This document shows positions 1 through 64,000 of a stretch of 64,000 nucleotides of DNA, in pieces. The stretch lies in assembly GCA_029775855.1 (NCBI GenBank), contig JARVJZ010000002.1, positions 64,001 to 128,000 on the forward strand, written 5' to 3'. Source of the stretch: Nitrososphaeria archaeon. GTDB taxonomy: Archaea; Thermoproteota; Nitrososphaeria; Nitrososphaerales; JAAOZN01. The notes beneath the pieces are model-generated. The model worked only from the letters and a program-made list of their open reading frames with translations. It searched no databases and was not told the DNA's origin. Numbering within the stretch: position 1 is the first letter of the stretch; the number at the start of each line of letters is the position of its first letter. The position numbers and the translations under genes were made by a program.

Positions 1-80
1 TCTACAACATCGTACGGTAGAAATACTGGCTGGGTAATGAAAGGAAGAGTGTATAGACTCAAATTCGACGGTGGCGTTGG

Positions 81-455
81 GTGTTCAAAATGGGCATCCA
101 CGTTATCGCCGAATTCTTTGGTGTGGAGCCTTGGAAGATCTCCCGAGTGGATACTCTACGTGAACTAATTGACAAAATCGTCTTAGAATCTGGTTTAAAA
201 CCAATCACATCCTCTTACCATCAATTTGAGCCTCAGGGCGTTTCTGGCTTTTACCTTCTGAGAGAATCCCATTTTAGCATCCATACTTGGCCAGAGTTTC
301 GATATGCTGCTGTAGACGTCTTTAGCTGCGGTGTTGAAGAAACAGCCTTCAAAGCTGTAGAACTTTTGAAAAAAGATTTGAAGCCTAAGAAGATAGTTAA
401 GAAGATCATTAGGAGGGGTCCTGTTGGAAAGGTTAAAGACGATGATTCTTCATGA
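81..455 (+). CDS. speD: S-adenosylmethionine decarboxylase proenzyme
   Basis: LRE/SHFSIHTWPE pyruvoyl autocleavage motif and VDVFSCG; overlaps bpsA. The start may be the ATG at 90. Confidence 0.85.
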   Translation: MFKMGIHVIAEFFGVEPWKISRVDTLRELIDKIVLESGLKPITSSYHQFEPQGVSGFYLLRESHFSIHTWPEFRYAAVDVFSCGVEETAFKAVELLKKDLKPKKIVKKIIRRGPVGKVKDDDSS

Positions 456-1455
456 ACTTAATACAGCAAAGTCTCTATGGGATCTTCTCGCAGTATTACA
501 TTACCCAATTAAAGATGTTCTTAAAGCCATTAAAGAACTCAGAGAAGAAGGATTCATTAAAGTTGCTGAAAATGGATTTGAACTTATAGATAAGGGAAAA
601 GGCTTCGTTAAATCTGTCACAAAATATACAGGCAACATATGTAGCGCTTGCCAAGGTAAAAGAGTTGTTCTCGACGATGCCTTTAACGAAGTTTTAAATG
701 AATTCAAGAAATTAGTAAAAGATAGACCCCAGCCATCCTCAGAGTTCTTTCAAGGATATATGAAGGAAGAGGATGTGATTAACAGAATTGCTTTTATGCA
801 CCACTATAGGGATGTAGCGGATAAAGAAATTGTGCTGATAGGTGATGACGATTTAGTGAGCGTAGCGTTATCACTTACAGGTCTTCCAAAAAGGATCTGT
901 GTCTTAGATATAGATGAGAGAATAGGAAGCTTCTTAAAAGCATTAAGAAAGTCTCACGGATTAGAAATAGAGTTCAGAAAATATGATGTGTCTGAAAACC
1001 TACCACCAGACCTTATATCTTCATTTGACGTATTTTCCTCAGAACCCCTAGAAACTTTAAGTGGGCTGAGAGTTTTCTTGGGAAGAGGAATAAGCTGCCT
1101 TAAAGAGGATGGTGTAGGTTATTTTGGTCTTACTGTCCTTGAGGCGTCTTATAGAAAGTGGAGGGCTGTTCAGAACTTTTTGTTGAGAAGTAACTGTGTG
1201 ATAACAGATGTAGTTAGAGACTTTTCACGATATCCGATGCAGTATGAGACAGTAGACTATGAAAACTTTGCCAATAAACTAGGCTTACCCTCACATGGGC
1301 GTAGAGATTGGTATAAGTCAACATTATTTAGGTTCGAAGTGTTAGGAAAGCCGAAGATACTTGTCAATCCCAATAAGAAGATCAAGGTTCAGAGCATCGA
1401 TAAAAATGAAGACCTCACACATCCTCTCCTTGACCTTGATGTTTATCGGTTATAA
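424..1455 (+). CDS. bpsA: N4-bis(aminopropyl)spermidine synthase (branched-chain polyamine synthase)
   Basis: CxxCxGK, FFQGYM, IGDDDLVSVAL, VLDIDERI and DWYKSTLFRFE motifs; coupled to speD. Confidence 0.85.
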   Translation: MERLKTMILHELNTAKSLWDLLAVLHYPIKDVLKAIKELREEGFIKVAENGFELIDKGKGFVKSVTKYTGNICSACQGKRVVLDDAFNEVLNEFKKLVKDRPQPSSEFFQGYMKEEDVINRIAFMHHYRDVADKEIVLIGDDDLVSVALSLTGLPKRICVLDIDERIGSFLKALRKSHGLEIEFRKYDVSENLPPDLISSFDVFSSEPLETLSGLRVFLGRGISCLKEDGVGYFGLTVLEASYRKWRAVQNFLLRSNCVITDVVRDFSRYPMQYETVDYENFANKLGLPSHGRRDWYKSTLFRFEVLGKPKILVNPNKKIKVQSIDKNEDLTHPLLDLDVYRL

Positions 1456-1483
1456 GATGTGTTATGTTGTCATCTAGAGTTCG

Positions 1484-2236
1484 TTAGATGGTGTGAATCT
1501 TAATGTCTGCTGAGCTCATTTCAACTAAACCTTGTTCATACTCTACAATTAGCAAGCCTTCGTTCGACACACCTTTTACTCGCGCTTCAAAGACTCTATC
1601 TAACTTTTCAATTTTAACTAATTTACCTGAAAGTATATCTCGCTCAGACCACTCTTTAATAATCAAGGTTGAGCCTTCTTGTTGAAGGTTATCATATAAA
1701 TACTCAAAATGTGATAATATACGTTGCAACATGTCTGTTAGGTTTATTTGACGCTTAAGTTCGTGTTGAATGGTTGTAGCTTCGCTTCTAAGCGCTTCTG
1801 GTAGTTGTTGAAGTGGTATGTTTGCGTTCAAACCTACACCAGCGATTGCGTAGAGAAGATTATCGCCTACGCTCTCAGATTCAACGAGAATACCGCAGAC
1901 CTTCTTTGAATTTATTATGCAGTCGTTAGGCCATTTTAAAGCGCATTTCAACCCCTCTTCTTCGATACTTTTAGCCACAGCAACCCCTAATGCTAATGGA
2001 AGAGTAGATAATTGGGAGTATCTGAGCCTTGGTCTAAGGAGTATGCTGAAGTATAGTCCTCCTTTAGTTGTGTAGAAAGGTCTTCCCATTCTACCTCGTG
2101 CATGCTCTAACCGCTCAGCAACTACTGTAAAGCCTTCTTGCATACCTTTAAGCGCAGCTTCTCTCACAACATCCTGTGTGCTTGTAGCCCACTCAAGGTA
2201 TATAATTGGTTTACCTAACCTCTTAGCCTTAGCCAT
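1484..2236 (-). CDS. birA: biotin--protein ligase (no N-terminal HTH)
   Basis: GRMGR, LKWPND, KKVCGIL and GVGLN motifs; follows bioY. Confidence 0.9.
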   Translation of the reverse strand: MAKAKRLGKPIIYLEWATSTQDVVREAALKGMQEGFTVVAERLEHARGRMGRPFYTTKGGLYFSILLRPRLRYSQLSTLPLALGVAVAKSIEEEGLKCALKWPNDCIINSKKVCGILVESESVGDNLLYAIAGVGLNANIPLQQLPEALRSEATTIQHELKRQINLTDMLQRILSHFEYLYDNLQQEGSTLIIKEWSERDILSGKLVKIEKLDRVFEARVKGVSNEGLLIVEYEQGLVEMSSADIKIHTI

Positions 2237-2254
2237 AACTGTTGTGGCACCGTT

Positions 2255-2842
2255 TTAACGTAGTATGCTAGCTAGGTCCTTTCTTAACCTTACCGCTATT
2301 GGCGCTGCAACCACCATCTTCAAAAGGTCTACTGGTATGAAAGGTAGCCCACCTATAAGAAAAGTTTCCACGAATGGTTTATGTAAGTATGTTGAAAGCC
2401 AAGAAACACCTATTAAATAGATAACTACTAATGAAAGCAACATCCCACATAACACCTTCCCATACTCACTTTGCAATGACTTTGAACGATTGAACGTAAT
2501 TAACCCATTTACTAACGCCGCTATGGGGAAAGCCAGTAGATAGCCTCCAGTTGGGCCTATTATATGTCCTAATCCAGCACCGAAGCGTGAGAAGACAGGT
2601 AAGCCTAAGGCGCCAATGGTTAGGTAGAGAAGCATCGATAAAGCGCCATATATTGGTCCTGCTAGGCATCCAGCTAAGTAGACGAAGAATACTTGAAGGG
2701 TTATGGGAACAGGAGTGAATGGTAGAGGTATAGATATTCCTCCAGTTGCAGCTGTTAACGCTGCTAATATGGCTGCTAAAGCCAAGCCTTTAACTCTGGA
2801 CTTCTTTAAAAAGATCTTACGCTCGACAGCGAAGGTATCCAT
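2255..2842 (-). CDS. bioY: biotin transporter BioY
   Basis: PVPITLQ, GLPVF and GPTGGYL motifs; multiple TM helices. Confidence 0.92.
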   Translation of the reverse strand: MDTFAVERKIFLKKSRVKGLALAAILAALTAATGGISIPLPFTPVPITLQVFFVYLAGCLAGPIYGALSMLLYLTIGALGLPVFSRFGAGLGHIIGPTGGYLLAFPIAALVNGLITFNRSKSLQSEYGKVLCGMLLSLVVIYLIGVSWLSTYLHKPFVETFLIGGLPFIPVDLLKMVVAAPIAVRLRKDLASILR

Positions 2843-3037
2843 AGAATGGAGTTTCTCTTTTATAGTTTAAAAGTTTAGTGAGTATAGAGGAGGTCTACCA
2901 TAATTCTGAAGCTTATGTCCCTCTATTCACGGCGAACATCAGATAAACTTTACAAACCTTTGTGTCGCAGCTTATCTAGTCCAATCTACTACTATTTATA
3001 TGCGAAGACTTAATTAACACGCATTTAAAGAGTAGAG

Positions 3038-3412
3038 GTGGAAATGGCTAGCCAAGAGATACCTCCATGGCTTAAGGAGCAGCTCGCACGATTTGAGCAG
3101 CTCCAGCAAAGTCTTCAAGCTATTCTTGTTCAGAAGCAGCAAGTCGAGCTTGAAGCTGCTGAAGTTGAGAAGGCGTTAGAGGAGCTGAGGAAGGCTAACC
3201 AGGATGATCCTGTGTATAAGTCTGCTGGCAGCGTGCTTATTAGGGTTAAGCGTGATGATCTGTTAAAGGAGCTTGAGGAGAAGAAGGAGTTAGCTAACAC
3301 TAGGATGCTTGTTTTAAGTAAGCAGGAAAGTAGGATAAGGGAGAACCTAAAGGATCTTCAAGTTAAGATCGACGAGGCGGTTCGTGGTAGAGGGCAGCCC
3401 CCAGCATCCTAG
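3038..3412 (+). CDS. pfdB: prefoldin beta subunit
   Basis: Coiled coils flanking a VYKSAGSVLI hairpin; ATG at 3044 is an alternative start. Confidence 0.92.
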   Translation: MEMASQEIPPWLKEQLARFEQLQQSLQAILVQKQQVELEAAEVEKALEELRKANQDDPVYKSAGSVLIRVKRDDLLKELEEKKELANTRMLVLSKQESRIRENLKDLQVKIDEAVRGRGQPPAS

Positions 3413-3480
3413 TAGACATTTGTCGAAGATTCTTCTCCAAAAGCGAAGATGTTTTCTTTAACCGCAACTACACTTATAAT

Positions 3481-3747
3481 GTGCCTATAGCGTATGTGTT
3501 AATAAAAACAGCTGCTGGTGCTGAGTCAAAGGTATTTGAAGCGCTCTTAAAGATAGATGGCATTGAGGAAGTCAATGTAGTCTACGGTGAGTTTGACCTC
3601 ATAGCAAAAATTAATGCTCGAAGCATGGATGAGCTTAGGGATGTTGTTGTGAAGCGTATAAGAGGAGTTGGTGGTGTAGAGAGAACAGAAACCGCTATAG
3701 TAACAATCAGCTCAATCAAATATCCTTCAGAAGAAAAGCTAGGTTAA
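3481..3747 (+). CDS. Lrp/AsnC ligand-binding (RAM) domain protein, no HTH
   Basis: AYVLI...VYGEFDLIAKI...IRGVGGVERTET pattern. Confidence 0.85.
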   Translation: MPIAYVLIKTAAGAESKVFEALLKIDGIEEVNVVYGEFDLIAKINARSMDELRDVVVKRIRGVGGVERTETAIVTISSIKYPSEEKLG

Positions 3748-3753
3748 ACTTCG

Positions 3754-4236
3754 CTAATATACTAACCCCCTTCCAAGCCTTAAAGCATAGCGTTTAACTG
3801 CATTCTCTTGTTGGGATGTCTTCACAGAGCCGGGGCGATTTTCCCTAACTCTTGCTAGTGCTGCTACATAGTCTAAACCTTTGTATATGAGGTAGCACGC
3901 TAAAAGCGTGCCTGTTCTTCCTACACCAGCTCTGCACGAGACCGCTACTCGTTTGCCCTCCTTTATCTTTGTATCTATGTAATGCACTAATCGGTCTAAT
4001 TGGGCTTGTGATGGAGGGCAATAATCAGGCACCGGCTCGTGGTAGTCCTCTAATCCCGCCTCTAACACATCTTTTGACGAAACCAGTGTCTCATCAATGT
4101 CTGCTAGTCTTATAAGGCAGTCTACACCAGAATCTTTGAGAAACTTTAAGTCCTCTTTGCTTCTTGGCCCTTTGCTTGCTGCTAGTTGATTTGGTATGAG
4201 CCAAGTAAAGTATAGTTCTTCTGCTATATCACTCAT
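3754..4236 (-). CDS. dual-specificity/cyclin-dependent-kinase-inhibitor-type protein phosphatase
   Basis: CX5R loop SCRAGVGRTG and PVPDYCPP acid loop; ATG at 4236 overlaps the upstream stop (ATGA). Confidence 0.85.
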   Translation of the reverse strand: MSDIAEELYFTWLIPNQLAASKGPRSKEDLKFLKDSGVDCLIRLADIDETLVSSKDVLEAGLEDYHEPVPDYCPPSQAQLDRLVHYIDTKIKEGKRVAVSCRAGVGRTGTLLACYLIYKGLDYVAALARVRENRPGSVKTSQQENAVKRYALRLGRGLVY

Positions 4237-4505
4237 GTTCTTTTCACACATGCTTCTTCTATAAAGCGCCTAATTTCATCTTCGTGTGGCACGCCTACAA
4301 AGACCAGCCTACCGTTCACCACTAGGGCAGGTGTGGATGTTATTTCATATTTTAATCTGATTTCCGGCTGCTTCAAGACATCAACTTCTTCTACAATAAC
4401 AAACACATTCTGCTTCTTAAGATCGTCAACAACTTTGCTGACACGCATCTTTACCGTATTACAGTATGCGCATCTTGGGGATGTTAGAACCTCTACCCTA
4501 ACCAT
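4233..4505 (-). CDS. thioredoxin/glutaredoxin-like protein
   Basis: CAYC motif and cis-Pro motif STPALVVNG. Confidence 0.85.
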   Translation of the reverse strand: MVRVEVLTSPRCAYCNTVKMRVSKVVDDLKKQNVFVIVEEVDVLKQPEIRLKYEITSTPALVVNGRLVFVGVPHEDEIRRFIEEACVKRT

Positions 4506-4549
4506 ATGTTCAATGCATATTGATAAGTGGCTTTAACTCTTTCTCCCAT

Positions 4550-5050
4550 TTATCCGAAAGTCTTTCTTTCAACCTCTAAAATTTCTTCTTCTCCAGAAGC
4601 TTTTGAATATGCATCCAAGAGTTCTTTGTTTAAGGTTAAGAAGGTTGGGCCCCACTTGTATATTTTAAGCAAGTTTTCTGCTTGCTCTTTATTTGAGGTT
4701 ATGTAGAGCGCGGCTGCGGCTGCTTCTAGTGAGCTGAGTCTGCCGATCTGCCCATAGTTTATGGGGTTGGCTGCTACTAATAGGGGTAGTCTCACTCTTT
4801 TACCCTTGGTTTTGCGTGGGAAGGCTTCCTCAATCCTTTGCCAAGAGCAGTCTATCACAACTAAACCTTGGGTTAGATCGTCTTTTGGTGTAAGTATGCT
4901 GTTTGAGGTTGGGTCTAAGATGACCATCTTCGGGTTTATGTGGTTTAGTCTATATAGCGGGTGGGCTAGCTTCATTCTACGCATCTTTGCGGATGTGCAT
5001 TTCTTCGGGTCGTCTTGATGCATCTCATACACATATATCCGTATATTCAA
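4550..5050 (-). CDS. tsr3: 16S rRNA aminocarboxypropyltransferase Tsr3
   Basis: QDDPKKCTS, IDCSW, LPLLVAANPINYG and KWGPTFL motifs. Start moved to the TTG at 5050; the ORF-track start at 5131 would overlap the divergent gene. Confidence 0.9.
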   Translation of the reverse strand: MNIRIYVYEMHQDDPKKCTSAKMRRMKLAHPLYRLNHINPKMVILDPTSNSILTPKDDLTQGLVVIDCSWQRIEEAFPRKTKGKRVRLPLLVAANPINYGQIGRLSSLEAAAAALYITSNKEQAENLLKIYKWGPTFLTLNKELLDAYSKASGEEEILEVERKTFG

Positions 5051-5062
5051 CCACATTTGGTT

Positions 5063-5093
5063 TGTAGAGGGCTTATATAATAAGCAATCTACA
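5063..5093. promoter_or_regulatory. dyad-symmetric, probably bidirectional TATA element between tsr3 and the Zn-dehydrogenase gene
   Basis: TGTAGA-gg-GCTTAT-ata-ATAAGC-aa-TCTACA; its centre (5078) is 27-28 nt from both start codons. Confidence 0.55.
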
Positions 5094-5104
5094 CATCTAT
5101 ACAG

Positions 5105-6124
5105 ATGAAGGCTGTAGTATATTATGAACATGGTGGAGCAGATAAGCTGATCTATGAAGAAAGAGAGAAGCCAAAAATTGGAGAAGGAGAAGCGTTAATT
5201 AAAGTTGAAGCTTGTGCGTTAAATAGACTTGACATACTGACTAGAAGAGGTGTTGTAAAGACCACAGCAACTCTACCACATATACTCGGTGGAGACATCG
5301 TCGGCTACATCGAGGAGCAGAAAGGAAGTAATCTAGAAATAGGCACACCAGTCCTTGTCTACACAGCAATAACTTGTGGTAGGTGCCAAGCTTGCCTTTC
5401 TGGTAAAGAGAACCGCTGCCAATTTCTTAAGATGATAGGCTTTCATACAGATGGAGGTTATGCAGAGTATGTTCGAGTGCCTATTCGAAACCTTATACCC
5501 CTTAACCCTAAAATTCCACTGGAGGAGTATGCTGCCATACCTATTGATTACACTACTGTGTGGCACGCTTTAGTTGAAAGAGGCAGTCTTAAGGTTGGTG
5601 AGAGTATCTTAATCTGGGCAGGCGGAAGCGGCGCGGGAACAGTCGCATGTAGATTGGCCAAACTTATGGGTGCTACGGTCTTTACAACCGTTGGCAGCGC
5701 TGACAAAGCTGAGAAGGCAAAGAGCTTTGCAGATTACGTATTTAACCACTATACTGATGATGTGCCTAAATCTGTGAAAGAGGCTACTGGAGGAAGAGGT
5801 GTTGATGTAGTCTTAGATTATGTTGGCTCAGCAACTTGGAGAAAGAGTCTTGAATGCTTAGCTGTAGGTGGTAGAATGATAACCTTCGGCGGATTAAGCG
5901 GGTTTAGTGGTGATGTAGATATAAGAGCATTCTACACGAGACACCTTACGCTCATAGGAACCTACTATGGAACAAAACCTGATCTCCATAAAGCACTAGA
6001 ATTTGTTGAGAAAGGACTTCTAAGACCTATAATAGATTCCATCTACCCGCTTAAAGATGCTCAGTCAGCGCATATTAGAATGGAGGAGAGTAAACACTTC
6101 GGAAAGATCCTACTCAAACCTTAA
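5105..6124 (+). CDS. Zn-binding medium-chain dehydrogenase/quinone reductase
   Basis: CGRCQACLSGKENRC structural Zn site, AGGSGAG nucleotide-binding loop and HFGKILL C-terminus. Confidence 0.9.
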   Translation: MKAVVYYEHGGADKLIYEEREKPKIGEGEALIKVEACALNRLDILTRRGVVKTTATLPHILGGDIVGYIEEQKGSNLEIGTPVLVYTAITCGRCQACLSGKENRCQFLKMIGFHTDGGYAEYVRVPIRNLIPLNPKIPLEEYAAIPIDYTTVWHALVERGSLKVGESILIWAGGSGAGTVACRLAKLMGATVFTTVGSADKAEKAKSFADYVFNHYTDDVPKSVKEATGGRGVDVVLDYVGSATWRKSLECLAVGGRMITFGGLSGFSGDVDIRAFYTRHLTLIGTYYGTKPDLHKALEFVEKGLLRPIIDSIYPLKDAQSAHIRMEESKHFGKILLKP

Positions 6125-9100
6125 GATACGGGTATCTTCAGCTCCCCTCTATGTATCATCTTTAACCCTTCAACAAATGCTTCAGCGTCTTCGTAGGTTG
6201 TTAGCACTGGAACACCTAACTCAACAGCCTTCCTCCTAATCTGATACTCATCCTCTAACATACTCGCGAACTTCTCTAAAACACTAGTAGAAGGTATGTT
6301 TATGATAAGTTCGAGCTTCCCTTCAACCAAATAGTCAAGAATGTTAGGTTTACGCTCTGGCTCGCTAATCTTATTCAAAACTTTAACACATAAACCCCCT
6401 TTCCTCTCCAAATATTCCGCTGTATGCTCAGTAGCATAGACATTAAAGTTGAGCCCGATTAACTCCTTTGTGAGGTTAAGTATTCGATCTTTCAATTGAA
6501 TGCCTCCTACTGTTATTAGTATGTTGCCATTAGGTTTAGGTATCTTGTAGCCTACCGCTATGAGCGCCTTTATTAAAGCCTCAAAAAAGCTCCTACCAAA
6601 ACACGCGACTTCCCCTGTTGAACGCATCTCTACACCAAGATGAGGATCTGCTCCGTCGAGCTGCATAAATGAAAATTGAGGCGCTTTTACACAGACTTGC
6701 GTCATAGATGAATCTCCTCTCGGCAAAGTTGGAATCTTACCGTTGAGTATCGCTAAGGCAGCAAGCGAAATTAGGTTCACGCCAGTGGCCTTGGATACAA
6801 AAGGCATAGATCTAGAAGCCCTAAGATTACATTCTATAACATAGACTATACCATCCTTATATAGAAACTGTATGTTAAAAGGACCCTTTATTCTAAGGCT
6901 CTTAGCTATCTTAGTAGCATACTCTACAGCGACTTGCTGAACATCTGCTGGAAGTCTTTGAGGTGGTATGCACATTATAGCGTCGCCAGAGTGAACACCA
7001 GCTTGCTCAACATGCTCTATAACCGCCCCAATATACACACTCTCTCCATCACAAACACCATCGATCTCAAACTCTTGCGCATCCATTATGAACTTACTTA
7101 TAACTACAGGATGCTCTGGGCTAACCTTCGCCGCCTTTAGCAAAAACTGCTCTAGATGCTTCTGCGTCCAAACGATTCTCATAGCTGCTCCACTTAACAC
7201 ATAAGATGGTCTTACCAAGATTGGGTAGGAGACCTTCTTAGCGAAGGCTTTAGCATCTTCTATGGAGGTGAAGGTGCTCCACTCTGGCTGTGGTATATGT
7301 AGCTCGTCTAAAAGTCTACTGAATTTCGCTCTATCTTCAGCTCTATCGATATCCACACTGTCTGTGCCTAGTATCTTTGCGCCGTATGCTGTTAAGGAGG
7401 TTGCAAGGTTATTAGGTATCTGCCCACCTACAGAGATTACAACACCAAAGGGGCGCTCTTTCTCATAGATGTCCAAAACCCGCTCTAGCGTCAATTCTTC
7501 AAAATAGAGTTTGTCACTCATATCATAGTCTGTTGAGACTGTCTCTGGGTTGCAGTTAACCACAATAACTTCTTCAACACCATTATTCTTCAGATCCCAA
7601 ACCATATTCATAGTAGACCAATCAAATTCAACCGAACTTCCTATCCTATAAGTGCCAGCACCTAAAACCATCACCTTCATCACATCCCTAAATTGTATAT
7701 CGTCTGTATCACCGTTGTAAGTAAAGTAAAGGTAGTTCGTCTTAGCCGGCCACTCAGCAGCTAAGGTATCTATCTGCTTAACCACCGGCACTATATTGAG
7801 CCTCTTACGAAGAAGTCTAACTTCAGACACAGACAACCCTATACACTCAGCTATCTGAGCATCTGAAAAACCTAGCTGCTTTGCTCTACGAAGAAGATCA
7901 GGAGCATCACCACTAGCTACTTTTCTCGCCTCTTTCCTTAAGATTCTTTCCATTTCGATGATGTTCTTGATCTTGTTTATGAACCAAGGGTCGATGCTGC
8001 TCAGCTTATTTATTCGTTCAACCGTAAAACCGGCTTTAAGTGCATCTGCTACATCAAAGATTATTTCATCGGTCATACGCTGCAGCCTAGCTTCGATTTT
8101 ATCCGGATCAACCAACGGTTCGTGTCTACTATCTGCTACAAGCCCATTCTTGCCTATGTCAAGCATTCTGATAGCTTTCTGTAGAGCTTCTTCGAAACAT
8201 CTACCGATAGCCATAACTTCCCCAACAGACTTCATCTGTGTACCTATGTTTCTAGTAACTTTATCGAACTTTGTTAAATCCCATCGCGGCATTTTAACAG
8301 TAACATAGTCAAGCGCGGGTTCAAAACCAGCTGTAGTTATACCAGTGACTTTATTGATCAACTCTGAAAGCGAGTAACCCAACATAAGCTTCGCAGCAAT
8401 GTATGCTATTGGGTAGCCTGTCGCCTTAGATGCTAGTGCTGATGAACGTGATAGTCTGGCGTTTATTTCAATAGCAACATATCTTTCTGAATTGGGTTCT
8501 AAAGCGAATTGTATGTTACACTCTCCTACTATTTTACAAGCTTCAGTAGCCTTTAAAGCAGCTGTTCTTAGAAGATGATATTCCCGATTGTTTAGGGTCT
8601 GTGAAGGGGCTATGACTATGTTATCGCCAGTATGGACTTTCATAGCTAAAATATTCTCCATATTACATACAGTCATACCGTTTCCATAGGCATCTCTCAT
8701 AACTTCATATTCGATCTGCTTCCAAGTTCCTATATACTCTTCAATAAGCACTTGATGCGTTAAGCTGCTCATCAACCCTCTGGTAACGATCTCCTCAAAC
8801 TCGTATTCGTTAAAGGCTACTCCACTACCCCTACCTCCAAGTGTATATGCTACACGAACCATAATCGGGTATCCTAGTTCATCAACAATCTTTTTCGCTT
8901 CTTCAAGCGAATATGCAGCTGCGCTTCTCGCTACGGGTATACCCGCGTCTAGCATAGTCTTACGAAACAAATCTCGATCTTCGGTAGCTTCGATGCCTTC
9001 TATGGGTGTGCCAAGCACCTTGACACCATACTTGTCTAAGACACCCCTTTTTGATAACGTGATACCACAGTTCAGAGCAGTCTGCCCTCCAAAGGATAGC

Positions 9101-9381
9101 ACGATGCCATCAGGCCTCTCAGCCTCAATGACTTCTGTAACGAAGTCAGCATTAACTGGTAGGAAGTAAACTTTTCCTGCTAACTTCTTATCCGTCTGAA
9201 TAGTAGCGATATTCGGGTTAACGAGAACAGTCTCTATACCCTCCTCTCGAAGGGCCTTAAGACATTGGCTGCCTGAGTAGTCGAACTAGCGGCTGCTTTA
9301 GCAGCTCTCGCCTGCTTCACCTATCTTAATGGCCCCACTGCCTAGGACGATAACCTTCTTTATAGAGCGGTTAAGTGGTAT
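6121..9381 (-). CDS. carB: carbamoyl-phosphate synthase large chain, intron-split: exon 1 9381-9307, exon 2 9285-6121 (1079 aa spliced)
   Basis: Two ATP-grasp halves plus an MGS domain. The N-terminus (M)PLNRSIKKVIVLGSGAIKIGEAGE^FDYSGSQCLKAL...NPNIATIQT lies upstream of the ORF-track start (9102), in frame but interrupted by a 21-nt insert. Confidence 0.9.
9286..9306 (-). other. putative BHB-type (tRNA-endonuclease-spliced) mRNA intron in carB
   Basis: AGCUGCUAAAGCAGCCGCUAG; folds as GGCG-AG^A-GCUGC(UAAA)GCAGC-CGCU-AG^U; contains in-frame UAA and UAG; removal gives GGC GAG UUC GAC (GEFD). Confidence 0.85.
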
Positions 9382-10516
9382 GGCTTCTCACCTCCATTCT
9401 TTGGGCGAACATGTCAAATATGTAAGTAGTATCATATGGTCCAGGAGAAGCTTCTGGATGATACTGCACAGCTAGTATAGGTTTGGCTTCGTGATACACC
9501 CCTTCTACCGTCTTGTCGTCTGCGTTTATCATCCATATATCTAGCCCACTCTTATCTATAGAATTTGGATCAACAGCGTATCCGTGGTTTTGGCTTGTTA
9601 TATAGTTGCGTCCAGTTTTAAGATCTATGCACGGTTTGTTCTGCCCTCTATGCCCATATTTCAGCTTATATGTATCCCCACCTAATGAAAGAGCGATTAT
9701 CTGCAGACCTAGACATATACCGAGCATGGGTATACCTTCATCCACAAGAGACTTTACAGTTTCAACTGTCTTCACACAAATCTTAGGGTCTCCAGGCCCG
9801 TTACTCACAAGCACCCCTTTCGGATTATATTCCATTATTTCTGACACTGAAGTGTTGTATGGAACACGTATGACTTTAAGCCCTCTTTTCAGTAGCTCCC
9901 TTATTATACCATACTTTACGCCACAGTCTATCAAGACAACTTTATGTTCTCCTTCACCATAGATAATAGGCTCTTTTACGCTAACCACACTTACAAAATC
10001 TTGTTCACCATATTTTTTAGCGCTAGCCAGTAGCCTCCTTACATCTTCTACATCAATCTTATCTTCTGCTACAGCTAATACACCCATCATAACACCTTGC
10101 ACACGGAGCTTCTTAGTTAGCTCACGACTATCAATGCCCTCAATGCCTGGCACACCTTCTTCATAGAGCCAACTGTCAAGACTCTTTTTAGATCTCCAGT
10201 GGCTAGGCGCCCTACAGAGCTCACTGACTACAACACCAGAAACTTGTGCTTGATCTGACTCGAAGTTTAGAGGTATATTATTTTGGTCTACATCACTGTA
10301 AAGGGGGACACCATAATTTCCTATAAGTGGGTACGTGAATGTTAAGATCTGCCCTCTGTATGAAGGGTCAGTTATGCTTTCAGTGTAGCCCACCATTCCT
10401 GTAGTAAATACTACTTCACCTACCTTTGTTGTTGGATAGCCAAAGCCGCGTCCCCAAAAAAGAGTGCCATCTTCGAGTAGGAGCGCAGCGTTATAGTCTC
10501 GTTTAGGAGCAACCAA
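9371..10516 (-). CDS. carA: carbamoyl-phosphate synthase small chain
   Basis: GEVVFTTGMVGY, SNGPGDP, GICLG and QYHPEASPGP motifs. Confidence 0.96.
   Translation of the reverse strand: MVAPKRDYNAALLLEDGTLFWGRGFGYPTTKVGEVVFTTGMVGYTESITDPSYRGQILTFTYPLIGNYGVPLYSDVDQNNIPLNFESDQAQVSGVVVSELCRAPSHWRSKKSLDSWLYEEGVPGIEGIDSRELTKKLRVQGVMMGVLAVAEDKIDVEDVRRLLASAKKYGEQDFVSVVSVKEPIIYGEGEHKVVLIDCGVKYGIIRELLKRGLKVIRVPYNTSVSEIMEYNPKGVLVSNGPGDPKICVKTVETVKSLVDEGIPMLGICLGLQIIALSLGGDTYKLKYGHRGQNKPCIDLKTGRNYITSQNHGYAVDPNSIDKSGLDIWMINADDKTVEGVYHEAKPILAVQYHPEASPGPYDTTYIFDMFAQRMEVRSHTT
9388..9395 (-). promoter_or_regulatory. Shine-Dalgarno GGAGGTGA for carB
   Basis: GGAGGTGA lies 6 nt upstream of the ATA at 9381, inside the 3' end of carA. 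Confidence 0.65.
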
Positions 10517-10670
10517 CCCTTAGATGAACCCTCGTTCACTTTTAATCAACTATATTTAAGGTTAGCGCTATCACCTCTGCTTAACTAACAAATGGTAAAA
10601 TATCGCAACAACGTGAGCATATCTGAAAATATATTGCTCATAATATAGTGAATATTGTATAATACGTATT

Positions 10671-10688
10671 AGAAAAAAGTTTTTAATA
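10671..10688 (+). promoter_or_regulatory. BRE/TATA promoter of ftr
   Basis: AGAAAAAAG followed by TTTTTAATA about 30 nt upstream of the ATG at 10716 (leaderless spacing). Confidence 0.5.
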
Positions 10689-10715
10689 TGTTATGTGATG
10701 TGATGTTAGATCATT

Positions 10716-11618
10716 ATGACATTAAACGTTGAGATTGAAGATACGTTTGCTGAAGCATTCCCCATGCTTGCAAGCAGAATACTAATAACAGCAGCAAACG
10801 AGGAGTGGGCAAAAATAGCCGCTAAAACTGCTACAGGCTTTGCATCATCCATTATTATGTCTCCAGCAGAAGCTGGTGTAGAAGGCCCAATTGTACCTCC
10901 AGAAAAGACGCCAGACGGTAGACCAGGTGTGCATATACAAATATACCATCGAACTGGTCACGAGTTGAAAGCACAGCTTATCGCAAGAATAGGGCAATGC
11001 ATCTTAACCTGCCCCACAACTGCTGCTTTTGACGCTATGCCACACCCTAGAAAGATGCTTAGGCTCGGCGCATCTATAAGGATGTTTGGCGACGGATATG
11101 AGAAGAAGGATAAGTTGGGTGAGAAGACTGTTTGGCGCATCCCTGTAATGGAGGGTGAATTTATAATAGAGAATAAGTTCGGCATACGAAGGTGTGTTGC
11201 TGGTGGGAACTTCCTTGTCATGGGCGAAGATCAAGCTTCAGCGCTAAAAGGGGCTATGCAAGCCGTAAAGGCGATGGAGCAGGTAGAAGGAGTCGTACTA
11301 ACCTTCCCTGGAGGAATATGCAGATCGGGTTCAAAGGTTGGTTCGATGAAATATAAGCTTCCAGCTTCAACGAATCACCCCTTCTGCCCATCGCTTAAAG
11401 GTGTGATCCCAGATTCTAAGGTGCCGAATGGTGTGAAGAGCATATATGAAATTGTGTTCAACGGCATAACTACAGAAGTTGTTAAGAAAGCAACGGCTGT
11501 AGGTGTGAAGGCTGCTGCAGAAGTAGAGGGTGTAAAGAAGATCTCTGCGGTCAACTTTGGTGGAAAACTTGGGCCGTTCCAGATAAGTTTGAAGGAGGCT
11601 TTAGCATCAGTAAAGTGA
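10716..11618 (+). CDS. ftr: formylmethanofuran--tetrahydromethanopterin N-formyltransferase
   Basis: IEDTFAEAF, TPDGRPG, RIGQCILTCPT, RSGSKVGS and NFGGKLG motifs. Confidence 0.95.
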   Translation: MTLNVEIEDTFAEAFPMLASRILITAANEEWAKIAAKTATGFASSIIMSPAEAGVEGPIVPPEKTPDGRPGVHIQIYHRTGHELKAQLIARIGQCILTCPTTAAFDAMPHPRKMLRLGASIRMFGDGYEKKDKLGEKTVWRIPVMEGEFIIENKFGIRRCVAGGNFLVMGEDQASALKGAMQAVKAMEQVEGVVLTFPGGICRSGSKVGSMKYKLPASTNHPFCPSLKGVIPDSKVPNGVKSIYEIVFNGITTEVVKKATAVGVKAAAEVEGVKKISAVNFGGKLGPFQISLKEALASVK

Positions 11619-12290
11619 AACTTGATCTAGCCTATATATAGAGCCGTCTAGGCGGGCGACGTATATACTTGGGGACTTGAGGATAAAGAGCCCTGTATCT
11701 ATCACCCCAGCTATATCCTTTATTTTATAGTGTAGATTCTGCGGCTCTCCTATTTCTCCAAAGTCCACGTCAAATATGATGTTGCCGTTTTCTGTGATGG
11801 TTGGATATCCTTTTTTGTCGGCTCTTAACATCACTTTTCCACCCATGGCTTCTAGTCTATCTTTAACATACCATCTAGCGAAGGGTGAGGCTTCAATTGG
11901 TAGGGGTTTATTGAGTCTTTCAACAACCTTATTTTCATCAACCATGATTACGCAGTGTTTTGCTGCAGATAGGAGTATGCGTTCTCTGAACAGAGCGCCT
12001 CCACCACCCTTTATTATATTCAAACGCTTATCGACTTGATCAGCACCGTCAAAGACCCACTCTAACTCTTTAATTATCTGTGGACCACCAACTTTTAGCC
12101 CGGCCTCTAAGGCTACAGTTTCTATTTGCATTGATGAAGGAACTACAGTTATACTCTTTGACACCTCTGTCTCAGATAGTGCCTTGACGAACGCTGCAAC
12201 CGTTGAGCCGCTACCCAAACCTATTATGGCTCCTCTCCGAACAGTGGAGGCTACAAGCTTGACCATTTTAGATATATGTTCTTCATGCAA
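11607..12290 (-). CDS. rpiA: ribose-5-phosphate isomerase A
   Basis: GLGSGST, DGADQVD and KGGGGALFRE motifs. Confidence 0.93.
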   Translation of the reverse strand: MHEEHISKMVKLVASTVRRGAIIGLGSGSTVAAFVKALSETEVSKSITVVPSSMQIETVALEAGLKVGGPQIIKELEWVFDGADQVDKRLNIIKGGGGALFRERILLSAAKHCVIMVDENKVVERLNKPLPIEASPFARWYVKDRLEAMGGKVMLRADKKGYPTITENGNIIFDVDFGEIGEPQNLHYKIKDIAGVIDTGLFILKSPSIYVARLDGSIYRLDQVSLY

Positions 12291-12294
12291 GTTT

Positions 12295-12957
12295 TCAGCC
12301 TTCTAAGTCTATCTGTTCAAGTCTAGCAAGCGCATCTAACACCTCATCTCTGATCTCTTTTATCTTTGAATCCGCTTCACTTTCAGATGCCTTCTTTCTA
12401 CGCTCAACCTTCTTCTCTTCTACTATAGCCTTTGGTTTAAGCTCCTCTTCTACATGTGTTGGTTGTAACCCTTTTATGGCTTCAAGCTGTGCTCTCGCTT
12501 CTTTTAGCCTAGTTTCGATCTGTGCGATCTTTCTTTCAAATAAATCTACAAGTTCTTGCCGAAGGTTTTCTAGTTCGCCTACTTCTATTATCAAGCTTAA
12601 ATCGCTAAGCTTCGTTTCTATCTCTCTTAGCTGCTCCCTATACTTTCCCGAGAGTTTTTCTCGTTCTTCTCTGCTTATTTTACCTGAGGCTTCGGCTTCA
12701 TATAGGCGTGTGATGGCTCCAGTGACTAGCTCTTTTTCTAGAAGCAGTGTCTTGACCTCTCTTTTAGCCTTCTCCAGCTCTAGATCCGTAACTTGCTTAC
12801 CAAGTGTTCCTCTGTTCTTAAAGTCTAGTTGAGTTATGTTAACTTTAGGCTTGGTTTCTGTCCTTTTTTTGGTGTATCTGGCTCGGTATAAATAGTAGGA
12901 TACTCCTAGAAGTATCGCAATGCCTCCCACCACTAGCGCTGATATTAGTAGCTCCAA
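12295..12957 (-). CDS. membrane-anchored coiled-coil protein of unknown function
   Basis: N-terminal TM helix followed by a long charged heptad region. Confidence 0.7.
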   Translation of the reverse strand: MELLISALVVGGIAILLGVSYYLYRARYTKKRTETKPKVNITQLDFKNRGTLGKQVTDLELEKAKREVKTLLLEKELVTGAITRLYEAEASGKISREEREKLSGKYREQLREIETKLSDLSLIIEVGELENLRQELVDLFERKIAQIETRLKEARAQLEAIKGLQPTHVEEELKPKAIVEEKKVERRKKASESEADSKIKEIRDEVLDALARLEQIDLEG

Positions 12958-12991
12958 CTATTACCTTACTTTAATTGGGGGTTAGTTAAAC

Positions 12992-13165
12992 TTACCTAAT
13001 CTTCTGTCCTAACCAATCGTATTTCCGCATCTTTGGGCTTGCTCCAAAGCCGCAGTGTGCGCATACCTTATGTCTTACGTGATAGGCGTGTCTTCCGCAT
13101 CTTCGGCAGATTATGTGGGTTTTATGTTTTCCTCGCTTTCCAAATGAGGGTGTGCCTTTAGTCAT
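12992..13165 (-). CDS. rpl37e: 50S ribosomal protein L37e (57 aa, not in the ORF track)
   Basis: Manual translation MTKGTPSFGKRGKHKTHIICRRCGRHAYHVRHKVCAHCGFG...; follows lsm, the usual archaeal gene order. Confidence 0.96.
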   Translation of the reverse strand: MTKGTPSFGKRGKHKTHIICRRCGRHAYHVRHKVCAHCGFGASPKMRKYDWLGQKIR

Positions 13166-13183
13166 CTTTCTTCGCCTATTTGG

Positions 13184-13408
13184 TTATGGTGGTGAGACCA
13201 TCACCACGTTGTCTCCTCTAACTATTATGGTTCCGAGTCGTTCTGTTTTGCCTTCCTCTAAGATTGATTCTGAGGAGTCTAAGACGAGGTTCATGTGTTG
13301 GTCGAAGCCTTGTAGTGTGCCTCGGATAACTTGACCGCCTTTGAGTTTTATAAGTACAGTCTTTCCGAGGCTTTCATCTAGTATCTTAATGGCCATATCT
13401 ACACTCAT
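13184..13408 (-). CDS. Sm-like (Lsm/SmAP1) RNA-binding protein
   Basis: Sm1 GTLQGFDQHMNLVL and Sm2 IVRGDNV. Confidence 0.95.
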   Translation of the reverse strand: MSVDMAIKILDESLGKTVLIKLKGGQVIRGTLQGFDQHMNLVLDSSESILEEGKTERLGTIIVRGDNVVMVSPP

Positions 13409-13462
13409 TTTGTTTACTCCTCGCCTTTACTTCTATAGGTTGGGCTCTTTTAAACATATATG

Positions 13463-14026
13463 TTATGCGGTTTTCTTTTTGCCACCTATTTTTAGCCCTA
13501 TGATTATCAATATGAAGCCTATGAGTACTGTGAGCTGTGGTATAATCTCCATCTGTTCGTTTATGTGGTATGTTAGTACTTTTTGGTTAAGTGTGAAGAC
13601 TACGCTTCTTTGACTTTCTTGCGGGTTTTCGAAGACTGCATAGTATCTTCCAGCTTCTTCAAGTTTGAGTGTTAAGTTATATTTGGCTTGAGATATTGCC
13701 GCATCATACAGACGGGCTGCTGAGCCTTTCTGCCAAGCGTTTAGCCCATCTTCATCCATAAGGTAAAAGTTAAGCTGCCCATCTGCTATGTAGCTGCCTA
13801 CTATTGCCACTCTATCTGGGTTGTTTGGTATCTCTATTTCCACTTTCAAGCTGTCTTTTGCGTTGATGCGCAGTAGAGTTAAGGGTAGAAGGTTTTCTTC
13901 TACAGTCGATGTGTAGGTAAGCCCGAAGGACTTGCCAAAATCAATTGTGATAGATGGATTTATTACACCAGCATATAACCCTATAACGAAGAGCACTAAA
14001 CCTATGACGACTATTTTTGTCTTCAA
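13463..14026 (-). CDS. membrane protein with a GOLD/p24-like beta-sandwich ectodomain
   Basis: N- and C-terminal hydrophobic helices; LNFYLMD...GRYYAVFEN pattern. Confidence 0.55.
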   Translation of the reverse strand: MKTKIVVIGLVLFVIGLYAGVINPSITIDFGKSFGLTYTSTVEENLLPLTLLRINAKDSLKVEIEIPNNPDRVAIVGSYIADGQLNFYLMDEDGLNAWQKGSAARLYDAAISQAKYNLTLKLEEAGRYYAVFENPQESQRSVVFTLNQKVLTYHINEQMEIIPQLTVLIGFILIIIGLKIGGKKKTA

Positions 14027-14070
14027 GCAACTACACTAAACAGTAGCCTCATAGGATAGATATTTATTGT

Positions 14071-14814
14071 TTAAGGGTTGATGAAGAGGAATGCTTCTTC
14101 AACTATCTTCTCTGCATCGGTTGGGTTAGCTCTAAGTCTATGTCCAGCATCAAGTATTAGAAGTTTCTTAGGTTCTTTAGCTTCTTCATAGAGCTTGTAT
14201 GCATCTTCAACCGGCACCAAGTCGTCGAGCCTTCCATGCACTATAAGTATTGGTCGAGGCGCTATAGATATAACCCACTTCGAGGGAGAGTATCTTTCTG
14301 CTTCTGAGAGCAGACGCTCTATAAAACTCGGGTTCCCATCGCCCTTTATTATACTAGCAGACAGAGCTCTTTCAAGAAGAGGTTTTGCGACGCTTTGGCT
14401 TAGAGGACGGTAAGATGCGCTGCATGACACTACACCAGCAACTTCTTTATTGTTTGCACCTACATAGATGGCTACTACACCACCAGCACTAAATCCTAGC
14501 AGATATTGCTTATACCCCTTTAATCTTGAGCCTAAGTATCTTAGATAGGCTTCAGCGTCCTCAACCCAAGCAGATAAACCAAAGTATCCTTCACTACTAT
14601 CTGTGCCTCTTAGATTTAAGAGCGCTGCTGCTGCCCCTCTCTTTACAATCATATAAGCAAAGTCCAAGTAGCCTTTCTGCTCTACCGGCTCGGGTGAGAA
14701 AGGTAAGCCGTGAAGTATAACAAAAACTGCGCGCCTTTTCTCCTCTACAGGTAGGCATAAGGTGCCTCTAATTTTAAACCCGCTAACAACCAACTCAACC
14801 TTCTCTGTGCGCAA
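14071..14814 (-). CDS. alpha/beta-hydrolase
   Basis: ILHG, GFSAGG nucleophile elbow, HGRLDDLVP and AGH. Confidence 0.88.
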   Translation of the reverse strand: MRTEKVELVVSGFKIRGTLCLPVEEKRRAVFVILHGLPFSPEPVEQKGYLDFAYMIVKRGAAAALLNLRGTDSSEGYFGLSAWVEDAEAYLRYLGSRLKGYKQYLLGFSAGGVVAIYVGANNKEVAGVVSCSASYRPLSQSVAKPLLERALSASIIKGDGNPSFIERLLSEAERYSPSKWVISIAPRPILIVHGRLDDLVPVEDAYKLYEEAKEPKKLLILDAGHRLRANPTDAEKIVEEAFLFINP

Positions 14815-14861
14815 AGGGACACTCTAAATAGTAGGAGATGCTATTAAACTTTAGAGGCGAG

Positions 14862-15269
14862 TTGGTCAAAACAAGGCTTTCGGTTGTAGATGTAAACCTT
14901 TGTGTAGGTTGCCAGTGCTGCATGTTTGCGTGCTCACGCAGATTTGGTGCAGGTGGTTTAAGTAAGACTGCCATACTAATACGCTCGGCAGGCGGTATAG
15001 AGCGGGGGTTTATCGTGCAAGTCTGTAGGGCTTGTGAAGATCCGCCTTGTGCTAGTGTGTGTCCTACAGATGCTTTAAAGCTTAGGTCTGGTGGAGGTGT
15101 GCTTTTAGATGCAGCTAAATGTATAGGTTGTCGACTTTGCGTTGAGGCTTGCACGGTTGAAGCTGTTTTATGGGATAGCGAGTCAGATAAACCTATGATA
15201 TGTGTGCACTGTGGGCTTTGTGTTCAAGCTTGCCCTTACGGCGTGCTAGAACTCTCGAGAGGTGTATAA
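14862..15269 (+). CDS. 4Fe-4S polyferredoxin (AOR-associated, DmsB/HycB-like)
   Basis: CVGCQCCMFAC, CRACEDPPCASVCP, CIGCRLCVEAC and CVHCGLCVQACP; TTG 14862 taken as start. Confidence 0.88.
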   Translation: MVKTRLSVVDVNLCVGCQCCMFACSRRFGAGGLSKTAILIRSAGGIERGFIVQVCRACEDPPCASVCPTDALKLRSGGGVLLDAAKCIGCRLCVEACTVEAVLWDSESDKPMICVHCGLCVQACPYGVLELSRGV

Positions 15270-15271
15270 CA

Positions 15272-17044
15272 GTGATAGAAAGAGATCCTATCCAAAAAGT
15301 ATTGTATGTTGATCTTACGAGGCGTAGATTCTGGATTGAAGAAAGAGCAGATCTCTTCGAGAAGTATATTGGAGGCTCAGGGGTAGCCATCAAACTTCTT
15401 CTCGAGGAATGTAGAAAAGGCGCAGACCCTCTTGGTCCAGATAACCCGATAATCTTTGCTGCTGGGCCTTTGAACTGCATCTTCCCTATGGCATCTAAAA
15501 CTGTAGCGATGTTCAAGTCTCCTTTAACTGGCAACCTAGGTGAAAGCCACGCAGGTGGTAGGAGCGGAATAGCTCTTAGGTCAGCTGGGCTTGGTGCTTT
15601 AGTCATTAAGGGGGCTAGTGATATACCAATCTATCTCTCTATTCACGATGGTAAGGTAAGTTTCAGAGATGCTAGGGTGCTTTGGGGTATGAGAAGCAGC
15701 TATACGGTTGGTAGGGTGATTAGAGAGCGAGAGAGCAGCGCTGGTCTCAGAACAATCATGAGAATAGGTCGTGCTGGCGAAAACTTGGTAAGATATGCAT
15801 GCGTAATAACAGAAACCTACAGACACTTCGGCAGACTTGGGCTTGGAGCAGTCTTTGGAAGTAAGAAGCTTAAAGCAGTAACAATAGCTGGAACAAATAA
15901 CATACAAGTTAGAGACATCAAAGAGTATAAGCAACTCTACCAGGAAATATTTACGCTAGAGACAACGGCACCAGCCCTAAAGAAATACCACGACATAGGC
16001 ACACCGATGAATTTAATACCACTTAATAAGATACAAGCCCTACCTGCATACAATTTAAAGCAAGCGAGCCTTGATAAAGTCGAAGCCATATCTGGCGAAA
16101 ACCTAGCAAAGAACTACCTAGGGCGAAGAGTATCATGTGGGCACTGTCCAGTCAGCTGCATACATCTAGCAGCCTTAAGAGAACCCTATGAAAAAGAACC
16201 ATACTTCTATAAGACAACGATGATCTCATATGACTATGAACCTATCTATGCTTTAGGAACTATGCTGGGCATAACTTCTCCTGAAGGCTTATTGAAACTC
16301 ATAGATGAAGTTGAGGTAGCTGGTCTAGACGCTATGAGCTGCGGTGTAGCGTTAGCTTGGGCAACAGAAGCCCAAGAGAATGGTTTAATTTCAAACAAGG
16401 CAGAAGGCACCATAACACAACTTAAATGGGGTGACTACAACGCATACATAAAAGCTGTAAACTATATTGTTGAACAGCCGAACGAATTCTACAAAGCCTT
16501 AGCCCAAGGAGTAGAATACGCTGCAGCGAAGTATGGTAGCTTAGAATATGCACTCGCATTTGGAGGAAACGAAATGCCGGGATACCACACTGGCCCAGCA
16601 GCACACATCGGTTATCTAACTGGGGCAAGACATAGCCACCTTGATAGCGCCGGCTACAGCCTAGATCAGAAGCTCTTAGCCTCAAAAGTTTCACCAACAC
16701 CATCCTCTGTGGCAGATACATTATTTGAAGAAGAGGCTTGGAGGCAGATTCTATCTACACTTGTGGTCTGCTTCTTCTCCCGAGAGATCTATAAGCCCGA
16801 AGTTGTGCAGAAGGCATTGAAGGTTATAGGCTGGGATTTGAGCTTGGATAATTTGAAGAGCATAGGTTACGAAATCCTCGCACTTAAGCACGAATTCAAA
16901 AGAAGGGAAGGCTTTAACGCTGAGACCCTACGCATACCGAAGAGAATACTTGAAACACCTACGCCGCACGGTAAACTAGATGGAATGTTCATTAAAGATG
17001 CGGTAGCAAAATACTTCAACAGAGTTCAAAGCATCAAAGCTTGA
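15272..17044 (+). CDS. aldehyde:ferredoxin oxidoreductase family (W/Mo-pterin) protein
   Basis: KSPLTG, GRLGLGAVFGSKKLKAV, CGHCPVSC and DYEP motifs; GTG 15272 directly follows the ferredoxin stop. Confidence 0.92.
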   Translation: MIERDPIQKVLYVDLTRRRFWIEERADLFEKYIGGSGVAIKLLLEECRKGADPLGPDNPIIFAAGPLNCIFPMASKTVAMFKSPLTGNLGESHAGGRSGIALRSAGLGALVIKGASDIPIYLSIHDGKVSFRDARVLWGMRSSYTVGRVIRERESSAGLRTIMRIGRAGENLVRYACVITETYRHFGRLGLGAVFGSKKLKAVTIAGTNNIQVRDIKEYKQLYQEIFTLETTAPALKKYHDIGTPMNLIPLNKIQALPAYNLKQASLDKVEAISGENLAKNYLGRRVSCGHCPVSCIHLAALREPYEKEPYFYKTTMISYDYEPIYALGTMLGITSPEGLLKLIDEVEVAGLDAMSCGVALAWATEAQENGLISNKAEGTITQLKWGDYNAYIKAVNYIVEQPNEFYKALAQGVEYAAAKYGSLEYALAFGGNEMPGYHTGPAAHIGYLTGARHSHLDSAGYSLDQKLLASKVSPTPSSVADTLFEEEAWRQILSTLVVCFFSREIYKPEVVQKALKVIGWDLSLDNLKSIGYEILALKHEFKRREGFNAETLRIPKRILETPTPHGKLDGMFIKDAVAKYFNRVQSIKA

Positions 17045-17348
17045 CCCAGATGTAGCCTTCGCCATCTTGAACCTCAAAGGTCTTTAAAGCCGTTTCAGCC
17101 GGCCCCTTAACCACTTTACCACTATGAGGATCAAACTTAGAAAGATGGCAGCCACATACTATGATACCATCCTCAATCCAGCCCTCACTCAAAGAACACC
17201 CTTTATGTGTGCAGCGTGCTGAAGTAGCAAATATTTTCCCGCCGACTTTGCATATAAGAACCTCCACACCATCCAGAAGCGTAACCAAAAGCGTATTATT
17301 TGATAACTTATCTTCTTCAACCGCTTTAACAAACCCTTGCTTTGGCAT
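17034..17348 (-). CDS. Rieske [2Fe-2S] ferredoxin
   Basis: CTH...CGCHLSKFD...GPA. Confidence 0.9.
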   Translation of the reverse strand: MPKQGFVKAVEEDKLSNNTLLVTLLDGVEVLICKVGGKIFATSARCTHKGCSLSEGWIEDGIIVCGCHLSKFDPHSGKVVKGPAETALKTFEVQDGEGYIWVKL

Positions 17349-17464
17349 AGCTGCTCATCGAACCAACCAAAGATTACCGTAATAAGTCTTCTCAGCTAGC
17401 TGAAAATCTTCTCCAACACATTGACAGCAACATATTTTTGTATCCACTTACTCTAACTGCTGCT

Positions 17465-17977
17465 ATGGATCTAAGGCAGATAATTCGAAGCTTCCCAGAT
17501 TGGCCTAAGCAAGGCGTCATCTTTAGAGATATTATGCCCTTACTTAAGAATCCACAAGCCTTGAGCTATACTGTAAATGAGATCATTAAGCAGTGGAAAA
17601 GTGAAGAAATAGATCTAATAGCCGGCATAGAGTCAAGGGGATTCATATTTGGCGCATTAATTGCACAAAATATGCAAAAAGGTTTTATAGCGATTAGGAA
17701 AGAAGGCAAACTACCCGGTGAAACTGTAAAGGTAAACTATACCATAGAATACGGTAGCGCAACGATGGAGATACAGAAGGATGCGGTAGAGCGAGGGCAG
17801 AGAGTGCTCATAGTCGATGACTTACTTGCTACAGGCGGAACGGCAAAAGCCGCCGCAGACCTCATCGAACGCCTTGGTGGGGTTGTCGTAGGATTCGCCT
17901 TTGTAGTAGAGTTGTTGGAGCTTAAGGGTAGAGAGAAGCTTAAAGGCTACAAAGTTACAACACTCATAACATATTAA
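17465..17977 (+). CDS. apt: adenine phosphoribosyltransferase
   Basis: DWPKQGVIFRDI, GIESRGF, IRKEGKLP and VDDLLATGGT motifs. Confidence 0.95.
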   Translation: MDLRQIIRSFPDWPKQGVIFRDIMPLLKNPQALSYTVNEIIKQWKSEEIDLIAGIESRGFIFGALIAQNMQKGFIAIRKEGKLPGETVKVNYTIEYGSATMEIQKDAVERGQRVLIVDDLLATGGTAKAAADLIERLGGVVVGFAFVVELLELKGREKLKGYKVTTLITY

Positions 17978-17988
17978 GGTGAATAAAT

Positions 17989-18780
17989 ATGAGTGAAGAA
18001 GCTGAGATAGGAATAATCGGAGGCACAGGCGTCTACGACCCAGATATACTTGAAGAAGTTAGAGAAGTCAAAGTTTACACACCATACGGCCCTACATCAG
18101 ACCTAGTAACCTTAGGCACATACAAAGGTAGGAAAATAGCTTTCATACCACGACACGGCAAAGGTCATCGAATCCCACCACACCTAATAAACTACAGAGC
18201 TAACATCTGGGCTCTAAAAAGCCTAGGAGTAAAACGCATAATAGCACCCTCAGCCATAGGAAGCCTAAGAGAGCATATAGAGCCTGGGGACATAGTCATA
18301 CCAGACCAATTCATAGACCGAACCAAATCTAGACCAAGCACATTCTACGAAGGTCAGAGAATATGCCACATATCAACAGCAGACCCCTTCTGCCCAGAGC
18401 TAAGAAAAATCGCGGCTGAATCAGCAAAGAAACTCGGTTTCAAAGTGCACGAAAGTGGAACATATGTATGCATAGAAGGGCCGCGATTCTCAACAAGAGC
18501 CGAATCCAAAATGTTTAGAGCTTGGGGCGCTGATATCATAGGTATGACACTAGTACCTGAATGTGTTTTAGCGAGAGAGGCAGAGATCTGCTATGTTACT
18601 CTTGCAACTGTGACAGATTACGATGTCTGGGCAGATAAACCCGTTTCTGGAGCGGAAGTTATTGAGACGCTGCTTAAGAACATAGGTAAGGTTAAAAGTA
18701 TTCTTCTCGATATGATACCTACAATACCAGCCGAGCGCACCTGTCTCTGCAAAGACGCGCTTAAGGAGGCACTATATTAG
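17989..18780 (+). CDS. mtnP: S-methyl-5'-thioadenosine phosphorylase
   Basis: IGIIGGTG, PRHG, EGPRFSTRAES and TDYDVW motifs. Confidence 0.93.
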   Translation: MSEEAEIGIIGGTGVYDPDILEEVREVKVYTPYGPTSDLVTLGTYKGRKIAFIPRHGKGHRIPPHLINYRANIWALKSLGVKRIIAPSAIGSLREHIEPGDIVIPDQFIDRTKSRPSTFYEGQRICHISTADPFCPELRKIAAESAKKLGFKVHESGTYVCIEGPRFSTRAESKMFRAWGADIIGMTLVPECVLAREAEICYVTLATVTDYDVWADKPVSGAEVIETLLKNIGKVKSILLDMIPTIPAERTCLCKDALKEALY

Positions 18781-18879
18781 GTTCTTTGTTGTTGTGATTC
18801 GCACTATTTTATTAGCTTAAATCTCGAAAATTAAAAAAAGATGTGAGGATTGCGGCGTTAGATTACCACTTTCGATAGT

Positions 18880-18903
18880 ATATAACTGCGTTATATTTAA
18901 ATA
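18880..18903 (+). promoter_or_regulatory. perfect 7-3-7 palindrome overlapping the BRE/TATA of the small Zn-ribbon gene
   Basis: ATATAAC-tgc-GTTATAT runs into TTTAAATA (18896-18903). Confidence 0.45.
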
Positions 18904-18920
18904 GTTCACAAACTAATCCT

Positions 18921-19154
18921 ATGGTGATGCAAAATATCTACCAAAAAGAAAACATACACCAAGACGTTAAAAACAGAGACCAACCCATTATCCTTAATGA
19001 TAAAGGAGTATTTGGAGTATGCAGCTGTGGTGGCGATGTCATGTTTTACTCTAACAGAGGTGTTCTATGCACGAAATGTGGCAAACTCTACGGCATATGG
19101 CAGTATAGAAGAGGCAGAAAGAAGAATCCTTATAGGCTGCTGGAACAAGCTTAA
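18921..19154 (+). CDS. small Zn-ribbon protein
   Basis: CSC...CTKCG with a basic C-terminus; own TATA box. Confidence 0.65.
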   Translation: MVMQNIYQKENIHQDVKNRDQPIILNDKGVFGVCSCGGDVMFYSNRGVLCTKCGKLYGIWQYRRGRKKNPYRLLEQA

Positions 19155-19204
19155 ACTTAACCTCAACCATTAACGTTGCGGCGATGGCCTAGGAGTGTTA
19201 ATCC

Positions 19205-19537
19205 TTGTTAGTAGTAGATGCTGATAAAGTTAAGGAAGAAGATGTGCTGATGGAAGAAGCCAAAGGGACTACCATTCAGATCTTAATAAATAGACCGCCA
19301 GCGCCAAACTTCATAATGCGGAGATTCAGGATAAAACCCAACGGATATACTCCTTTACATTCACATGACTTTGAACACGAAGTATATGTTCTTCAAGGGG
19401 TAGGTGAAGTTTTGAACAACAAGCACCGTTATGCGATCAAATCAGGGTCGGTGATCTACATACCCCCCAATGAGGTTCACCAGTTTAGAAATGTAGGTGA
19501 AGAAGACTTAGTCTTTCTTTGCATAATTCCAGCTTAA
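19205..19537 (+). CDS. cupin-domain protein
   Basis: PLHSHDFEHEVYVLQG and IPPNEVHQF motifs. Confidence 0.9.
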   Translation: MLVVDADKVKEEDVLMEEAKGTTIQILINRPPAPNFIMRRFRIKPNGYTPLHSHDFEHEVYVLQGVGEVLNNKHRYAIKSGSVIYIPPNEVHQFRNVGEEDLVFLCIIPA

Positions 19538-19914
19538 ATCAACTTGAAACGCACACATGCACCCTCTCTATCGAAGACACCAATATCTTCTTCAGATCTA
19601 TATGGGTAAGTAGCTATCACCATAAGTCTGCCATAGAAGTTGTTCAAATCTTCTATCGATGGTTTAAGCACACCATTAGGATGGGAGTGAGCTAAACCGA
19701 CTATAGAGAGGTCTAGAGGTAAGGCATACGGTGAAAAAGAAGAGAATCCCTCCCCTTGTATCGAGTTAGGTGGTAGAATTAATTGTTCTACGTATATTGC
19801 ATCTTTCTTAACCCTCCCACGAAGCAGAAGAATACCTTCCATTGGATGAAGCGCTTTAAAGTAGTCCAGCATTCCTTTTATCACATCCTCTAATAAATAG
19901 ACCATCTTAGCCAT
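19534..19914 (-). CDS. JAB1/MPN+ (JAMM) metalloprotease
   Basis: PMEG plus HSHPNGVLKPSIED JAMM motif; start taken at ATG 19914. Confidence 0.85.
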   Translation of the reverse strand: MAKMVYLLEDVIKGMLDYFKALHPMEGILLLRGRVKKDAIYVEQLILPPNSIQGEGFSSFSPYALPLDLSIVGLAHSHPNGVLKPSIEDLNNFYGRLMVIATYPYRSEEDIGVFDREGACVRFKLI

Positions 19915-19965
19915 ATTTGTCGCACCAGTAACAAATTTAAGACACAAATGACTTATTATATAACT

Positions 19966-20544
19966 ATGAGCTATCAAGCAAAAGACTATAGTAGGCTACT
20001 TGGCACTCCAGGCTTCAGCGAACAGCTCCTCAAAAACCACTTTACACTCTACCAAGGCTACGTGAATAATACAAACAAACTTTCAGAGACCTTGAAGGCT
20101 ATGCTCAAGGAAGGTAAAGCAAATACACCAGAATACGCAGAGTTAAAGAGAAGATTCGGATGGGAATGGAATGGGATGAGACTACACGAATACTACTTCG
20201 ACAACATGGTAAACGGAGGAAAACCGCTTGACGCAAAATCAGAGCTTGCAAAGAAGATAAATGAAGACTTCGGAAGCTACGCTGATTGGGAGAAGGAGTT
20301 CAAAGCAACTGGTGTCGTAAGAGGAATAGGCTGGGTTGTTCTCTACTTAGACCCCGTATCAAATAAATTGTATAACTCTTGGATCAACGAGCACGACGTT
20401 GGACACCTAGCTGGATGCAAACTACTACTCGTAATGGATGTATTCGAGCATGCATTCATGATAGATTACGGATTGAAGCGAGCGGACTACATAGAAGCAT
20501 TCTTCAAAAACATAGATTGGAGTGTAGTAGCCTCAAGACTATGA
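19966..20544 (+). CDS. sod: Fe/Mn superoxide dismutase
   Basis: NHFTLYQGYV, LHEYYF and DVFEHAF metal ligands. Confidence 0.9.
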   Translation: MSYQAKDYSRLLGTPGFSEQLLKNHFTLYQGYVNNTNKLSETLKAMLKEGKANTPEYAELKRRFGWEWNGMRLHEYYFDNMVNGGKPLDAKSELAKKINEDFGSYADWEKEFKATGVVRGIGWVVLYLDPVSNKLYNSWINEHDVGHLAGCKLLLVMDVFEHAFMIDYGLKRADYIEAFFKNIDWSVVASRL

Positions 20545-20550
20545 GGTTCG

Positions 20551-21165
20551 TCAGGGAGACATCATAAACCTGACGAACTCTTCTTTTGTCCTTGGCTGAA
20601 GCGTATAGTTGTTTTTACGCTCGAAGCCTATAGTTGAGTAAGGTGATTGGCCGTAATCGTGTCCAGGGTATACTTTTATGCTATCATCTAGTTTTAGTAT
20701 TTTGTTGAATAGACTTTCGTAGAGGTCTTCTGCGCTTCCACCGCTTAGGTCTGTCCTTCCACATTCGCCTACAAATAGTGTGTCTCCTGTGAATAGGTTT
20801 CCTTCGAATAGGTAGCAAGTGCCGTCTGGGGAATGTCCGGGTGTGCTTAGTGCTGTTATTTTTGAGTTGCCTAATGTTATCTGCTCTCCGTCTTTGATGA
20901 TTTTGTCGAGTTTAACTTTAGCTCCTGTCCCTCCTACTGTTATGGCGTCTGTCTTCTTCTTTATCTGTTCGTTTCCTATGCAGTGGTCGTAGTGTGTATG
21001 CGTGTTTAATATGTATTTAATTTTAAGGTTTCTTGCCTCTGCTTCTTCTAACACCTTTTCGAGGTCCCACGAGGGGTCTATAACCGCGGCTTCTTTTGTA
21101 TCCTCATCCCAGATAAGGTAAGTAAAGTTCTGCATAGAGCCTACGAGTATCTGTAGCACACCCAA
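20551..21165 (-). CDS. metallo-beta-lactamase fold hydrolase (glyoxalase II/ETHE1-like)
   Basis: THTHYDH, TPGHS, GDTLF and PGHDY motifs. Confidence 0.9.
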   Translation of the reverse strand: MGVLQILVGSMQNFTYLIWDEDTKEAAVIDPSWDLEKVLEEAEARNLKIKYILNTHTHYDHCIGNEQIKKKTDAITVGGTGAKVKLDKIIKDGEQITLGNSKITALSTPGHSPDGTCYLFEGNLFTGDTLFVGECGRTDLSGGSAEDLYESLFNKILKLDDSIKVYPGHDYGQSPYSTIGFERKNNYTLQPRTKEEFVRFMMSP

Positions 21166-21166
21166 T

Positions 21167-21835
21167 TTACATCTCAGCCTCTGGAGGTATGCCTATTGGC
21201 GCTATAATCAATTTGCCTACAAACTTTTTGTTCTTAAACAGCCCTGGTTTGGCTTTATGGAAGGTTATTGTTAGGTCTGCTTTAACCGCTTTGCTCTGAA
21301 CTTCTCCTGTTGTGGGATCCAACCCTGATGGTATGTCAACTGAGACCTTGTATGCGTTTGAGCCGTTGATTAAGTCTATGGCTGTAGCAAAGGGTTCTCT
21401 AACTTCACCTTTTATTCCTGTGCCGAAGATAGCGTCTACTATCACGCTGCTACTGTCGAATAATTCTTTGCACCTTAGGAGCGTTTCTCGATTGTTAGCT
21501 TCAGCTGCTACGATGGAGCGTTGCATGTTTGAGATGATTTTCCAGTTTATAGCTGCTTCTTCGCCTTTTATCTCCTCTCCCTTACCCAGAAGAATCACCT
21601 TAACTTTCACGCCTCCGCTAGCTAGGTGACGGGCTGCGACAAATCCGTCTCCACCATTATTTCCAAGCCCAGCAACCACCAAAACACCTTTACTCAGATT
21701 AACAGTTGAGTCTAAGATGGCCTTGGCGACTGCACAGCCAGCGTTTTCCATTAAAAGTAGTCTTGATACACCTAAGGCAGCTGAGCGTTCCTCAACGATA
21801 CGCATCTGTTCAGGCGTTATAATATTGGTGCTCAA
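21167..21835 (-). CDS. nnrE: NAD(P)H-hydrate epimerase (stand-alone YjeF-N)
   Basis: LMENAG, GNNGGDG, VDAIFGTG and VDIPSG motifs; TTG 21835 follows SD AGGTGA. Confidence 0.9.
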   Translation of the reverse strand: MSTNIITPEQMRIVEERSAALGVSRLLLMENAGCAVAKAILDSTVNLSKGVLVVAGLGNNGGDGFVAARHLASGGVKVKVILLGKGEEIKGEEAAINWKIISNMQRSIVAAEANNRETLLRCKELFDSSSVIVDAIFGTGIKGEVREPFATAIDLINGSNAYKVSVDIPSGLDPTTGEVQSKAVKADLTITFHKAKPGLFKNKKFVGKLIIAPIGIPPEAEM

Positions 21836-21855
21836 TATACATTCACCTACTTTTA

Positions 21856-21938
21856 GGTCAGATCGTCGCGAGTTCTTCAACGTTCAGAGATTAGGGGTTG
21901 TCTCTGAACTCAGTCTGGAGCGGCGATCACTTCATCCC
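21856..21938 (-). ncRNA. box C/D 2'-O-methylation guide sRNA
   Basis: C AUGAAGU (21935-21929), D' CUGA (21913-21910), 9-bp hairpin, C' UUGAAGA (21880-21874), 12-nt guide, D CUGA (21861-21858). Both box pairs form K-turns and the guides match conserved 23S sequences. Confidence 0.72.
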
Positions 21939-22804
21939 ACTTGTTTTTGACCGCTGCTCTTATAAAGGTTGATGTTGAAGATTTTTTGTAGGATTTTTTG
22001 GCTGTGGTTTTCAGCGACTACTTGTATATTGTGGTAAGTGTCTTCGCTGAAATGTTGTGTCGCCTCATCTACTATTTCTATCATCTTCTGCTGGTATTCG
22101 TGTAGAGGATATAGACAGTCCTCGAGTTTTTTGCGTAAATGTATGTTCTTTTGGTTTAAGAGCGGTTTTATACAGAAGGGCACTTTTAGATTAGCTGTTA
22201 GGAAGAGAGCTTTTGCAGAAGGGTTATGCTCCACTATCTTCCAGAGGCTTATGTCCAAGCCTTCGTCTAGTAGATGTTCAGCATACTTCAGTTGATCCTC
22301 TTTGAAGTTGTGTTCATAGAGAAGTTTGGTTGCTTCATAGTCTTTTACTGCTATTGAAGTTAGGTAGGTTAAGTCGAGCAGATATTCTTCAGGTAGTTTA
22401 AGGCATCTTTTTAGCTTTTGATACGCTGGGGGAAGTGGTATGACATAGTAGCGGAGCTCGCCGTGCAACACGGTGTGAGCTACCTCGTGTCTTATGCAAG
22501 CATCGACTAAGATAGAGGTTAGGGTGCTGAGCTTCTCTATGCTGATAATTATGCTCGGTAAGCCTGTCCAAGCGTGGTGGTATGCGTAAAATTCTTCGTC
22601 GTAACCACTTGATTTTACACCCGCAGCTTGGGCTTGTGAGGATAGGAAGGCTAATGCTTCGCTGCTTCTCTGGAAGATGTTCACTTCAACCGCTTCTAGG
22701 TTGGTGGGTTGAAGAGTTCCATAGCATTCTTTGATAACTTTTACTATATGTTCAACATCGTCTTGAGGAACACCTTTAGATCTTACGAATAGTTTAGGGA
22801 TCAT
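21932..22804 (-). CDS. hypothetical protein with an HExxH zincin motif
   Basis: IRHEVAHTVLH with a downstream KDYE. Confidence 0.65.
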   Translation of the reverse strand: MIPKLFVRSKGVPQDDVEHIVKVIKECYGTLQPTNLEAVEVNIFQRSSEALAFLSSQAQAAGVKSSGYDEEFYAYHHAWTGLPSIIISIEKLSTLTSILVDACIRHEVAHTVLHGELRYYVIPLPPAYQKLKRCLKLPEEYLLDLTYLTSIAVKDYEATKLLYEHNFKEDQLKYAEHLLDEGLDISLWKIVEHNPSAKALFLTANLKVPFCIKPLLNQKNIHLRKKLEDCLYPLHEYQQKMIEIVDEATQHFSEDTYHNIQVVAENHSQKILQKIFNINLYKSSGQKQVG

Positions 22805-23877
22805 CTTATCACTTTATGTGGCTCGCCGACTATTGGTATGCTTTCTCCACAGTTAGGGCACTTCTTAGATGGGGTTATAAAATAGCGTGTTACCGTGAAA
22901 CCGTATCGCTCTATCAAAAGGGTTTTACAGGTTGGGCAGTGAGTGTTTTCATACTCGTGTCCAGCTACATTTCCTATGTAGACAAAGTTTAAACCCACCT
23001 TTCTAGCTTCTTCTACTGCTGCTTCTAAGGTGGAGATTGGTGTTGGCGGTGTATTGAGCATCTTGTATGCTGGGTAGAATCTTGTGATGTGTAGAGGTGT
23101 ATCTTCGCCAGCACTTTCTCTAACTCTTCGAGCGATTTCCTTTACATCATCTATGTTGTCGTTTACATTAGGTATAAGCAGAAAAACAACTTCAACATGC
23201 AAACCAAGCTCCTTGGCTAAGCCTATGTTTCTCCAAATCGGTTCAGGGAAGGCGCCACAGAACCTTTTTACCACCTGTTCACTTCCCTTTATATCCACCT
23301 TTATGGCATCCATACCAGCTTCAACTAGCAAGCGTAGGGCTTCTGCGCTCATATACCCATTACTTACATAGTGGCAGTATAGTCCACGCTTCTTAGCGAG
23401 GGGGAAGACATCAAGAGCATATTCGAAGAATAGAGTCGGCTCATTAAATGAGAAGGATATTCCTTGACAACCCTCTTCCTCGGCTAACTTAACGAGAGCC
23501 TTGGGCTCTATGATCTCATCTGTTTGCTTAGGCTTCTTCTTGCTGATGCTGTAGTTCTGGCACCATGGGCAAGTGAAATTGCAGCTCCATGTGCCTATCG
23601 TTAACGCTTTACTGCCAGGCCAGTAGTGGTAGAAGGGTTTCTTCTCAATGGGGTTTATTGATATTGATGATATTGAGCCGTATGTTATTGTGTAGAGCTT
23701 ACCGGCTATATTGTATTTGGTTCCGCAGAAGCCTTTTCCTCCGTCTGGTATTAGGCATCTTCTCTCACAAGTGCAACACCTTACTTTGCTCTCACCTATT
23801 TTTTCAAATAGATGCGTTTCCTTTACGCTTGCCTTTCTTAAATTATCTGCCAGCAGTGATGTTGTCTTATTTAACAA
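22801..23877 (-). CDS. amrS: AmmeMemoRadiSam system radical SAM enzyme
   Basis: PIEKKPFYHY, CNFTCPWCQN, FNEPT and YIGNV...CPTC...CPNC motifs. Confidence 0.9.
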   Translation of the reverse strand: MLNKTTSLLADNLRKASVKETHLFEKIGESKVRCCTCERRCLIPDGGKGFCGTKYNIAGKLYTITYGSISSISINPIEKKPFYHYWPGSKALTIGTWSCNFTCPWCQNYSISKKKPKQTDEIIEPKALVKLAEEEGCQGISFSFNEPTLFFEYALDVFPLAKKRGLYCHYVSNGYMSAEALRLLVEAGMDAIKVDIKGSEQVVKRFCGAFPEPIWRNIGLAKELGLHVEVVFLLIPNVNDNIDDVKEIARRVRESAGEDTPLHITRFYPAYKMLNTPPTPISTLEAAVEEARKVGLNFVYIGNVAGHEYENTHCPTCKTLLIERYGFTVTRYFITPSKKCPNCGESIPIVGEPHKVIR

Positions 23878-23885
23878 GTTGCGTT

Positions 23886-24335
23886 CTAACCTTTTCTACT
23901 ACTTATTTTCAACCACCATTCAGGCACTCTTATGTCTGCTTTAACATCATAGAAGTCATAGGGTTTTATATCTAAGATCGGAGAGCCGTCATAAGCATCA
24001 AGCCCCTTAACCTTTAAAATATTGCCGCTTCTCTCAACAAGCTGCACTACACTTACACCTATTGGATTGGGTCTAGCTTTGCCTCTTGTGGCTAAGACAC
24101 CAACCAAAGGTATATCCTCTCTTCCTCTGGGATGCGTCTTTAGGATAGTGCGAAGTTGATTATCGAGCTTATGCATCCAGAAGATTACGATTATATGTGA
24201 ATATTCTTCAATACCATCTAGAGCTTCTGTATATTTAGGGTTAAGTTCGAGCAATGCATACCCCTCGTTTCTCTCACCTCTATCTTCGTCAAAATCTGAT
24301 CTTACGAAGCCTAAAGGATCTATACTAATCATCAA
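23886..24335 (-). CDS. tsaA: tRNA m6t6A37 methyltransferase TrmO/TsaA family
   Basis: GVLATR, RPNPIG and GLDAYDGSPILDIKPY motifs. Confidence 0.9.
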   Translation of the reverse strand: MMISIDPLGFVRSDFDEDRGERNEGYALLELNPKYTEALDGIEEYSHIIVIFWMHKLDNQLRTILKTHPRGREDIPLVGVLATRGKARPNPIGVSVVQLVERSGNILKVKGLDAYDGSPILDIKPYDFYDVKADIRVPEWWLKISSRKG

Positions 24336-24408
24336 TTAGCTTGATTGTATTCTATCTACTTAACTGTAACCCTAAAGGCTTTAGGCAAGCATAGCGTATA
24401 AAATACTT

Positions 24409-24984
24409 GTGGAAAGAGCAAACTCGCTACCGATAGGGCAACGCTATATTAACCGATTTATAATATATTCAGCGTTAGGCACACCCTATGTAGACCTTCA
24501 AAAGTGGAGACTTACTATCGATGGAGAAGTTGAACAAACCCTAACTCTAACATACAAAGAGCTGCTTTCACAACAAAGCTGGTGCGAAGTTATAAGAGAC
24601 TTTCACTGCGTCACCAAGTGGAGCGTGCCTTCGGTTAAATTCGAAGGTGTTAAGCTTAAAACTTTAATCGCAAAGGCCAGACCTAAACCCGCTGCTAAGT
24701 ATGTGTTATTCGGCTGCTTAGACGGCTACACCACTGTTGTGCCTATTGAAGACGCTCTTTCAGATGCTGCTCTTATAGCGCTGAAGATAGATGGGCAGCC
24801 TCTTAGAATAGAGCAAGGCTTTCCCGCAAGACCATTTATACCGCATTTATATGCTTGGAAAAGCGCCAAGTGGCTTCACCTTATAAGGATTCTTAGAGAA
24901 TATGTCGATGGCTATTGGGAGGCCAGAGGTTATCACGAAAGGGGAAATGTGTGGAGTGAAGAAAGGTTCAAAAAAGAAATATAG
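24409..24984 (+). CDS. sulfite oxidase-like molybdopterin oxidoreductase (YuiH-like)
   Basis: DFHCVTKWS, GFPAR, YAWKSAKW and GYWEARGYH motifs. Confidence 0.9.
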   Translation: MERANSLPIGQRYINRFIIYSALGTPYVDLQKWRLTIDGEVEQTLTLTYKELLSQQSWCEVIRDFHCVTKWSVPSVKFEGVKLKTLIAKARPKPAAKYVLFGCLDGYTTVVPIEDALSDAALIALKIDGQPLRIEQGFPARPFIPHLYAWKSAKWLHLIRILREYVDGYWEARGYHERGNVWSEERFKKEI

Positions 24985-25022
24985 ATAAGATAGATCTACT
25001 ATATAGACAAATAGATTGAAGA

Positions 25023-26018
25023 TTGGAACTTAGAAGAGCACAAGAGATGGGCGGTGGAACACTTCTAGTATCTCTACCAAAAGACTGGGTTCGAAAAAAT
25101 AACATAACCAGAGGAAGCCTACTCGCATTAGAAGCAACTCCGGGAGGAGGGCTCATAATCTTTCCAGCTTCCGAGTCTGAAAAGAAACCTAAGGAGATCC
25201 TTCTAACCTACCCCGCTCAATATATGAGGAGGTTGATAAATCTAATAACAGGTTCATACCTCCTCGGCTTCGACATAATAAAGATTGTAAGTAGAGAAAG
25301 GATACCTTATGAAGATGCACAAGCCATGAAGAAGGCTATACGCCAACTCGTAGGGTTAGAGATAGTTGAAGAAGACACAAAGTCTATAACGGCGCAGTTT
25401 CTCCTTGAAACAACAGCTTTAGACCCTGAGAAGATCTTCAGACGGATGCATCTCATCACCATGGGTATGTTACCCGATGCTGTTCAAGCTTTGATGCAAG
25501 GAGATACGCTTCTAAAGAGATCTGTTTCTGAGAGAGATGATGAGGTTGACCGCCTCTACTTTTTACTCGTCAGAGTGGTCAGAACGGCTGCGATGGATAA
25601 CAAGCTAGCCGCTAAACTTAAACTTTCAACTATAGACTGCTTGGACTATAGGCTCTCAGCTTACCTACTTGAAGCGATAGGGGATACTGCTGAAGATATA
25701 GCCAAGTCTTCGATAGTCTCCATTGTAAACACTTTAGGTTCTACTGAAAAGGAAGCAACTTCAAATATCTTAAAAATACTCGGCATGATGCAGGAATCTG
25801 CTGTCAGAGCTTTTCTATCTAAAAATTCTGAGGAGGGTAGGCACGTAGTGCAGCTATATGAAGATGTGGTAGAGGAAATAGCTAAGCTTGAGAGCTCTAT
25901 AGGAAGTAACGAGAATGCTTCGGCAATCTCACGGGTATCATCCAGCTTTTCAAGAATAGCACGGTATGATGTTGATATAGCTGACTTAGCATACCCTATG
26001 TATCCTTTAGTCAAGTAA
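25023..26018 (+). CDS. archaeal PhoU-family regulator with an N-terminal AbrB domain
   Basis: GGGTLLVSLPKDW and ERDDEVDRLYFL motifs. Confidence 0.88.
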   Translation: MELRRAQEMGGGTLLVSLPKDWVRKNNITRGSLLALEATPGGGLIIFPASESEKKPKEILLTYPAQYMRRLINLITGSYLLGFDIIKIVSRERIPYEDAQAMKKAIRQLVGLEIVEEDTKSITAQFLLETTALDPEKIFRRMHLITMGMLPDAVQALMQGDTLLKRSVSERDDEVDRLYFLLVRVVRTAAMDNKLAAKLKLSTIDCLDYRLSAYLLEAIGDTAEDIAKSSIVSIVNTLGSTEKEATSNILKILGMMQESAVRAFLSKNSEEGRHVVQLYEDVVEEIAKLESSIGSNENASAISRVSSSFSRIARYDVDIADLAYPMYPLVK

Positions 26019-26055
26019 ACTAAAGACTTAATTTTATGCCAGTAAAGAGACTGGT

Positions 26056-27663
26056 GTGCCAAAGTATATCTTTGTAACAGGTGGAGTGATGTCAGGGTTA
26101 GGTAAAGGAGTCACAGCAGCCTCTGTAGCCAAGCTTCTAAAACTTTCGGGGTTAAAGGTTACGTGCATCAAGATAGATCCGTATCTTAATGTAGATGCTG
26201 GCACGATGAACCCAATCATACATGGTGAAGTTTTCGTAACAGATGACGGCGGCGAAACAGATATGGACATAGGAACATACGAACGATTTCTAGATCAAAA
26301 CCTCAGTAAGCACCATAATATAACGACAGGTCAGATATACAAGGCTGTGATAGAGGCTGAGAGGAGAGGAGACTACCTAGGCAAATGTGTGCAGATAATA
26401 CCACATGTAACAGATGAGATTAAAAAAAGGATAAAGCAGGTAGTTGAAAGCGACGGCGCTGAGATAGGTGTAGTAGAGTGTGGAGGAACAGTAGGAGACA
26501 TCGAAAGCCTACCATTCTTGGAGGCTATGAGGCAGATGAGACTTGAACTCGGCCCCTTAAACTCACTCTTCTTACACGTCACACTAGCGCCTGAGTTAGA
26601 GGCGGTAAAGGAGCAGAAGACTAAACCTACACAGCATAGCGTTCAAGAGCTGAGAAGGATAGGAATACAGCCAGATATAATTGTTGTTCGTAGCAAGAGG
26701 CCTTTAGCGCAGCAAGCAAGAGAGAAGATATCGTTATTCACTAGTGTGCCGCTTGAGGCTGTCATATCAAATCCAGATGTTGAATCTATTTACGATGTGC
26801 CTGAGGTGCTTGAGAAACAAGGGATGACTAGAGTTATCGCAAGCAGACTTAACCTAAAGATAGAGCGTAGCGATTTGAGTGAATGGATAGAGGTGGCTGA
26901 ATCGTTCAAGAAGGCTAAGAGAATGGTGAATATTGCCATGGTGGGGAAGTATGTGAGCTTAGCAGACAGCTATGTGAGCGTAAACCAAGCCCTACTACAC
27001 TCAGGCGCCAAGTTAGGTGCATCCGTCAACATAGATTGGGTAGACTCAGAACTTATCGAAAAGAGCGAGCAAGCACTTAACAATCTTAGATCCTATAATG
27101 GTATACTTATACCGGGTGGATTTGGGAAGAGGGGAGTTGAGGGGAAGATAAAGGCTGCTGGCTATGCTATCAGAGAGGGTATTCCTTATCTAGGTATATG
27201 CTTAGGTTTTCAAGTGGCAGCCATAGCAATAGCGCGCTACCTTTGTGGATTGGAGAAGGCTAATTCAACAGAATTTGACCCAGACGCAGAGCACGCTGTG
27301 ATAGACCTACTGCCTGAACAGAAGGGTGTTAAGGAAATTGGTGCTACTATGAGGTTAGGTGGGCACGATATAATGTTAAAGGAGAAGACTCTATCTTTCA
27401 AGCTGTATGGTAAGAAGATCATTAGAGAAAGGCATAGACACAGATATGAGATCAATCAACGATATAAGCCTCTATTTGAGGAGAAGAATGTAATCTTTTC
27501 TGGGTATAGCGACGAAGGTAAGAGGATTGAGATACTTGAAATAGCGAACCACCCTTTCTTTCTAGCAACACAATTCCACGCTGAGTTCACTAGTAGACCG
27601 GGCGCTCCAAACCCTGTATACTTGGGTTTCATTAAAGCTTGTATCGAAAATCCCCACAATTAG
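26056..27663 (+). CDS. pyrG: CTP synthase
   Basis: GGVMSGLGKG, KTKPTQ, GICLG and TQFHAEF motifs. Confidence 0.97.
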   Translation: MPKYIFVTGGVMSGLGKGVTAASVAKLLKLSGLKVTCIKIDPYLNVDAGTMNPIIHGEVFVTDDGGETDMDIGTYERFLDQNLSKHHNITTGQIYKAVIEAERRGDYLGKCVQIIPHVTDEIKKRIKQVVESDGAEIGVVECGGTVGDIESLPFLEAMRQMRLELGPLNSLFLHVTLAPELEAVKEQKTKPTQHSVQELRRIGIQPDIIVVRSKRPLAQQAREKISLFTSVPLEAVISNPDVESIYDVPEVLEKQGMTRVIASRLNLKIERSDLSEWIEVAESFKKAKRMVNIAMVGKYVSLADSYVSVNQALLHSGAKLGASVNIDWVDSELIEKSEQALNNLRSYNGILIPGGFGKRGVEGKIKAAGYAIREGIPYLGICLGFQVAAIAIARYLCGLEKANSTEFDPDAEHAVIDLLPEQKGVKEIGATMRLGGHDIMLKEKTLSFKLYGKKIIRERHRHRYEINQRYKPLFEEKNVIFSGYSDEGKRIEILEIANHPFFLATQFHAEFTSRPGAPNPVYLGFIKACIENPHN

Positions 27664-27722
27664 GTGCACCTTTAGCGCTTCAAATACTGTTATAAACAAC
27701 CTTTTAACAAGCATCTTATAGG

Positions 27723-28709
27723 ATGAGTATAGAAGAACTTAGCCTTGACACATTAGATGGTATAGGGCCTGTGACTAAGCAGAAGCTAGAGAACGCTGGC
27801 ATATATACCGTGCTCGATCTTGCTATCCGCGGACCGAGTGAGATAGCCGAAGCTATAGGTGTAGACCTTAAGAAGGCTATTGAGTTCAACAGTAGCGCTA
27901 GGCTGAGGCTTATGGAGCTGGGGCTGCTTGAGAAAGAGTTTATCCCAGCTAGTGAAATCTATAAAAAGAGGCAGAACATCGAGAGAATAACCACTGGCTC
28001 CAAGAATTTAGACGAGCTTCTTGATGGAGGTATAGAAACACAAGCAGTAACAGAATTCTATGGTGAATTTGGTAGCGGCAAAACTCAGCTCTGCCACACA
28101 CTATGCGTAACCGTTCAGTTGAGCAGAGATAAAGGAGGGCTCGAGGCTGGCGCTATATATATTGACACCGAAAACACATTTAGGCCTGAGAGAGTATTTC
28201 AGATCGCAGAAGCGCGTGGGTTAGAGCCCTTAAAGACGCTTGATAACATCATAGTTGCAAAGGCATACAACAGCTCACATCAAGAACTTATAGTCTCTGA
28301 GATAGGCTCTGTGGTTGATAAGATGCCCATAAAGCTAGTTGTTGTAGATTCAGCGGTCGCACATTATAGAGCTGAGTTTCTCGGCAGAGGAACTTTAGCT
28401 GAGAGGCAACAGAGGTTAAACAGATTCATGCATCTACTTCTAAGGACAGCTGAAGCAAGAAACCTAGCGGTTGTAGTTACGAATCAAGTCCAAGCTGCGC
28501 CGGATGTTTTTTTCGGTGACCCAAGTAAGCCTACAGGGGGGCATGTGGTAGCTCATACCAGCACCTATAGGATTTACCTTAAGAAGGCGGGTAAGAATCG
28601 AATCGCTAGGATTATAGACAGCCCCTATCATCCTGAGCGTGAAACCGTCTTCGTGTTAAATGAGAAGGGTGTAGACGATCCAGAGGAGACAACTTCGAAA
28701 AAGCGGTAG
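27723..28709 (+). CDS. radA: DNA repair and recombination protein RadA
   Basis: N-terminal HhH, GEFGSGKT, YIDTENTFRPER; no intein. Confidence 0.97.
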   Translation: MSIEELSLDTLDGIGPVTKQKLENAGIYTVLDLAIRGPSEIAEAIGVDLKKAIEFNSSARLRLMELGLLEKEFIPASEIYKKRQNIERITTGSKNLDELLDGGIETQAVTEFYGEFGSGKTQLCHTLCVTVQLSRDKGGLEAGAIYIDTENTFRPERVFQIAEARGLEPLKTLDNIIVAKAYNSSHQELIVSEIGSVVDKMPIKLVVVDSAVAHYRAEFLGRGTLAERQQRLNRFMHLLLRTAEARNLAVVVTNQVQAAPDVFFGDPSKPTGGHVVAHTSTYRIYLKKAGKNRIARIIDSPYHPERETVFVLNEKGVDDPEETTSKKR

Positions 28710-28754
28710 GACAACTTTATAACACCACGGCTGACCACGGTATGTAGAAGACCT

Positions 28755-31409
28755 TTGAAGAAGACCCTACTACTCATAATAATATTAGCTTCATCTATTC
28801 TTGCTCAATATGACTTAGCTTCAGCTTCAACTGCGCCTCTTAAGGAAGACCTGAAGATCTTTGTGACTAAGGATTCGGTGGTAGTAAGTGCAGCGTTGAG
28901 CGGAGAAGACTTAAGCCTAAGAGAATTAGATAACCTACCTCTAGAAGGCGTTAACAGCTATAGGTTAATAGCGTCGCATGTAGCGGAGTGGCTTCCAGAA
29001 TTCTATATACTTGGCGACGAAGGATACAAAGCGCTGCCTATAAACCCAGTTCCAAAAGAAGGGTTGAACCTCGTAGTCGAGGCTGAAGGCAAAAGGCAAG
29101 CTGACTCAGCAGCCCAAGCCCTAGGGAAGACTTTGAAGGCAGCTTTTATACCGATAGGCGCAGAAGGCTCCAAATACACATACTATTCACACATTGACTT
29201 CAAATTTACTAGTAAAATGCTCTTAGATGCTCTACCAGAGTTAAAAGACGGCTTTACCAACCTTCTAAAGTCGATCTTTGATAAGAAGAACCTACAGATT
29301 ATAGTGTTAGATGTTCAGAGGTCTCAGACAAGCTTCTCTAAGCATCTAACGCTCCTTTACGCTGAATCTAAAGGGTTAACGCCTACTTTCGACTTTGACT
29401 CTGTTTTACCCCTCTTCTCTAATACCACAGCTTCTAAAGATGTTGCTGAGACTGTAGTTGAAGTTGTGTTTGCTGATGCACTTATATCTAAGGACAACTC
29501 TTTAAGGTCTGCTACTGTGGTGAACTTCCCAGAAAACATTTCTTCGAAGGTTTCGTTTAAGTTGGCTGGTGGTGAGAAACCTCTTTTATCTAAGATTGAT
29601 CTAATATACTGCCCTCCTTTACTCAAGGTTGAAAGGCTAGTAGATAGTGGGGTAGTGGAGGCTGTTGAGGGCAAGGATACGGTCGAAGTTACCATTAAAA
29701 TTCAGAATGTTGCCCCAGTAGGGAGCGGGGCTGCGGAAGGCTTAAGTTTAAATGAAAGATGGTGGGTGGAGAAGTTCGATTTAGTCAGCGGCAAGACAAC
29801 TCTAACCAACCTTACACTCAAAGCCGGTGAAAAAGAAGAGCTGCGCTATGTCATAAAAGTAAAGGAAAAAACACCCTCAGAGTTCCTAGTAGAGGGGAAA
29901 GAAACACCAATAACCTACACTTACAGACTCGGCAGCGAAGTCTTCAACGGTAGAGCATACCCCAACGACATAAGGCTAATCTTAAACAAGCCACGCCCCA
30001 CACTTATTGCAACCTTAGAGGCACAAGAACCTACACCTCTTAAACCATCAAACACTTTGATTCTGAAGGTCGGCAACTTAGGTGCTAGAAGCGCTGAAAA
30101 CATATCTGTTAGAGTAGAGAATATTAGCGTTGCACATAACCCTATTCTTAAGCCGCTTGAAAACTGGAAGGTCGAAGTCCTTGTTGAACCACAGCATCTA
30201 ACGCAGCCTCTCCGTGAAGTTAAAGTCTTGGTGCAATGGGTTGATGAGGAGGGTGAAAAACAAACCTACACGAATACTGTTTCTGTTTTGTTCAGCCGCT
30301 CTACAATTGGAGCGCCAAAACTGAATCTAATGCAGTCAGCAAGCATCTCTCCAGACAAATCTGGCTTCACTTTAAAAAGTGTTGTAGCCGTAAAAGTCAC
30401 TTCAGTTAATGGAACCACACTTAGACTCACAACAAATCTACCAGAAGGCTTCGAACTCACAGGAGGAGACTTTACCCAAAAAGCTGGAAGTATTGAGGTT
30501 GTGTCTTTAGTCAGTAAAGGCGAGATTCAGCAAAACTTCAGCTACACTTTAAGAGCGAGCGAATACATCAACTTTGTTCAACCACCCATACTAGGTGAGG
30601 TAGATTGGGGCGGTTTTAAACTCAAATCCGCCTCAAACTCTTACACCTACGCTGAAGGGGTTAGAGTTTCTTTTAACATCTCTAAGACTGTAGGGTTCAG
30701 AGGGTCAACATCTAACATAAAGGCTTCAATAGTAAACCTAGGACCCTTTCCGGTTTACAACATTAAGATTAGATCCTTAAACTATTCTTATGCTGAATCT
30801 TCTTTCATAGAGAAGGCTGATGAAGTGTTGGATGTAGGGCAGACGCTTGAACTTGAATTTAACATACGCTATGCTGCCGAGGGAGCATATGACTATCTAC
30901 CGATTGGAGGTAGTTTCATCTTCTCAACACAAAACCATTCGTTAAAGGTAGCGCCAATAAAGATATCGGTAGAGAAGCCTATAAGTTTGAGTCTGCAAGC
31001 CCCAAGAAGCCTTGTCGAAAAGCAAGAAAACGCTCTTACCTTAGTAGTTTCTAACCCCTCTTCATTAACGGTCAGCGATATCCATATCAGTTTAGCGTTT
31101 TCGGGTGTTGAGACACCACAAACACCTATTGAGTTAAAGATCTCTGAGCTTAAAGCTGGCGAGATAGTAAATAGAGAGGTTCGATTCACGCCTTCATCTG
31201 TCTTCTCCTTAAAGATCTTACCGACACTAAAATTCAGCTTTGATGGTGAAACACTTTTAGGAGAATCTTATGAGACCAAATTATCTGTTAATGAAAATAT
31301 GGAGATTAGATACGCTCTACCCATTGCTTTAAGTGTAGCGCTAGTCATCGCCACAGCATACATTTCACGCAGAGTTTCAAGAGAAAAACCACTAGATAAG
31401 GGTGAATAG
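28755..31409 (+). CDS. large secreted, C-terminally anchored surface protein with repeated Ig-like (CARDB/S-layer-type) domains
   Basis: Signal peptide, repeated V.NLG...A.NI.V / L..GE strands, C-terminal TM with a basic tail. Confidence 0.7.
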   Translation: MKKTLLLIIILASSILAQYDLASASTAPLKEDLKIFVTKDSVVVSAALSGEDLSLRELDNLPLEGVNSYRLIASHVAEWLPEFYILGDEGYKALPINPVPKEGLNLVVEAEGKRQADSAAQALGKTLKAAFIPIGAEGSKYTYYSHIDFKFTSKMLLDALPELKDGFTNLLKSIFDKKNLQIIVLDVQRSQTSFSKHLTLLYAESKGLTPTFDFDSVLPLFSNTTASKDVAETVVEVVFADALISKDNSLRSATVVNFPENISSKVSFKLAGGEKPLLSKIDLIYCPPLLKVERLVDSGVVEAVEGKDTVEVTIKIQNVAPVGSGAAEGLSLNERWWVEKFDLVSGKTTLTNLTLKAGEKEELRYVIKVKEKTPSEFLVEGKETPITYTYRLGSEVFNGRAYPNDIRLILNKPRPTLIATLEAQEPTPLKPSNTLILKVGNLGARSAENISVRVENISVAHNPILKPLENWKVEVLVEPQHLTQPLREVKVLVQWVDEEGEKQTYTNTVSVLFSRSTIGAPKLNLMQSASISPDKSGFTLKSVVAVKVTSVNGTTLRLTTNLPEGFELTGGDFTQKAGSIEVVSLVSKGEIQQNFSYTLRASEYINFVQPPILGEVDWGGFKLKSASNSYTYAEGVRVSFNISKTVGFRGSTSNIKASIVNLGPFPVYNIKIRSLNYSYAESSFIEKADEVLDVGQTLELEFNIRYAAEGAYDYLPIGGSFIFSTQNHSLKVAPIKISVEKPISLSLQAPRSLVEKQENALTLVVSNPSSLTVSDIHISLAFSGVETPQTPIELKISELKAGEIVNREVRFTPSSVFSLKILPTLKFSFDGETLLGESYETKLSVNENMEIRYALPIALSVALVIATAYISRRVSREKPLDKGE

Positions 31410-32214
31410 AATGATATATGAAGATGTGATAGTAGACGCCCTTGAACACGCTAAAATAAAGTTCAAAGAGAGCAAACCTATGGAAAACATATCAAGAATC
31501 GTTGGTGAAGGTGCTTCTGGAGACAGCACGCTATTGCTTGATAAGATTGTTGAAGAAGAAATACTTACATTTTTAAATGAAAAAATTGGAAGATGCCTTA
31601 TAGTCTCAGAGGAAGCTGGTGTAGTAGGAGAGCAGTCCTCAGAGTTAACGGTGCTGGTAGACCCTGTTGACGGAAGCACAAATGCTAGCCGCGGAATACC
31701 TCTCTTCTCATCAAGCATAGCAATAGCAAAAGGTAGAAGGTTCTCTGACATAGAAGCAGCTGGAACCATAGACCTCGTCAGCGGAGAACTGATAACAGCG
31801 ACGAGAGGTAGAGGGTGTAGAGTAGATGGAAGAGAAGCACACCCCTCAAGGACAGATGATTTAAGAAGCGCAGTAGTTTCACTAAGCCTAAGAGTCAAAG
31901 GAGAATACCGGAACGACCCAAATATTTTGGTCAACCTAATCAATAACATAAGACACCCAAGAATACTCGGCACAGCAGCCTTAGAGACGGCTTACGTCGC
32001 GATAGGTAGAGTCGATGGTTTTGTTGAGCCTTACCCTAGACTAAGGACTTACGACTGCCTACCTTCACTATTTTTAGTAAAAGAAGCCAAAGGCACATAT
32101 AAGATGCTTCAGCGGAGCCTACAGGACATTGACCTTAGAACAAAAGAGACGATAGGCTACGCGGCAGCTGGATGTGGCAGCTTGTTAGAAAAGCTTTTGA
32201 AGCTACTCGCTTAA
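31402..32214 (+). CDS. inositol monophosphatase/FBPase family protein
   Basis: SEEAG and VDPVDGSTNA motifs. Confidence 0.88.
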   Translation: MNRMIYEDVIVDALEHAKIKFKESKPMENISRIVGEGASGDSTLLLDKIVEEEILTFLNEKIGRCLIVSEEAGVVGEQSSELTVLVDPVDGSTNASRGIPLFSSSIAIAKGRRFSDIEAAGTIDLVSGELITATRGRGCRVDGREAHPSRTDDLRSAVVSLSLRVKGEYRNDPNILVNLINNIRHPRILGTAALETAYVAIGRVDGFVEPYPRLRTYDCLPSLFLVKEAKGTYKMLQRSLQDIDLRTKETIGYAAAGCGSLLEKLLKLLA

Positions 32215-32253
32215 AAAGCTAAATAAACGGATATTTAGATGGTATATTGAGCC

Positions 32254-32676
32254 TTGCTTGAGGAAAAGTCTGCTGGCGCAATAATCATCTACAAATCCGA
32301 TAACAATGTTGAATACCTTATACTACACTACCCAGCAGGCCACTGGGACTTCCCGAAAGGGAACATTGAAAAAGGTGAAAGCGATTTTGATGCCGCAATA
32401 AGAGAAATCACGGAAGAAACAGGTTTAACCGATCTGAAATTTATTAACGGCTTTAAGAAGACGATACAGTATTACTATAAGAAGGGTGACCAGCTGGTTA
32501 AGAAGAGTGTAACATTTTATCTAGCTGAAGCCAACACTAAAGATATCAAACTATCTTTTGAGCATCAAGGCTATATTTGGCTTCCTATAGATGAAGCATT
32601 GGCAAAGGTTACTTATCAAAATGCTAAGAATGTTCTAAAAGAAGCTCATCGATTCTTAACTCAAAAAATTCAATAG
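32254..32676 (+). CDS. NUDIX hydrolase (Ap4A hydrolase-like)
   Basis: Nudix box GNIEKGESDFDAAIREITEETG; LSFEH. Confidence 0.9.
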   Translation: MLEEKSAGAIIIYKSDNNVEYLILHYPAGHWDFPKGNIEKGESDFDAAIREITEETGLTDLKFINGFKKTIQYYYKKGDQLVKKSVTFYLAEANTKDIKLSFEHQGYIWLPIDEALAKVTYQNAKNVLKEAHRFLTQKIQ

Positions 32677-32678
32677 GT

Positions 32679-33437
32679 TTAGTGTTCTAACCAAGTCTCT
32701 TCCCTAAGCCTTCGAGCCTCAGTGAGCATAGTGGGTGAGTCAAGAATAGCGCGACCAACTATTAAATAGGTTGCACCAGCCTTAAGAGCTTCTAAAGCTG
32801 AGCCTCCTTGCTTACCAACGCCGGGAGAGAATATTGGCAGTGTGTTGTGTGTCAACTTGGCTACTTCTCTTATGATCTTTGGTTTGGTAGCGCCAACAAT
32901 TAGACCATCTGCGCCCCACTTGATCGCCCTTTCAGCAAAGAGTGTGTAGAGAGGCTTCATGGAGCTGGGTGTTTTTAATCTAAGCCCATAGCCTTCTGAA
33001 GCGCCTTTGTGGCTCATGTATGTAAGAAAGATTACACCCATCCGCACTTTATGGGCTTCATCTATAGTCTGCTGTAAAGCATCTCTGTAACCTACTATTG
33101 GGTTAACTATAAGAGCATCAAACTGTGCTTGCTGCAAAACTTTAAGCACAGCTAAGTTAGTTGATGATATATCGTTGAGCTTGAGGTCTGCTATCGTCTG
33201 TAACCCCTTCTTATGCGCATCTTTGACTATACACATTATATCTTTTAAGGCAAGGGGTAAAAGAAGATGGTAGTTTATCTTCAGAGCAGCGAACTCGTCT
33301 CCAACCAGACCTATAACCTTTAATGCTGAATCAAGAAGTGTTTGATCCTCAACACTTAGATCAAGAGCCAACACCAGCCTACTCTTGTGTGAAAGGGAAG
33401 CCTCAGCTAGGCGCTCCTTAAAGCTCAAGCTGTTCAA
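32679..33437 (-). CDS. pyrF: orotidine-5'-phosphate decarboxylase
   Basis: DLKLNDI, SPGVGKQGG and IVGR motifs. Confidence 0.92.
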   Translation of the reverse strand: MNSLSFKERLAEASLSHKSRLVLALDLSVEDQTLLDSALKVIGLVGDEFAALKINYHLLLPLALKDIMCIVKDAHKKGLQTIADLKLNDISSTNLAVLKVLQQAQFDALIVNPIVGYRDALQQTIDEAHKVRMGVIFLTYMSHKGASEGYGLRLKTPSSMKPLYTLFAERAIKWGADGLIVGATKPKIIREVAKLTHNTLPIFSPGVGKQGGSALEALKAGATYLIVGRAILDSPTMLTEARRLREETWLEH

Positions 33438-34110
33438 CCTTCGACACCAGAGGGTGAGGAGCCTTTAGTCTGATAACTTTAAGATATACATACCCATGCT
33501 CTTCAATCTTATCTGTAAAGGAAACCTCAGATGCCTTAGTGGAATACCTTATGAAGCTGCCATTCGGCTCCTTCTCCAATCGGCAGTAGAAGAAGATAGA
33601 AGATTCATCAGAATCATCTAAACGGGCGAATATACCAGCAACCCAACCTCCATCAGATTTGAATGCAAAGATGGGCATAGGAGCTTCCTCAAACAACAAC
33701 CTATAAGCACTAATCTTGGCTAAACTTACCAGATCTACTACTTCTATCGAAGAGAGCTTCCTAATACCCTTAACCTCACCAGCGAGTCCAAATGTGCTAG
33801 GTATGTTCTTTACAGCAACAATTGGTGCATAGAGTAAGAATGTTGGCGAGTTGGAGATGCGTACATCTTCTAAGCCTGCTGAATTACGATATTCGAGAAA
33901 ATGACCAAACTTATCTGACTTAACATAGTAGAATATAGGGTTGCCAAAATATGTGTCCAAATGAACAGCCAACTTCACTTCATCCTTAGAATTAAAGGCG
34001 AAGACAAGCATAGGCGCTCGCTCAAGCGCACAACATAGCCGACCTAACTCTTTGATGCCAAGCAGCTCTACGAATATAGGTGAACCTAACTTCTTCTTTG
34101 AGCCCATCAC
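33418..34110 (-). CDS. hypothetical protein with two internally similar halves
   Basis: 230-aa ORF coupled to pyrF; APMLVFAF/APMPIFAF and IFYYVK/IFFYCR recur. Confidence 0.7.
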   Translation of the reverse strand: MMGSKKKLGSPIFVELLGIKELGRLCCALERAPMLVFAFNSKDEVKLAVHLDTYFGNPIFYYVKSDKFGHFLEYRNSAGLEDVRISNSPTFLLYAPIVAVKNIPSTFGLAGEVKGIRKLSSIEVVDLVSLAKISAYRLLFEEAPMPIFAFKSDGGWVAGIFARLDDSDESSIFFYCRLEKEPNGSFIRYSTKASEVSFTDKIEEHGYVYLKVIRLKAPHPLVSKVEQLEL

Positions 34111-34177
34111 CTAAACTTTCTATGGCGGATTAAATAGGTTTTTACATAACTTATTATCTAACCTCTTCAGAAAGACG

Positions 34178-34918
34178 ATGGATGTAAAGATTGGGTGTTG
34201 CGGTTTAGCTGGACTAACCCTATCTAAGTATGCAGAGAGGTTTAATGTTATTGAGCTTCAATCAACCTTCTATAAGCTCCCCTTACCTGAGACTGCTTTA
34301 AGATGGAGGAGAAGCGTCTCTGAGCGATTTGAATTCACTATGAAGGCTTTCCAAGGTATCACACACCCTATATCAAGCCCAACTTGGCGAAGAGCGGGCA
34401 GCCAAAAACCGACGATAAAGCAAGAATATTATGGGCATCTACAGCCTAGCAGCGAAACCTTGGAATGCTGGCGTAAAACGCTACAGATCTATTCACTACT
34501 CAAAGCAACATTCTGCGTCATCAACCTCCCACCATCATTCAACAAGACTGATGAGAATGTAAAGAGAATTTTAAACTTCTTCAAAGAAAAAAGCGCCAAC
34601 ATAGGCGTCGAATTTAGGCACCCAAGCTGGATTAAAGAAAGCCAAGAAACCGCAGAAGTCCTTAAAAAAATCAATGCTGTGCATATCGTGGACCCCTTCA
34701 AATCAAAGCCGCTTATAGAAAGCAGCATACAATACTTCAGACTACACGGATTAGGCTCAAGACCATACATCTACACATATAGTGATGACGATCTAATAAA
34801 GCTGAGAAAGATAGTGCAGGAGCAAGACGCAGAAAGGGTCTATGTCATGTTCAATAACACATCTATGCGCGATGATGCCTATCGCTTTATCAAATTGTTA
34901 CAGAGAGGAGAAATTTAA
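34178..34918 (+). CDS. DUF72 family protein
   Basis: ELQSTFY, EFRHPSW, YFRLHG and YVMFNN motifs. Confidence 0.88.
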   Translation: MDVKIGCCGLAGLTLSKYAERFNVIELQSTFYKLPLPETALRWRRSVSERFEFTMKAFQGITHPISSPTWRRAGSQKPTIKQEYYGHLQPSSETLECWRKTLQIYSLLKATFCVINLPPSFNKTDENVKRILNFFKEKSANIGVEFRHPSWIKESQETAEVLKKINAVHIVDPFKSKPLIESSIQYFRLHGLGSRPYIYTYSDDDLIKLRKIVQEQDAERVYVMFNNTSMRDDAYRFIKLLQRGEI

Positions 34919-34920
34919 AG

Positions 34921-35274
34921 TTGGATAATGCTAGAGAGAGAAGATTGACAAACGCGAAAATTGAAATTCAATCAGCCTATACCATACTAGAACAGATCCA
35001 AACCTCAAGTAAATCGTTTGATGAATACAAACTGGATCTCTGGAAGGCAAGAAGTAGGCTCGAACTGGCTATATTGTTGATAAAGCTTGCTGCGAACATT
35101 GACCACGAAGACAGAAGACGACTATTCATCTTAAGAGATGAACCTCATACACTACTCAACAAAGCTAAGGAGATGTTATGTGAAGCTTTAAACAACTTTC
35201 AAAACATCAACACAACTTTAGAGAAGGTGAGGAGGGTGAGAGACCTCCTTCTGCTTCTTGAGACCAGCGTGTAA
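34921..35274 (+). CDS. hypothetical helical protein
   Basis: 117-aa ORF directly after DUF72. Confidence 0.55.
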   Translation: MDNARERRLTNAKIEIQSAYTILEQIQTSSKSFDEYKLDLWKARSRLELAILLIKLAANIDHEDRRRLFILRDEPHTLLNKAKEMLCEALNNFQNINTTLEKVRRVRDLLLLLETSV

Positions 35275-35276
35275 AC

Positions 35277-35552
35277 TTAACCCTCTTCTTTTATCTTTAT
35301 AAAATTCAACTCACCGCTCTTAATTAAAACGCGATACTTCTTCCTTAAGCCTTCTATGTGTAAAAACCTCTTTAGATAGACCTTCAGTCTTCTAGCGTTG
35401 AGCTTTTCATTATCGCTTCTGCTAACAACTAAAGTATCTCCCTGCACTGAAACATCTACACCAACACGCTCTTTAAGGAAGTTGGCAAGATTTTGCGCGA
35501 GATCCTTAAGTTCGTTCAATTTGACTGTAACTGAATCGCCAACTTTACTCAA
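35277..35552 (-). CDS. ribosomal protein eL22 (L22e)-like
   Basis: LANFLKERV and RRLKVYLKRFLHIEGLRKKYRVL resemble the eL22 motifs FLxERIKV and KRYLKYLTKKYLKKxxLRDWLRVV. Confidence 0.6.
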   Translation of the reverse strand: MSKVGDSVTVKLNELKDLAQNLANFLKERVGVDVSVQGDTLVVSRSDNEKLNARRLKVYLKRFLHIEGLRKKYRVLIKSGELNFIKIKEEG

Positions 35553-35554
35553 TT

Positions 35555-36565
35555 CTACACTTCACCTCTTCTATCTATCATATCCTCGACGCTAGGTCCT
35601 GTGCCTATAAGTGTTACCCTTACTCCAGTCGCAGCTTCAACCTTCTCCACGAACATTTTAGCTTCTGTAGATAGATCTTGGAAGCGTTTAACATTTGCGT
35701 CATCTTTGAATAGCACATCAAGCTTTGTCAAGGCGATCTGTGTTGCGCTATTGAGTAGACACGCTCTTTTAGCCAGCTTAAAGTTGAAAGGCGCTGCTCT
35801 CCTCATCCTTCCAGTTACTGTGCCGAATTCACTCCAACCCAGTTTAACCACTTCTTCAGCCGGCAACTCATTTTCAAGAGGACCTTCGCCCACTCTAGTC
35901 AGATAGGATTTCAACACAACTATGACTTCACCTACTCTAAGAGGACCTATGCCAACATCAGCACACACCGCTGAAGCGGTTGTGTCTTTTGATGTCACAT
36001 AGGGGTAAGTTCCGTGATATAGTGATAGGAAGGTGCCTTGAGTCCCTTCGATTAAAACACGCTTGCCCAAATCTAAGGCATTATTTACCTCTCCTGCCAC
36101 ATCGGTTAAGAATTCTTGTAGAGTGGGTATCTCTTTTGCAACCTTACCTTTTCTTAGAACCCTGTCAGCGTTTGCTGGACCTGTGCCTGTGCCCGTTGTT
36201 CCAATCTTCTCTTTTAGATGTCCCATTCTGTCCCGCTGAATATGCTCTTCTTCAATAACCCCAGTCTGATAATCGATACCTATCCTTGACCTAACATCTG
36301 TCAACTTGATCTCTTCAAGTAAAAGTTGGGGGTTAACTAACACACCTGACCCTATTAGAAGTCTGGTTTGAGGGTTCGTAAAGGCGCTGGGCACTAACCT
36401 AACTTTATAAGTCTTACCTGAGGAGACTACCGTGTGTCCAGCGTTTGGTCCAACACCTCCTCTTACAGCCACATCTATTTTATCTTTTATGGCTAAGTAG
36501 GAGATTACTTTCCCTTTGCCTTCGTCTCCAAACGCTCCTCCAACCACTAAAACGGCTTTTGACAT
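35555..36565 (-). CDS. purA: adenylosuccinate synthetase (short archaeal type)
   Basis: GDEGKGK, GPNAGHT, EGTQG and GTVTGR motifs. Confidence 0.96.
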   Translation of the reverse strand: MSKAVLVVGGAFGDEGKGKVISYLAIKDKIDVAVRGGVGPNAGHTVVSSGKTYKVRLVPSAFTNPQTRLLIGSGVLVNPQLLLEEIKLTDVRSRIGIDYQTGVIEEEHIQRDRMGHLKEKIGTTGTGTGPANADRVLRKGKVAKEIPTLQEFLTDVAGEVNNALDLGKRVLIEGTQGTFLSLYHGTYPYVTSKDTTASAVCADVGIGPLRVGEVIVVLKSYLTRVGEGPLENELPAEEVVKLGWSEFGTVTGRMRRAAPFNFKLAKRACLLNSATQIALTKLDVLFKDDANVKRFQDLSTEAKMFVEKVEAATGVRVTLIGTGPSVEDMIDRRGEV

Positions 36566-36601
36566 ATCTTACCCTCCGCAAGTTAACCTTAATTAAAGTG
36601 A

Positions 36602-37396
36602 TTATTTACCAAACCTTCTGTCGCGCTGCTGATAAATTCTTATAGCCCTCATGAGGTCTATCTTCCTGAACTCTGGCCAAAAGACATCTAAGAAGACCAA
36701 CTCGCTGTATGCTGACTGCCATAGAAGAAAGCCGCTAAGCCGCTCCTCCCCGGATGTTCTAATGATCAGGTCTGGTTCTGGATGTGGTAAGTGGGATGTA
36801 TAGAGGTAGCGTTCTATTGTTGCAGTGTTTATGCTGGAGGTGTCGAGTTTACCAGCCTTTACATCTTCGCATATCTTCTTAACAGCTTCTACAATCTCGA
36901 TTCTTCCCCCGTATGCTAACGCTATGTTGAGGAAGTGTTGGTCATAGTTCGCCGTGCTCCTCTCAACCTCATCAAGGATAGATCGGATGCTTTCAGGGAG
37001 TAGGTCCTTTTTACCAATACCCTTTACTCTGACTTTATATTTGTGTATACGCTCATCTCTGAGAAGCTCTTTTAGCTTTTCTTCTATGATAGCGAATAGT
37101 TCATCAACTTCTTCCTTCGGTCTGTTAAAGTTTTCTGTTGAAAAGGCGTAAATAGTAACGCTTTCTACACCCAGTTTATAACACCAGTCCAGCAGATTTT
37201 TAGCGTTTTCAGCACCAAAATAGTGCCCCAGTTTTGTAGGCAAGGATTTTTCTCTAGCCCACCTTCTATTTCCATCTAAGATAAGGCCGATATGTTTTGG
37301 CTTCTCTTTTTTGGATATCTGGCGTTCAAGGTATCGAGAATATATCTTATAAGCACCTAGTAGCCTCAGAAGCATTCTTAACACACTCTCACCCAC
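36602..37396 (-). CDS. uppS: cis-polyprenyl diphosphate synthase
   Basis: ILDGNRRWA, FSTENFNR and IRTSGEERLSGFLLWQ motifs. Confidence 0.95.
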   Translation of the reverse strand: MGESVLRMLLRLLGAYKIYSRYLERQISKKEKPKHIGLILDGNRRWAREKSLPTKLGHYFGAENAKNLLDWCYKLGVESVTIYAFSTENFNRPKEEVDELFAIIEEKLKELLRDERIHKYKVRVKGIGKKDLLPESIRSILDEVERSTANYDQHFLNIALAYGGRIEIVEAVKKICEDVKAGKLDTSSINTATIERYLYTSHLPHPEPDLIIRTSGEERLSGFLLWQSAYSELVFLDVFWPEFRKIDLMRAIRIYQQRDRRFGK

Positions 37397-38498
37397 GCAA
37401 CCGCTTTACGATGATATATTGGTAGACTAAGGATACAACCAAAAAGAGGATAGCCAACCCTATTAGTAGTAGTGATATAAGATAAGCTGGGCTACCCTTA
37501 CCTAAGAGTATCAGTGATATCTGAGTCATAGGAAAGTAGAGCAGCAGTAAGATAAGCAGCGTCGTAGCAGTCCTCACAAGCTTATAACTCTGCCTAATCC
37601 AGTGATATAGCACTGAACCAGCCAAGAAAACTCCAAACCCTATCCAGATTAGATTAACAGTCTCCTGCAGAAAAAGCCCTATAAGGTATGGCCCATATTC
37701 AAAGAAAAGCTCCGGTCGAACAACGATCTTAGCGTATTCTGGTGTGCCGCTTATAGTGGTAAACCCAACATACAGCGACGAGATAAGTATAAGGACCGCC
37801 GCTAATGTTGAAAATAGCCTTAAGTATCCAGAGGGTCTCATCTGAGTTAAAGCTGAAGCGAGCTTATCTAAATCAAAACCTCTAACAACAAACGCTAAGC
37901 CCAATATAAGTAGAGAAGCAGCTATAGCTTCAGCAGTTTTGCCTAAAACAGTTAAAATACCGAATGTAAGAAGCAGTACACCAGGAACTCCTAGAAAGAA
38001 CCTTGAATACCTTGGGTCGTAGATGAGCATCTTAAGGTACTTTGACAGAATTATGTAGGATGCTTCGACGCTTTCACTATGTTTTATGACGACTCTGCGT
38101 ACAGATATGACGGGCTTAAGGTTCTGGATGATTGGTATTACAAATTCGTCTTCCGCCCCATCTGAGACAAAGACGATGCCATCAACCTTATATGAGTTGA
38201 GTATGCTCTTTGTTTCCTGCATTATCTTCTCGTCTGCTTCAACCCCTCTCTTTTGTGTACCAGCAACAATCGCTACTTCAGCTAAATATCCCTTATGTGT
38301 TAGATCATCGTGCTCCTTTACAGCGGCGAAAACGGTGTTAGCATCTGCTTCCTCAGGGTCGGCTAAAGCCAGCCTTGTTGCAGCTACTATGCATTTGTCT
38401 CTTCCTACAATGGGGGTAGGTAAGCCGGTCTTTGCGCCTATATCATTGTCTCTATCGATACATAAGACGAGTAGCGTAGGCTTGCCTTCTTTTTCCAA
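37389..38498 (-). CDS. DUF373 family membrane protein
   Basis: LCIDRDNDIG, DPEEADAN and VSDGAEDE motifs; C-terminal TMs; adjacent to uppS. Confidence 0.88.
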   Translation of the reverse strand: MEKEGKPTLLVLCIDRDNDIGAKTGLPTPIVGRDKCIVAATRLALADPEEADANTVFAAVKEHDDLTHKGYLAEVAIVAGTQKRGVEADEKIMQETKSILNSYKVDGIVFVSDGAEDEFVIPIIQNLKPVISVRRVVIKHSESVEASYIILSKYLKMLIYDPRYSRFFLGVPGVLLLTFGILTVLGKTAEAIAASLLILGLAFVVRGFDLDKLASALTQMRPSGYLRLFSTLAAVLILISSLYVGFTTISGTPEYAKIVVRPELFFEYGPYLIGLFLQETVNLIWIGFGVFLAGSVLYHWIRQSYKLVRTATTLLILLLLYFPMTQISLILLGKGSPAYLISLLLIGLAILFLVVSLVYQYIIVKRLRG

Positions 38499-38531
38499 CC
38501 TTTTCCCAAAAGCTTTACTTGGCTCTACTAC

Positions 38532-39401
38532 TTAAGTGATTTCATCTTCAGGATTTAGTAGAAGTTTCAATTCGTCTAAACCGACCTTCTTTCCTTCTAG
38601 AAAGCGGCTCTTAATATCTTCTTTTAGTTTGCTTATCTCTTTCTCCATCTTTTCTTGAGCCTTCTTCGCTTCTTCTAAGCGTCTTGCTTCGATGATCTCC
38701 CTACGCTTCGCTACGCTGGCTTTGAGCTGGGTTTGTAGAAGGTTAAGTTGCTGCTCTCTTTCTTGTATGGCTTGGTCTAACCGCTTTAAGTCACTTTGTT
38801 GGTCTTTCAATCTTTCAAGTAGTTTAATTATAGCATCTTTTGCCAAAGCTATCTTCTTTTTCGTGTCGTCAATCTTTGCCCTAATTTCCTTCATCTTCGT
38901 ATTGAGGTTAGAGGATTCTAAAGAGAGCTGCTTCATCTTTTCTAAAGCTGCTTCTGTCTGTTTAAGTTCAGCCTTCTTCATGTGCAGCTCCTTTATTCTT
39001 AGCAACAAATTCTTTTCTTGGTCTCTGGTAAGCCTCTCTGTCTGAAGCCTCCATTCTAACTCAGCTATAGAGCGCTCTATGTCGTGTGATGTCTTTTCTC
39101 TGTGGGTTCTGCTTGTGATGTCTCTTTTGGTTTGTGAAAGAGCTTCGACCGCCTCTTGAACCCTCGATTCAATATTTCTGCTCTCCTCTATCAACTGTTT
39201 TAGCTCATTTATCCCCGTGTCTCTTAGGTTTCTTTGCTCTTTTAGTTGATTACGTATTTCTTTAAGGTTTGTTATTACATTTCTTCGTTCTTCTCTAATT
39301 CCTTTGAGGTCTTCTATGACTCTCCTTTTTTCCTGCGTTAGATTGGCGATTTTGTCTTCTAAGAGCTTCAGTTCAGGGTTCACTCGGGGCTCGGTCATCA
39401 C
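38532..39401 (-). CDS. archaeal long coiled-coil protein (COG1340-like)
   Basis: All-heptad sequence with LEWRLQTERL and GKKVGLDEL. Confidence 0.75.
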   Translation of the reverse strand: MMTEPRVNPELKLLEDKIANLTQEKRRVIEDLKGIREERRNVITNLKEIRNQLKEQRNLRDTGINELKQLIEESRNIESRVQEAVEALSQTKRDITSRTHREKTSHDIERSIAELEWRLQTERLTRDQEKNLLLRIKELHMKKAELKQTEAALEKMKQLSLESSNLNTKMKEIRAKIDDTKKKIALAKDAIIKLLERLKDQQSDLKRLDQAIQEREQQLNLLQTQLKASVAKRREIIEARRLEEAKKAQEKMEKEISKLKEDIKSRFLEGKKVGLDELKLLLNPEDEIT

Positions 39402-39531
39402 TACACCTTTCTAAACAAGTAGAATTAACCGTTTCTATATAGCAAGATGTTATAAGGGAGGCTTAATTTGATATTAGGTTACTAGATAATCTGACCAGCG
39501 CCGCCTATATTAGTGTGTGTTTACAAGGTAG

Positions 39532-40095
39532 ATGCGCATAGGTTTGGTTAAAAGAATCTGGCTGCTCACCGGAGAACCAGGCTCGGGAAAGACGACCGCA
39601 ATAATGAAGATTGTGAACACCGTAAGAGCAAAGGGTTACTCCATAGGAGGGGTTGTCTCCTTAGAGAAGCGAGTTAAAGGGATTAGGATGGGCTTTGATA
39701 TAGTAGATCTACTTTCAGGCAACAGAGTCATATTAGCCTCGGTTGAGCAGAAGATGGGTCCTAGAGTAGGCAAATATAGGGTTAATCTTAAGGGGTTATC
39801 AGATTTGGCTGCAAAGGCGCTTATTGAGGCTGCACAGCGATGCGACTTAATTGTATGTGATGAAATTGGACCGATGGAGATGGCAAGCCCAGAGTTTCGA
39901 AAGGCGGTTAAAGAAGCTGTCTCGTCAGGTAAGCCAATAATAGGTGTAATACATAAGCATCTCCGTGACCCTCTCGCTGATGAACTAAGGGCTTCTGAAG
40001 ATGTAGAAGTTGTAGAGATAGACCTCTACAACTCAGATGAGATAGTCTCAAAGATCTCGGAAGTGGTGCTTAACCTACTTGGTGAAAAAGGTTGA
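39532..40095 (+). CDS. nucleoside-triphosphatase (THEP1/NTPCR family)
   Basis: TGEPGSGKTT, VGKYRV and DEIGPME motifs. Confidence 0.9.
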   Translation: MRIGLVKRIWLLTGEPGSGKTTAIMKIVNTVRAKGYSIGGVVSLEKRVKGIRMGFDIVDLLSGNRVILASVEQKMGPRVGKYRVNLKGLSDLAAKALIEAAQRCDLIVCDEIGPMEMASPEFRKAVKEAVSSGKPIIGVIHKHLRDPLADELRASEDVEVVEIDLYNSDEIVSKISEVVLNLLGEKG

Positions 40096-40745
40096 GTAAA
40101 AAGTTAGTCGGCGGAGTTGATGACGCTGGTAGAGGGTGCATCATAGGACCTCTAGTCTTGGCTGGTGTAGCCTTAGAGGAGGGTAAAGTAGATAAGCTTA
40201 CTGAGATAGGTGTCAGAGACTCTAAAACACTTTCACCAGCGGCTAGAACCAAAATCTACTCGTTGATTAAGAAAGTAGCTGATAGAGTTGTTACAGTTAA
40301 AGTTCCGCCTGAAGAAGTCGATAAATATGTCATACGCCGAAAGAAGTTTGTAAGGCTAAACCTCTTGGAAGCAGAAGCTGCAGCTAGAGTTATCGAAGAA
40401 CTTGGCGCTGAAGTAGTCTATGTGGATGCTTCAGACACAGACCCTATACGCTTTAGAAACAATATACTTGCTTCACTAAAGCGGAAAGTTGTGGTAATTT
40501 CGGAGCACGCTGCTGATAGAACATACCCAGTTGTTTCAGCAGCATCTATAGTAGCAAAAGTGGAGCGTGATGCTGAAATCTCCATTCTACGAGAGAAGTA
40601 TGGAGATTTTGGAAGCGGATACCCTGCTGATCCTTCTACGATATCCTTTCTCAGAGATTGGTTGATAAAGTATGGTGATATGCCTCCTTTCGCTAGGAGA
40701 AGCTGGAGAACTTGGAAGCGATTAGTGGATGGAAGGCTTGTTTAG
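40092..40745 (+). CDS. rnhB: ribonuclease HII
   Basis: GVDDAGRG, RDSK, SAASIVAKVERD and GSGYPAD motifs. Confidence 0.94.
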   Translation: MSKKLVGGVDDAGRGCIIGPLVLAGVALEEGKVDKLTEIGVRDSKTLSPAARTKIYSLIKKVADRVVTVKVPPEEVDKYVIRRKKFVRLNLLEAEAAARVIEELGAEVVYVDASDTDPIRFRNNILASLKRKVVVISEHAADRTYPVVSAASIVAKVERDAEISILREKYGDFGSGYPADPSTISFLRDWLIKYGDMPPFARRSWRTWKRLVDGRLV

Positions 40746-40747
40746 AT

Positions 40748-41170
40748 TTACATCTGACGCTGAAGCGATGAGAGCGCCGTGAATACTTCTAAGGTCTTTT
40801 CAGCTAACTCAGTTTGTGTTATTCTACCTATTATCTTCCCGCCTTCAGTAACATAGAGTCTCCTTACACCTTTAGTAGTCATGAGTTGAAGCGCCTCACC
40901 AAGCGGTCTATCTGCTTCAATAGTTATCAGAGGACTGCTCATCAACTTCTCCACAGGGGTCTTACTCGGATCATAGCCTTTCATTACACATCGTCTTATG
41001 AAGTCTCTTTCGGTCATCACACCTACTATAACTCCTTTGTCAGTCACCAGAACAGACCAAACACCGTTATCCAACATCAGCTTGAGAGCCTCGATGGCTG
41101 GCCTATCCTTCTCAATCTTAACCAGTTTGGTATCCATAGCATCCTTAACTCTAACGGTAAGCGGCGCCAA
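40748..41170 (-). CDS. CBS-pair protein
   Basis: Tandem CBS motifs (GVMTERD, MSSPLITI, GRITQT). Confidence 0.9.
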   Translation of the reverse strand: MAPLTVRVKDAMDTKLVKIEKDRPAIEALKLMLDNGVWSVLVTDKGVIVGVMTERDFIRRCVMKGYDPSKTPVEKLMSSPLITIEADRPLGEALQLMTTKGVRRLYVTEGGKIIGRITQTELAEKTLEVFTALSSLQRQM

Positions 41171-41233
41171 ATATCTTCACACCAATACCTATACAATACT
41201 TGCATAAGTTTTTTACGCCGGTATACAGCGTTG

Positions 41234-42247
41234 CTACTTAGTGTGAAGGTAGCACGCTACACGCCTGCTACCCTTAATCTCAATAAGTTGGGGCTCCTCA
41301 ACTTCGCACTTACCTTTAATAAGATAAGGACATCGAGGATGAAATCTACAACCAGAAGGAGGCGATACTGCGCTCGGCGGCTCACCGGCAGGCACATTCC
41401 TATACCGTTTTCTATTCTCAGGATTAGGATCTGGTATAGCTGATACTAAGGCTTGCGTGTATGGGTGCAGAGGCTCTTTAAGAATTTCTCTAGTAGGTCC
41501 AGATTCAACGATTTTACCAGCATACATTATGTAGAGGGTTTGTGAAAAGTATTTAATGGTAGCGAGGTCGTGTGTGATGTAGATAAGACTAGTTTTATAT
41601 TTTTCTTGTAACCCTTTGAGCAGATCCATAATTTCAACTCTTACAGAAGCGTCGAGCATGCTTACAGGTTCATCCGCTACTATGAGTTTTGGTTTAAGTA
41701 TCATAGCTCTGGCTATTGCTACTCTCTGTCTTTGCCCTCCTGAGAGCATATGAGGATGCTTTGATGCAAACATTTCTGGCGGTTCCAGTTTGACATCTGC
41801 CAACGCTTGGTTAACCATTTCTTTCATCTCACTATAGTGTTTTGCTATGTTGTGTATAGACAGCGGCTCTGATAATATACGCTCCACCGTGAAGAATGGA
41901 TTTAGGCTTCCAAATGGGTCTTGATATATGATCTGCGCCTCTCTTCTATACCACTTCAACTGATCTTCATTCAAGTTATCGATTCTTCTACTATCGTAAA
42001 GTATTTCACCTGAGATAGGTTTGTATAGCCTTAGAAGAGTCTTACCTAAGGTCGTCTTGCCAGAGCCAGACTCTCCTACTACAGCAACAGACTCCCCTTT
42101 GCCAACATCTACACTAACCCCATCCACCGCCTTAACATAAACAGACTTACCCACTATTCCTCTGCCTATACTAAACCAAGTCTTAACATCTTTTGCTTGC
42201 AGAAGCAAAGTTTCCGCAGGCATTAAACCCTCTCCCACAGTAGACAA
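41234..42247 (-). CDS. oligopeptide ABC transporter ATPase (OppF/DppF)
   Basis: GESGSGKT, LSGGQRQR and C-terminal GCRFHPRCP. Confidence 0.93.
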   Translation of the reverse strand: MSTVGEGLMPAETLLLQAKDVKTWFSIGRGIVGKSVYVKAVDGVSVDVGKGESVAVVGESGSGKTTLGKTLLRLYKPISGEILYDSRRIDNLNEDQLKWYRREAQIIYQDPFGSLNPFFTVERILSEPLSIHNIAKHYSEMKEMVNQALADVKLEPPEMFASKHPHMLSGGQRQRVAIARAMILKPKLIVADEPVSMLDASVRVEIMDLLKGLQEKYKTSLIYITHDLATIKYFSQTLYIMYAGKIVESGPTREILKEPLHPYTQALVSAIPDPNPENRKRYRNVPAGEPPSAVSPPSGCRFHPRCPYLIKGKCEVEEPQLIEIKGSRRVACYLHTK

Positions 42248-43185
42248 GAGACATAATGTTCGGATGAAACCTTTACTGGTTCAGGCTCTCTAACTTTACA
42301 AACATCCATAACATAAGGGCAGCGGGGATGGAACCTACATCCTGGTGGTGGATAAGCTAGATCCGGAGGTGAGCCTGGGATAAACTCTAGTTTGGCATCT
42401 TCTAGGAGCTTCGGCGTCGCGGCTAGAAGCTTTTGTGTATAAGGATGTTTTGGCGCCGTCAAAATTGAAACTATATCACCTAATTCAACAACCTTACCCG
42501 CATACATGACAGCTATGTAGTCGCTGAGTTCACTTGAAAGACCTAAGTCATGGGTTATGAATATGTATGTGAGGTTTAGTTCCTCTTGAAGCCTCTTCAA
42601 AAGATTGATTATATTAGCTTGAGTTATAACATCTAAGGCTGAAGTCGGTTCATCTAAAATAAGAAACTTAGGTCTTAAGCTTAGCGCAGTCGCGATAACA
42701 ACACGCTGCTTCATGCCACCACTGAGCTCATGAGGATACTTATCCAATAAGGAATTAGGAAGCCTTACAAGCTCCAAGAGCTCGGCGGCACGCTTCAGCG
42801 CCTCTAGTTTATCCAAACCCAAGTGTATGGTAAAAGGTTCAGCCAGCTGTTCGCCTATATTAAGTACTGGGTTAAGAGAATTCATGGCGCCTTGAAAAAC
42901 CATAGCCATCTTCTTTAGCCAGAAGTCTCTTCTTAAATCGTTCTCTGTAAGATCCATAAGGTTTTTGCCATCAAATATCAGCTCTCCACAATAGGTATGA
43001 GTGTTCCTTGGGAGTAGCCGCATTATAGCGTAAGCCATAGAACTCTTTCCACAGCCAGATTCACCTACTAAAGAAAGGCAGCTTCCCTCTTTAAGATCGA
43101 AGCTTACACCGTCAACGGCTTTAACGACACCGCGTCTGGTTCGGTAGTAAAGTGTTAGACCCTTCAAGGATAATAAAACACTCAT
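42223..43185 (-). CDS. oligopeptide ABC transporter ATPase (OppD/DppD)
   Basis: GESGCGKS, LSGGMKQR and GCRFHPRCP. Confidence 0.93.
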   Translation of the reverse strand: MSVLLSLKGLTLYYRTRRGVVKAVDGVSFDLKEGSCLSLVGESGCGKSSMAYAIMRLLPRNTHTYCGELIFDGKNLMDLTENDLRRDFWLKKMAMVFQGAMNSLNPVLNIGEQLAEPFTIHLGLDKLEALKRAAELLELVRLPNSLLDKYPHELSGGMKQRVVIATALSLRPKFLILDEPTSALDVITQANIINLLKRLQEELNLTYIFITHDLGLSSELSDYIAVMYAGKVVELGDIVSILTAPKHPYTQKLLAATPKLLEDAKLEFIPGSPPDLAYPPPGCRFHPRCPYVMDVCKVREPEPVKVSSEHYVSCLLWERV

Positions 43186-44597
43186 TCTTCTCTTAACCTC
43201 GGATTCAAAACCTTATCCAAGGAATACCACAGCAATGCGAAGGCTGTGCTAACAAGTACTATGAATATTGATGGTATAAGGATCCACCACCAATATCCAT
43301 AATATGCTGCACCGCCTGAAAAGGCTTCACTGATGATCTTACCCCAAGTGGGTAATGCTGGGTCGCCTAGGCCTAGTATGCTTAAGCTAGCCTCTAGGAA
43401 TACATATGCAGGCACTGAGACTGTTATGTTGGCGAATGTGTAGGGCAGTAGTCTTGGGAGTATGTAGAGGAATAGGATTCTGGGTCTGCTTGCCCCATAA
43501 GACTTCGCAGCTTCAATATATGGCTCTTCGCGTATCTGTAATGCCATGCTTCTAACAGACTTCGTTACCCCTCCAAATAGAGATAGAGCTATTACTGCTA
43601 TAAGCAGAGTCCAAATTGTGGTTTTATAAATAAACTGAATCGTTATGAGAAGGGATAGAAAGGGCAGAACAAGATAGATGTCTGTAACTCTTTGTATAAT
43701 CTCGTCAACCCTAGAGCCGTAGAAACCGCTTATAGCCCCAAATACAGCTTGAACAAGGGTCACAACTAAAGCGGCTACTAAGCCAAATGCTAAGGCAATA
43801 GGTGCGCCCCAAACTATACCCACAAATATGTCACGCCTCATATTATCTGTGCCACAAAGACCATACACTGAGCCCAGAAGATTAAGCTGAGCGTTCACAT
43901 CGAAGAACTTACTCTCAGATACACCTTCAACCACAAGCTCATACGGTCTAGAAGGCTTCACATCACTAGACTTAAGGAGCTTGGCTGTACCTTTCAATAA
44001 AGAATCTTCGCTCGAAAATAAAACTTCTCCAACCGATAATGTAGATGGTGCAGCTAACTTTTGGAGATACGCTTGCACATTCTCAAAAACAGTTCTGTCC
44101 CTATAAGTGAATACGCTCTTCTGACCAGCTTCAACCGCTTCTCTGAGAAGCAAGACACTACTTCCATCTGGTCTGACCCACCTTACTGTGAGTAATGACC
44201 TCGTCTCAGAAATGATCTCTAGGTTTAGATTTACCTCCGTTGGTATGGTATCATAATTGTAAGTTATCCGAGCCCTAAGTTCTATTTTTGTAGTATTGAG
44301 CCCTGCAACCTTCTGTACATCCTTTCTGAAGTCTTCTTGCTTAATTATAACAGTCTTTAAAGAGTTTTGGCCGGTAAAGATCGTAACCCACTCCGGCGCA
44401 GCAAGCCTCGGTTTATCAAGCCAAGCTTGCGGATCATTCCACTTTTCTATTATATTTTCTGGTGAGAAGACAGCAACCATTGATATCAATAATATGGACG
44501 CTAAGATTATTATGCCAGCAAGCCCGCTTTTTGAATGAGAGACTTCGTATGCAACCGACTTTAAACCAACCGGCGCACTACTCACAAAATCACCCAA
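43182..44597 (-). CDS. oligopeptide ABC transporter permease (OppC/DppC) with a large extracellular loop
   Basis: GTDNMRRD and the EAA motif YIEAAKSYGAS. Confidence 0.92.
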   Translation of the reverse strand: MGDFVSSAPVGLKSVAYEVSHSKSGLAGIIILASILLISMVAVFSPENIIEKWNDPQAWLDKPRLAAPEWVTIFTGQNSLKTVIIKQEDFRKDVQKVAGLNTTKIELRARITYNYDTIPTEVNLNLEIISETRSLLTVRWVRPDGSSVLLLREAVEAGQKSVFTYRDRTVFENVQAYLQKLAAPSTLSVGEVLFSSEDSLLKGTAKLLKSSDVKPSRPYELVVEGVSESKFFDVNAQLNLLGSVYGLCGTDNMRRDIFVGIVWGAPIALAFGLVAALVVTLVQAVFGAISGFYGSRVDEIIQRVTDIYLVLPFLSLLITIQFIYKTTIWTLLIAVIALSLFGGVTKSVRSMALQIREEPYIEAAKSYGASRPRILFLYILPRLLPYTFANITVSVPAYVFLEASLSILGLGDPALPTWGKIISEAFSGGAAYYGYWWWILIPSIFIVLVSTAFALLWYSLDKVLNPRLREE

Positions 44598-45651
44598 CCT
44601 TCACTCTAGGATCTAATACACCGTAGATTATATCCAGTATTAGAACAGTCGCTACAAGCAGATATGCATAGACTACAGCAGCGCCGATAACAACTGGTGC
44701 ATCTGTAGATAATATTGCTAGATTGAGCAGGTTGCCTATACCCGGCCAACCAAAAACTACTTCCGTGATTATAGCGCCTTGCCATGAAGCGATTAGAGCT
44801 AAAGCTACATTGGTTATTATAGGTGGCATAGATGGTCTGAGAACATATTTTCTCAGCACCATACCTTCAGATAAACCTTTGGCTTTAGCCATAGTAACGA
44901 AGTCTTCACCTATAGTCTGTATGACGATATTTCTAGTTATGTAAGCCCAGAACGGAAAGGAAGCAATGATCCAAGTTATAAGTGGTAAAACCATATGATA
45001 CATAACATCAAGGGCATAAAGCAGAGGATCTGTAGGAGAGGGAACACTTACGAAACCGCCAAACGGGAAGAGCCTTATGTAGAAAGCAAATAAAAGCAAG
45101 AAGATGATAGCGAAGAACCAAGGCGGTATAACACCAGTTACCACAGCCAGCATGGTCATAAATCGGTCAAATAGACCCCCTGGTTTCCTAGCCATAACTA
45201 AACCTACAAGGATACCCAACACGCTATAGATTATTGTAGCTGTTGTGAAAAGGGCGACTGTTGCTGGTAATCTTTCCATTATTATGTCAACGACAGCCCT
45301 TGACCCTGTGTTACTCTTTATCACAAGAGCTTGACCTAGCCTTAGTGTTAACGCATCAACCAAATATATGAAACTTCTTACGATGAAGGGTTTATCTAAA
45401 CCTTTAGCTTGTATTGCTAGGTTTATCCTCTGCTCTAACATCTTTTCTCTTTCCTCTTCAGGAAGCCTATTAAATGACGGATCTCTGCTTAGTGTGGATG
45501 ATACATCAAACCTAATTTGACTTGCCAATATCTGATCTACTAGCCCGCCCCCGTTTGCAATAACTACTGTAAGATAAGTTGCCACAATTAGTGTTATGGC
45601 TAACAAAGAAATCCTCTTTGCAAAGTATTTTTTAGAGAATCCCACAAACAA
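44590..45651 (-). CDS. oligopeptide ABC transporter permease (OppB/DppB)
   Basis: FVTMAKAKGL, EVVFGWPGIG and LDPRV motifs. Confidence 0.92.
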   Translation of the reverse strand: MFVGFSKKYFAKRISLLAITLIVATYLTVVIANGGGLVDQILASQIRFDVSSTLSRDPSFNRLPEEEREKMLEQRINLAIQAKGLDKPFIVRSFIYLVDALTLRLGQALVIKSNTGSRAVVDIIMERLPATVALFTTATIIYSVLGILVGLVMARKPGGLFDRFMTMLAVVTGVIPPWFFAIIFLLLFAFYIRLFPFGGFVSVPSPTDPLLYALDVMYHMVLPLITWIIASFPFWAYITRNIVIQTIGEDFVTMAKAKGLSEGMVLRKYVLRPSMPPIITNVALALIASWQGAIITEVVFGWPGIGNLLNLAILSTDAPVVIGAAVVYAYLLVATVLILDIIYGVLDPRVKVG

Positions 45652-45708
45652 CCACTCTTTAATCTGCTTATTAAAGTTTAAATAGAAACATTAACCGAGA
45701 GTATTGTC

Positions 45709-48588
45709 ATGCGGAAAAAATCTTTGAAGAATTTAGCTATCGGATTAGTCGCCATCATACTGCTCTTACCCTCACTAACAGCATCTGTAGCAGCTCAAGC
45801 AGCACCTAAAGGGCCCTATGTGGATAAAATCATCTACTTCCAGCTGCCAAGTGATGAAGAAGCCATAACCAAGATTCAGACAGGCGAAGCACATATGCGG
45901 TGGTGGGGGCTAAGAACTATCGAAGCCGTCAAAAAAGCTCAAGAAGCTGGGTTAAATATACTTGAATCACCATCTGGAGCATACGACATTCTCGTGAACC
46001 CAGTGCCATTCCGTGAAGGTTTCAACCCATTCACTATATCTGAAATCAGAGAAGCCCTCAACTACCTCATAGATAGGTCATTTATAGCTAATGAAATTTT
46101 GAAAGGACTTGCTGTGCCCCGGTGGACACTCCATAGGTCTTTCTCACCGGATTATGCGCGAAACATCGTCTTTATGAAATCCCTTGAATCAAAGTATGCT
46201 TACGACTTCGATAAAGCGAAGATGATTATCTTCGAATCTATGGGCAAAGCTGGTGCAACCTTTGAAGAAGGCAAGTGGATGTATAACGGTAAACCCGTCG
46301 TAATCAAATTCTCCATAAGAGTTGAAGATTTAAGAAGAGCTATAGGTGACTACATTTCATCACAGCTTGAGAAGGTAGGTTTCACAGTAGAGAGAATGTA
46401 TCAGAGGGCTGCAGTGGCATTCGGCATAGTTTACAGCGGTAATCCAGCTGATGGTGCCTGGAACCTATATACTGAGGGCTGGGCTTACACAGGCATATCA
46501 GCCTACGAGGACACAGACGCATACTTCTACTACGTCTCCCCTGGAACAGATGCTGTTCATACTGTGTATAAGCCATCCCCGCTGCTTGTTGATGTAGCTA
46601 CAAAGCTTAATGAGGGGAAGTATGCTGACCTAGATGAGAGAAGTAGATTAGTAAGGTCTGCTAACGAACTCGCATTGAAGGATTCTGTTAGAATCTTTCT
46701 GGTTGACCAGCTGGAGGCATTCCCCTACTCTAAGACATTGCAGATTGGTGTTTCAGACCTATATGCTGGACCCTATGGTGTGCTCTTTGGTAGAAGTATG
46801 AGGTTTGTGGATAAAGTTGGCGGAGAGGCGAAGATAGGTAGCAGAGTCATGTTCGTATCATCTTACCTTGCGATGCCTGGCTCTGGGGGAGGCACAGATA
46901 TAGGCTTCAACTGGCTGTTCGATGGCTTAGTATTCAACAACCTATTTGATCCAGGGGTTTGGGTACATCCGCATACTGGACGCTACATGCCAATACGCAC
47001 CACTTTTAATGTGCAGACTGGCGGAGTAAAGGTGCCTGAAGATGCCTTAACTTGGTCTTGGGAGCAAGGTAAATGGGTTGCAGTAGGCAAGAATGTTACT
47101 GCAAAGAGCAAAGTAACGTTTACAGCAACATTAGGTAAGTGGCACGACGGTGCAAACGTAGGTAAAGAGGATATTATGATGTTCATATATGAAATACTGG
47201 GCATAGCCACTCCAGGAAGCCCAATCCACGACCCAGCAGCGATCTCACCAGCTGTTCAGACATTCACTAACACCTTTAAAGGTGTAAAGTGGCTTAGCGA
47301 CAACGTCTACGAGATATACTTAGACTACACACATCCTGATGAGACATTCATAGCAGCCCAAGCTGATGTCTTCCCCTTCATGCCTTGGCAAGTATATGCT
47401 TTAGTAAACGCCCTTTACCAAGATAAGAAAGCTGCTTTCTCAGAGACCACAGCTACAGAGCTTGGTGTGACACAAATAGATCTAACTAAAGGCGACACGC
47501 TTCCTCTACTAAAAGAATACTTCAGCAAGATGGCACCTTCATACATTCATCCAGCTGTGAAGGACTTTGTGAAGGATGCGTCTTCAAGATGGAATTCACT
47601 TAAAGCCTTCTCAGACAAATATGGACACTACCTTGTTATGAGTGGCCCATTCTTTATAGAGAGAGTTGACCCAGTAGCAGCCCAAGTAATCTTAGCAGCC
47701 TTCAGAGACTACCCCTACACTGCTGACAAGTGGGATTACCTACTTAAACCGAGGGTTCCAACCATAGGCGTCGAAGTTCCTAATGAGGTAGTTCCAGGAT
47801 TACCGGCGCTTATAAATGTGACGAGCAGAGTTGAAGGAAAGCCTTACAGTGATGTTAACGTGCAGTATGTCCTTGAAGACCCAAACGGGGTTGTAGTAGA
47901 GTCAGGCTTGGCTTCTGCTAAGGGAGCGGGTGTCTTTACAGTAGAGTTCAGCAAGGAAGTTACTAGTAAACTTACATCTGGCATCTATAAGCTTACAATT
48001 ATAGGTGTTGGTGCAGAAGCAGCCTTAGCAGCGGTTAAAACAGCGCCTATCAACGTCATACCCCAACTCGAATATATACTCAGAGAAGTTGGTGGCGTTA
48101 GGGAAGATATATCGAAGAAGCTTGAAAGTGAAATCACAAGCGTCCAAGAAAGCATATCGAAGAAACTCGAGAGCGAAATTACGAGCGTTCAAGGCGGCAT
48201 ATCAAAGCAGCTTGAGAGCGTGCAAGCAGGCATAGCTGATGCTCTTAAGACCGTAGCTGTAGGAGTTGATAAGATGGGCACATCTCTAACAGAGTCAGTT
48301 AAAGTCGTTGCCACTGGGTTGGACAAGACAAACACCGCTGTGACAGAGGTTAGAACAGCGCTATCAGATGTTAAATCTGCTGTTGCAGATCTAAAGAGCA
48401 CTCAGACAACAAGTAGTCAGAGGCTAGAGAGCTCAATAGCTTCTCTTGAGGACAGCATAAACTCACTCACATCAAGTATACTTCAAATTTCAACATATGT
48501 CACAATAGCTATAGGTGTGGCGGTGGTAGCGATAGTGGTGGCAATAGTAGTTCCACTAGCCGTCTTAAGGTCAAGGAAGACAGGCTAA
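45709..48588 (+). CDS. family-5 ABC substrate-binding protein with an Ig-like domain, coiled-coil stalk and C-terminal TM anchor
   Basis: Signal peptide, IREALNYLIDR and KWHDG motifs; divergent from the opp permeases. Confidence 0.88.
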   Translation: MRKKSLKNLAIGLVAIILLLPSLTASVAAQAAPKGPYVDKIIYFQLPSDEEAITKIQTGEAHMRWWGLRTIEAVKKAQEAGLNILESPSGAYDILVNPVPFREGFNPFTISEIREALNYLIDRSFIANEILKGLAVPRWTLHRSFSPDYARNIVFMKSLESKYAYDFDKAKMIIFESMGKAGATFEEGKWMYNGKPVVIKFSIRVEDLRRAIGDYISSQLEKVGFTVERMYQRAAVAFGIVYSGNPADGAWNLYTEGWAYTGISAYEDTDAYFYYVSPGTDAVHTVYKPSPLLVDVATKLNEGKYADLDERSRLVRSANELALKDSVRIFLVDQLEAFPYSKTLQIGVSDLYAGPYGVLFGRSMRFVDKVGGEAKIGSRVMFVSSYLAMPGSGGGTDIGFNWLFDGLVFNNLFDPGVWVHPHTGRYMPIRTTFNVQTGGVKVPEDALTWSWEQGKWVAVGKNVTAKSKVTFTATLGKWHDGANVGKEDIMMFIYEILGIATPGSPIHDPAAISPAVQTFTNTFKGVKWLSDNVYEIYLDYTHPDETFIAAQADVFPFMPWQVYALVNALYQDKKAAFSETTATELGVTQIDLTKGDTLPLLKEYFSKMAPSYIHPAVKDFVKDASSRWNSLKAFSDKYGHYLVMSGPFFIERVDPVAAQVILAAFRDYPYTADKWDYLLKPRVPTIGVEVPNEVVPGLPALINVTSRVEGKPYSDVNVQYVLEDPNGVVVESGLASAKGAGVFTVEFSKEVTSKLTSGIYKLTIIGVGAEAALAAVKTAPINVIPQLEYILREVGGVREDISKKLESEITSVQESISKKLESEITSVQGGISKQLESVQAGIADALKTVAVGVDKMGTSLTESVKVVATGLDKTNTAVTEVRTALSDVKSAVADLKSTQTTSSQRLESSIASLEDSINSLTSSILQISTYVTIAIGVAVVAIVVAIVVPLAVLRSRKTG
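48109..48231 (+). repeat. 45-nt (15-aa) coding tandem repeat: two full copies plus one shortened copy
   Basis: ISKKLESEITSVQES / ISKKLESEITSVQGG / ISKQLESVQAG starting at 48109, 48154 and 48199. Confidence 0.85.
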
Positions 48589-48595
48589 CCTCCAC

Positions 48596-48609
48596 TTCTT
48601 TTTCTTTTT
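48596..48609 (+). terminator. oligo-T terminator after the SBP gene
   Basis: TTCTTTTTCTTTTT starting 8 nt after the stop. Confidence 0.5.
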
Positions 48610-48672
48610 GATAAAAATATATACGGAAAATTATGGTGGGGCCGGCGAGATTTGAACTCGCGGTCGCCAGCG

Positions 48673-48685
48673 TTCTAGCCTTAGC
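48673..48685 (-). other. canonical 37/38 tRNA intron (13 nt)
   Basis: GCUAAGGCUAGAA; central helix CUGG/CUAG; bulges GG^G and AA^C. Confidence 0.85.
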
Positions 48686-48692
48686 CCCCAGG

Positions 48693-48708
48693 CTCACCGG
48701 CTCAGCCT
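48693..48708 (-). other. non-canonical 30/31 tRNA intron (16 nt)
   Basis: AGGCUGAGCCGGUGAG; folds as UACC-AG^A-GGC(UGA)GCC-GGUG-AG^C. Confidence 0.82.
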
Positions 48709-48868
48709 CTGGTATCCTTGACCAAACTAGACGACGGCCCCCGTGGTTCCTTGGCTAGTGTGGTAGTTTTTAATATTATCTATCTTTACGCTCAGTTTTC
48801 CGTCAACCGATTAGATAAAGATTCTTTGGGAACGTGGTGGCAGTTCCGTACAGCAAAGAAATGATTGT

Positions 48869-49204
48869 TCATATCTCGTTGATTTCAGTTATGAACCTCA
48901 TATACCATTCTTTAAACTCTTTTGTTGAAGCGATATGCAGTTCTATTGGTGCATATAGACCAACGGTTCTCAGTATGTTCGCCTTTAACTCCGCTCTTCT
49001 ATCTTTATCTATGTTATCGCAAACTATGAGTATATCTACGTCGCTTGATGCTGTGAATCTACCTTTTAGGACTGAGCCAAATACGTATATTCTTGCATCT
49101 TTGTAATCATTTCTGACAATTTCCTTGACTTTTGCTGCTAACTCTCTGTATTTAGTCAAGAGCTCTAATCGCTCCTTACCCGAATTTATATATTGCTTAA
49201 ACAT
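48869..49204 (-). CDS. minimal nucleotidyltransferase (MNT) antitoxin-family protein
   Basis: YVFGSVLKG...SDVDILIV and PIELH motifs. Confidence 0.9.
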   Translation of the reverse strand: MFKQYINSGKERLELLTKYRELAAKVKEIVRNDYKDARIYVFGSVLKGRFTASSDVDILIVCDNIDKDRRAELKANILRTVGLYAPIELHIASTKEFKEWYMRFITEINEI

Positions 49205-49579
49205 CTTCGACTACATCTTTGAATTTTTCGGCGAAGGCGATAAGCTGCTCAACTTCCTTCTTCTCATACCTCCTTGGAATATATCGTGAGATAATATAAA
49301 CGTCTTCCATCTTCGTCAGCAGTAGAATTTCTGAGTCTATAAAGGAGGCTAAATTTTTTCTGGGTAAGCAGCATCGAGTTCTCTTAATATCCTTATAAGC
49401 GAATATGTCCTTGGGTATGTTCCGGTCCTTATCAATAGTTTATATTTTAACAGAAGTTGACAAAACTGTTCTAGATTAAAAGCTGCTAAATCATACTCTT
49501 TCTCCTCGAAGAGCCGTTTAGCGTTTCTTAAGAAAGAGTAGGCTCTTTCTCTTAACACCTCTGCTTCATCTATAGACAA
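49197..49579 (-). pseudogene. HEPN-domain gene, frameshifted in an A6 run at about 49354-49359
   Basis: The 5' part ends PEKI*. The -1 frame continues NLASFIDSEILLLTKMEDVYIISRYIPRRYEKKEV...VVEDV* and overlaps the MNT start. Confidence 0.8.
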
Positions 49580-49622
49580 ACCGCTGAAGGAGGGTTGTCC
49601 ATGCTTTTAAATTTGATGCATT

Positions 49623-50402
49623 CTAGAGGGTGTGTTTAGTAGCCTTTACCAGCTTTAACTGTTCGAGGAGTTGGTGATAGGCGTTTTGGCTTGCCTTCTG
49701 CTTTTTATAGTATCGTATCGCTTCGATGATAATATCTTGGTTTTTGAGATTTAGAATTCGTCTAGCTTTATTTGCTACCGGTCCTCCGACGAATAGGTAT
49801 TGTGCTGCAGATGTTAGGTTTCTTACAGCACGCTCTGTAGAGGCTGATTCGAAGTCTATTATTTCAACCCTATCTGCTACTAAAACGTGTTTGTTTAGGT
49901 TGCTTAGCTCGCCGTGATCTAAGCCTGCTTGGTCTAGTCTCCAACATTTATCAAGTAAGTTTTTACATACGCTTCTCAGCTTTGAAGCTGCGCCTCTTCC
50001 CTTTAGATCTTTAACCCATTGAGGTAAGTTTATGCCTTTTATCAGCTCCATCAATATGAAGTTGTCGCTATACTTGTAGAGTTTGGGGCCTACATCTAGT
50101 TTGTTTGCTGCTGTGAGTAGCTCTGCTTCTCGATTTAGGTTCGGTCTGTTTGCGTCTATTCGTCTGATCTTTAAGGCTGCTTCACCTTGTTCCCATTTTG
50201 CTATCACTACTATGCTTACGCAACCCTTACCTAAGACTTTAAGACCAGAGATTTCAACCCTACCATCTAAAATTATCTCTTTCACACCAAGATCTTTGAG
50301 CTCCTTTAGACGGAGTTGAATCTGTGGTGGTGTAGGGTTTGGGTAGCATAGTATGTTTGAGTAAGGTGCTTCTGCTAAGGCTTCAAGCTGAATTGAATAC
50401 AA
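49623..50402 (-). CDS. archaeal Ser/Thr protein kinase-like protein (COG2112-type)
   Basis: LGKGCVSIV, ALKIRR, LDHGELS and IIDFESAS motifs. Confidence 0.85.
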   Translation of the reverse strand: MYSIQLEALAEAPYSNILCYPNPTPPQIQLRLKELKDLGVKEIILDGRVEISGLKVLGKGCVSIVVIAKWEQGEAALKIRRIDANRPNLNREAELLTAANKLDVGPKLYKYSDNFILMELIKGINLPQWVKDLKGRGAASKLRSVCKNLLDKCWRLDQAGLDHGELSNLNKHVLVADRVEIIDFESASTERAVRNLTSAAQYLFVGGPVANKARRILNLKNQDIIIEAIRYYKKQKASQNAYHQLLEQLKLVKATKHTL

Positions 50403-51777
50403 GTTGGTCTGTGGATACGAATTTATGCACCTCCTTCCTAAGCCAAGATATGTTTTCTACAGCATCAAGCGCTTCTTTGCCGGTTAGGATAGTGGTGGAT
50501 GTCTTAAGCGCTTCTCTTAAGCCTTCTGATACACCAAGTTCCTTTGGGTTTTTTAATATGCTACTTAACACATCTACTATGTCTCTCTGAACTCTTTCTT
50601 GTAGACTTACTATCCTACCATCCTCAGTGAACCATGTTGCGGTTGAGCGGTTTAGATTCTTCTCGATGAAGCGCGCAGTATCTTCCTTACGATACACCTC
50701 TGGACCTACCTTAAGCACATAGTTTGGTAGGGTTGTAGATTCTGTTAGTAGGAGAATAGCGCTTTCATCCTTCTCACTGCTAGCTTCAGATACCTTCAAA
50801 ATCTCAAATCCCCTTATCTCCAGCTGCTTCCTTATTGCTTCTGAGGTTTTGTGAAGTTGACCCCAGATTATATCTGGGCTTCTTGGTTTATGCTTAAATT
50901 TAAGTAGTATAAGATTGTCTAAAATCTTTTTAAGTATATGTGAAGTTTCTTGGTTTGCATCTGGTATTTTGAAATATTCTACTCTAGGTTTTTTCAAGAA
51001 GCTGCGCGCAGATAAGATAAGGGTTGCGAGGCTCTCTTCCGATACCGCAGCTCCGAGGTTGCGCTCCGGGTCAACAGGATCAAGTATTATAATCGGGTTT
51101 TGAAATCTTAGTCTCACGTCTGCTGGAACCTCGCCTAAGCTGATTATACTACCCCGCTCAAAATTTGAGAACGCAGTTAAGGTGTTTATGAAGCTTTGGT
51201 ATTTGAGGATTAAGACTTCACATACATACCCGCTAAAGCCTTTAGTTTTAACTTCAGCGCCATAGATGTTTCTTGCTTTAAGAAACTTTTTGAGAAGCCT
51301 AACATCAGCTTTTAACTCCTCTTTAAGATGCTCCTTTACGTATTCTGTGTGGTAAGGCGAGCGGTCTGCAGCGCTTATCCACCGCCTTGGCTCAACATCA
51401 AAGCAAGGAACTACATTAACACGTATACCGTTGACGAAGCCTTCTAGATAGGGATGCTCTGAGTATCTTACAAGTGTTGGGTATCCCGCTAAGGTTTCTT
51501 CAGCCATATCCATAGATAAGCGTTTAAATTCTTCTTGGCCTATTTTGGTTGGAAACTTTAAGAAGAGGTCTATGTCGCAGTCTCCTTTAAGCCACGTGTC
51601 TTTAGCGTATGATCCTCCTATTACAGCTTTCCCCTCGATCTTTCTCTTCGCTATAACTTCTGAAGCTTTTTGGAGAATTTCTTGGGCTACCTTTGCTACT
51701 CTTTTGCGTTCTTCTTCGTCTGGCTCACAAAGTTTGCGTGCTTCGACGAGTATATCATCGAGCATAGTGTGCATCAA
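50383..51777 (-). CDS. cca: class I CCA-adding enzyme
   Basis: GGSYAKDTWL..DIDLF, SAADRSPYH, GFSGY and DPVDPERN motifs. Confidence 0.95.
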   Translation of the reverse strand: MMHTMLDDILVEARKLCEPDEEERKRVAKVAQEILQKASEVIAKRKIEGKAVIGGSYAKDTWLKGDCDIDLFLKFPTKIGQEEFKRLSMDMAEETLAGYPTLVRYSEHPYLEGFVNGIRVNVVPCFDVEPRRWISAADRSPYHTEYVKEHLKEELKADVRLLKKFLKARNIYGAEVKTKGFSGYVCEVLILKYQSFINTLTAFSNFERGSIISLGEVPADVRLRFQNPIIILDPVDPERNLGAAVSEESLATLILSARSFLKKPRVEYFKIPDANQETSHILKKILDNLILLKFKHKPRSPDIIWGQLHKTSEAIRKQLEIRGFEILKVSEASSEKDESAILLLTESTTLPNYVLKVGPEVYRKEDTARFIEKNLNRSTATWFTEDGRIVSLQERVQRDIVDVLSSILKNPKELGVSEGLREALKTSTTILTGKEALDAVENISWLRKEVHKFVSTDQLVFNSA

Positions 51778-52337
51778 CCTACTAGATTCTTCACATAAAG
51801 ATCGGTGTAGATTGGTCCCTTGGGCGTTAAGTCGCTTTTTTTGAGCTTAATTTGAGTAAGAAGGTCTTCGCCGAAGACTGTGTCGAGGTTGGAGTTTATG
51901 AGCTTTATTAGCGCTTCTTTGTTCCTCCCACTTTTAACCCTAGCTACTGTTAAATGTGGTGTAAAGGGTTTATGGTCGCCAACTTTAAGGTGAGCTATCT
52001 TAGATTCGACTATTTCAGCAAGATTACTTAAAAGCGCCCCACCCTCCCTATCTGAACCAACCCACAAGACATTCGGGCGCCATATCGAGGGAAAAGCGCC
52101 TACACCTTGATACACAACCTTAATCTGAGGCGCATCTATTTCTGAAAGGGCTTCCTTTACCTTTAAAATCAAGTTAGCATCTACTTCGCCTAAAAATTTT
52201 AAAGTAAAATGAAGGTTTTGGGGTTCAACAAGTTTAACATCAGCCCCGGTTTCAACGATAGCTCTCTGTAGTGCGGTCAACTTAGCTAAAGCATCTTTAT
52301 TCTCTAAGTCAACGGCTATGAAGACCCTCATCACCAT
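51774..52337 (-). CDS. thpR: RNA 2',3'-cyclic phosphodiesterase / 2'-5' RNA ligase (2H family)
   Basis: HFTLKFLGE and PHLTVARVK 2H motifs. Confidence 0.92.
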   Translation of the reverse strand: MVMRVFIAVDLENKDALAKLTALQRAIVETGADVKLVEPQNLHFTLKFLGEVDANLILKVKEALSEIDAPQIKVVYQGVGAFPSIWRPNVLWVGSDREGGALLSNLAEIVESKIAHLKVGDHKPFTPHLTVARVKSGRNKEALIKLINSNLDTVFGEDLLTQIKLKKSDLTPKGPIYTDLYVKNLVG

Positions 52338-52381
52338 ACTTCTAGGTAAACGGTGATTAAAAGGAATCTCTATTAAGAAGT

Positions 52382-52978
52382 TTGAGGAGAGGTGAATATG
52401 TAAGGTTGCGTAAAGAGAGGTTGGCTGTGTGTATAGTTGGTATGCCTGGTTCTGGTAAGACTACTGTAGCAGATATGTTGGGTCTGCTTGGGTTTAAGAT
52501 CGTCACGCTGGGTGATATCGTTAGAATGGAGGTTTCTAGAAGGGGGTTGCTTCCTACAGATGATAATTTAGGTAAAGTAATGCGTGAAATACGAATAGAG
52601 GAAGGGAGAGGAGCTGTGGCAAAATTAGCTCTAAATAGCATAAAAGAGGCGGGCAGACTCTGTGTGGTCGATGGAGTAAGGTGCCTAGAAGAAGTCGATA
52701 TCATAGGCAGCGTCGCCGAAACGAAACTGCTTGCCATACACGCTTCACCACAAATAAGGTTCAAAAGGATATGCATCAGAAACCGAAGCGATATACCAGC
52801 AGACTTCGAGAAGTTTAAAGAGAGGGATAAAAGGGAACTTGAAGTGGGTTTGGGAGAGGCAATAGCCTTAGCTGATGAAGTGATTTCAAACAACGATTTA
52901 ACTAAAGATGAGTTAAGGAAAGGAGTGTTAGCCATCGTTGGAAAATGGTTGAACGAATTTGAAGATAGAGCCGCTTAA
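52382..52978 (+). CDS. UPF0200/dephospho-CoA kinase-like P-loop kinase
   Basis: GMPGSGKT, VVDGVR and RDKREL motifs. Confidence 0.85.
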   Translation: MRRGEYVRLRKERLAVCIVGMPGSGKTTVADMLGLLGFKIVTLGDIVRMEVSRRGLLPTDDNLGKVMREIRIEEGRGAVAKLALNSIKEAGRLCVVDGVRCLEEVDIIGSVAETKLLAIHASPQIRFKRICIRNRSDIPADFEKFKERDKRELEVGLGEAIALADEVISNNDLTKDELRKGVLAIVGKWLNEFEDRAA

Positions 52979-53360
52979 CACACAAATCCAGATTTCTTAT
53001 GTAGCTGAGATTATGAAGACAGAAGATCCTGAGAAGGTTAAAAGGGCTGTGCTGAACATCCTACCAAACATTGAAATTAGAGAAGCAAACAATACAATTA
53101 CAGGAGAGAGCTCAGACCCGATGTGCCTAAGAGTGCTTTATGAGCAGATAAGAGCGCGTAGGATAGCTGGTGTTGTGAGAAGGCTCTACGAAGAGCATCT
53201 AGTAGGCAATAAAAGCTGGCTTTATTTTAACAAGCAAGCCGCTTATGTCGGCTCGGTGGTTGTGTGTGAAGATCCGTCTGAGTCACCTTTAGGTCCAATT
53301 AAGGTGTTTTTTGAATGTGAGGATAAAGATATCTTTTTAGATTGGCTTGCACCTTGGTGA
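52959..53360 (+). CDS. UPF0201 (DUF54) putative RNA-binding protein
   Basis: TEDPEKVKRAV, FNKQAA and ESPLGPI motifs. Confidence 0.85.
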   Translation: MKIEPLNTQIQISYVAEIMKTEDPEKVKRAVLNILPNIEIREANNTITGESSDPMCLRVLYEQIRARRIAGVVRRLYEEHLVGNKSWLYFNKQAAYVGSVVVCEDPSESPLGPIKVFFECEDKDIFLDWLAPW

Positions 53361-53366
53361 AGAGCT

Positions 53367-54197
53367 TTGGTTTCAGCTGGTGTTTCTACACTCTACCTTA
53401 TCCATATGAGAGAGCCTTTTGAAGCTGTTGAGCGTGAAATCCTTTTTGAGAGAGAAGATGCTGAGAAGCCAGACCTATGGGAGGTTGTGGATAGTGAGCA
53501 TCACGCCTTAGATAAGAAGAGGATAAACAGCTTAAAGGAGCTGGTAAGTGTGGGTTTTAAATTAACAATACACTGCCCTTACGACCCTTGGATCAACATA
53601 GCAGACAGAGAGCCAAGTCGAAGAAGGCAGTCAATCACAAGGATCAAAGGTTCAATAGATGCAGCCGCAGAGCTAGAGGCAAAATCCTTCAACTTACACC
53701 CCGGAGGATACAGAGGCTTTAACGAAGATAGAAAGAGGCTAAGCATAATCAACTGTGAAGCGATAGCCAGTCTACACGACTACGCATCGTCAAGAGGCAT
53801 ATTCTTAAGCTTAGAAAACATGCCACCGAACCAAGACTACTTTATGGTGGCTCCAGAAGAGTTCCTAGAATTAAAGGAGAAAAGCGGCATAGATCTGAAG
53901 GTAACCTTTGACCCTGGGCACGCTAATCTAGCTGGGTTTATTGACGATTTCCTTAACACTCTATCGAAGCATATTTTAGAGGTGCATGTGCACGATAACA
54001 GAGGAGAGTTAGATGAGCATCTTGAAGTTGGGCTCGGCTCTGTAAATTGGACGAAGATATTCACAGAACTAGCCGCTAAGGAGCAGCGAGTCAATTATGT
54101 GCTCGAAACTTATAATCAGCCTTTTAAGAGCCTTGCTTGGATTAAGCAGCAACTCTCTGCTCTTGAGAAGCGGTTTAGGTTCACTCGGGGTATTTAA
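53367..54197 (+). CDS. xylose isomerase-like/AP endonuclease 2 TIM-barrel protein
   Basis: LHPG, LENMP, FDPGHA and HVHDNRG..DEHL motifs. Confidence 0.85.
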   Translation: MVSAGVSTLYLIHMREPFEAVEREILFEREDAEKPDLWEVVDSEHHALDKKRINSLKELVSVGFKLTIHCPYDPWINIADREPSRRRQSITRIKGSIDAAAELEAKSFNLHPGGYRGFNEDRKRLSIINCEAIASLHDYASSRGIFLSLENMPPNQDYFMVAPEEFLELKEKSGIDLKVTFDPGHANLAGFIDDFLNTLSKHILEVHVHDNRGELDEHLEVGLGSVNWTKIFTELAAKEQRVNYVLETYNQPFKSLAWIKQQLSALEKRFRFTRGI

Positions 54198-55098
54198 CAT
54201 CTAACTCCATAAGGTCTTCGGCTGCGACTACATTACTATGCACTTCTGAAGCCTCCTTTACCAATTCCGCGGTGTCATCATACCTCGCGCTGAAGTGTGT
54301 AAGAACTAATGTCTTCACACCAGCCTCCTTCGCTATCGTAGCCGCTTCCCTTGCGGTCGAATGCTGATTCTCCTCAGCCTTATCGGCGTGCCTATCTGCA
54401 TATGTCGAGTCGAAGATGAGAAGATCACAGCCTTTAAAGAATTTTATTAACTTCTTACTAGGCCTAGTATCACCCGAGTACCCTATCTTTCTACCTCTTC
54501 TCTTCGGCCCAGTTACTTGATCTGGTGTTATCGTTCTTCCTTGAAGGGTGATTGCTTCACCTTTTTGTAATAGGTGCCAAAGCCTACCTTCAGGTATGCC
54601 TAAACTTTTTGCAGCTTCTGGGTAAAATACTCCGGGTCGCGGTTTCTCCACGAGTAGGTATGCATATGTAAGCGGAGGGTGCTCTGCTTTGCAAGCGTAG
54701 ATAGTGTACTCTTGTTCTTCAACAACGAGCTTCTGCTTAACAGTGTTTATTTGAAGGTTGAATGTCAGCTCGAATCCTAGGGCTTTTATGTTAGATTTTA
54801 TGAAGCTTTGTAAGCCTTTTGGTCCGTATATTGTTAGAGGTTTGTCTCGCCGCATCATTGACATGCTTTGCAGTAAACCAAGCAACCCAACACAGTGGTC
54901 TCCGTGAAGGTGTGTTATGAAGATCTTCATCGGCCTATTTAGCCCAAGCCCAGCGTTTATCATCGCTCTCTGAACACATTCACCAGCGTCGAAAAGGAGT
55001 ATCTCTGCCCCTCTCTTTATGGCTATAGAGGAGAGACCACGCTTCTTGGTAGGCACAGATGAGGATGTGCCTAAGAAGACGACTTTAAGTTGAACCAC
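54181..55098 (-). CDS. rnz: ribonuclease Z
   Basis: FLGTSSSVP, THLHGDH, exosite arm, SGDT and THFSARY motifs. Confidence 0.95.
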   Translation of the reverse strand: MVQLKVVFLGTSSSVPTKKRGLSSIAIKRGAEILLFDAGECVQRAMINAGLGLNRPMKIFITHLHGDHCVGLLGLLQSMSMMRRDKPLTIYGPKGLQSFIKSNIKALGFELTFNLQINTVKQKLVVEEQEYTIYACKAEHPPLTYAYLLVEKPRPGVFYPEAAKSLGIPEGRLWHLLQKGEAITLQGRTITPDQVTGPKRRGRKIGYSGDTRPSKKLIKFFKGCDLLIFDSTYADRHADKAEENQHSTAREAATIAKEAGVKTLVLTHFSARYDDTAELVKEASEVHSNVVAAEDLMELDVKYPE

Positions 55099-55123
55099 AG
55101 AGGGGCGCTACCTCCTTTTGACC

Positions 55124-56011
55124 TTAAGTGCATATTGTTGAGAGATGTGAGGCGCAGAGGGGTGCTACATCTACCTTTGATACTACACTTGGCACGGTAT
55201 TGGTTCCGATGATTTCAACATCAGCTTTAGCTAGCCGCTGTAGAGCGTCGCCTAAAAGAAGGGGGTGTGTGCACGCTGCATAAACCTTTTTCACTCCTTT
55301 TTTATAGAGTAGGGTTGCTGCTTTCTCTATGCTTCCTCCTGTGCTTATTATATCATCTACTAGCACCGCATCTCTTCCCTCTAAACTTACATCAATATCC
55401 TCCACACTTACATCTCCAGTAACCCTATCCCTCGCCTTCTTGAGTATGAGATGTTCGGTCTTAAGGATGCTTGCAAAACCTTCAGCCCTCGCAGCACCGC
55501 CCAAGTCTGGTGAGACAACTATCGGCTCTCTTAAACTGTAATTCGTCTTCAGATATTCTGCAAGAAGCGGTATGGCTGATATGGTGTGGGCGGGGAATGC
55601 AAAGTAAGCCAAGGCATTTATGCTATGGATATCAACGGTATCCAGCCTCTTTATACCGGCCGCCCGCATAAGCCTAGCTACAACCGCTATACTCACTACT
55701 TCACCCTTCAGAAACTCTTTATCTTGCCTAGCGTAGGCTAGATAAGGCACAAACGCATATACCTCTGCACCCATCTCACTAAGTTTATGCGCGATAAATA
55801 GTAGCTGCATGAGGTTTCTATCCACAGGTGGGTAGGTTGATTGTATAACTACAACTGAACTTCTCTGCACATCTCTCTTAATCTTTATCTTAGATTCCCC
55901 GTCTGGGAAGATTGTCAACTCTAAGTCGAGCAGATCTAAACCCAGTCTTCTTGCAACTTCTTCGCCAAGCTCTCTGCTTGCTGGACCTGGAGCTATGAGC
56001 CAATCGGGCAT
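55124..56011 (-). CDS. prs: ribose-phosphate pyrophosphokinase
   Basis: FPDGE, PYLAYARQD and VDDIISTGGS motifs. Confidence 0.95.
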   Translation of the reverse strand: MPDWLIAPGPASRELGEEVARRLGLDLLDLELTIFPDGESKIKIKRDVQRSSVVVIQSTYPPVDRNLMQLLFIAHKLSEMGAEVYAFVPYLAYARQDKEFLKGEVVSIAVVARLMRAAGIKRLDTVDIHSINALAYFAFPAHTISAIPLLAEYLKTNYSLREPIVVSPDLGGAARAEGFASILKTEHLILKKARDRVTGDVSVEDIDVSLEGRDAVLVDDIISTGGSIEKAATLLYKKGVKKVYAACTHPLLLGDALQRLAKADVEIIGTNTVPSVVSKVDVAPLCASHLSTICT

Positions 56012-56104
56012 CTTCCCACACTAAGCCTATTCTTGCAACCCCTATAAGAGTGGTGCTTAATGTAAGGTTAATCTATCTAGAATGATTATGGTGGGTGGAG
56101 CATA

Positions 56105-56704
56105 ATGGAAGCTGCACAGATAGAGTGGCAGGCGCTCTTAAGAGCCATAGTGGCGCTCTTTGTTGTAGTCGACCCAATAGGTAATGTGCCGATATTCATA
56201 GGGTTAACGAAGAATCTAAGCCCAGCTCAAAGAAGTAGAGCCTTTAGATCAGCGGTTATAGTCTCCGCTATTTTGCTTCTAATCTTCGCTTTTGCAGGTC
56301 AGCTTCTTCTGACGCTCTTCGGCATCTCAATCCACAGCTTTAAGATAGCAGGCGGGCTGCTGCTTCTCATACTGGCTATGAAGATACTCATCTCAGGCTC
56401 ATGGGAGGAGAAGACCATCACACCCGAAGGCGCTGGCGCAGTCCCTATGGCCTTCCCGCTTCTAGCCGGTCCTGGAGCTATAACTACCACGATAGTTATG
56501 CTTCAGATCACAGGATTTGTTGAAGTTATTTTAGCGGTGCTCTCTGTGATCTTCATAACCTCTGTCGTATTGATATTTATTGAGCGTATCTACATCATCC
56601 TAGGGGAGACAGGTTCGTCGGTTGCTGCTAGGCTTATGGCTGTTTTCATCGCAGCTATAGCGTTTCAGTTCATTATTGAGGGGATACGATTCTACTTTAC
56701 CTAA
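56105..56704 (+). CDS. MarC family membrane protein
   Basis: DPIGNVP, FKIAGG and PLLAGPG motifs. Confidence 0.9.
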   Translation: MEAAQIEWQALLRAIVALFVVVDPIGNVPIFIGLTKNLSPAQRSRAFRSAVIVSAILLLIFAFAGQLLLTLFGISIHSFKIAGGLLLLILAMKILISGSWEEKTITPEGAGAVPMAFPLLAGPGAITTTIVMLQITGFVEVILAVLSVIFITSVVLIFIERIYIILGETGSSVAARLMAVFIAAIAFQFIIEGIRFYFT

Positions 56705-56707
56705 CTA

Positions 56708-58162
56708 TTAGAATTCAGAATCAGCCCTAATCCCAACTCTATCCGAATATCTTTCTAGAATAGGGTTGATTTCCCTCTGCACAAACTCCAAGCACCGCTC
56801 AGGTGCATCACCGACGAGTTCACCATAACCCGATGAACCTAATAGGTCTTCTACTACTTTACGATTTAACTTACTTGCTATTCTACTGTCGCTTGACAAG
56901 AGAGATGCAAGTGGGTTTTCTGCTCCTTGCATAACGGCATCCCAAGCCTTAAAGGCGTAGCCTCTTATCAACTCATGCATTTCTTGTCTGCTCTCTCCAG
57001 CTTTAACAAGTTGCATGAGAAGCCTTTCTGTGGCTGAGAATGGAGCGAACCTCCTTAGATTTCTCTCAATAACTCTTTCGTATATCTGAAGGCCGCGCAT
57101 CACTTTATCGTATAAGATTAGGATCTCATCTACTGCCAGAAAGCCTTCGGGTATGATTATTCTCCTGTTAGCCGAATCATCGAGTGTTCTCTCAAGTAGA
57201 GATGATGAAGCGTTGATGTATGCTACTTGTGGAAGCACCGATACAAAACGGGCTAATGAGCAGATTCTCTCACTTAAAACTGGATTACGCTTAAACGGCA
57301 TAGCAGAGGAGCCTACTTGCTTTTCACCTATAGGCTCTGACCACTCACCAAAGACAGGAGACTGCATCAACCGAACATCAAACGCAAACCTATGTGCGCT
57401 TTGGGCGATAGAGGACAAAGTAGAGAGGACTAGAAAATCTAGCTTCCTTGGGTAAGTCTGGGTTGAGACGAGGTATGACTCTAACCCCAGCTTCTTCAAG
57501 AAGGCGGACTCAAGGTCAGCTGGTTGCGAAGCTCGTGAAAGCAGCTCCTTAAAGCTAGATGAAGTGCCTACAGAGCCTTTAAGCCCTTTTCCCTTCACCA
57601 CAACATTCAAAACAAATTCTACACACTTAACATCAGTTACTAAGTCTTGAGCATACTGTGCTATTCTATAACCTACTGTTGTAGGCTCTGCTGGCTGAAG
57701 GTGCGTCCAACCCATACAAGGCAGAGCACGGTATTCTTTTATCTTCTTGGACGCAGAGTCTAAGCAGTTTACCAAGCGTGTTAAGATGATATCTAGCGCC
57801 TTTCTGATCTTTAAAGCATCAGCATTATCCTCGATGTCTGCCGATGTTGCGCCTAGGTGTATCTTTCCTCCACCTATCTTAGCTTGTTCAGCAAAGACCT
57901 TTATTTCAGCCATAAGGTCGTGTTTAATCTGTCGTTCTATTTCATGTGCTCTACTTATGTTGACGCTTTCAGCATCTGCGTAAGCCCTTATATCCTCCAG
58001 CTCCTCTTTCGATACAAGGTTCTTTTCAGCCTCCGCTTCAGCTAGGGCTAACCATATACGCCTCCAAATAGCCCTTGTGGCAACTTCGGAAAAGAGTTTT
58101 CTCATCTCCTTGCTTCCGTATCTCCAAGTGAAGACTGAAAGGTAGTCGTCGTAATCGAACAT
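56708..58162 (-). CDS. purB: adenylosuccinate lyase
   Basis: THLQPAEP and the GSSAMPFKRNP signature. Confidence 0.95.
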   Translation of the reverse strand: MFDYDDYLSVFTWRYGSKEMRKLFSEVATRAIWRRIWLALAEAEAEKNLVSKEELEDIRAYADAESVNISRAHEIERQIKHDLMAEIKVFAEQAKIGGGKIHLGATSADIEDNADALKIRKALDIILTRLVNCLDSASKKIKEYRALPCMGWTHLQPAEPTTVGYRIAQYAQDLVTDVKCVEFVLNVVVKGKGLKGSVGTSSSFKELLSRASQPADLESAFLKKLGLESYLVSTQTYPRKLDFLVLSTLSSIAQSAHRFAFDVRLMQSPVFGEWSEPIGEKQVGSSAMPFKRNPVLSERICSLARFVSVLPQVAYINASSSLLERTLDDSANRRIIIPEGFLAVDEILILYDKVMRGLQIYERVIERNLRRFAPFSATERLLMQLVKAGESRQEMHELIRGYAFKAWDAVMQGAENPLASLLSSDSRIASKLNRKVVEDLLGSSGYGELVGDAPERCLEFVQREINPILERYSDRVGIRADSEF

Positions 58163-58248
58163 AGCCTACCATAAGCACTCTATTTCGAAGCAAATAAACC
58201 CTTGCTTAAATTTAACCTTATTAGTCTGCAACCCCTAATCACCTTGGT

Positions 58249-59670
58249 TTGAAAACTGTAGTTCTAGCAGGCGGTGAAGGGACTAGGTTAAGACCCCTTA
58301 CACTCACCCGTCCAAAGCCTATGCTACCCTTAGGACCAACGCCTGTGATAGAGCATCTGATAAAGCATTTAACCAATATAGGCTTCAACGAAATAATCTT
58401 AACTATAGGATACATGGGTGAGCAAGTTAAAAGATATCTGGGTGATGGTTCAAGGTTTAACGCTAGAATACATTACTCCTTCGAGCCAGAAGACTATCTT
58501 GTAGGCACAGCCGGCAGCGTAAAGATGGTAAGCCATCTATTACAGCAGCGTTTCTTAGTCATACAAGGAGACACATACACAGAAGTCGACCTCTCCAAAT
58601 TGGTTAAAGCGCATATCGAAAGTGGTTGTGATGCAACAATCATGGTGAAAAGTGTTGAAAATCCTTGGCTCTTCGGCACAGTAGAATATGATGAAAAAGG
58701 CATCATAACAGGTTTCCAAGAAAAGCCTGAACCAGAACGGTGCCGCACAAACAAGATCAGCACTGGAGTTTATGTTTTTGAGCCTGATGTTCTAGACTTT
58801 ATAACACAACCTCCATGCGACTTTGCAAGAAATGTTTTCCCCAAGATGCTAGCGTCTAGAAAGAAGATGTTAGCTTATGAGTGTGAAGGCTACTGGGTTG
58901 ATGTAGGTAGCAGACAAGGGTATATTGAGGCGCAAGCACATCTCCTTAAGAAGCATATGAGAGAGTATAATGAACCTATCTGGAGATTAGGTGAAGCAGA
59001 GTTAAGTAAAGATGCAAGATTAGAACCGCCTGTGCTTATAGGATGTGATGTAAGAATTGAAGCTGATGCAACAATCGGGCCTTATACTTGCATTATGAGC
59101 GCGTCAAGAGTATCAAGTGGTTCAACGATAAGTTCAGCAACCTTATTTGAAAATGTCACAGTTGGCAGCGGCTCAAATATTTCGCATAGCATAATAGGTG
59201 AAAGAGCTATATTAAGGGAAAGAGTCGTGGTAAAAGATTCTATAGTTGGGCAAGCCGCCCTACTTAAAAACGGTGTTAACATTTACTCTGAGAGCAGAAT
59301 ATGGCCTAATGTTATAGTAGAAGAAGGCGAGCAAGTAAAAGGTACAATTCTATTTACCCAAGAGAAACCATTCTACTTCTTTCTAGACTACGGAAAATAT
59401 ACAGGCATAATAGCCTCATCTATTCCAACATTTATAGAAGCCTTAACGATTGTAGATATTAAATCAATAGAATTTCATCTTTATAGACGCGACTTTGAAC
59501 GCTGGATAAGAGATGTCATACAAGCCCCTCTCCTTGCTGAAGAAATAGCTTCGGTTAGAAAGCAGATGCTGGCTGGGGAAGAGGTTAGAGCTGCGCTTCT
59601 AAAGGTAGTAAAGGCTTGGTTCAGATATGTAACTGAAGGCTCTGAAACCAGCAGCTGTAGCAGAGGTTAA
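58249..59670 (+). CDS. NDP-sugar pyrophosphorylase (GCD1-like) with a left-handed beta-helix and an extra C-terminal DUF5752-like domain
   Basis: LAGGEGTRLRPLT..RPKP, hexapeptide repeats and C-terminal PFYF...SIEFHLYRRDFERWI. Confidence 0.85.
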   Translation: MKTVVLAGGEGTRLRPLTLTRPKPMLPLGPTPVIEHLIKHLTNIGFNEIILTIGYMGEQVKRYLGDGSRFNARIHYSFEPEDYLVGTAGSVKMVSHLLQQRFLVIQGDTYTEVDLSKLVKAHIESGCDATIMVKSVENPWLFGTVEYDEKGIITGFQEKPEPERCRTNKISTGVYVFEPDVLDFITQPPCDFARNVFPKMLASRKKMLAYECEGYWVDVGSRQGYIEAQAHLLKKHMREYNEPIWRLGEAELSKDARLEPPVLIGCDVRIEADATIGPYTCIMSASRVSSGSTISSATLFENVTVGSGSNISHSIIGERAILRERVVVKDSIVGQAALLKNGVNIYSESRIWPNVIVEEGEQVKGTILFTQEKPFYFFLDYGKYTGIIASSIPTFIEALTIVDIKSIEFHLYRRDFERWIRDVIQAPLLAEEIASVRKQMLAGEEVRAALLKVVKAWFRYVTEGSETSSCSRG

Positions 59671-59828
59671 TAGAGTTCCCCCATTATATCTACCCACATT
59701 TTATATTTATTAGCTTAATAATAGAGCCATTTATTAAAAAGTTTTGTGTAAAACCTTAGGAGAATCACCACTATAAGGGGATATAGTTAATAACCAGCGA
59801 TTAACCCACTCAACTTAAGGGTCTTAGT

Positions 59829-60089
59829 TTGCCGCAATTCAACATAAATGTCATCATAGAAAATAAGCCAACAATAAGAGACCCAGAAGGAGAAGTCATA
59901 ATGAGAGATCTCATGGTTAAAAACGGCTACACTCAAATAAAAGGCGTAAGAACAGCTAAACTCCTCAAGATCGTTGTAGAAGCGTCGAGCAGCCAAGAAG
60001 CAAAACAGATAGTATCAAAAATGTGTGATGAACTAAGAATCTATAACCCAGTTGTAAGCATCTGCTCAATAGAAGAAACAGGTGCCTAA
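59829..60089 (+). CDS. purS: FGAM synthase subunit PurS
   Basis: DPEGE and NPVV motifs; precedes purQ. Confidence 0.9.
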
Positions 60090-60792
60090 ACAAATGCGTA
60101 TAGCAGTCATAGTATACCCCGGAAGCAACTGCGATAGAGATGTACACCATGTGCTAACCAATGTGCTTAAAGTGGAGGCTGATTTGGTATGGCACACTGA
60201 TGGAAATCTAAAAGAATACGATGGCGTCGTTTTGCCCGGCGGCTTCTCCTATGGCGACTATCTTAGGGCTGGTGTAATAGCCGCCTTCAGCCCAATTATG
60301 CGTGAAGTTAAGAGGATGGCAGAAGAGGGTAAGCCAGTTTTAGGGATCTGTAATGGCTTTCAAATACTTGTTGAGTCAGGTCTTCTACCAGGTGTGCTTA
60401 TGAGAAATGTAGGGTTAAAGTTTGTGTGCAAGTGGGTAAATCTTAGGGTAGAGAACAATGAGACATTATTCACTAAGAGGTATACACAAGGACAGATTCT
60501 GAGCATGCCTATAGCCCACAATGAGGGTAGATATTATATTGACCCTGATGGGCTTAGTGAGTTAAAGAAGCATAACCAGATCGTCTTCCGATATGTTGAC
60601 GCAGATGGAAAATTGTCAGAAAGGGCCAATCCTAACGGTTCGCTTGAGGCGATAGCTGGTGTATGCAATAGAAGGGGGAATGTTCTTGGTCTTATGCCTC
60701 ATCCTGAAAGGGCTTCTGAACCCATCTTGAGCCCAACTGGCGCTACTGATGGTTTGGAGATCTTTAAGTCGATGCTGAATTTAGGTGATTAA
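60082..60792 (+). CDS. purQ: FGAM synthase glutaminase subunit PurQ
   Basis: [18 protein letters not shown] and MPHPER motifs. Confidence 0.96.
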
Positions 60793-60794
60793 AA

Positions 60795-63008
60795 TTGGAG
60801 CGTGAGAAGAAGCTTCGCTTAAATCTGACCGAAGAAGAAGTGGAGAGTCTCAGAAAGGCGCTTGGTAGAGAACCAAACGACCTAGAACTAGCTATGATTG
60901 ACGCCGAATGGTCTGAACACTGCAGCTACAAATCCTCTAAACCCCTTCTGAAGCTACTACCCACTCAAGGAAAGCACGTTATTCTTGGCCCGGGATATGA
61001 TGCTGGCGTTCTGGATATAGGAGACGGCTATGTTCTCACCGCGCATATAGAGAGCCATAACCACCCCTCAGCCATAGATCCCTACGGTGGCGCAGCTACA
61101 GGGGTTGGTGGGATACTTAGGGATATCATCTGTATGGGTACACGCCCTATAGCACTTCTGGACGTGTTAAGATTCGGCTCTATATCAGTAAGCAGCCATT
61201 CAAGATGGCTCTTCAAGCACGTGGTTAGGGGAATAAGTGACTATGGGAACTGTGTGGGTGTGCCTACAGTTGGTGGAGAAGTTGAGTTCGACGAAACCTT
61301 CGAGAGAAACTGTCTGGTTGATGTAGTCTGCTTTGGTGTGGGGAAGAAAAGCGACCTTGTGCTTGCTGAGGCTAGGCATGTCGGTGATTCTATAATATTA
61401 ATCGGCGGCTTAACTGGTCGAGATGGTCTGCACGGCTCATCATTCGCTTCAGCAGTTTTAACAGAAAGCTCTGAACAAGATAGGTCAGCGGTTCAGATAC
61501 CAGATCCCTTTGCTGAAAAGATGATTATGGAGGCAACGTTAGAATCTATAGGTACTGGTAGGGTAAGAGGACTAAAGGATCTAGGAGGAGGAGGATTGAG
61601 CTGCGGCTTATCTGAGATAGCAGACAAAGGAGGTACTGGTGTTGAGATCGAGCTTACACGAGTCCCCCTAAGTGAAGAGGATATGCATCCTATAGAGATT
61701 ATGATCTCAGAGTCCCAGGAGCGTATGCTCTTAGTTGTTGAAGGAGGCTATGAAGAGGAAGTAGCCAAGATATTCAGAAAATATGGTGTAAGATATTCTA
61801 TCATCGGTAAAGTAACTGATGATAAACATGTGACTGTGAAGAAAGCAGGAACGGTTTTAACGAAGATAAGGGCTGAGCTCCTCGCAAACGCTCCAATCAT
61901 TTACAGAAGAGCTGAGAAGCCTAAAAACATTGAATCATTGGCTAATACGCCGAGACCAGACGAACCCCACGACCTAGAAAAAACCCTCCTTCAACTTCTA
62001 AGCCTACCGAACATAGCTTCAAAGCAGTGGATCTACGAGCAATACGACCACGAAGTAGGCTTGAAGACGGTCATTAAACCCGGGCAGGCTGGAGCAGCTG
62101 TGCTACGCTTACCTAACAATAAATTCATTGCCGTCAGAGCTGATGGAAATTCTAAGCACTGCTACCTTGATCCTTACCACGGAGCCGCAGGCGTCTTCGC
62201 TGAGGCGTGTAGAAACGTTTTAGCCGTTGGTGCTAAGCCTATAGCTATGTTGGATCACCTCCAGTTCGGCGACCCTTCTAACCCAGAGGTATTCTGGGCG
62301 TTCAGCGAGTCTGTGAAGGGCATAGCTGATTACGCTAAAAACCTCAATATACCTTGCATAGGAGGGAAGGTGAGCTTCTATAACGAAGATAAGGTTAGCG
62401 GTAAAGCGATAAAACCCACACCAGTAGTAGCGGTAATAGGGTTAGCTGATGCTGTTGAGACATTGAAGAGTAACCGCTTGAGGGTGGGTTCAAGAATCCT
62501 AATATTAGGTGAAACTAAGCCTGAATTAGGTGGCTCTGAATATTATGAGGGTATACATGGTTTGGTAGGGGGAAAGGTGCCTAAAGTGGACTTTGAGTAT
62601 GAGAAAAGACTTCATAGATGCGTCTTAAAGATCGTATCTCTAGGTTTAGCTAAGAGCCTTGAAGATTTATCTAAAGGCGGGCTCGCAACAGCTTTGGCTG
62701 AACTAAGTATAAAATCAGGGGTTGGAATGAAGATAGATCTTAACAAAGTTCCTAATACATGTGAGCGGTTAGATGAAATCCTATTCTCAGAAACGCACGG
62801 AAGATTTGTAGCCGAAGCGAATGTAGGAGCAGAGGATAGAATAAAGAGAATCGCAGCGTCATTCAACATCCCTTGCGAAATTATAGGTGAAGTAGAAGGC
62901 GAGTATCTGTCATTCGAGAAAGGGGTGAAGAAGATTAAAGTGCAGTTACGCGAGTTAGAAGACACATGGAGATGCACAATACCTAAATTAATGGGTGATG
63001 AGTGCTGA
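60795..63008 (+). CDS. purL: FGAM synthase subunit PurL
   Basis: WSEHCSYK, ESHNHPS, SESQERM and GGKVSFYN motifs. Confidence 0.96.
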   Translation: MEREKKLRLNLTEEEVESLRKALGREPNDLELAMIDAEWSEHCSYKSSKPLLKLLPTQGKHVILGPGYDAGVLDIGDGYVLTAHIESHNHPSAIDPYGGAATGVGGILRDIICMGTRPIALLDVLRFGSISVSSHSRWLFKHVVRGISDYGNCVGVPTVGGEVEFDETFERNCLVDVVCFGVGKKSDLVLAEARHVGDSIILIGGLTGRDGLHGSSFASAVLTESSEQDRSAVQIPDPFAEKMIMEATLESIGTGRVRGLKDLGGGGLSCGLSEIADKGGTGVEIELTRVPLSEEDMHPIEIMISESQERMLLVVEGGYEEEVAKIFRKYGVRYSIIGKVTDDKHVTVKKAGTVLTKIRAELLANAPIIYRRAEKPKNIESLANTPRPDEPHDLEKTLLQLLSLPNIASKQWIYEQYDHEVGLKTVIKPGQAGAAVLRLPNNKFIAVRADGNSKHCYLDPYHGAAGVFAEACRNVLAVGAKPIAMLDHLQFGDPSNPEVFWAFSESVKGIADYAKNLNIPCIGGKVSFYNEDKVSGKAIKPTPVVAVIGLADAVETLKSNRLRVGSRILILGETKPELGGSEYYEGIHGLVGGKVPKVDFEYEKRLHRCVLKIVSLGLAKSLEDLSKGGLATALAELSIKSGVGMKIDLNKVPNTCERLDEILFSETHGRFVAEANVGAEDRIKRIAASFNIPCEIIGEVEGEYLSFEKGVKKIKVQLRELEDTWRCTIPKLMGDEC

Positions 63009-64000
63009 TAAAAGAGAAATGTGGCTTAGCTGCAGCGAGTTCGCAAAAAGAAGCGAATGTGCTACCCTTAATCGTCAACATGCTAAGGGCACTACAACAC
63101 AGAGGGCAAGAAGCTTGGGGTTTAGCAGTACCGGGCAAAGAACCTTGGCGAATGCTTGGTCTAGTCTCCGAAAGTTTGGGTAAAGCGGCTGCGATATGTG
63201 CTAGGTCCCCTTCACCATACGCAATAGGGCACACTAGATACTCTACTGTTGGAAGAACGGTGCTTGAAAATGTTCAACCAATGATGGTTGGTAGAGAGTT
63301 CGCCATAGCACACAACGGAACAATATCTAATACAGAAGAGATTGTTAGTAGACTCTCTAGCTACTATGATGTTCCGACGTGGGCTAGTGATACGCTGATT
63401 GTTGGTTATAGGATTCATTACCTTCTATCGAAATTTAACGGGGATTGGTTTAAAGTCTTCGAGGAGCTCGCTCCTGAGCTAAATGGGGCATACTGCTTCA
63501 TAATCTTAACTAAAGCAGGCGAGGTCTACGCGGCTAGGGATGAAAGGGGTTTCAGACCTCTATGCTTAGGATGGCACGATGAAACATCATCTTATGTTGT
63601 GGCTTCAGAGTCTTGCGCTCTATCTGTTATAGGTGCTCAGTTGATTAGGGATGTTAAGCCTGGTGAGATCATTAGGATTAAGAGGGGGATTATTGAGACA
63701 CATATGTTTGCAGAATCCGAGAGACCGGCTCATTGTGCATTTGAGTATACTTACTTTGCTAATCCGAGCTCTACGCTAGATGGTGTAAGTGTGTATGAAG
63801 CGCGAAAGAGACTTGGTTACGAGTTAGCAAGATTGTATAAGATTGAAGCTGATATTGTGATACCAGTCCCAGATTCAGCAAGACCAGCTGCATTAGGATT
63901 CTCTCAAGTCTCTGGTATACCGCTTGAAGAAGGGCTTATGAAAGACAGATACAGCAAGAAGGGGGGGCTCAGAAGCTTCATTGAGCCCGCTCTAAAAGAT
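63002..64000 (+). CDS. purF: amidophosphoribosyltransferase, 5' part (runs off the window; not in the ORF track)
   Basis: Manual translation MLIKEK^CG..., LQHRGQE, GHTRYST, AHNG, CAFEYTYF and PVPDS; open to 64000. Confidence 0.93.
   Translation, partial: MLIKEKCGLAAASSQKEANVLPLIVNMLRALQHRGQEAWGLAVPGKEPWRMLGLVSESLGKAAAICARSPSPYAIGHTRYSTVGRTVLENVQPMMVGREFAIAHNGTISNTEEIVSRLSSYYDVPTWASDTLIVGYRIHYLLSKFNGDWFKVFEELAPELNGAYCFIILTKAGEVYAARDERGFRPLCLGWHDETSSYVVASESCALSVIGAQLIRDVKPGEIIRIKRGIIETHMFAESERPAHCAFEYTYFANPSSTLDGVSVYEARKRLGYELARLYKIEADIVIPVPDSARPAALGFSQVSGIPLEEGLMKDRYSKKGGLRSFIEPALKD

What the first reader, a model, noticed from the sequence alone, without database searches (positions are those of the whole stretch)
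9286..9306. Candidate tRNA-type (BHB) intron in the carB mRNA, making carbamoyl-phosphate synthesis splicing-dependent
Seen: the minus strand reads AUA GGU GAA GCA GGC GAG [AGC UGC UAA AGC AGC CGC UAG] UUC GAC UAC UCA GGC, a 21-nt insert with two in-frame stops inside the conserved CarB motif IGEAGE-FDYSG. The rest of the gene is intact. The RNA folds as central helix GGCG/CGCU (4 bp), bulge AGA, intron stem GCUGC-UAAA-GCAGC, then AGU; exon-side pairing UAGGUGAA/UUCGACUA lies across an internal loop (relaxed HBh'/BHL form). Established: archaeal EndA cuts after the second nucleotide of each bulge, which here gives AG^A and AG^U and rejoins exactly GAG-UUC (E-F). The classic archaeal mRNA intron is in crenarchaeal cbf5, an RNA-modification gene; I do not know of a characterised one in carB but cannot search. 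Inference: unspliced mRNA makes only a 27-aa peptide, so pyrimidine/arginine precursor supply would be gated by the tRNA-splicing machinery, possibly as a regulatory link. Automated annotation would truncate or pseudogenise this gene.
Basis: partly seen in the sequence, partly recalled or inferred. Interest (0 to 1): 0.93.

Follow-up and report, generated by a model that had tools for sequence, protein, structure and literature searches.

The report
Tiny tRNA-type intron inside carB
A 21-base insert that breaks the only carbamoyl-phosphate synthetase large-subunit gene of this archaeon has the fold of a tRNA-type intron and recurs at the same spot in about half of its order, so it is almost certainly cut out of the mRNA, though no RNA data could be obtained to show that.

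Summary
On the minus strand, 9306..9286 is a 21-nt insert with two in-frame stops between IGEAGE and FDYSG of the genome's only carB.

It is not an artefact or a pseudogene. Same-site inserts of 17-40 nt occur in 92 of 201 sampled genomes of the order. The hits include named Nitrosopumilus, Nitrosotenuis, Nitrosotalea, Nitrososphaera, Nitrosocosmicus and Cenarchaeum records, and a few DPANN-labelled MAGs.

- None of 89 distinct variants can be read through.
- All 89 keep a 3-4 bp central helix, a 3-nt 5' bulge and a covarying 3-10 bp inner stem.
- The bulge-helix-bulge cut rule rejoins Glu-Phe exactly.
- Both exons are under strong purifying selection.
- The genome encodes two EndA paralogs and RtcB.

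The best reading is a relaxed BHB intron removed by the tRNA-splicing machinery. This would be a second protein-coding host gene besides crenarchaeal cbf5. Nine literature searches found no earlier report.

Splicing itself was not shown: no RNA run was served.

Side findings: carB here has no canonical start codon (ATA after a strong Shine-Dalgarno sequence), and three MAGs carry a second intron eight codons upstream.

The parts
9286..9306 (-). 21-nt BHB-type intron (AGCUGCUAAAGCAGCCGCUAG) with in-frame TAA (9300-9298) and TAG (9288-9286)
   Evidence: same-site inserts in relatives
9309..9312 (-). 5' strand of the central 4-bp helix (GGCG: Gly codon GGC plus G of the Glu codon; exon 1)
   Evidence: Among intron-bearing genes listed the Gly codon is GGC in all rows but two (GGT in G004 and G044). 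Among the 17 intronless loci it is GGC in only 1.
9306..9308 (-). 5' bulge A-G|A; predicted cut between 9307 and 9306
   Evidence: (bulge AAA 69, AGA 19, AGU 1 of 89)
9292..9305 (-). Intron hairpin: arms GCUGC (9305-9301) and GCAGC (9296-9292), loop UAAA (9300-9297)
   Evidence: 4 of 5 pairs show compensatory changes; 21 stem types
9288..9291 (-). 3' strand of the central helix (CGCU, intron)
9285..9287 (-). 3' bulge or loop A-G|U; predicted cut between 9286 and 9285. Relaxed: no conserved closing helix
   Evidence: the consensus places it in a 1x5 internal loop
9307..9381 (-). carB exon 1: 25 codons, (I)PLNRSIKKVIVLGSGAIKIGEAGE. ATA at 9381-9379 sits at the start position
9388..9395 (-). Shine-Dalgarno-like GGAGGUGA, 6 nt upstream of the ATA
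   Evidence: the same element lies 6 nt before the GTG start of intronless G002 and G003
6121..9285 (-). carB exon 2: 1054 codons plus stop
9371..10516 (-). carA (small subunit); its last 11 nt overlap carB exon 1

Best explanation
The 21 nt at 9306..9286 (minus strand) are an archaeal bulge-helix-bulge intron in the carA-carB transcript.

In the pre-mRNA, exon nucleotides GGCG pair with intron nucleotides CGCU to form a central 4-bp helix. On its intron side lie a 3-nt bulge (AG|A) and a 5-bp hairpin. On its exon side the 3' site (AG|U) sits in a looser bulge or loop. This is a relaxed BHB of the kind that two-subunit splicing endonucleases accept.

EndA would cut after the second nucleotide of each bulge, and RtcB would join the exons to give ...GGC GAG|UUC GAC..., that is IGEAGE-FDYSG. 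Only the spliced mRNA encodes full-length CarB.

Shown here:
- the anatomy of the insert;
- its conservation at the same site, and the fact that no variant can be translated through;
- the covariation of the helices;
- purifying selection on both exons;
- the presence of the enzymes.

Inferred: cleavage and ligation in vivo.

Most likely the intron is a dispensable passenger that is repeatedly gained and lost, not a regulator.
For: 1. One carB only in a 98%-complete genome. The exon 2 match to TIGR01369 begins at profile position 25.

2. The same site is interrupted widely.
- 13 of 30 relatives' loci.
- 92 of 201 genomes in an even sample of the order, with 0 hits for the control pattern.
- 1 doubtful hit in 256 genomes of the phylum outside the order.

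3. Of 89 distinct variants (17-34 nt), 44 are not a multiple of 3, 71 have an in-frame stop, and 0 can be read through.

4. Structure across the variants.
- 89 of 89 have at least 3 central pairs (73 have 4) and at least 3 contiguous inner-stem pairs. After shuffling, 0.28 of 89 would be expected.
- In the 21-nt class (36 sequences), 93.2% of cells are paired against 82.7 +/- 0.9 in shuffles (0 of 500 shuffles reach the observed value). There are 39 compensatory cells against 11.3 expected (0 of 500). Slid-register controls give 20-55% pairing.
- RNAalifold finds the same central helix, 3-nt 5' bulge and inner stem on its own.

5. The Gly codon that forms the central helix is GGC or GGT in every intron-bearing row. 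It is GGC in only 1 of 17 intronless loci.

6. Selection. dN/dS is 0.049 between the two intron-bearing species of the genus (dS 0.76), the same as between the intronless pair, 0.040. Exon-1 variation by codon position is 145/62/625.

7. Intronless close relatives have exactly GAR|TTC at the site.

8. Machinery. There are two EndA paralogs. One is closest to the 3p1z_B, 2cv8_A and 2zyz_B chains; the other is divergent and also hits NEQ261. RtcB is present.

9. From papers. [quoted passage not shown] Passages of PMC12397907 place the scissile phosphate after the second bulge nucleotide.

10. Five named ammonia oxidisers with the intron each have one full-length carB, plus one contig-end fragment in G211.
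Against: - No RNA evidence of any kind was obtained. Splicing, the exact cut sites and a junction peptide are all unobserved.
- The 3' site is not a canonical 3-nt bulge closed by a helix. The possible closing pair depends on the freely varying third base of the Ala codon. The MFE of the window's own sequence draws it differently.
- The single-sequence fold is no better than shuffles, z = -0.32.
- BHB-like motifs are frequent by chance: 21,685 in the genome by loose rules.
- Substrate range was not tested for the endonuclease of this lineage. The alpha/beta assignment of the two paralogs rests on my recall of what the PDB chains are.
- Exon 1 has no canonical start codon here, so expression needs a second unusual step.
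Confidence: 0.9

Rival explanations
1. Regulatory gate. The intron exists because it couples carbamoyl-phosphate supply (arginine and pyrimidines) to the capacity or state of the tRNA-splicing machinery. Splicing efficiency would be modulated.
For: - Splicing is obligatory for CarB wherever the intron is present.
- The site is retained in many lineages.
- Many intron-bearing genes also carry a weak, non-canonical start, which would fit low, tunable expression.
- In Haloferax, removal of a 5'-UTR BHB intron seemed to matter for expression of HVO_1309 (PMC7714728, passages).
Against: - Presence or absence varies within one genus (own genus: 2 with, 2 without; g23: 4 of 19). It also varies between DNA sequences 98.4% identical.
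- Nine families of the order show none in the sample.
- Nothing in the intron is conserved beyond what the BHB fold needs: loops and stems vary freely.
- No ligand-like or protein-site motif was seen.
Confidence: 0.1
2. Mobile, site-specific intron. The element spreads laterally into the same carB site, for example by reverse splicing or recombination at a sequence that can rebuild the BHB. It would not simply be inherited and lost.
For: - The same site is occupied in carB genes only 51-58% identical to the window's, in DPANN-labelled MAGs.
- Distribution is patchy down to strain level.
- A second independent insert lies eight codons upstream in three MAGs.
- The exon side of the helix needs GGC/GGU-G, which intronless genes mostly lack.
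Against: - No near copy of the intron exists elsewhere in the genome (at most 3 mismatches allowed).
- No donor was identified and no tree test was done.
- An ancient intron with many precise losses explains the same pattern.
Confidence: 0.2
3. Translational recoding. Ribosomes bypass or hop over the insert (phage T4 gene 60 style), or read through it, with no RNA processing.
For: - A stop codon lies soon after the Glu codon.
- A stable hairpin lies inside the gap.
Against: - Bypassing needs matching take-off and landing codons. The take-off codon is GAR, but the last three intron bases are never GAA or GAG in 89 variants, because the base before the final two is C, U or A.
- Read-through is impossible for the 44 of 89 variants whose length is not a multiple of 3.
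- What is conserved is precisely a helix between the exon and the intron 3' end plus 3-nt bulges. Bypassing has no use for these.
Confidence: 0.02
4. Dead or truncated gene, or an assembly error. Either the insert is a sequencing artefact, or carB is a pseudogene, or only exon 2 is translated from an internal start.
For: - Exon 1 lacks ATG, GTG and TTG.
- Two named records (L057, L105) show extra +1 frame breaks in carB.
Against: - The insert recurs in more than 100 independent assemblies. DNA-run contigs cover a homologous insert without a gap.
- dN/dS is 0.02-0.05.
- Exon 1 evolves as coding sequence.
- The first in-frame ATG, GTG or TTG after the insert is 61 codons downstream. A protein from it would lack 86 residues, including the Gly-rich N-terminal motif.
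- There is no second carB.
Confidence: 0.02

Closest known systems
BHB intron in cbf5 pre-mRNA of Crenarchaeota (Desulfurococcales, Sulfolobales). Papers: Watanabe 2002, Yoshinari 2006 (both recalled or seen only in reference lists) and Yokobori 2009, PMC2738675 (abstract and passages read).
   Same: [quoted passage not shown]
- Hosts have a two-subunit splicing endonuclease.
- Patchy gain and loss among relatives.
- Gene finders mis-call the gene.
   Different: - The host gene is a core metabolic enzyme (carB), not an RNA-modification enzyme.
- The host lineage is the ammonia-oxidiser order of Nitrososphaerota plus some DPANN-labelled MAGs.
- cbf5 in this genome is uninterrupted.
- Splicing is experimentally shown for cbf5 and not shown here.
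BHB intron in the 5' UTR of HVO_1309 mRNA, Haloferax volcanii (PMC7714728, passages read).
   Same: The splicing endonuclease acts on an mRNA.
   Different: That intron lies in the UTR, not in the coding sequence. The enzyme there is of a different architecture. Cleavage was shown in vivo and in vitro.
Non-canonical tRNA introns with relaxed BHB motifs (HBh', BHL) in Thermoproteota (Marck and Grosjean 2003, recalled; PMC5829648 abstract).
   Same: - The same motif geometry: a 4-bp central helix, 3-nt bulges, cuts two nucleotides into each bulge, and one site relaxed.
- The same enzymes.
- ARAGORN predicts introns in 13 of the 33 tRNA genes it finds in this genome.
   Different: The exons are mRNA codons, so the exon half of the helix is built from a Gly-Glu codon pair and is constrained by coding.
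HAC1/XBP1 unconventional mRNA splicing in eukaryotes (IRE1 cut, RtcB or Trl1 ligation). Recalled.
   Same: A spliceosome-independent endonuclease-plus-RNA-ligase route changes the protein that an mRNA encodes.
   Different: There a stress sensor cuts and the event is regulatory. No sensor and no regulation are evident here.

Membership tests
Archaeal BHB (EndA/RtcB-dependent) intron | Central 4-bp helix flanked by two 3-nt bulges on opposite strands | tested here: inconclusive
   The central helix and the 5' bulge are canonical: 4 bp in 73 of 89 variants and 3 bp in 16 of 89. The 3' site is a bulge only if closed by a single non-conserved pair. RNAalifold puts it in a 1x5 internal loop. This is a relaxed motif, not the strict hBHBh' form.
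Archaeal BHB (EndA/RtcB-dependent) intron | Helix on the intron side of the 5' bulge (h') | tested here: met
   3-10 contiguous pairs in 89 of 89 variants, with 21 stem types. 4 of 5 pairs show compensatory changes.
Archaeal BHB (EndA/RtcB-dependent) intron | Cuts two nucleotides into each bulge give a functional product | tested here: met
   The rule removes exactly 9306..9286 and restores IGEAGE-FDYSG. Intronless relatives have the same junction. The cut rule is taken from passages of PMC12397907.
Archaeal BHB (EndA/RtcB-dependent) intron | The host encodes a splicing endonuclease of broad specificity and an RNA ligase | tested here: met
   Two PF01974 paralogs of 185 and 180 aa and one RtcB. 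Broad specificity is inferred from the two-subunit architecture (PMC5829648 abstract) and was not measured.
Archaeal BHB (EndA/RtcB-dependent) intron | Excision and exon ligation observed in RNA | not testable with these tools
The laid contigs were DNA.
cbf5 mRNA intron family | The intron lies in the cbf5/TruB-family gene | tested here: not met
   The TruB_N matches lie in one 328-aa open frame without stops. The intron here is in carB.
Programmed translational bypassing (gene 60 type) | Matching take-off and landing codons around the gap | tested here: not met
   The take-off codon is GAR. The intron never ends in GAA or GAG in 89 variants.
Carbamoyl-phosphate synthase large subunit (CarB) | Full-length match to the family profile above the curated cut-off | tested here: met
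   TIGR01369 scores 1401 bits against a cut-off of 1027, over profile positions 25-1050 for exon 2 alone. Exon 1 supplies the missing N-terminal Gly-rich motif.

The most novel reading that the evidence does not exclude
carB holds a recurrent landing site for a mobile class of mini BHB introns. These would move between distantly related archaea (Nitrososphaerota and DPANN-type lineages) and between strains. They would insert wherever the Gly-Glu|Phe-Asp codons can rebuild the splice motif, and would be erased again through spliced mRNA. That would be a live, traceable case of intron gain and loss in prokaryotic protein genes. It would be testable in cultivated ammonia oxidisers, with tandem introns in some lineages.
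Probability: 0.2. Interest if true: 0.9.

Novelty: new member of a known kind. Interest (0 to 1): 0.8.

Why it matters
According to a 2020 paper (PMC7714728, passage read), cbf5 was the only archaeal mRNA, besides that paper's own 5'-UTR case, reported to carry a BHB intron. If this one is confirmed, several things follow.

- **A second host gene.** It is a core metabolic gene, it is found in roughly half of the sampled genomes of the order that holds the ammonia-oxidising archaea, and several of those organisms are in culture. That makes archaeal mRNA splicing, its efficiency and its evolution directly testable.
- **Annotation.** Gene callers will truncate or pseudogenise carB in these genomes. 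Pathway reconstructions from MAGs may then wrongly report arginine or pyrimidine auxotrophy.
- **Intron turnover.** The strain-level presence/absence, the same-site occurrence in distant lineages and the tandem second intron give unusually clean material for studying intron gain and loss.

Tried and rejected
I spent it on L044:1-3000, a Nitrosopelagicus-labelled MAG with a 20-nt homologous intron, hoping for marine metatranscriptomes. It listed 5 runs, all 'DNA?', and no RNA holder. Read laying on X1, X3, X4 and X5 only showed DNA contigs running through the intron without a gap. Those contigs may be the MAG's own source. I had considered Ca. Nitrosotalea devanaterra as the query, but passages of its genome paper (PMC4836417) mention no RNA-seq.

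Spliced forms in metagenome contigs. The scan gave 12 intron-less junctions. None could be called cDNA. The best candidate, L163, has genes on both strands and is therefore DNA. It became evidence for polymorphism instead.

Genome-wide scan for other BHB-interrupted ORFs.
- Settings: introns of 12-80 nt, a strict 4-bp central helix with at least 2 GC pairs, an inner stem of at least 4 bp, and at least 20 and 100 open codons on the two sides.
- Result: 21,685 motifs, 297 ORF joins, and 30 left after a start-codon filter. Only carB was convincing.
- C5:184651-184678 joined two adjacent genes, the second with its own ATG.
- The scan would miss relaxed motifs and long introns.

Second carB: none was found.

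Near copies of the intron in the genome: none with 3 or fewer mismatches.

The one hit outside the order in the phylum sample (G258) does not fold as a BHB in the same register, by my reading. It is left unresolved.

Extra frame breaks in carB of L057 and L105 are +1-nt shifts without an insert, so they are not introns.

Literature. Nine searches found no description of a carB or thaumarchaeal mRNA BHB intron. Only CC-licensed PMC papers and bioRxiv are searched, and listings above 15-40 rows were not read in full. Hallam et al. 2006 (C. symbiosum genome) is not held. Supplements are closed and may bear on this.

I did not use the protein-database searches, because a continuous CarB protein cannot tell spliced mRNA from an intronless strain.

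Full report
**What is there.**
On the minus strand the window reads ...AUA GGU GAA GCA GGC GAG [AGC UGC UAA AGC AGC CGC UAG] UUC GAC UAC UCA GGC.... Translated from 9381 this gives IPLNRSIKKVIVLGSGAIKIGEAGE-SC*SSR*-FDYSGSQCLK..., followed by an uninterrupted frame down to 6121. One search was a frame slip.

The 1054-aa downstream frame is carbamoyl-phosphate synthase large subunit. It scores 1401 bits against TIGR01369, but the match begins at profile position 25 of 1052. The missing N-terminal strand and glycine-rich motif are what the 25 codons before the insert encode. carA lies immediately upstream. The assembly has 1.5 Mb in 6 contigs and is 98% complete. It holds no second carB; the next best hits are 27% identical ATP-grasp relatives.

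**Is it more than chance?**
Not on this sequence alone. The MFE fold does contain the GGCG/CGCU helix, the AGA bulge and the GCUGC/GCAGC hairpin. However, its energy is ordinary (z = -0.32; 76 of 200 shuffles fold as well). A loose BHB definition finds 21,685 motifs in the genome.

The case rests on placement and comparison.
- In 30 carB loci from relatives, 13 (this one included) carry an insert of 17-30 nt at exactly this codon boundary and 17 carry none.
Of these, 117 lie in carB and 3 are chance hits in bacteria.
- Nearly all the hit records are titled Nitrososphaerota or Thaumarchaeota: Nitrosopumilus, Nitrosotenuis, Nitrosotalea, Nitrososphaera, Nitrosocosmicus, Cenarchaeum, Nitrosopelagicus, Nitrosomirales.
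- In an even sample of the window's order, 92 of 201 genomes have a same-site insert of 12-40 nt, and the reversed control pattern hits nothing.
- In the same sample, 177 genomes have a recognisable carB N-terminus. By my count from the table, about 80 are uninterrupted and 6 are unresolved.
- Outside the order, 1 of 256 sampled genomes of the phylum matches, and that insert does not fold the same way.

**Why it must be removed, and why as RNA.**
Among 89 distinct variants, 44 have a length that is not a multiple of three, 71 have an in-frame stop, and none can be translated through. Yet the gene is under strong purifying selection.
- dN/dS is 0.049 between the two intron-bearing species of the window's genus, at dS 0.76. 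Between the two intronless species it is 0.040.
- The codons upstream of the insert vary mainly at third positions: 145, 62 and 625 minority letters at positions 1, 2 and 3. Exon 1 is therefore translated in frame with exon 2.
- The first in-frame canonical start after the insert is 61 codons downstream. An exon-2-only protein is not credible.

**The fold.**
All 89 variants share one architecture.
- Central helix: the exon bases GGYG (the Gly codon plus the first G of the Glu codon) pair with four bases that sit two nucleotides before the intron's 3' end. There are 4 pairs in 73 variants and 3 pairs in 16.
- 5' bulge: three nucleotides follow the exon strand (AAA 69, AGA 19, AGU 1).
- Inner stem: 3-10 contiguous pairs in 89 of 89.
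- 3' site: the last two intron bases plus the first U of the Phe codon.

Shuffling each intron would leave 0.28 of 89 with both helices.

In the gap-free 21-nt class (36 distinct sequences, alignment A1):
- 93.2% of cells pair, against 82.7 +/- 0.9 in shuffles (0 of 500 shuffles reach the observed value);
- 39 cells are compensatory, against 11.3 expected;
- registers slid by 1-3 columns pair at only 20-55%.

RNAalifold, given no structure, returns the same central helix, 3-nt bulge and inner stem.

The exon itself shows the constraint. In one search every intron-bearing row reads GGC at the Gly codon, except two that read GGT and pair as G-U or with a compensating A. Among the intronless loci only 1 of 17 uses GGC.

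Passages of PMC12397907 place the scissile phosphate after the second bulge nucleotide. Applying that rule removes exactly 9306..9286 and joins GAG to UUC.

The 3' site is relaxed. Its only possible closing pair uses the freely varying third base of the Ala codon, and the consensus fold leaves it in a 1x5 loop. That fits a host with a two-subunit endonuclease. The genome has two PF01974 paralogs. One (185 aa) is closest to the crenarchaeal chains 3p1z_B, 2cv8_A and 2zyz_B. The other (180 aa) is divergent and also hits NEQ261. There is one RtcB. Which PDB chain is catalytic and which is structural is my recall. [quoted passage not shown]

**What it probably does.**
Splicing is obligatory for CarB wherever the intron is present. 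I see no sign that it is used for control.
- The intron is present in two species of the window's genus and absent in the other two.
- It is present in 4 of 19 genomes of genus g23 and in 18 of 46 of family f10.
- A 9.5-kb metagenome contig with genes on both strands (L163) is 98.4% identical over 4797 nt, without gaps, to an intron-bearing single-cell genome locus (L112), and lacks the intron precisely.
- Nothing beyond the fold is conserved in the intron.

This is the behaviour of a tolerated element with frequent precise loss, perhaps via spliced mRNA, and possibly with regain.

The same site is occupied in carB genes only 51-58% identical to this one, in MAGs labelled Woesearchaeota, 'ainarchaeum', Methanosarcinales and 'archaeon'. 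Either an old origin or lateral spread to a preferred site remains open.

**Comparison with what is known.**
The closest precedent is the cbf5 intron of Desulfurococcales and Sulfolobales (PMC2738675; abstract and passages). That paper says no archaeal pre-mRNA splicing other than cbf5 had been confirmed. The other predictions it cites concern a Sulfolobus virus and Sulfolobus genomes. A 2020 paper still calls cbf5 the only additional reported BHB intron in an mRNA, besides its own 5'-UTR case (PMC7714728). cbf5 in this genome is uninterrupted.

Nine full-text searches combining carB or carbamoyl, BHB, intron, thaumarchaeal names and splicing terms found nothing on this intron. The genome paper of Ca. 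Nitrosotalea devanaterra, whose carB carries the intron (L132), mentions introns only in tRNAs and 23S rRNA. I therefore file it as a new member of a known kind. The library is limited to open-licence papers, and supplements were closed.

**What is missing.**
There is no RNA-level evidence. A scan of this genome for further BHB-interrupted ORFs found only carB, within its limits.

**Side observations.**
1. Exon 1 here has no ATG, GTG or TTG. An ATA sits 6 nt after GGAGGUGA, exactly where the intronless congeners have GTG.
2. Of 114 distinct exon-1 stretches of intron-bearing genes, 47 lack a canonical start. Three of these lack it because of a second intron. Many Nitrosopumilaceae-labelled records have CTG at the start position.
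3. Three MAGs (L065, L081, L090) carry a second 29-31-nt BHB-like insert eight codons upstream, inside the Leu codon. Removing it restores GSGALKIGEAGE.

**Verdict.**
The BHB-intron interpretation is supported at about 0.9. The regulatory extension is unlikely, at about 0.1. Interest is high.

Noticed in passing
window 9379-9381 (minus); Shine-Dalgarno-like element 9388-9395; also L005, L032 and many L036-L155: carB exon 1 has no ATG, GTG or TTG. Here and in G001 an ATA sits 6 nt after GGAGGUGA, where intronless G002 and G003 have GTG. Of 114 distinct exon-1 stretches of intron-bearing genes, 47 lack a canonical start. Many Nitrosopumilaceae-labelled records have a conserved CTG-CCA-AAA at the start position. 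In Nitrososphaera-labelled records the start is unclear.
   Followed up: partly
L065, L081, L090 (about 25-55 nt upstream of the main intron): A second BHB-like insert of 29-31 nt lies inside the Leu codon of GSGA-L-KIGEAGE (phase 1). It has a 9-bp hairpin and a 3-bp-plus-mismatch central helix. Removing it restores the conserved peptide, so these genes have tandem introns within about 25 nt of coding sequence.
   Followed up: partly
L112 vs L163; also L160, L168: An intron-bearing single-cell genome locus and a metagenome DNA contig are 98.4% identical over 4797 nt with no gaps. They differ by precise presence or absence of the intron.
   Followed up: yes
L080, L099, L107, L065, L081, L090: The same-site carB intron occurs in MAGs labelled Woesearchaeota, 'ainarchaeum', Methanosarcinales or 'archaeon'. 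Their CarB is only 51-58% identical to the window's. The records share an upstream gene ending ...NRS(Y/F)LWK(L/I), so the Methanosarcinales labels may be mis-binned.
   Followed up: partly
window 48634-48741 (= C2:112634-112741, minus): ARAGORN in intron mode calls a tRNA-Ser(AGA) with a 29-nt intron here. The default tRNA tool found no tRNA in the window. Genome-wide only 33 tRNA genes are called, 13 with introns and some doubtful. Many tRNAs with non-canonical introns are probably missed.
   Followed up: no
L057 (Ca. Nitrosotenuis chungbukensis MY2) and L105 (Nitrosotalea sp. TS): carB has extra +1-nt frame breaks without any ~20-nt insert, near residues 341, 817 and 870 in L057 and near residue 627 in L105. 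These are sequencing errors or decay, not introns.
   Followed up: partly
G000 whole genome: No archaeal AmoA (PF12942) match was found in the window's genome. The control genomes did not ring either, so this is weak. If true, the organism is a non-ammonia-oxidising member of the order.
   Followed up: no
G258:C3:46458-46503 (same phylum, other order): A 23-nt insert lies at the same carB site after GGG-GAA. It does not form the central helix in the same register. It is unresolved and could be a different kind of interruption or a differently folded intron.
   Followed up: no
G082 and G090 (same order): In each genome two contigs carry carB N-termini with identical scores. This is an assembly duplicate or a recent duplication.
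   Followed up: no
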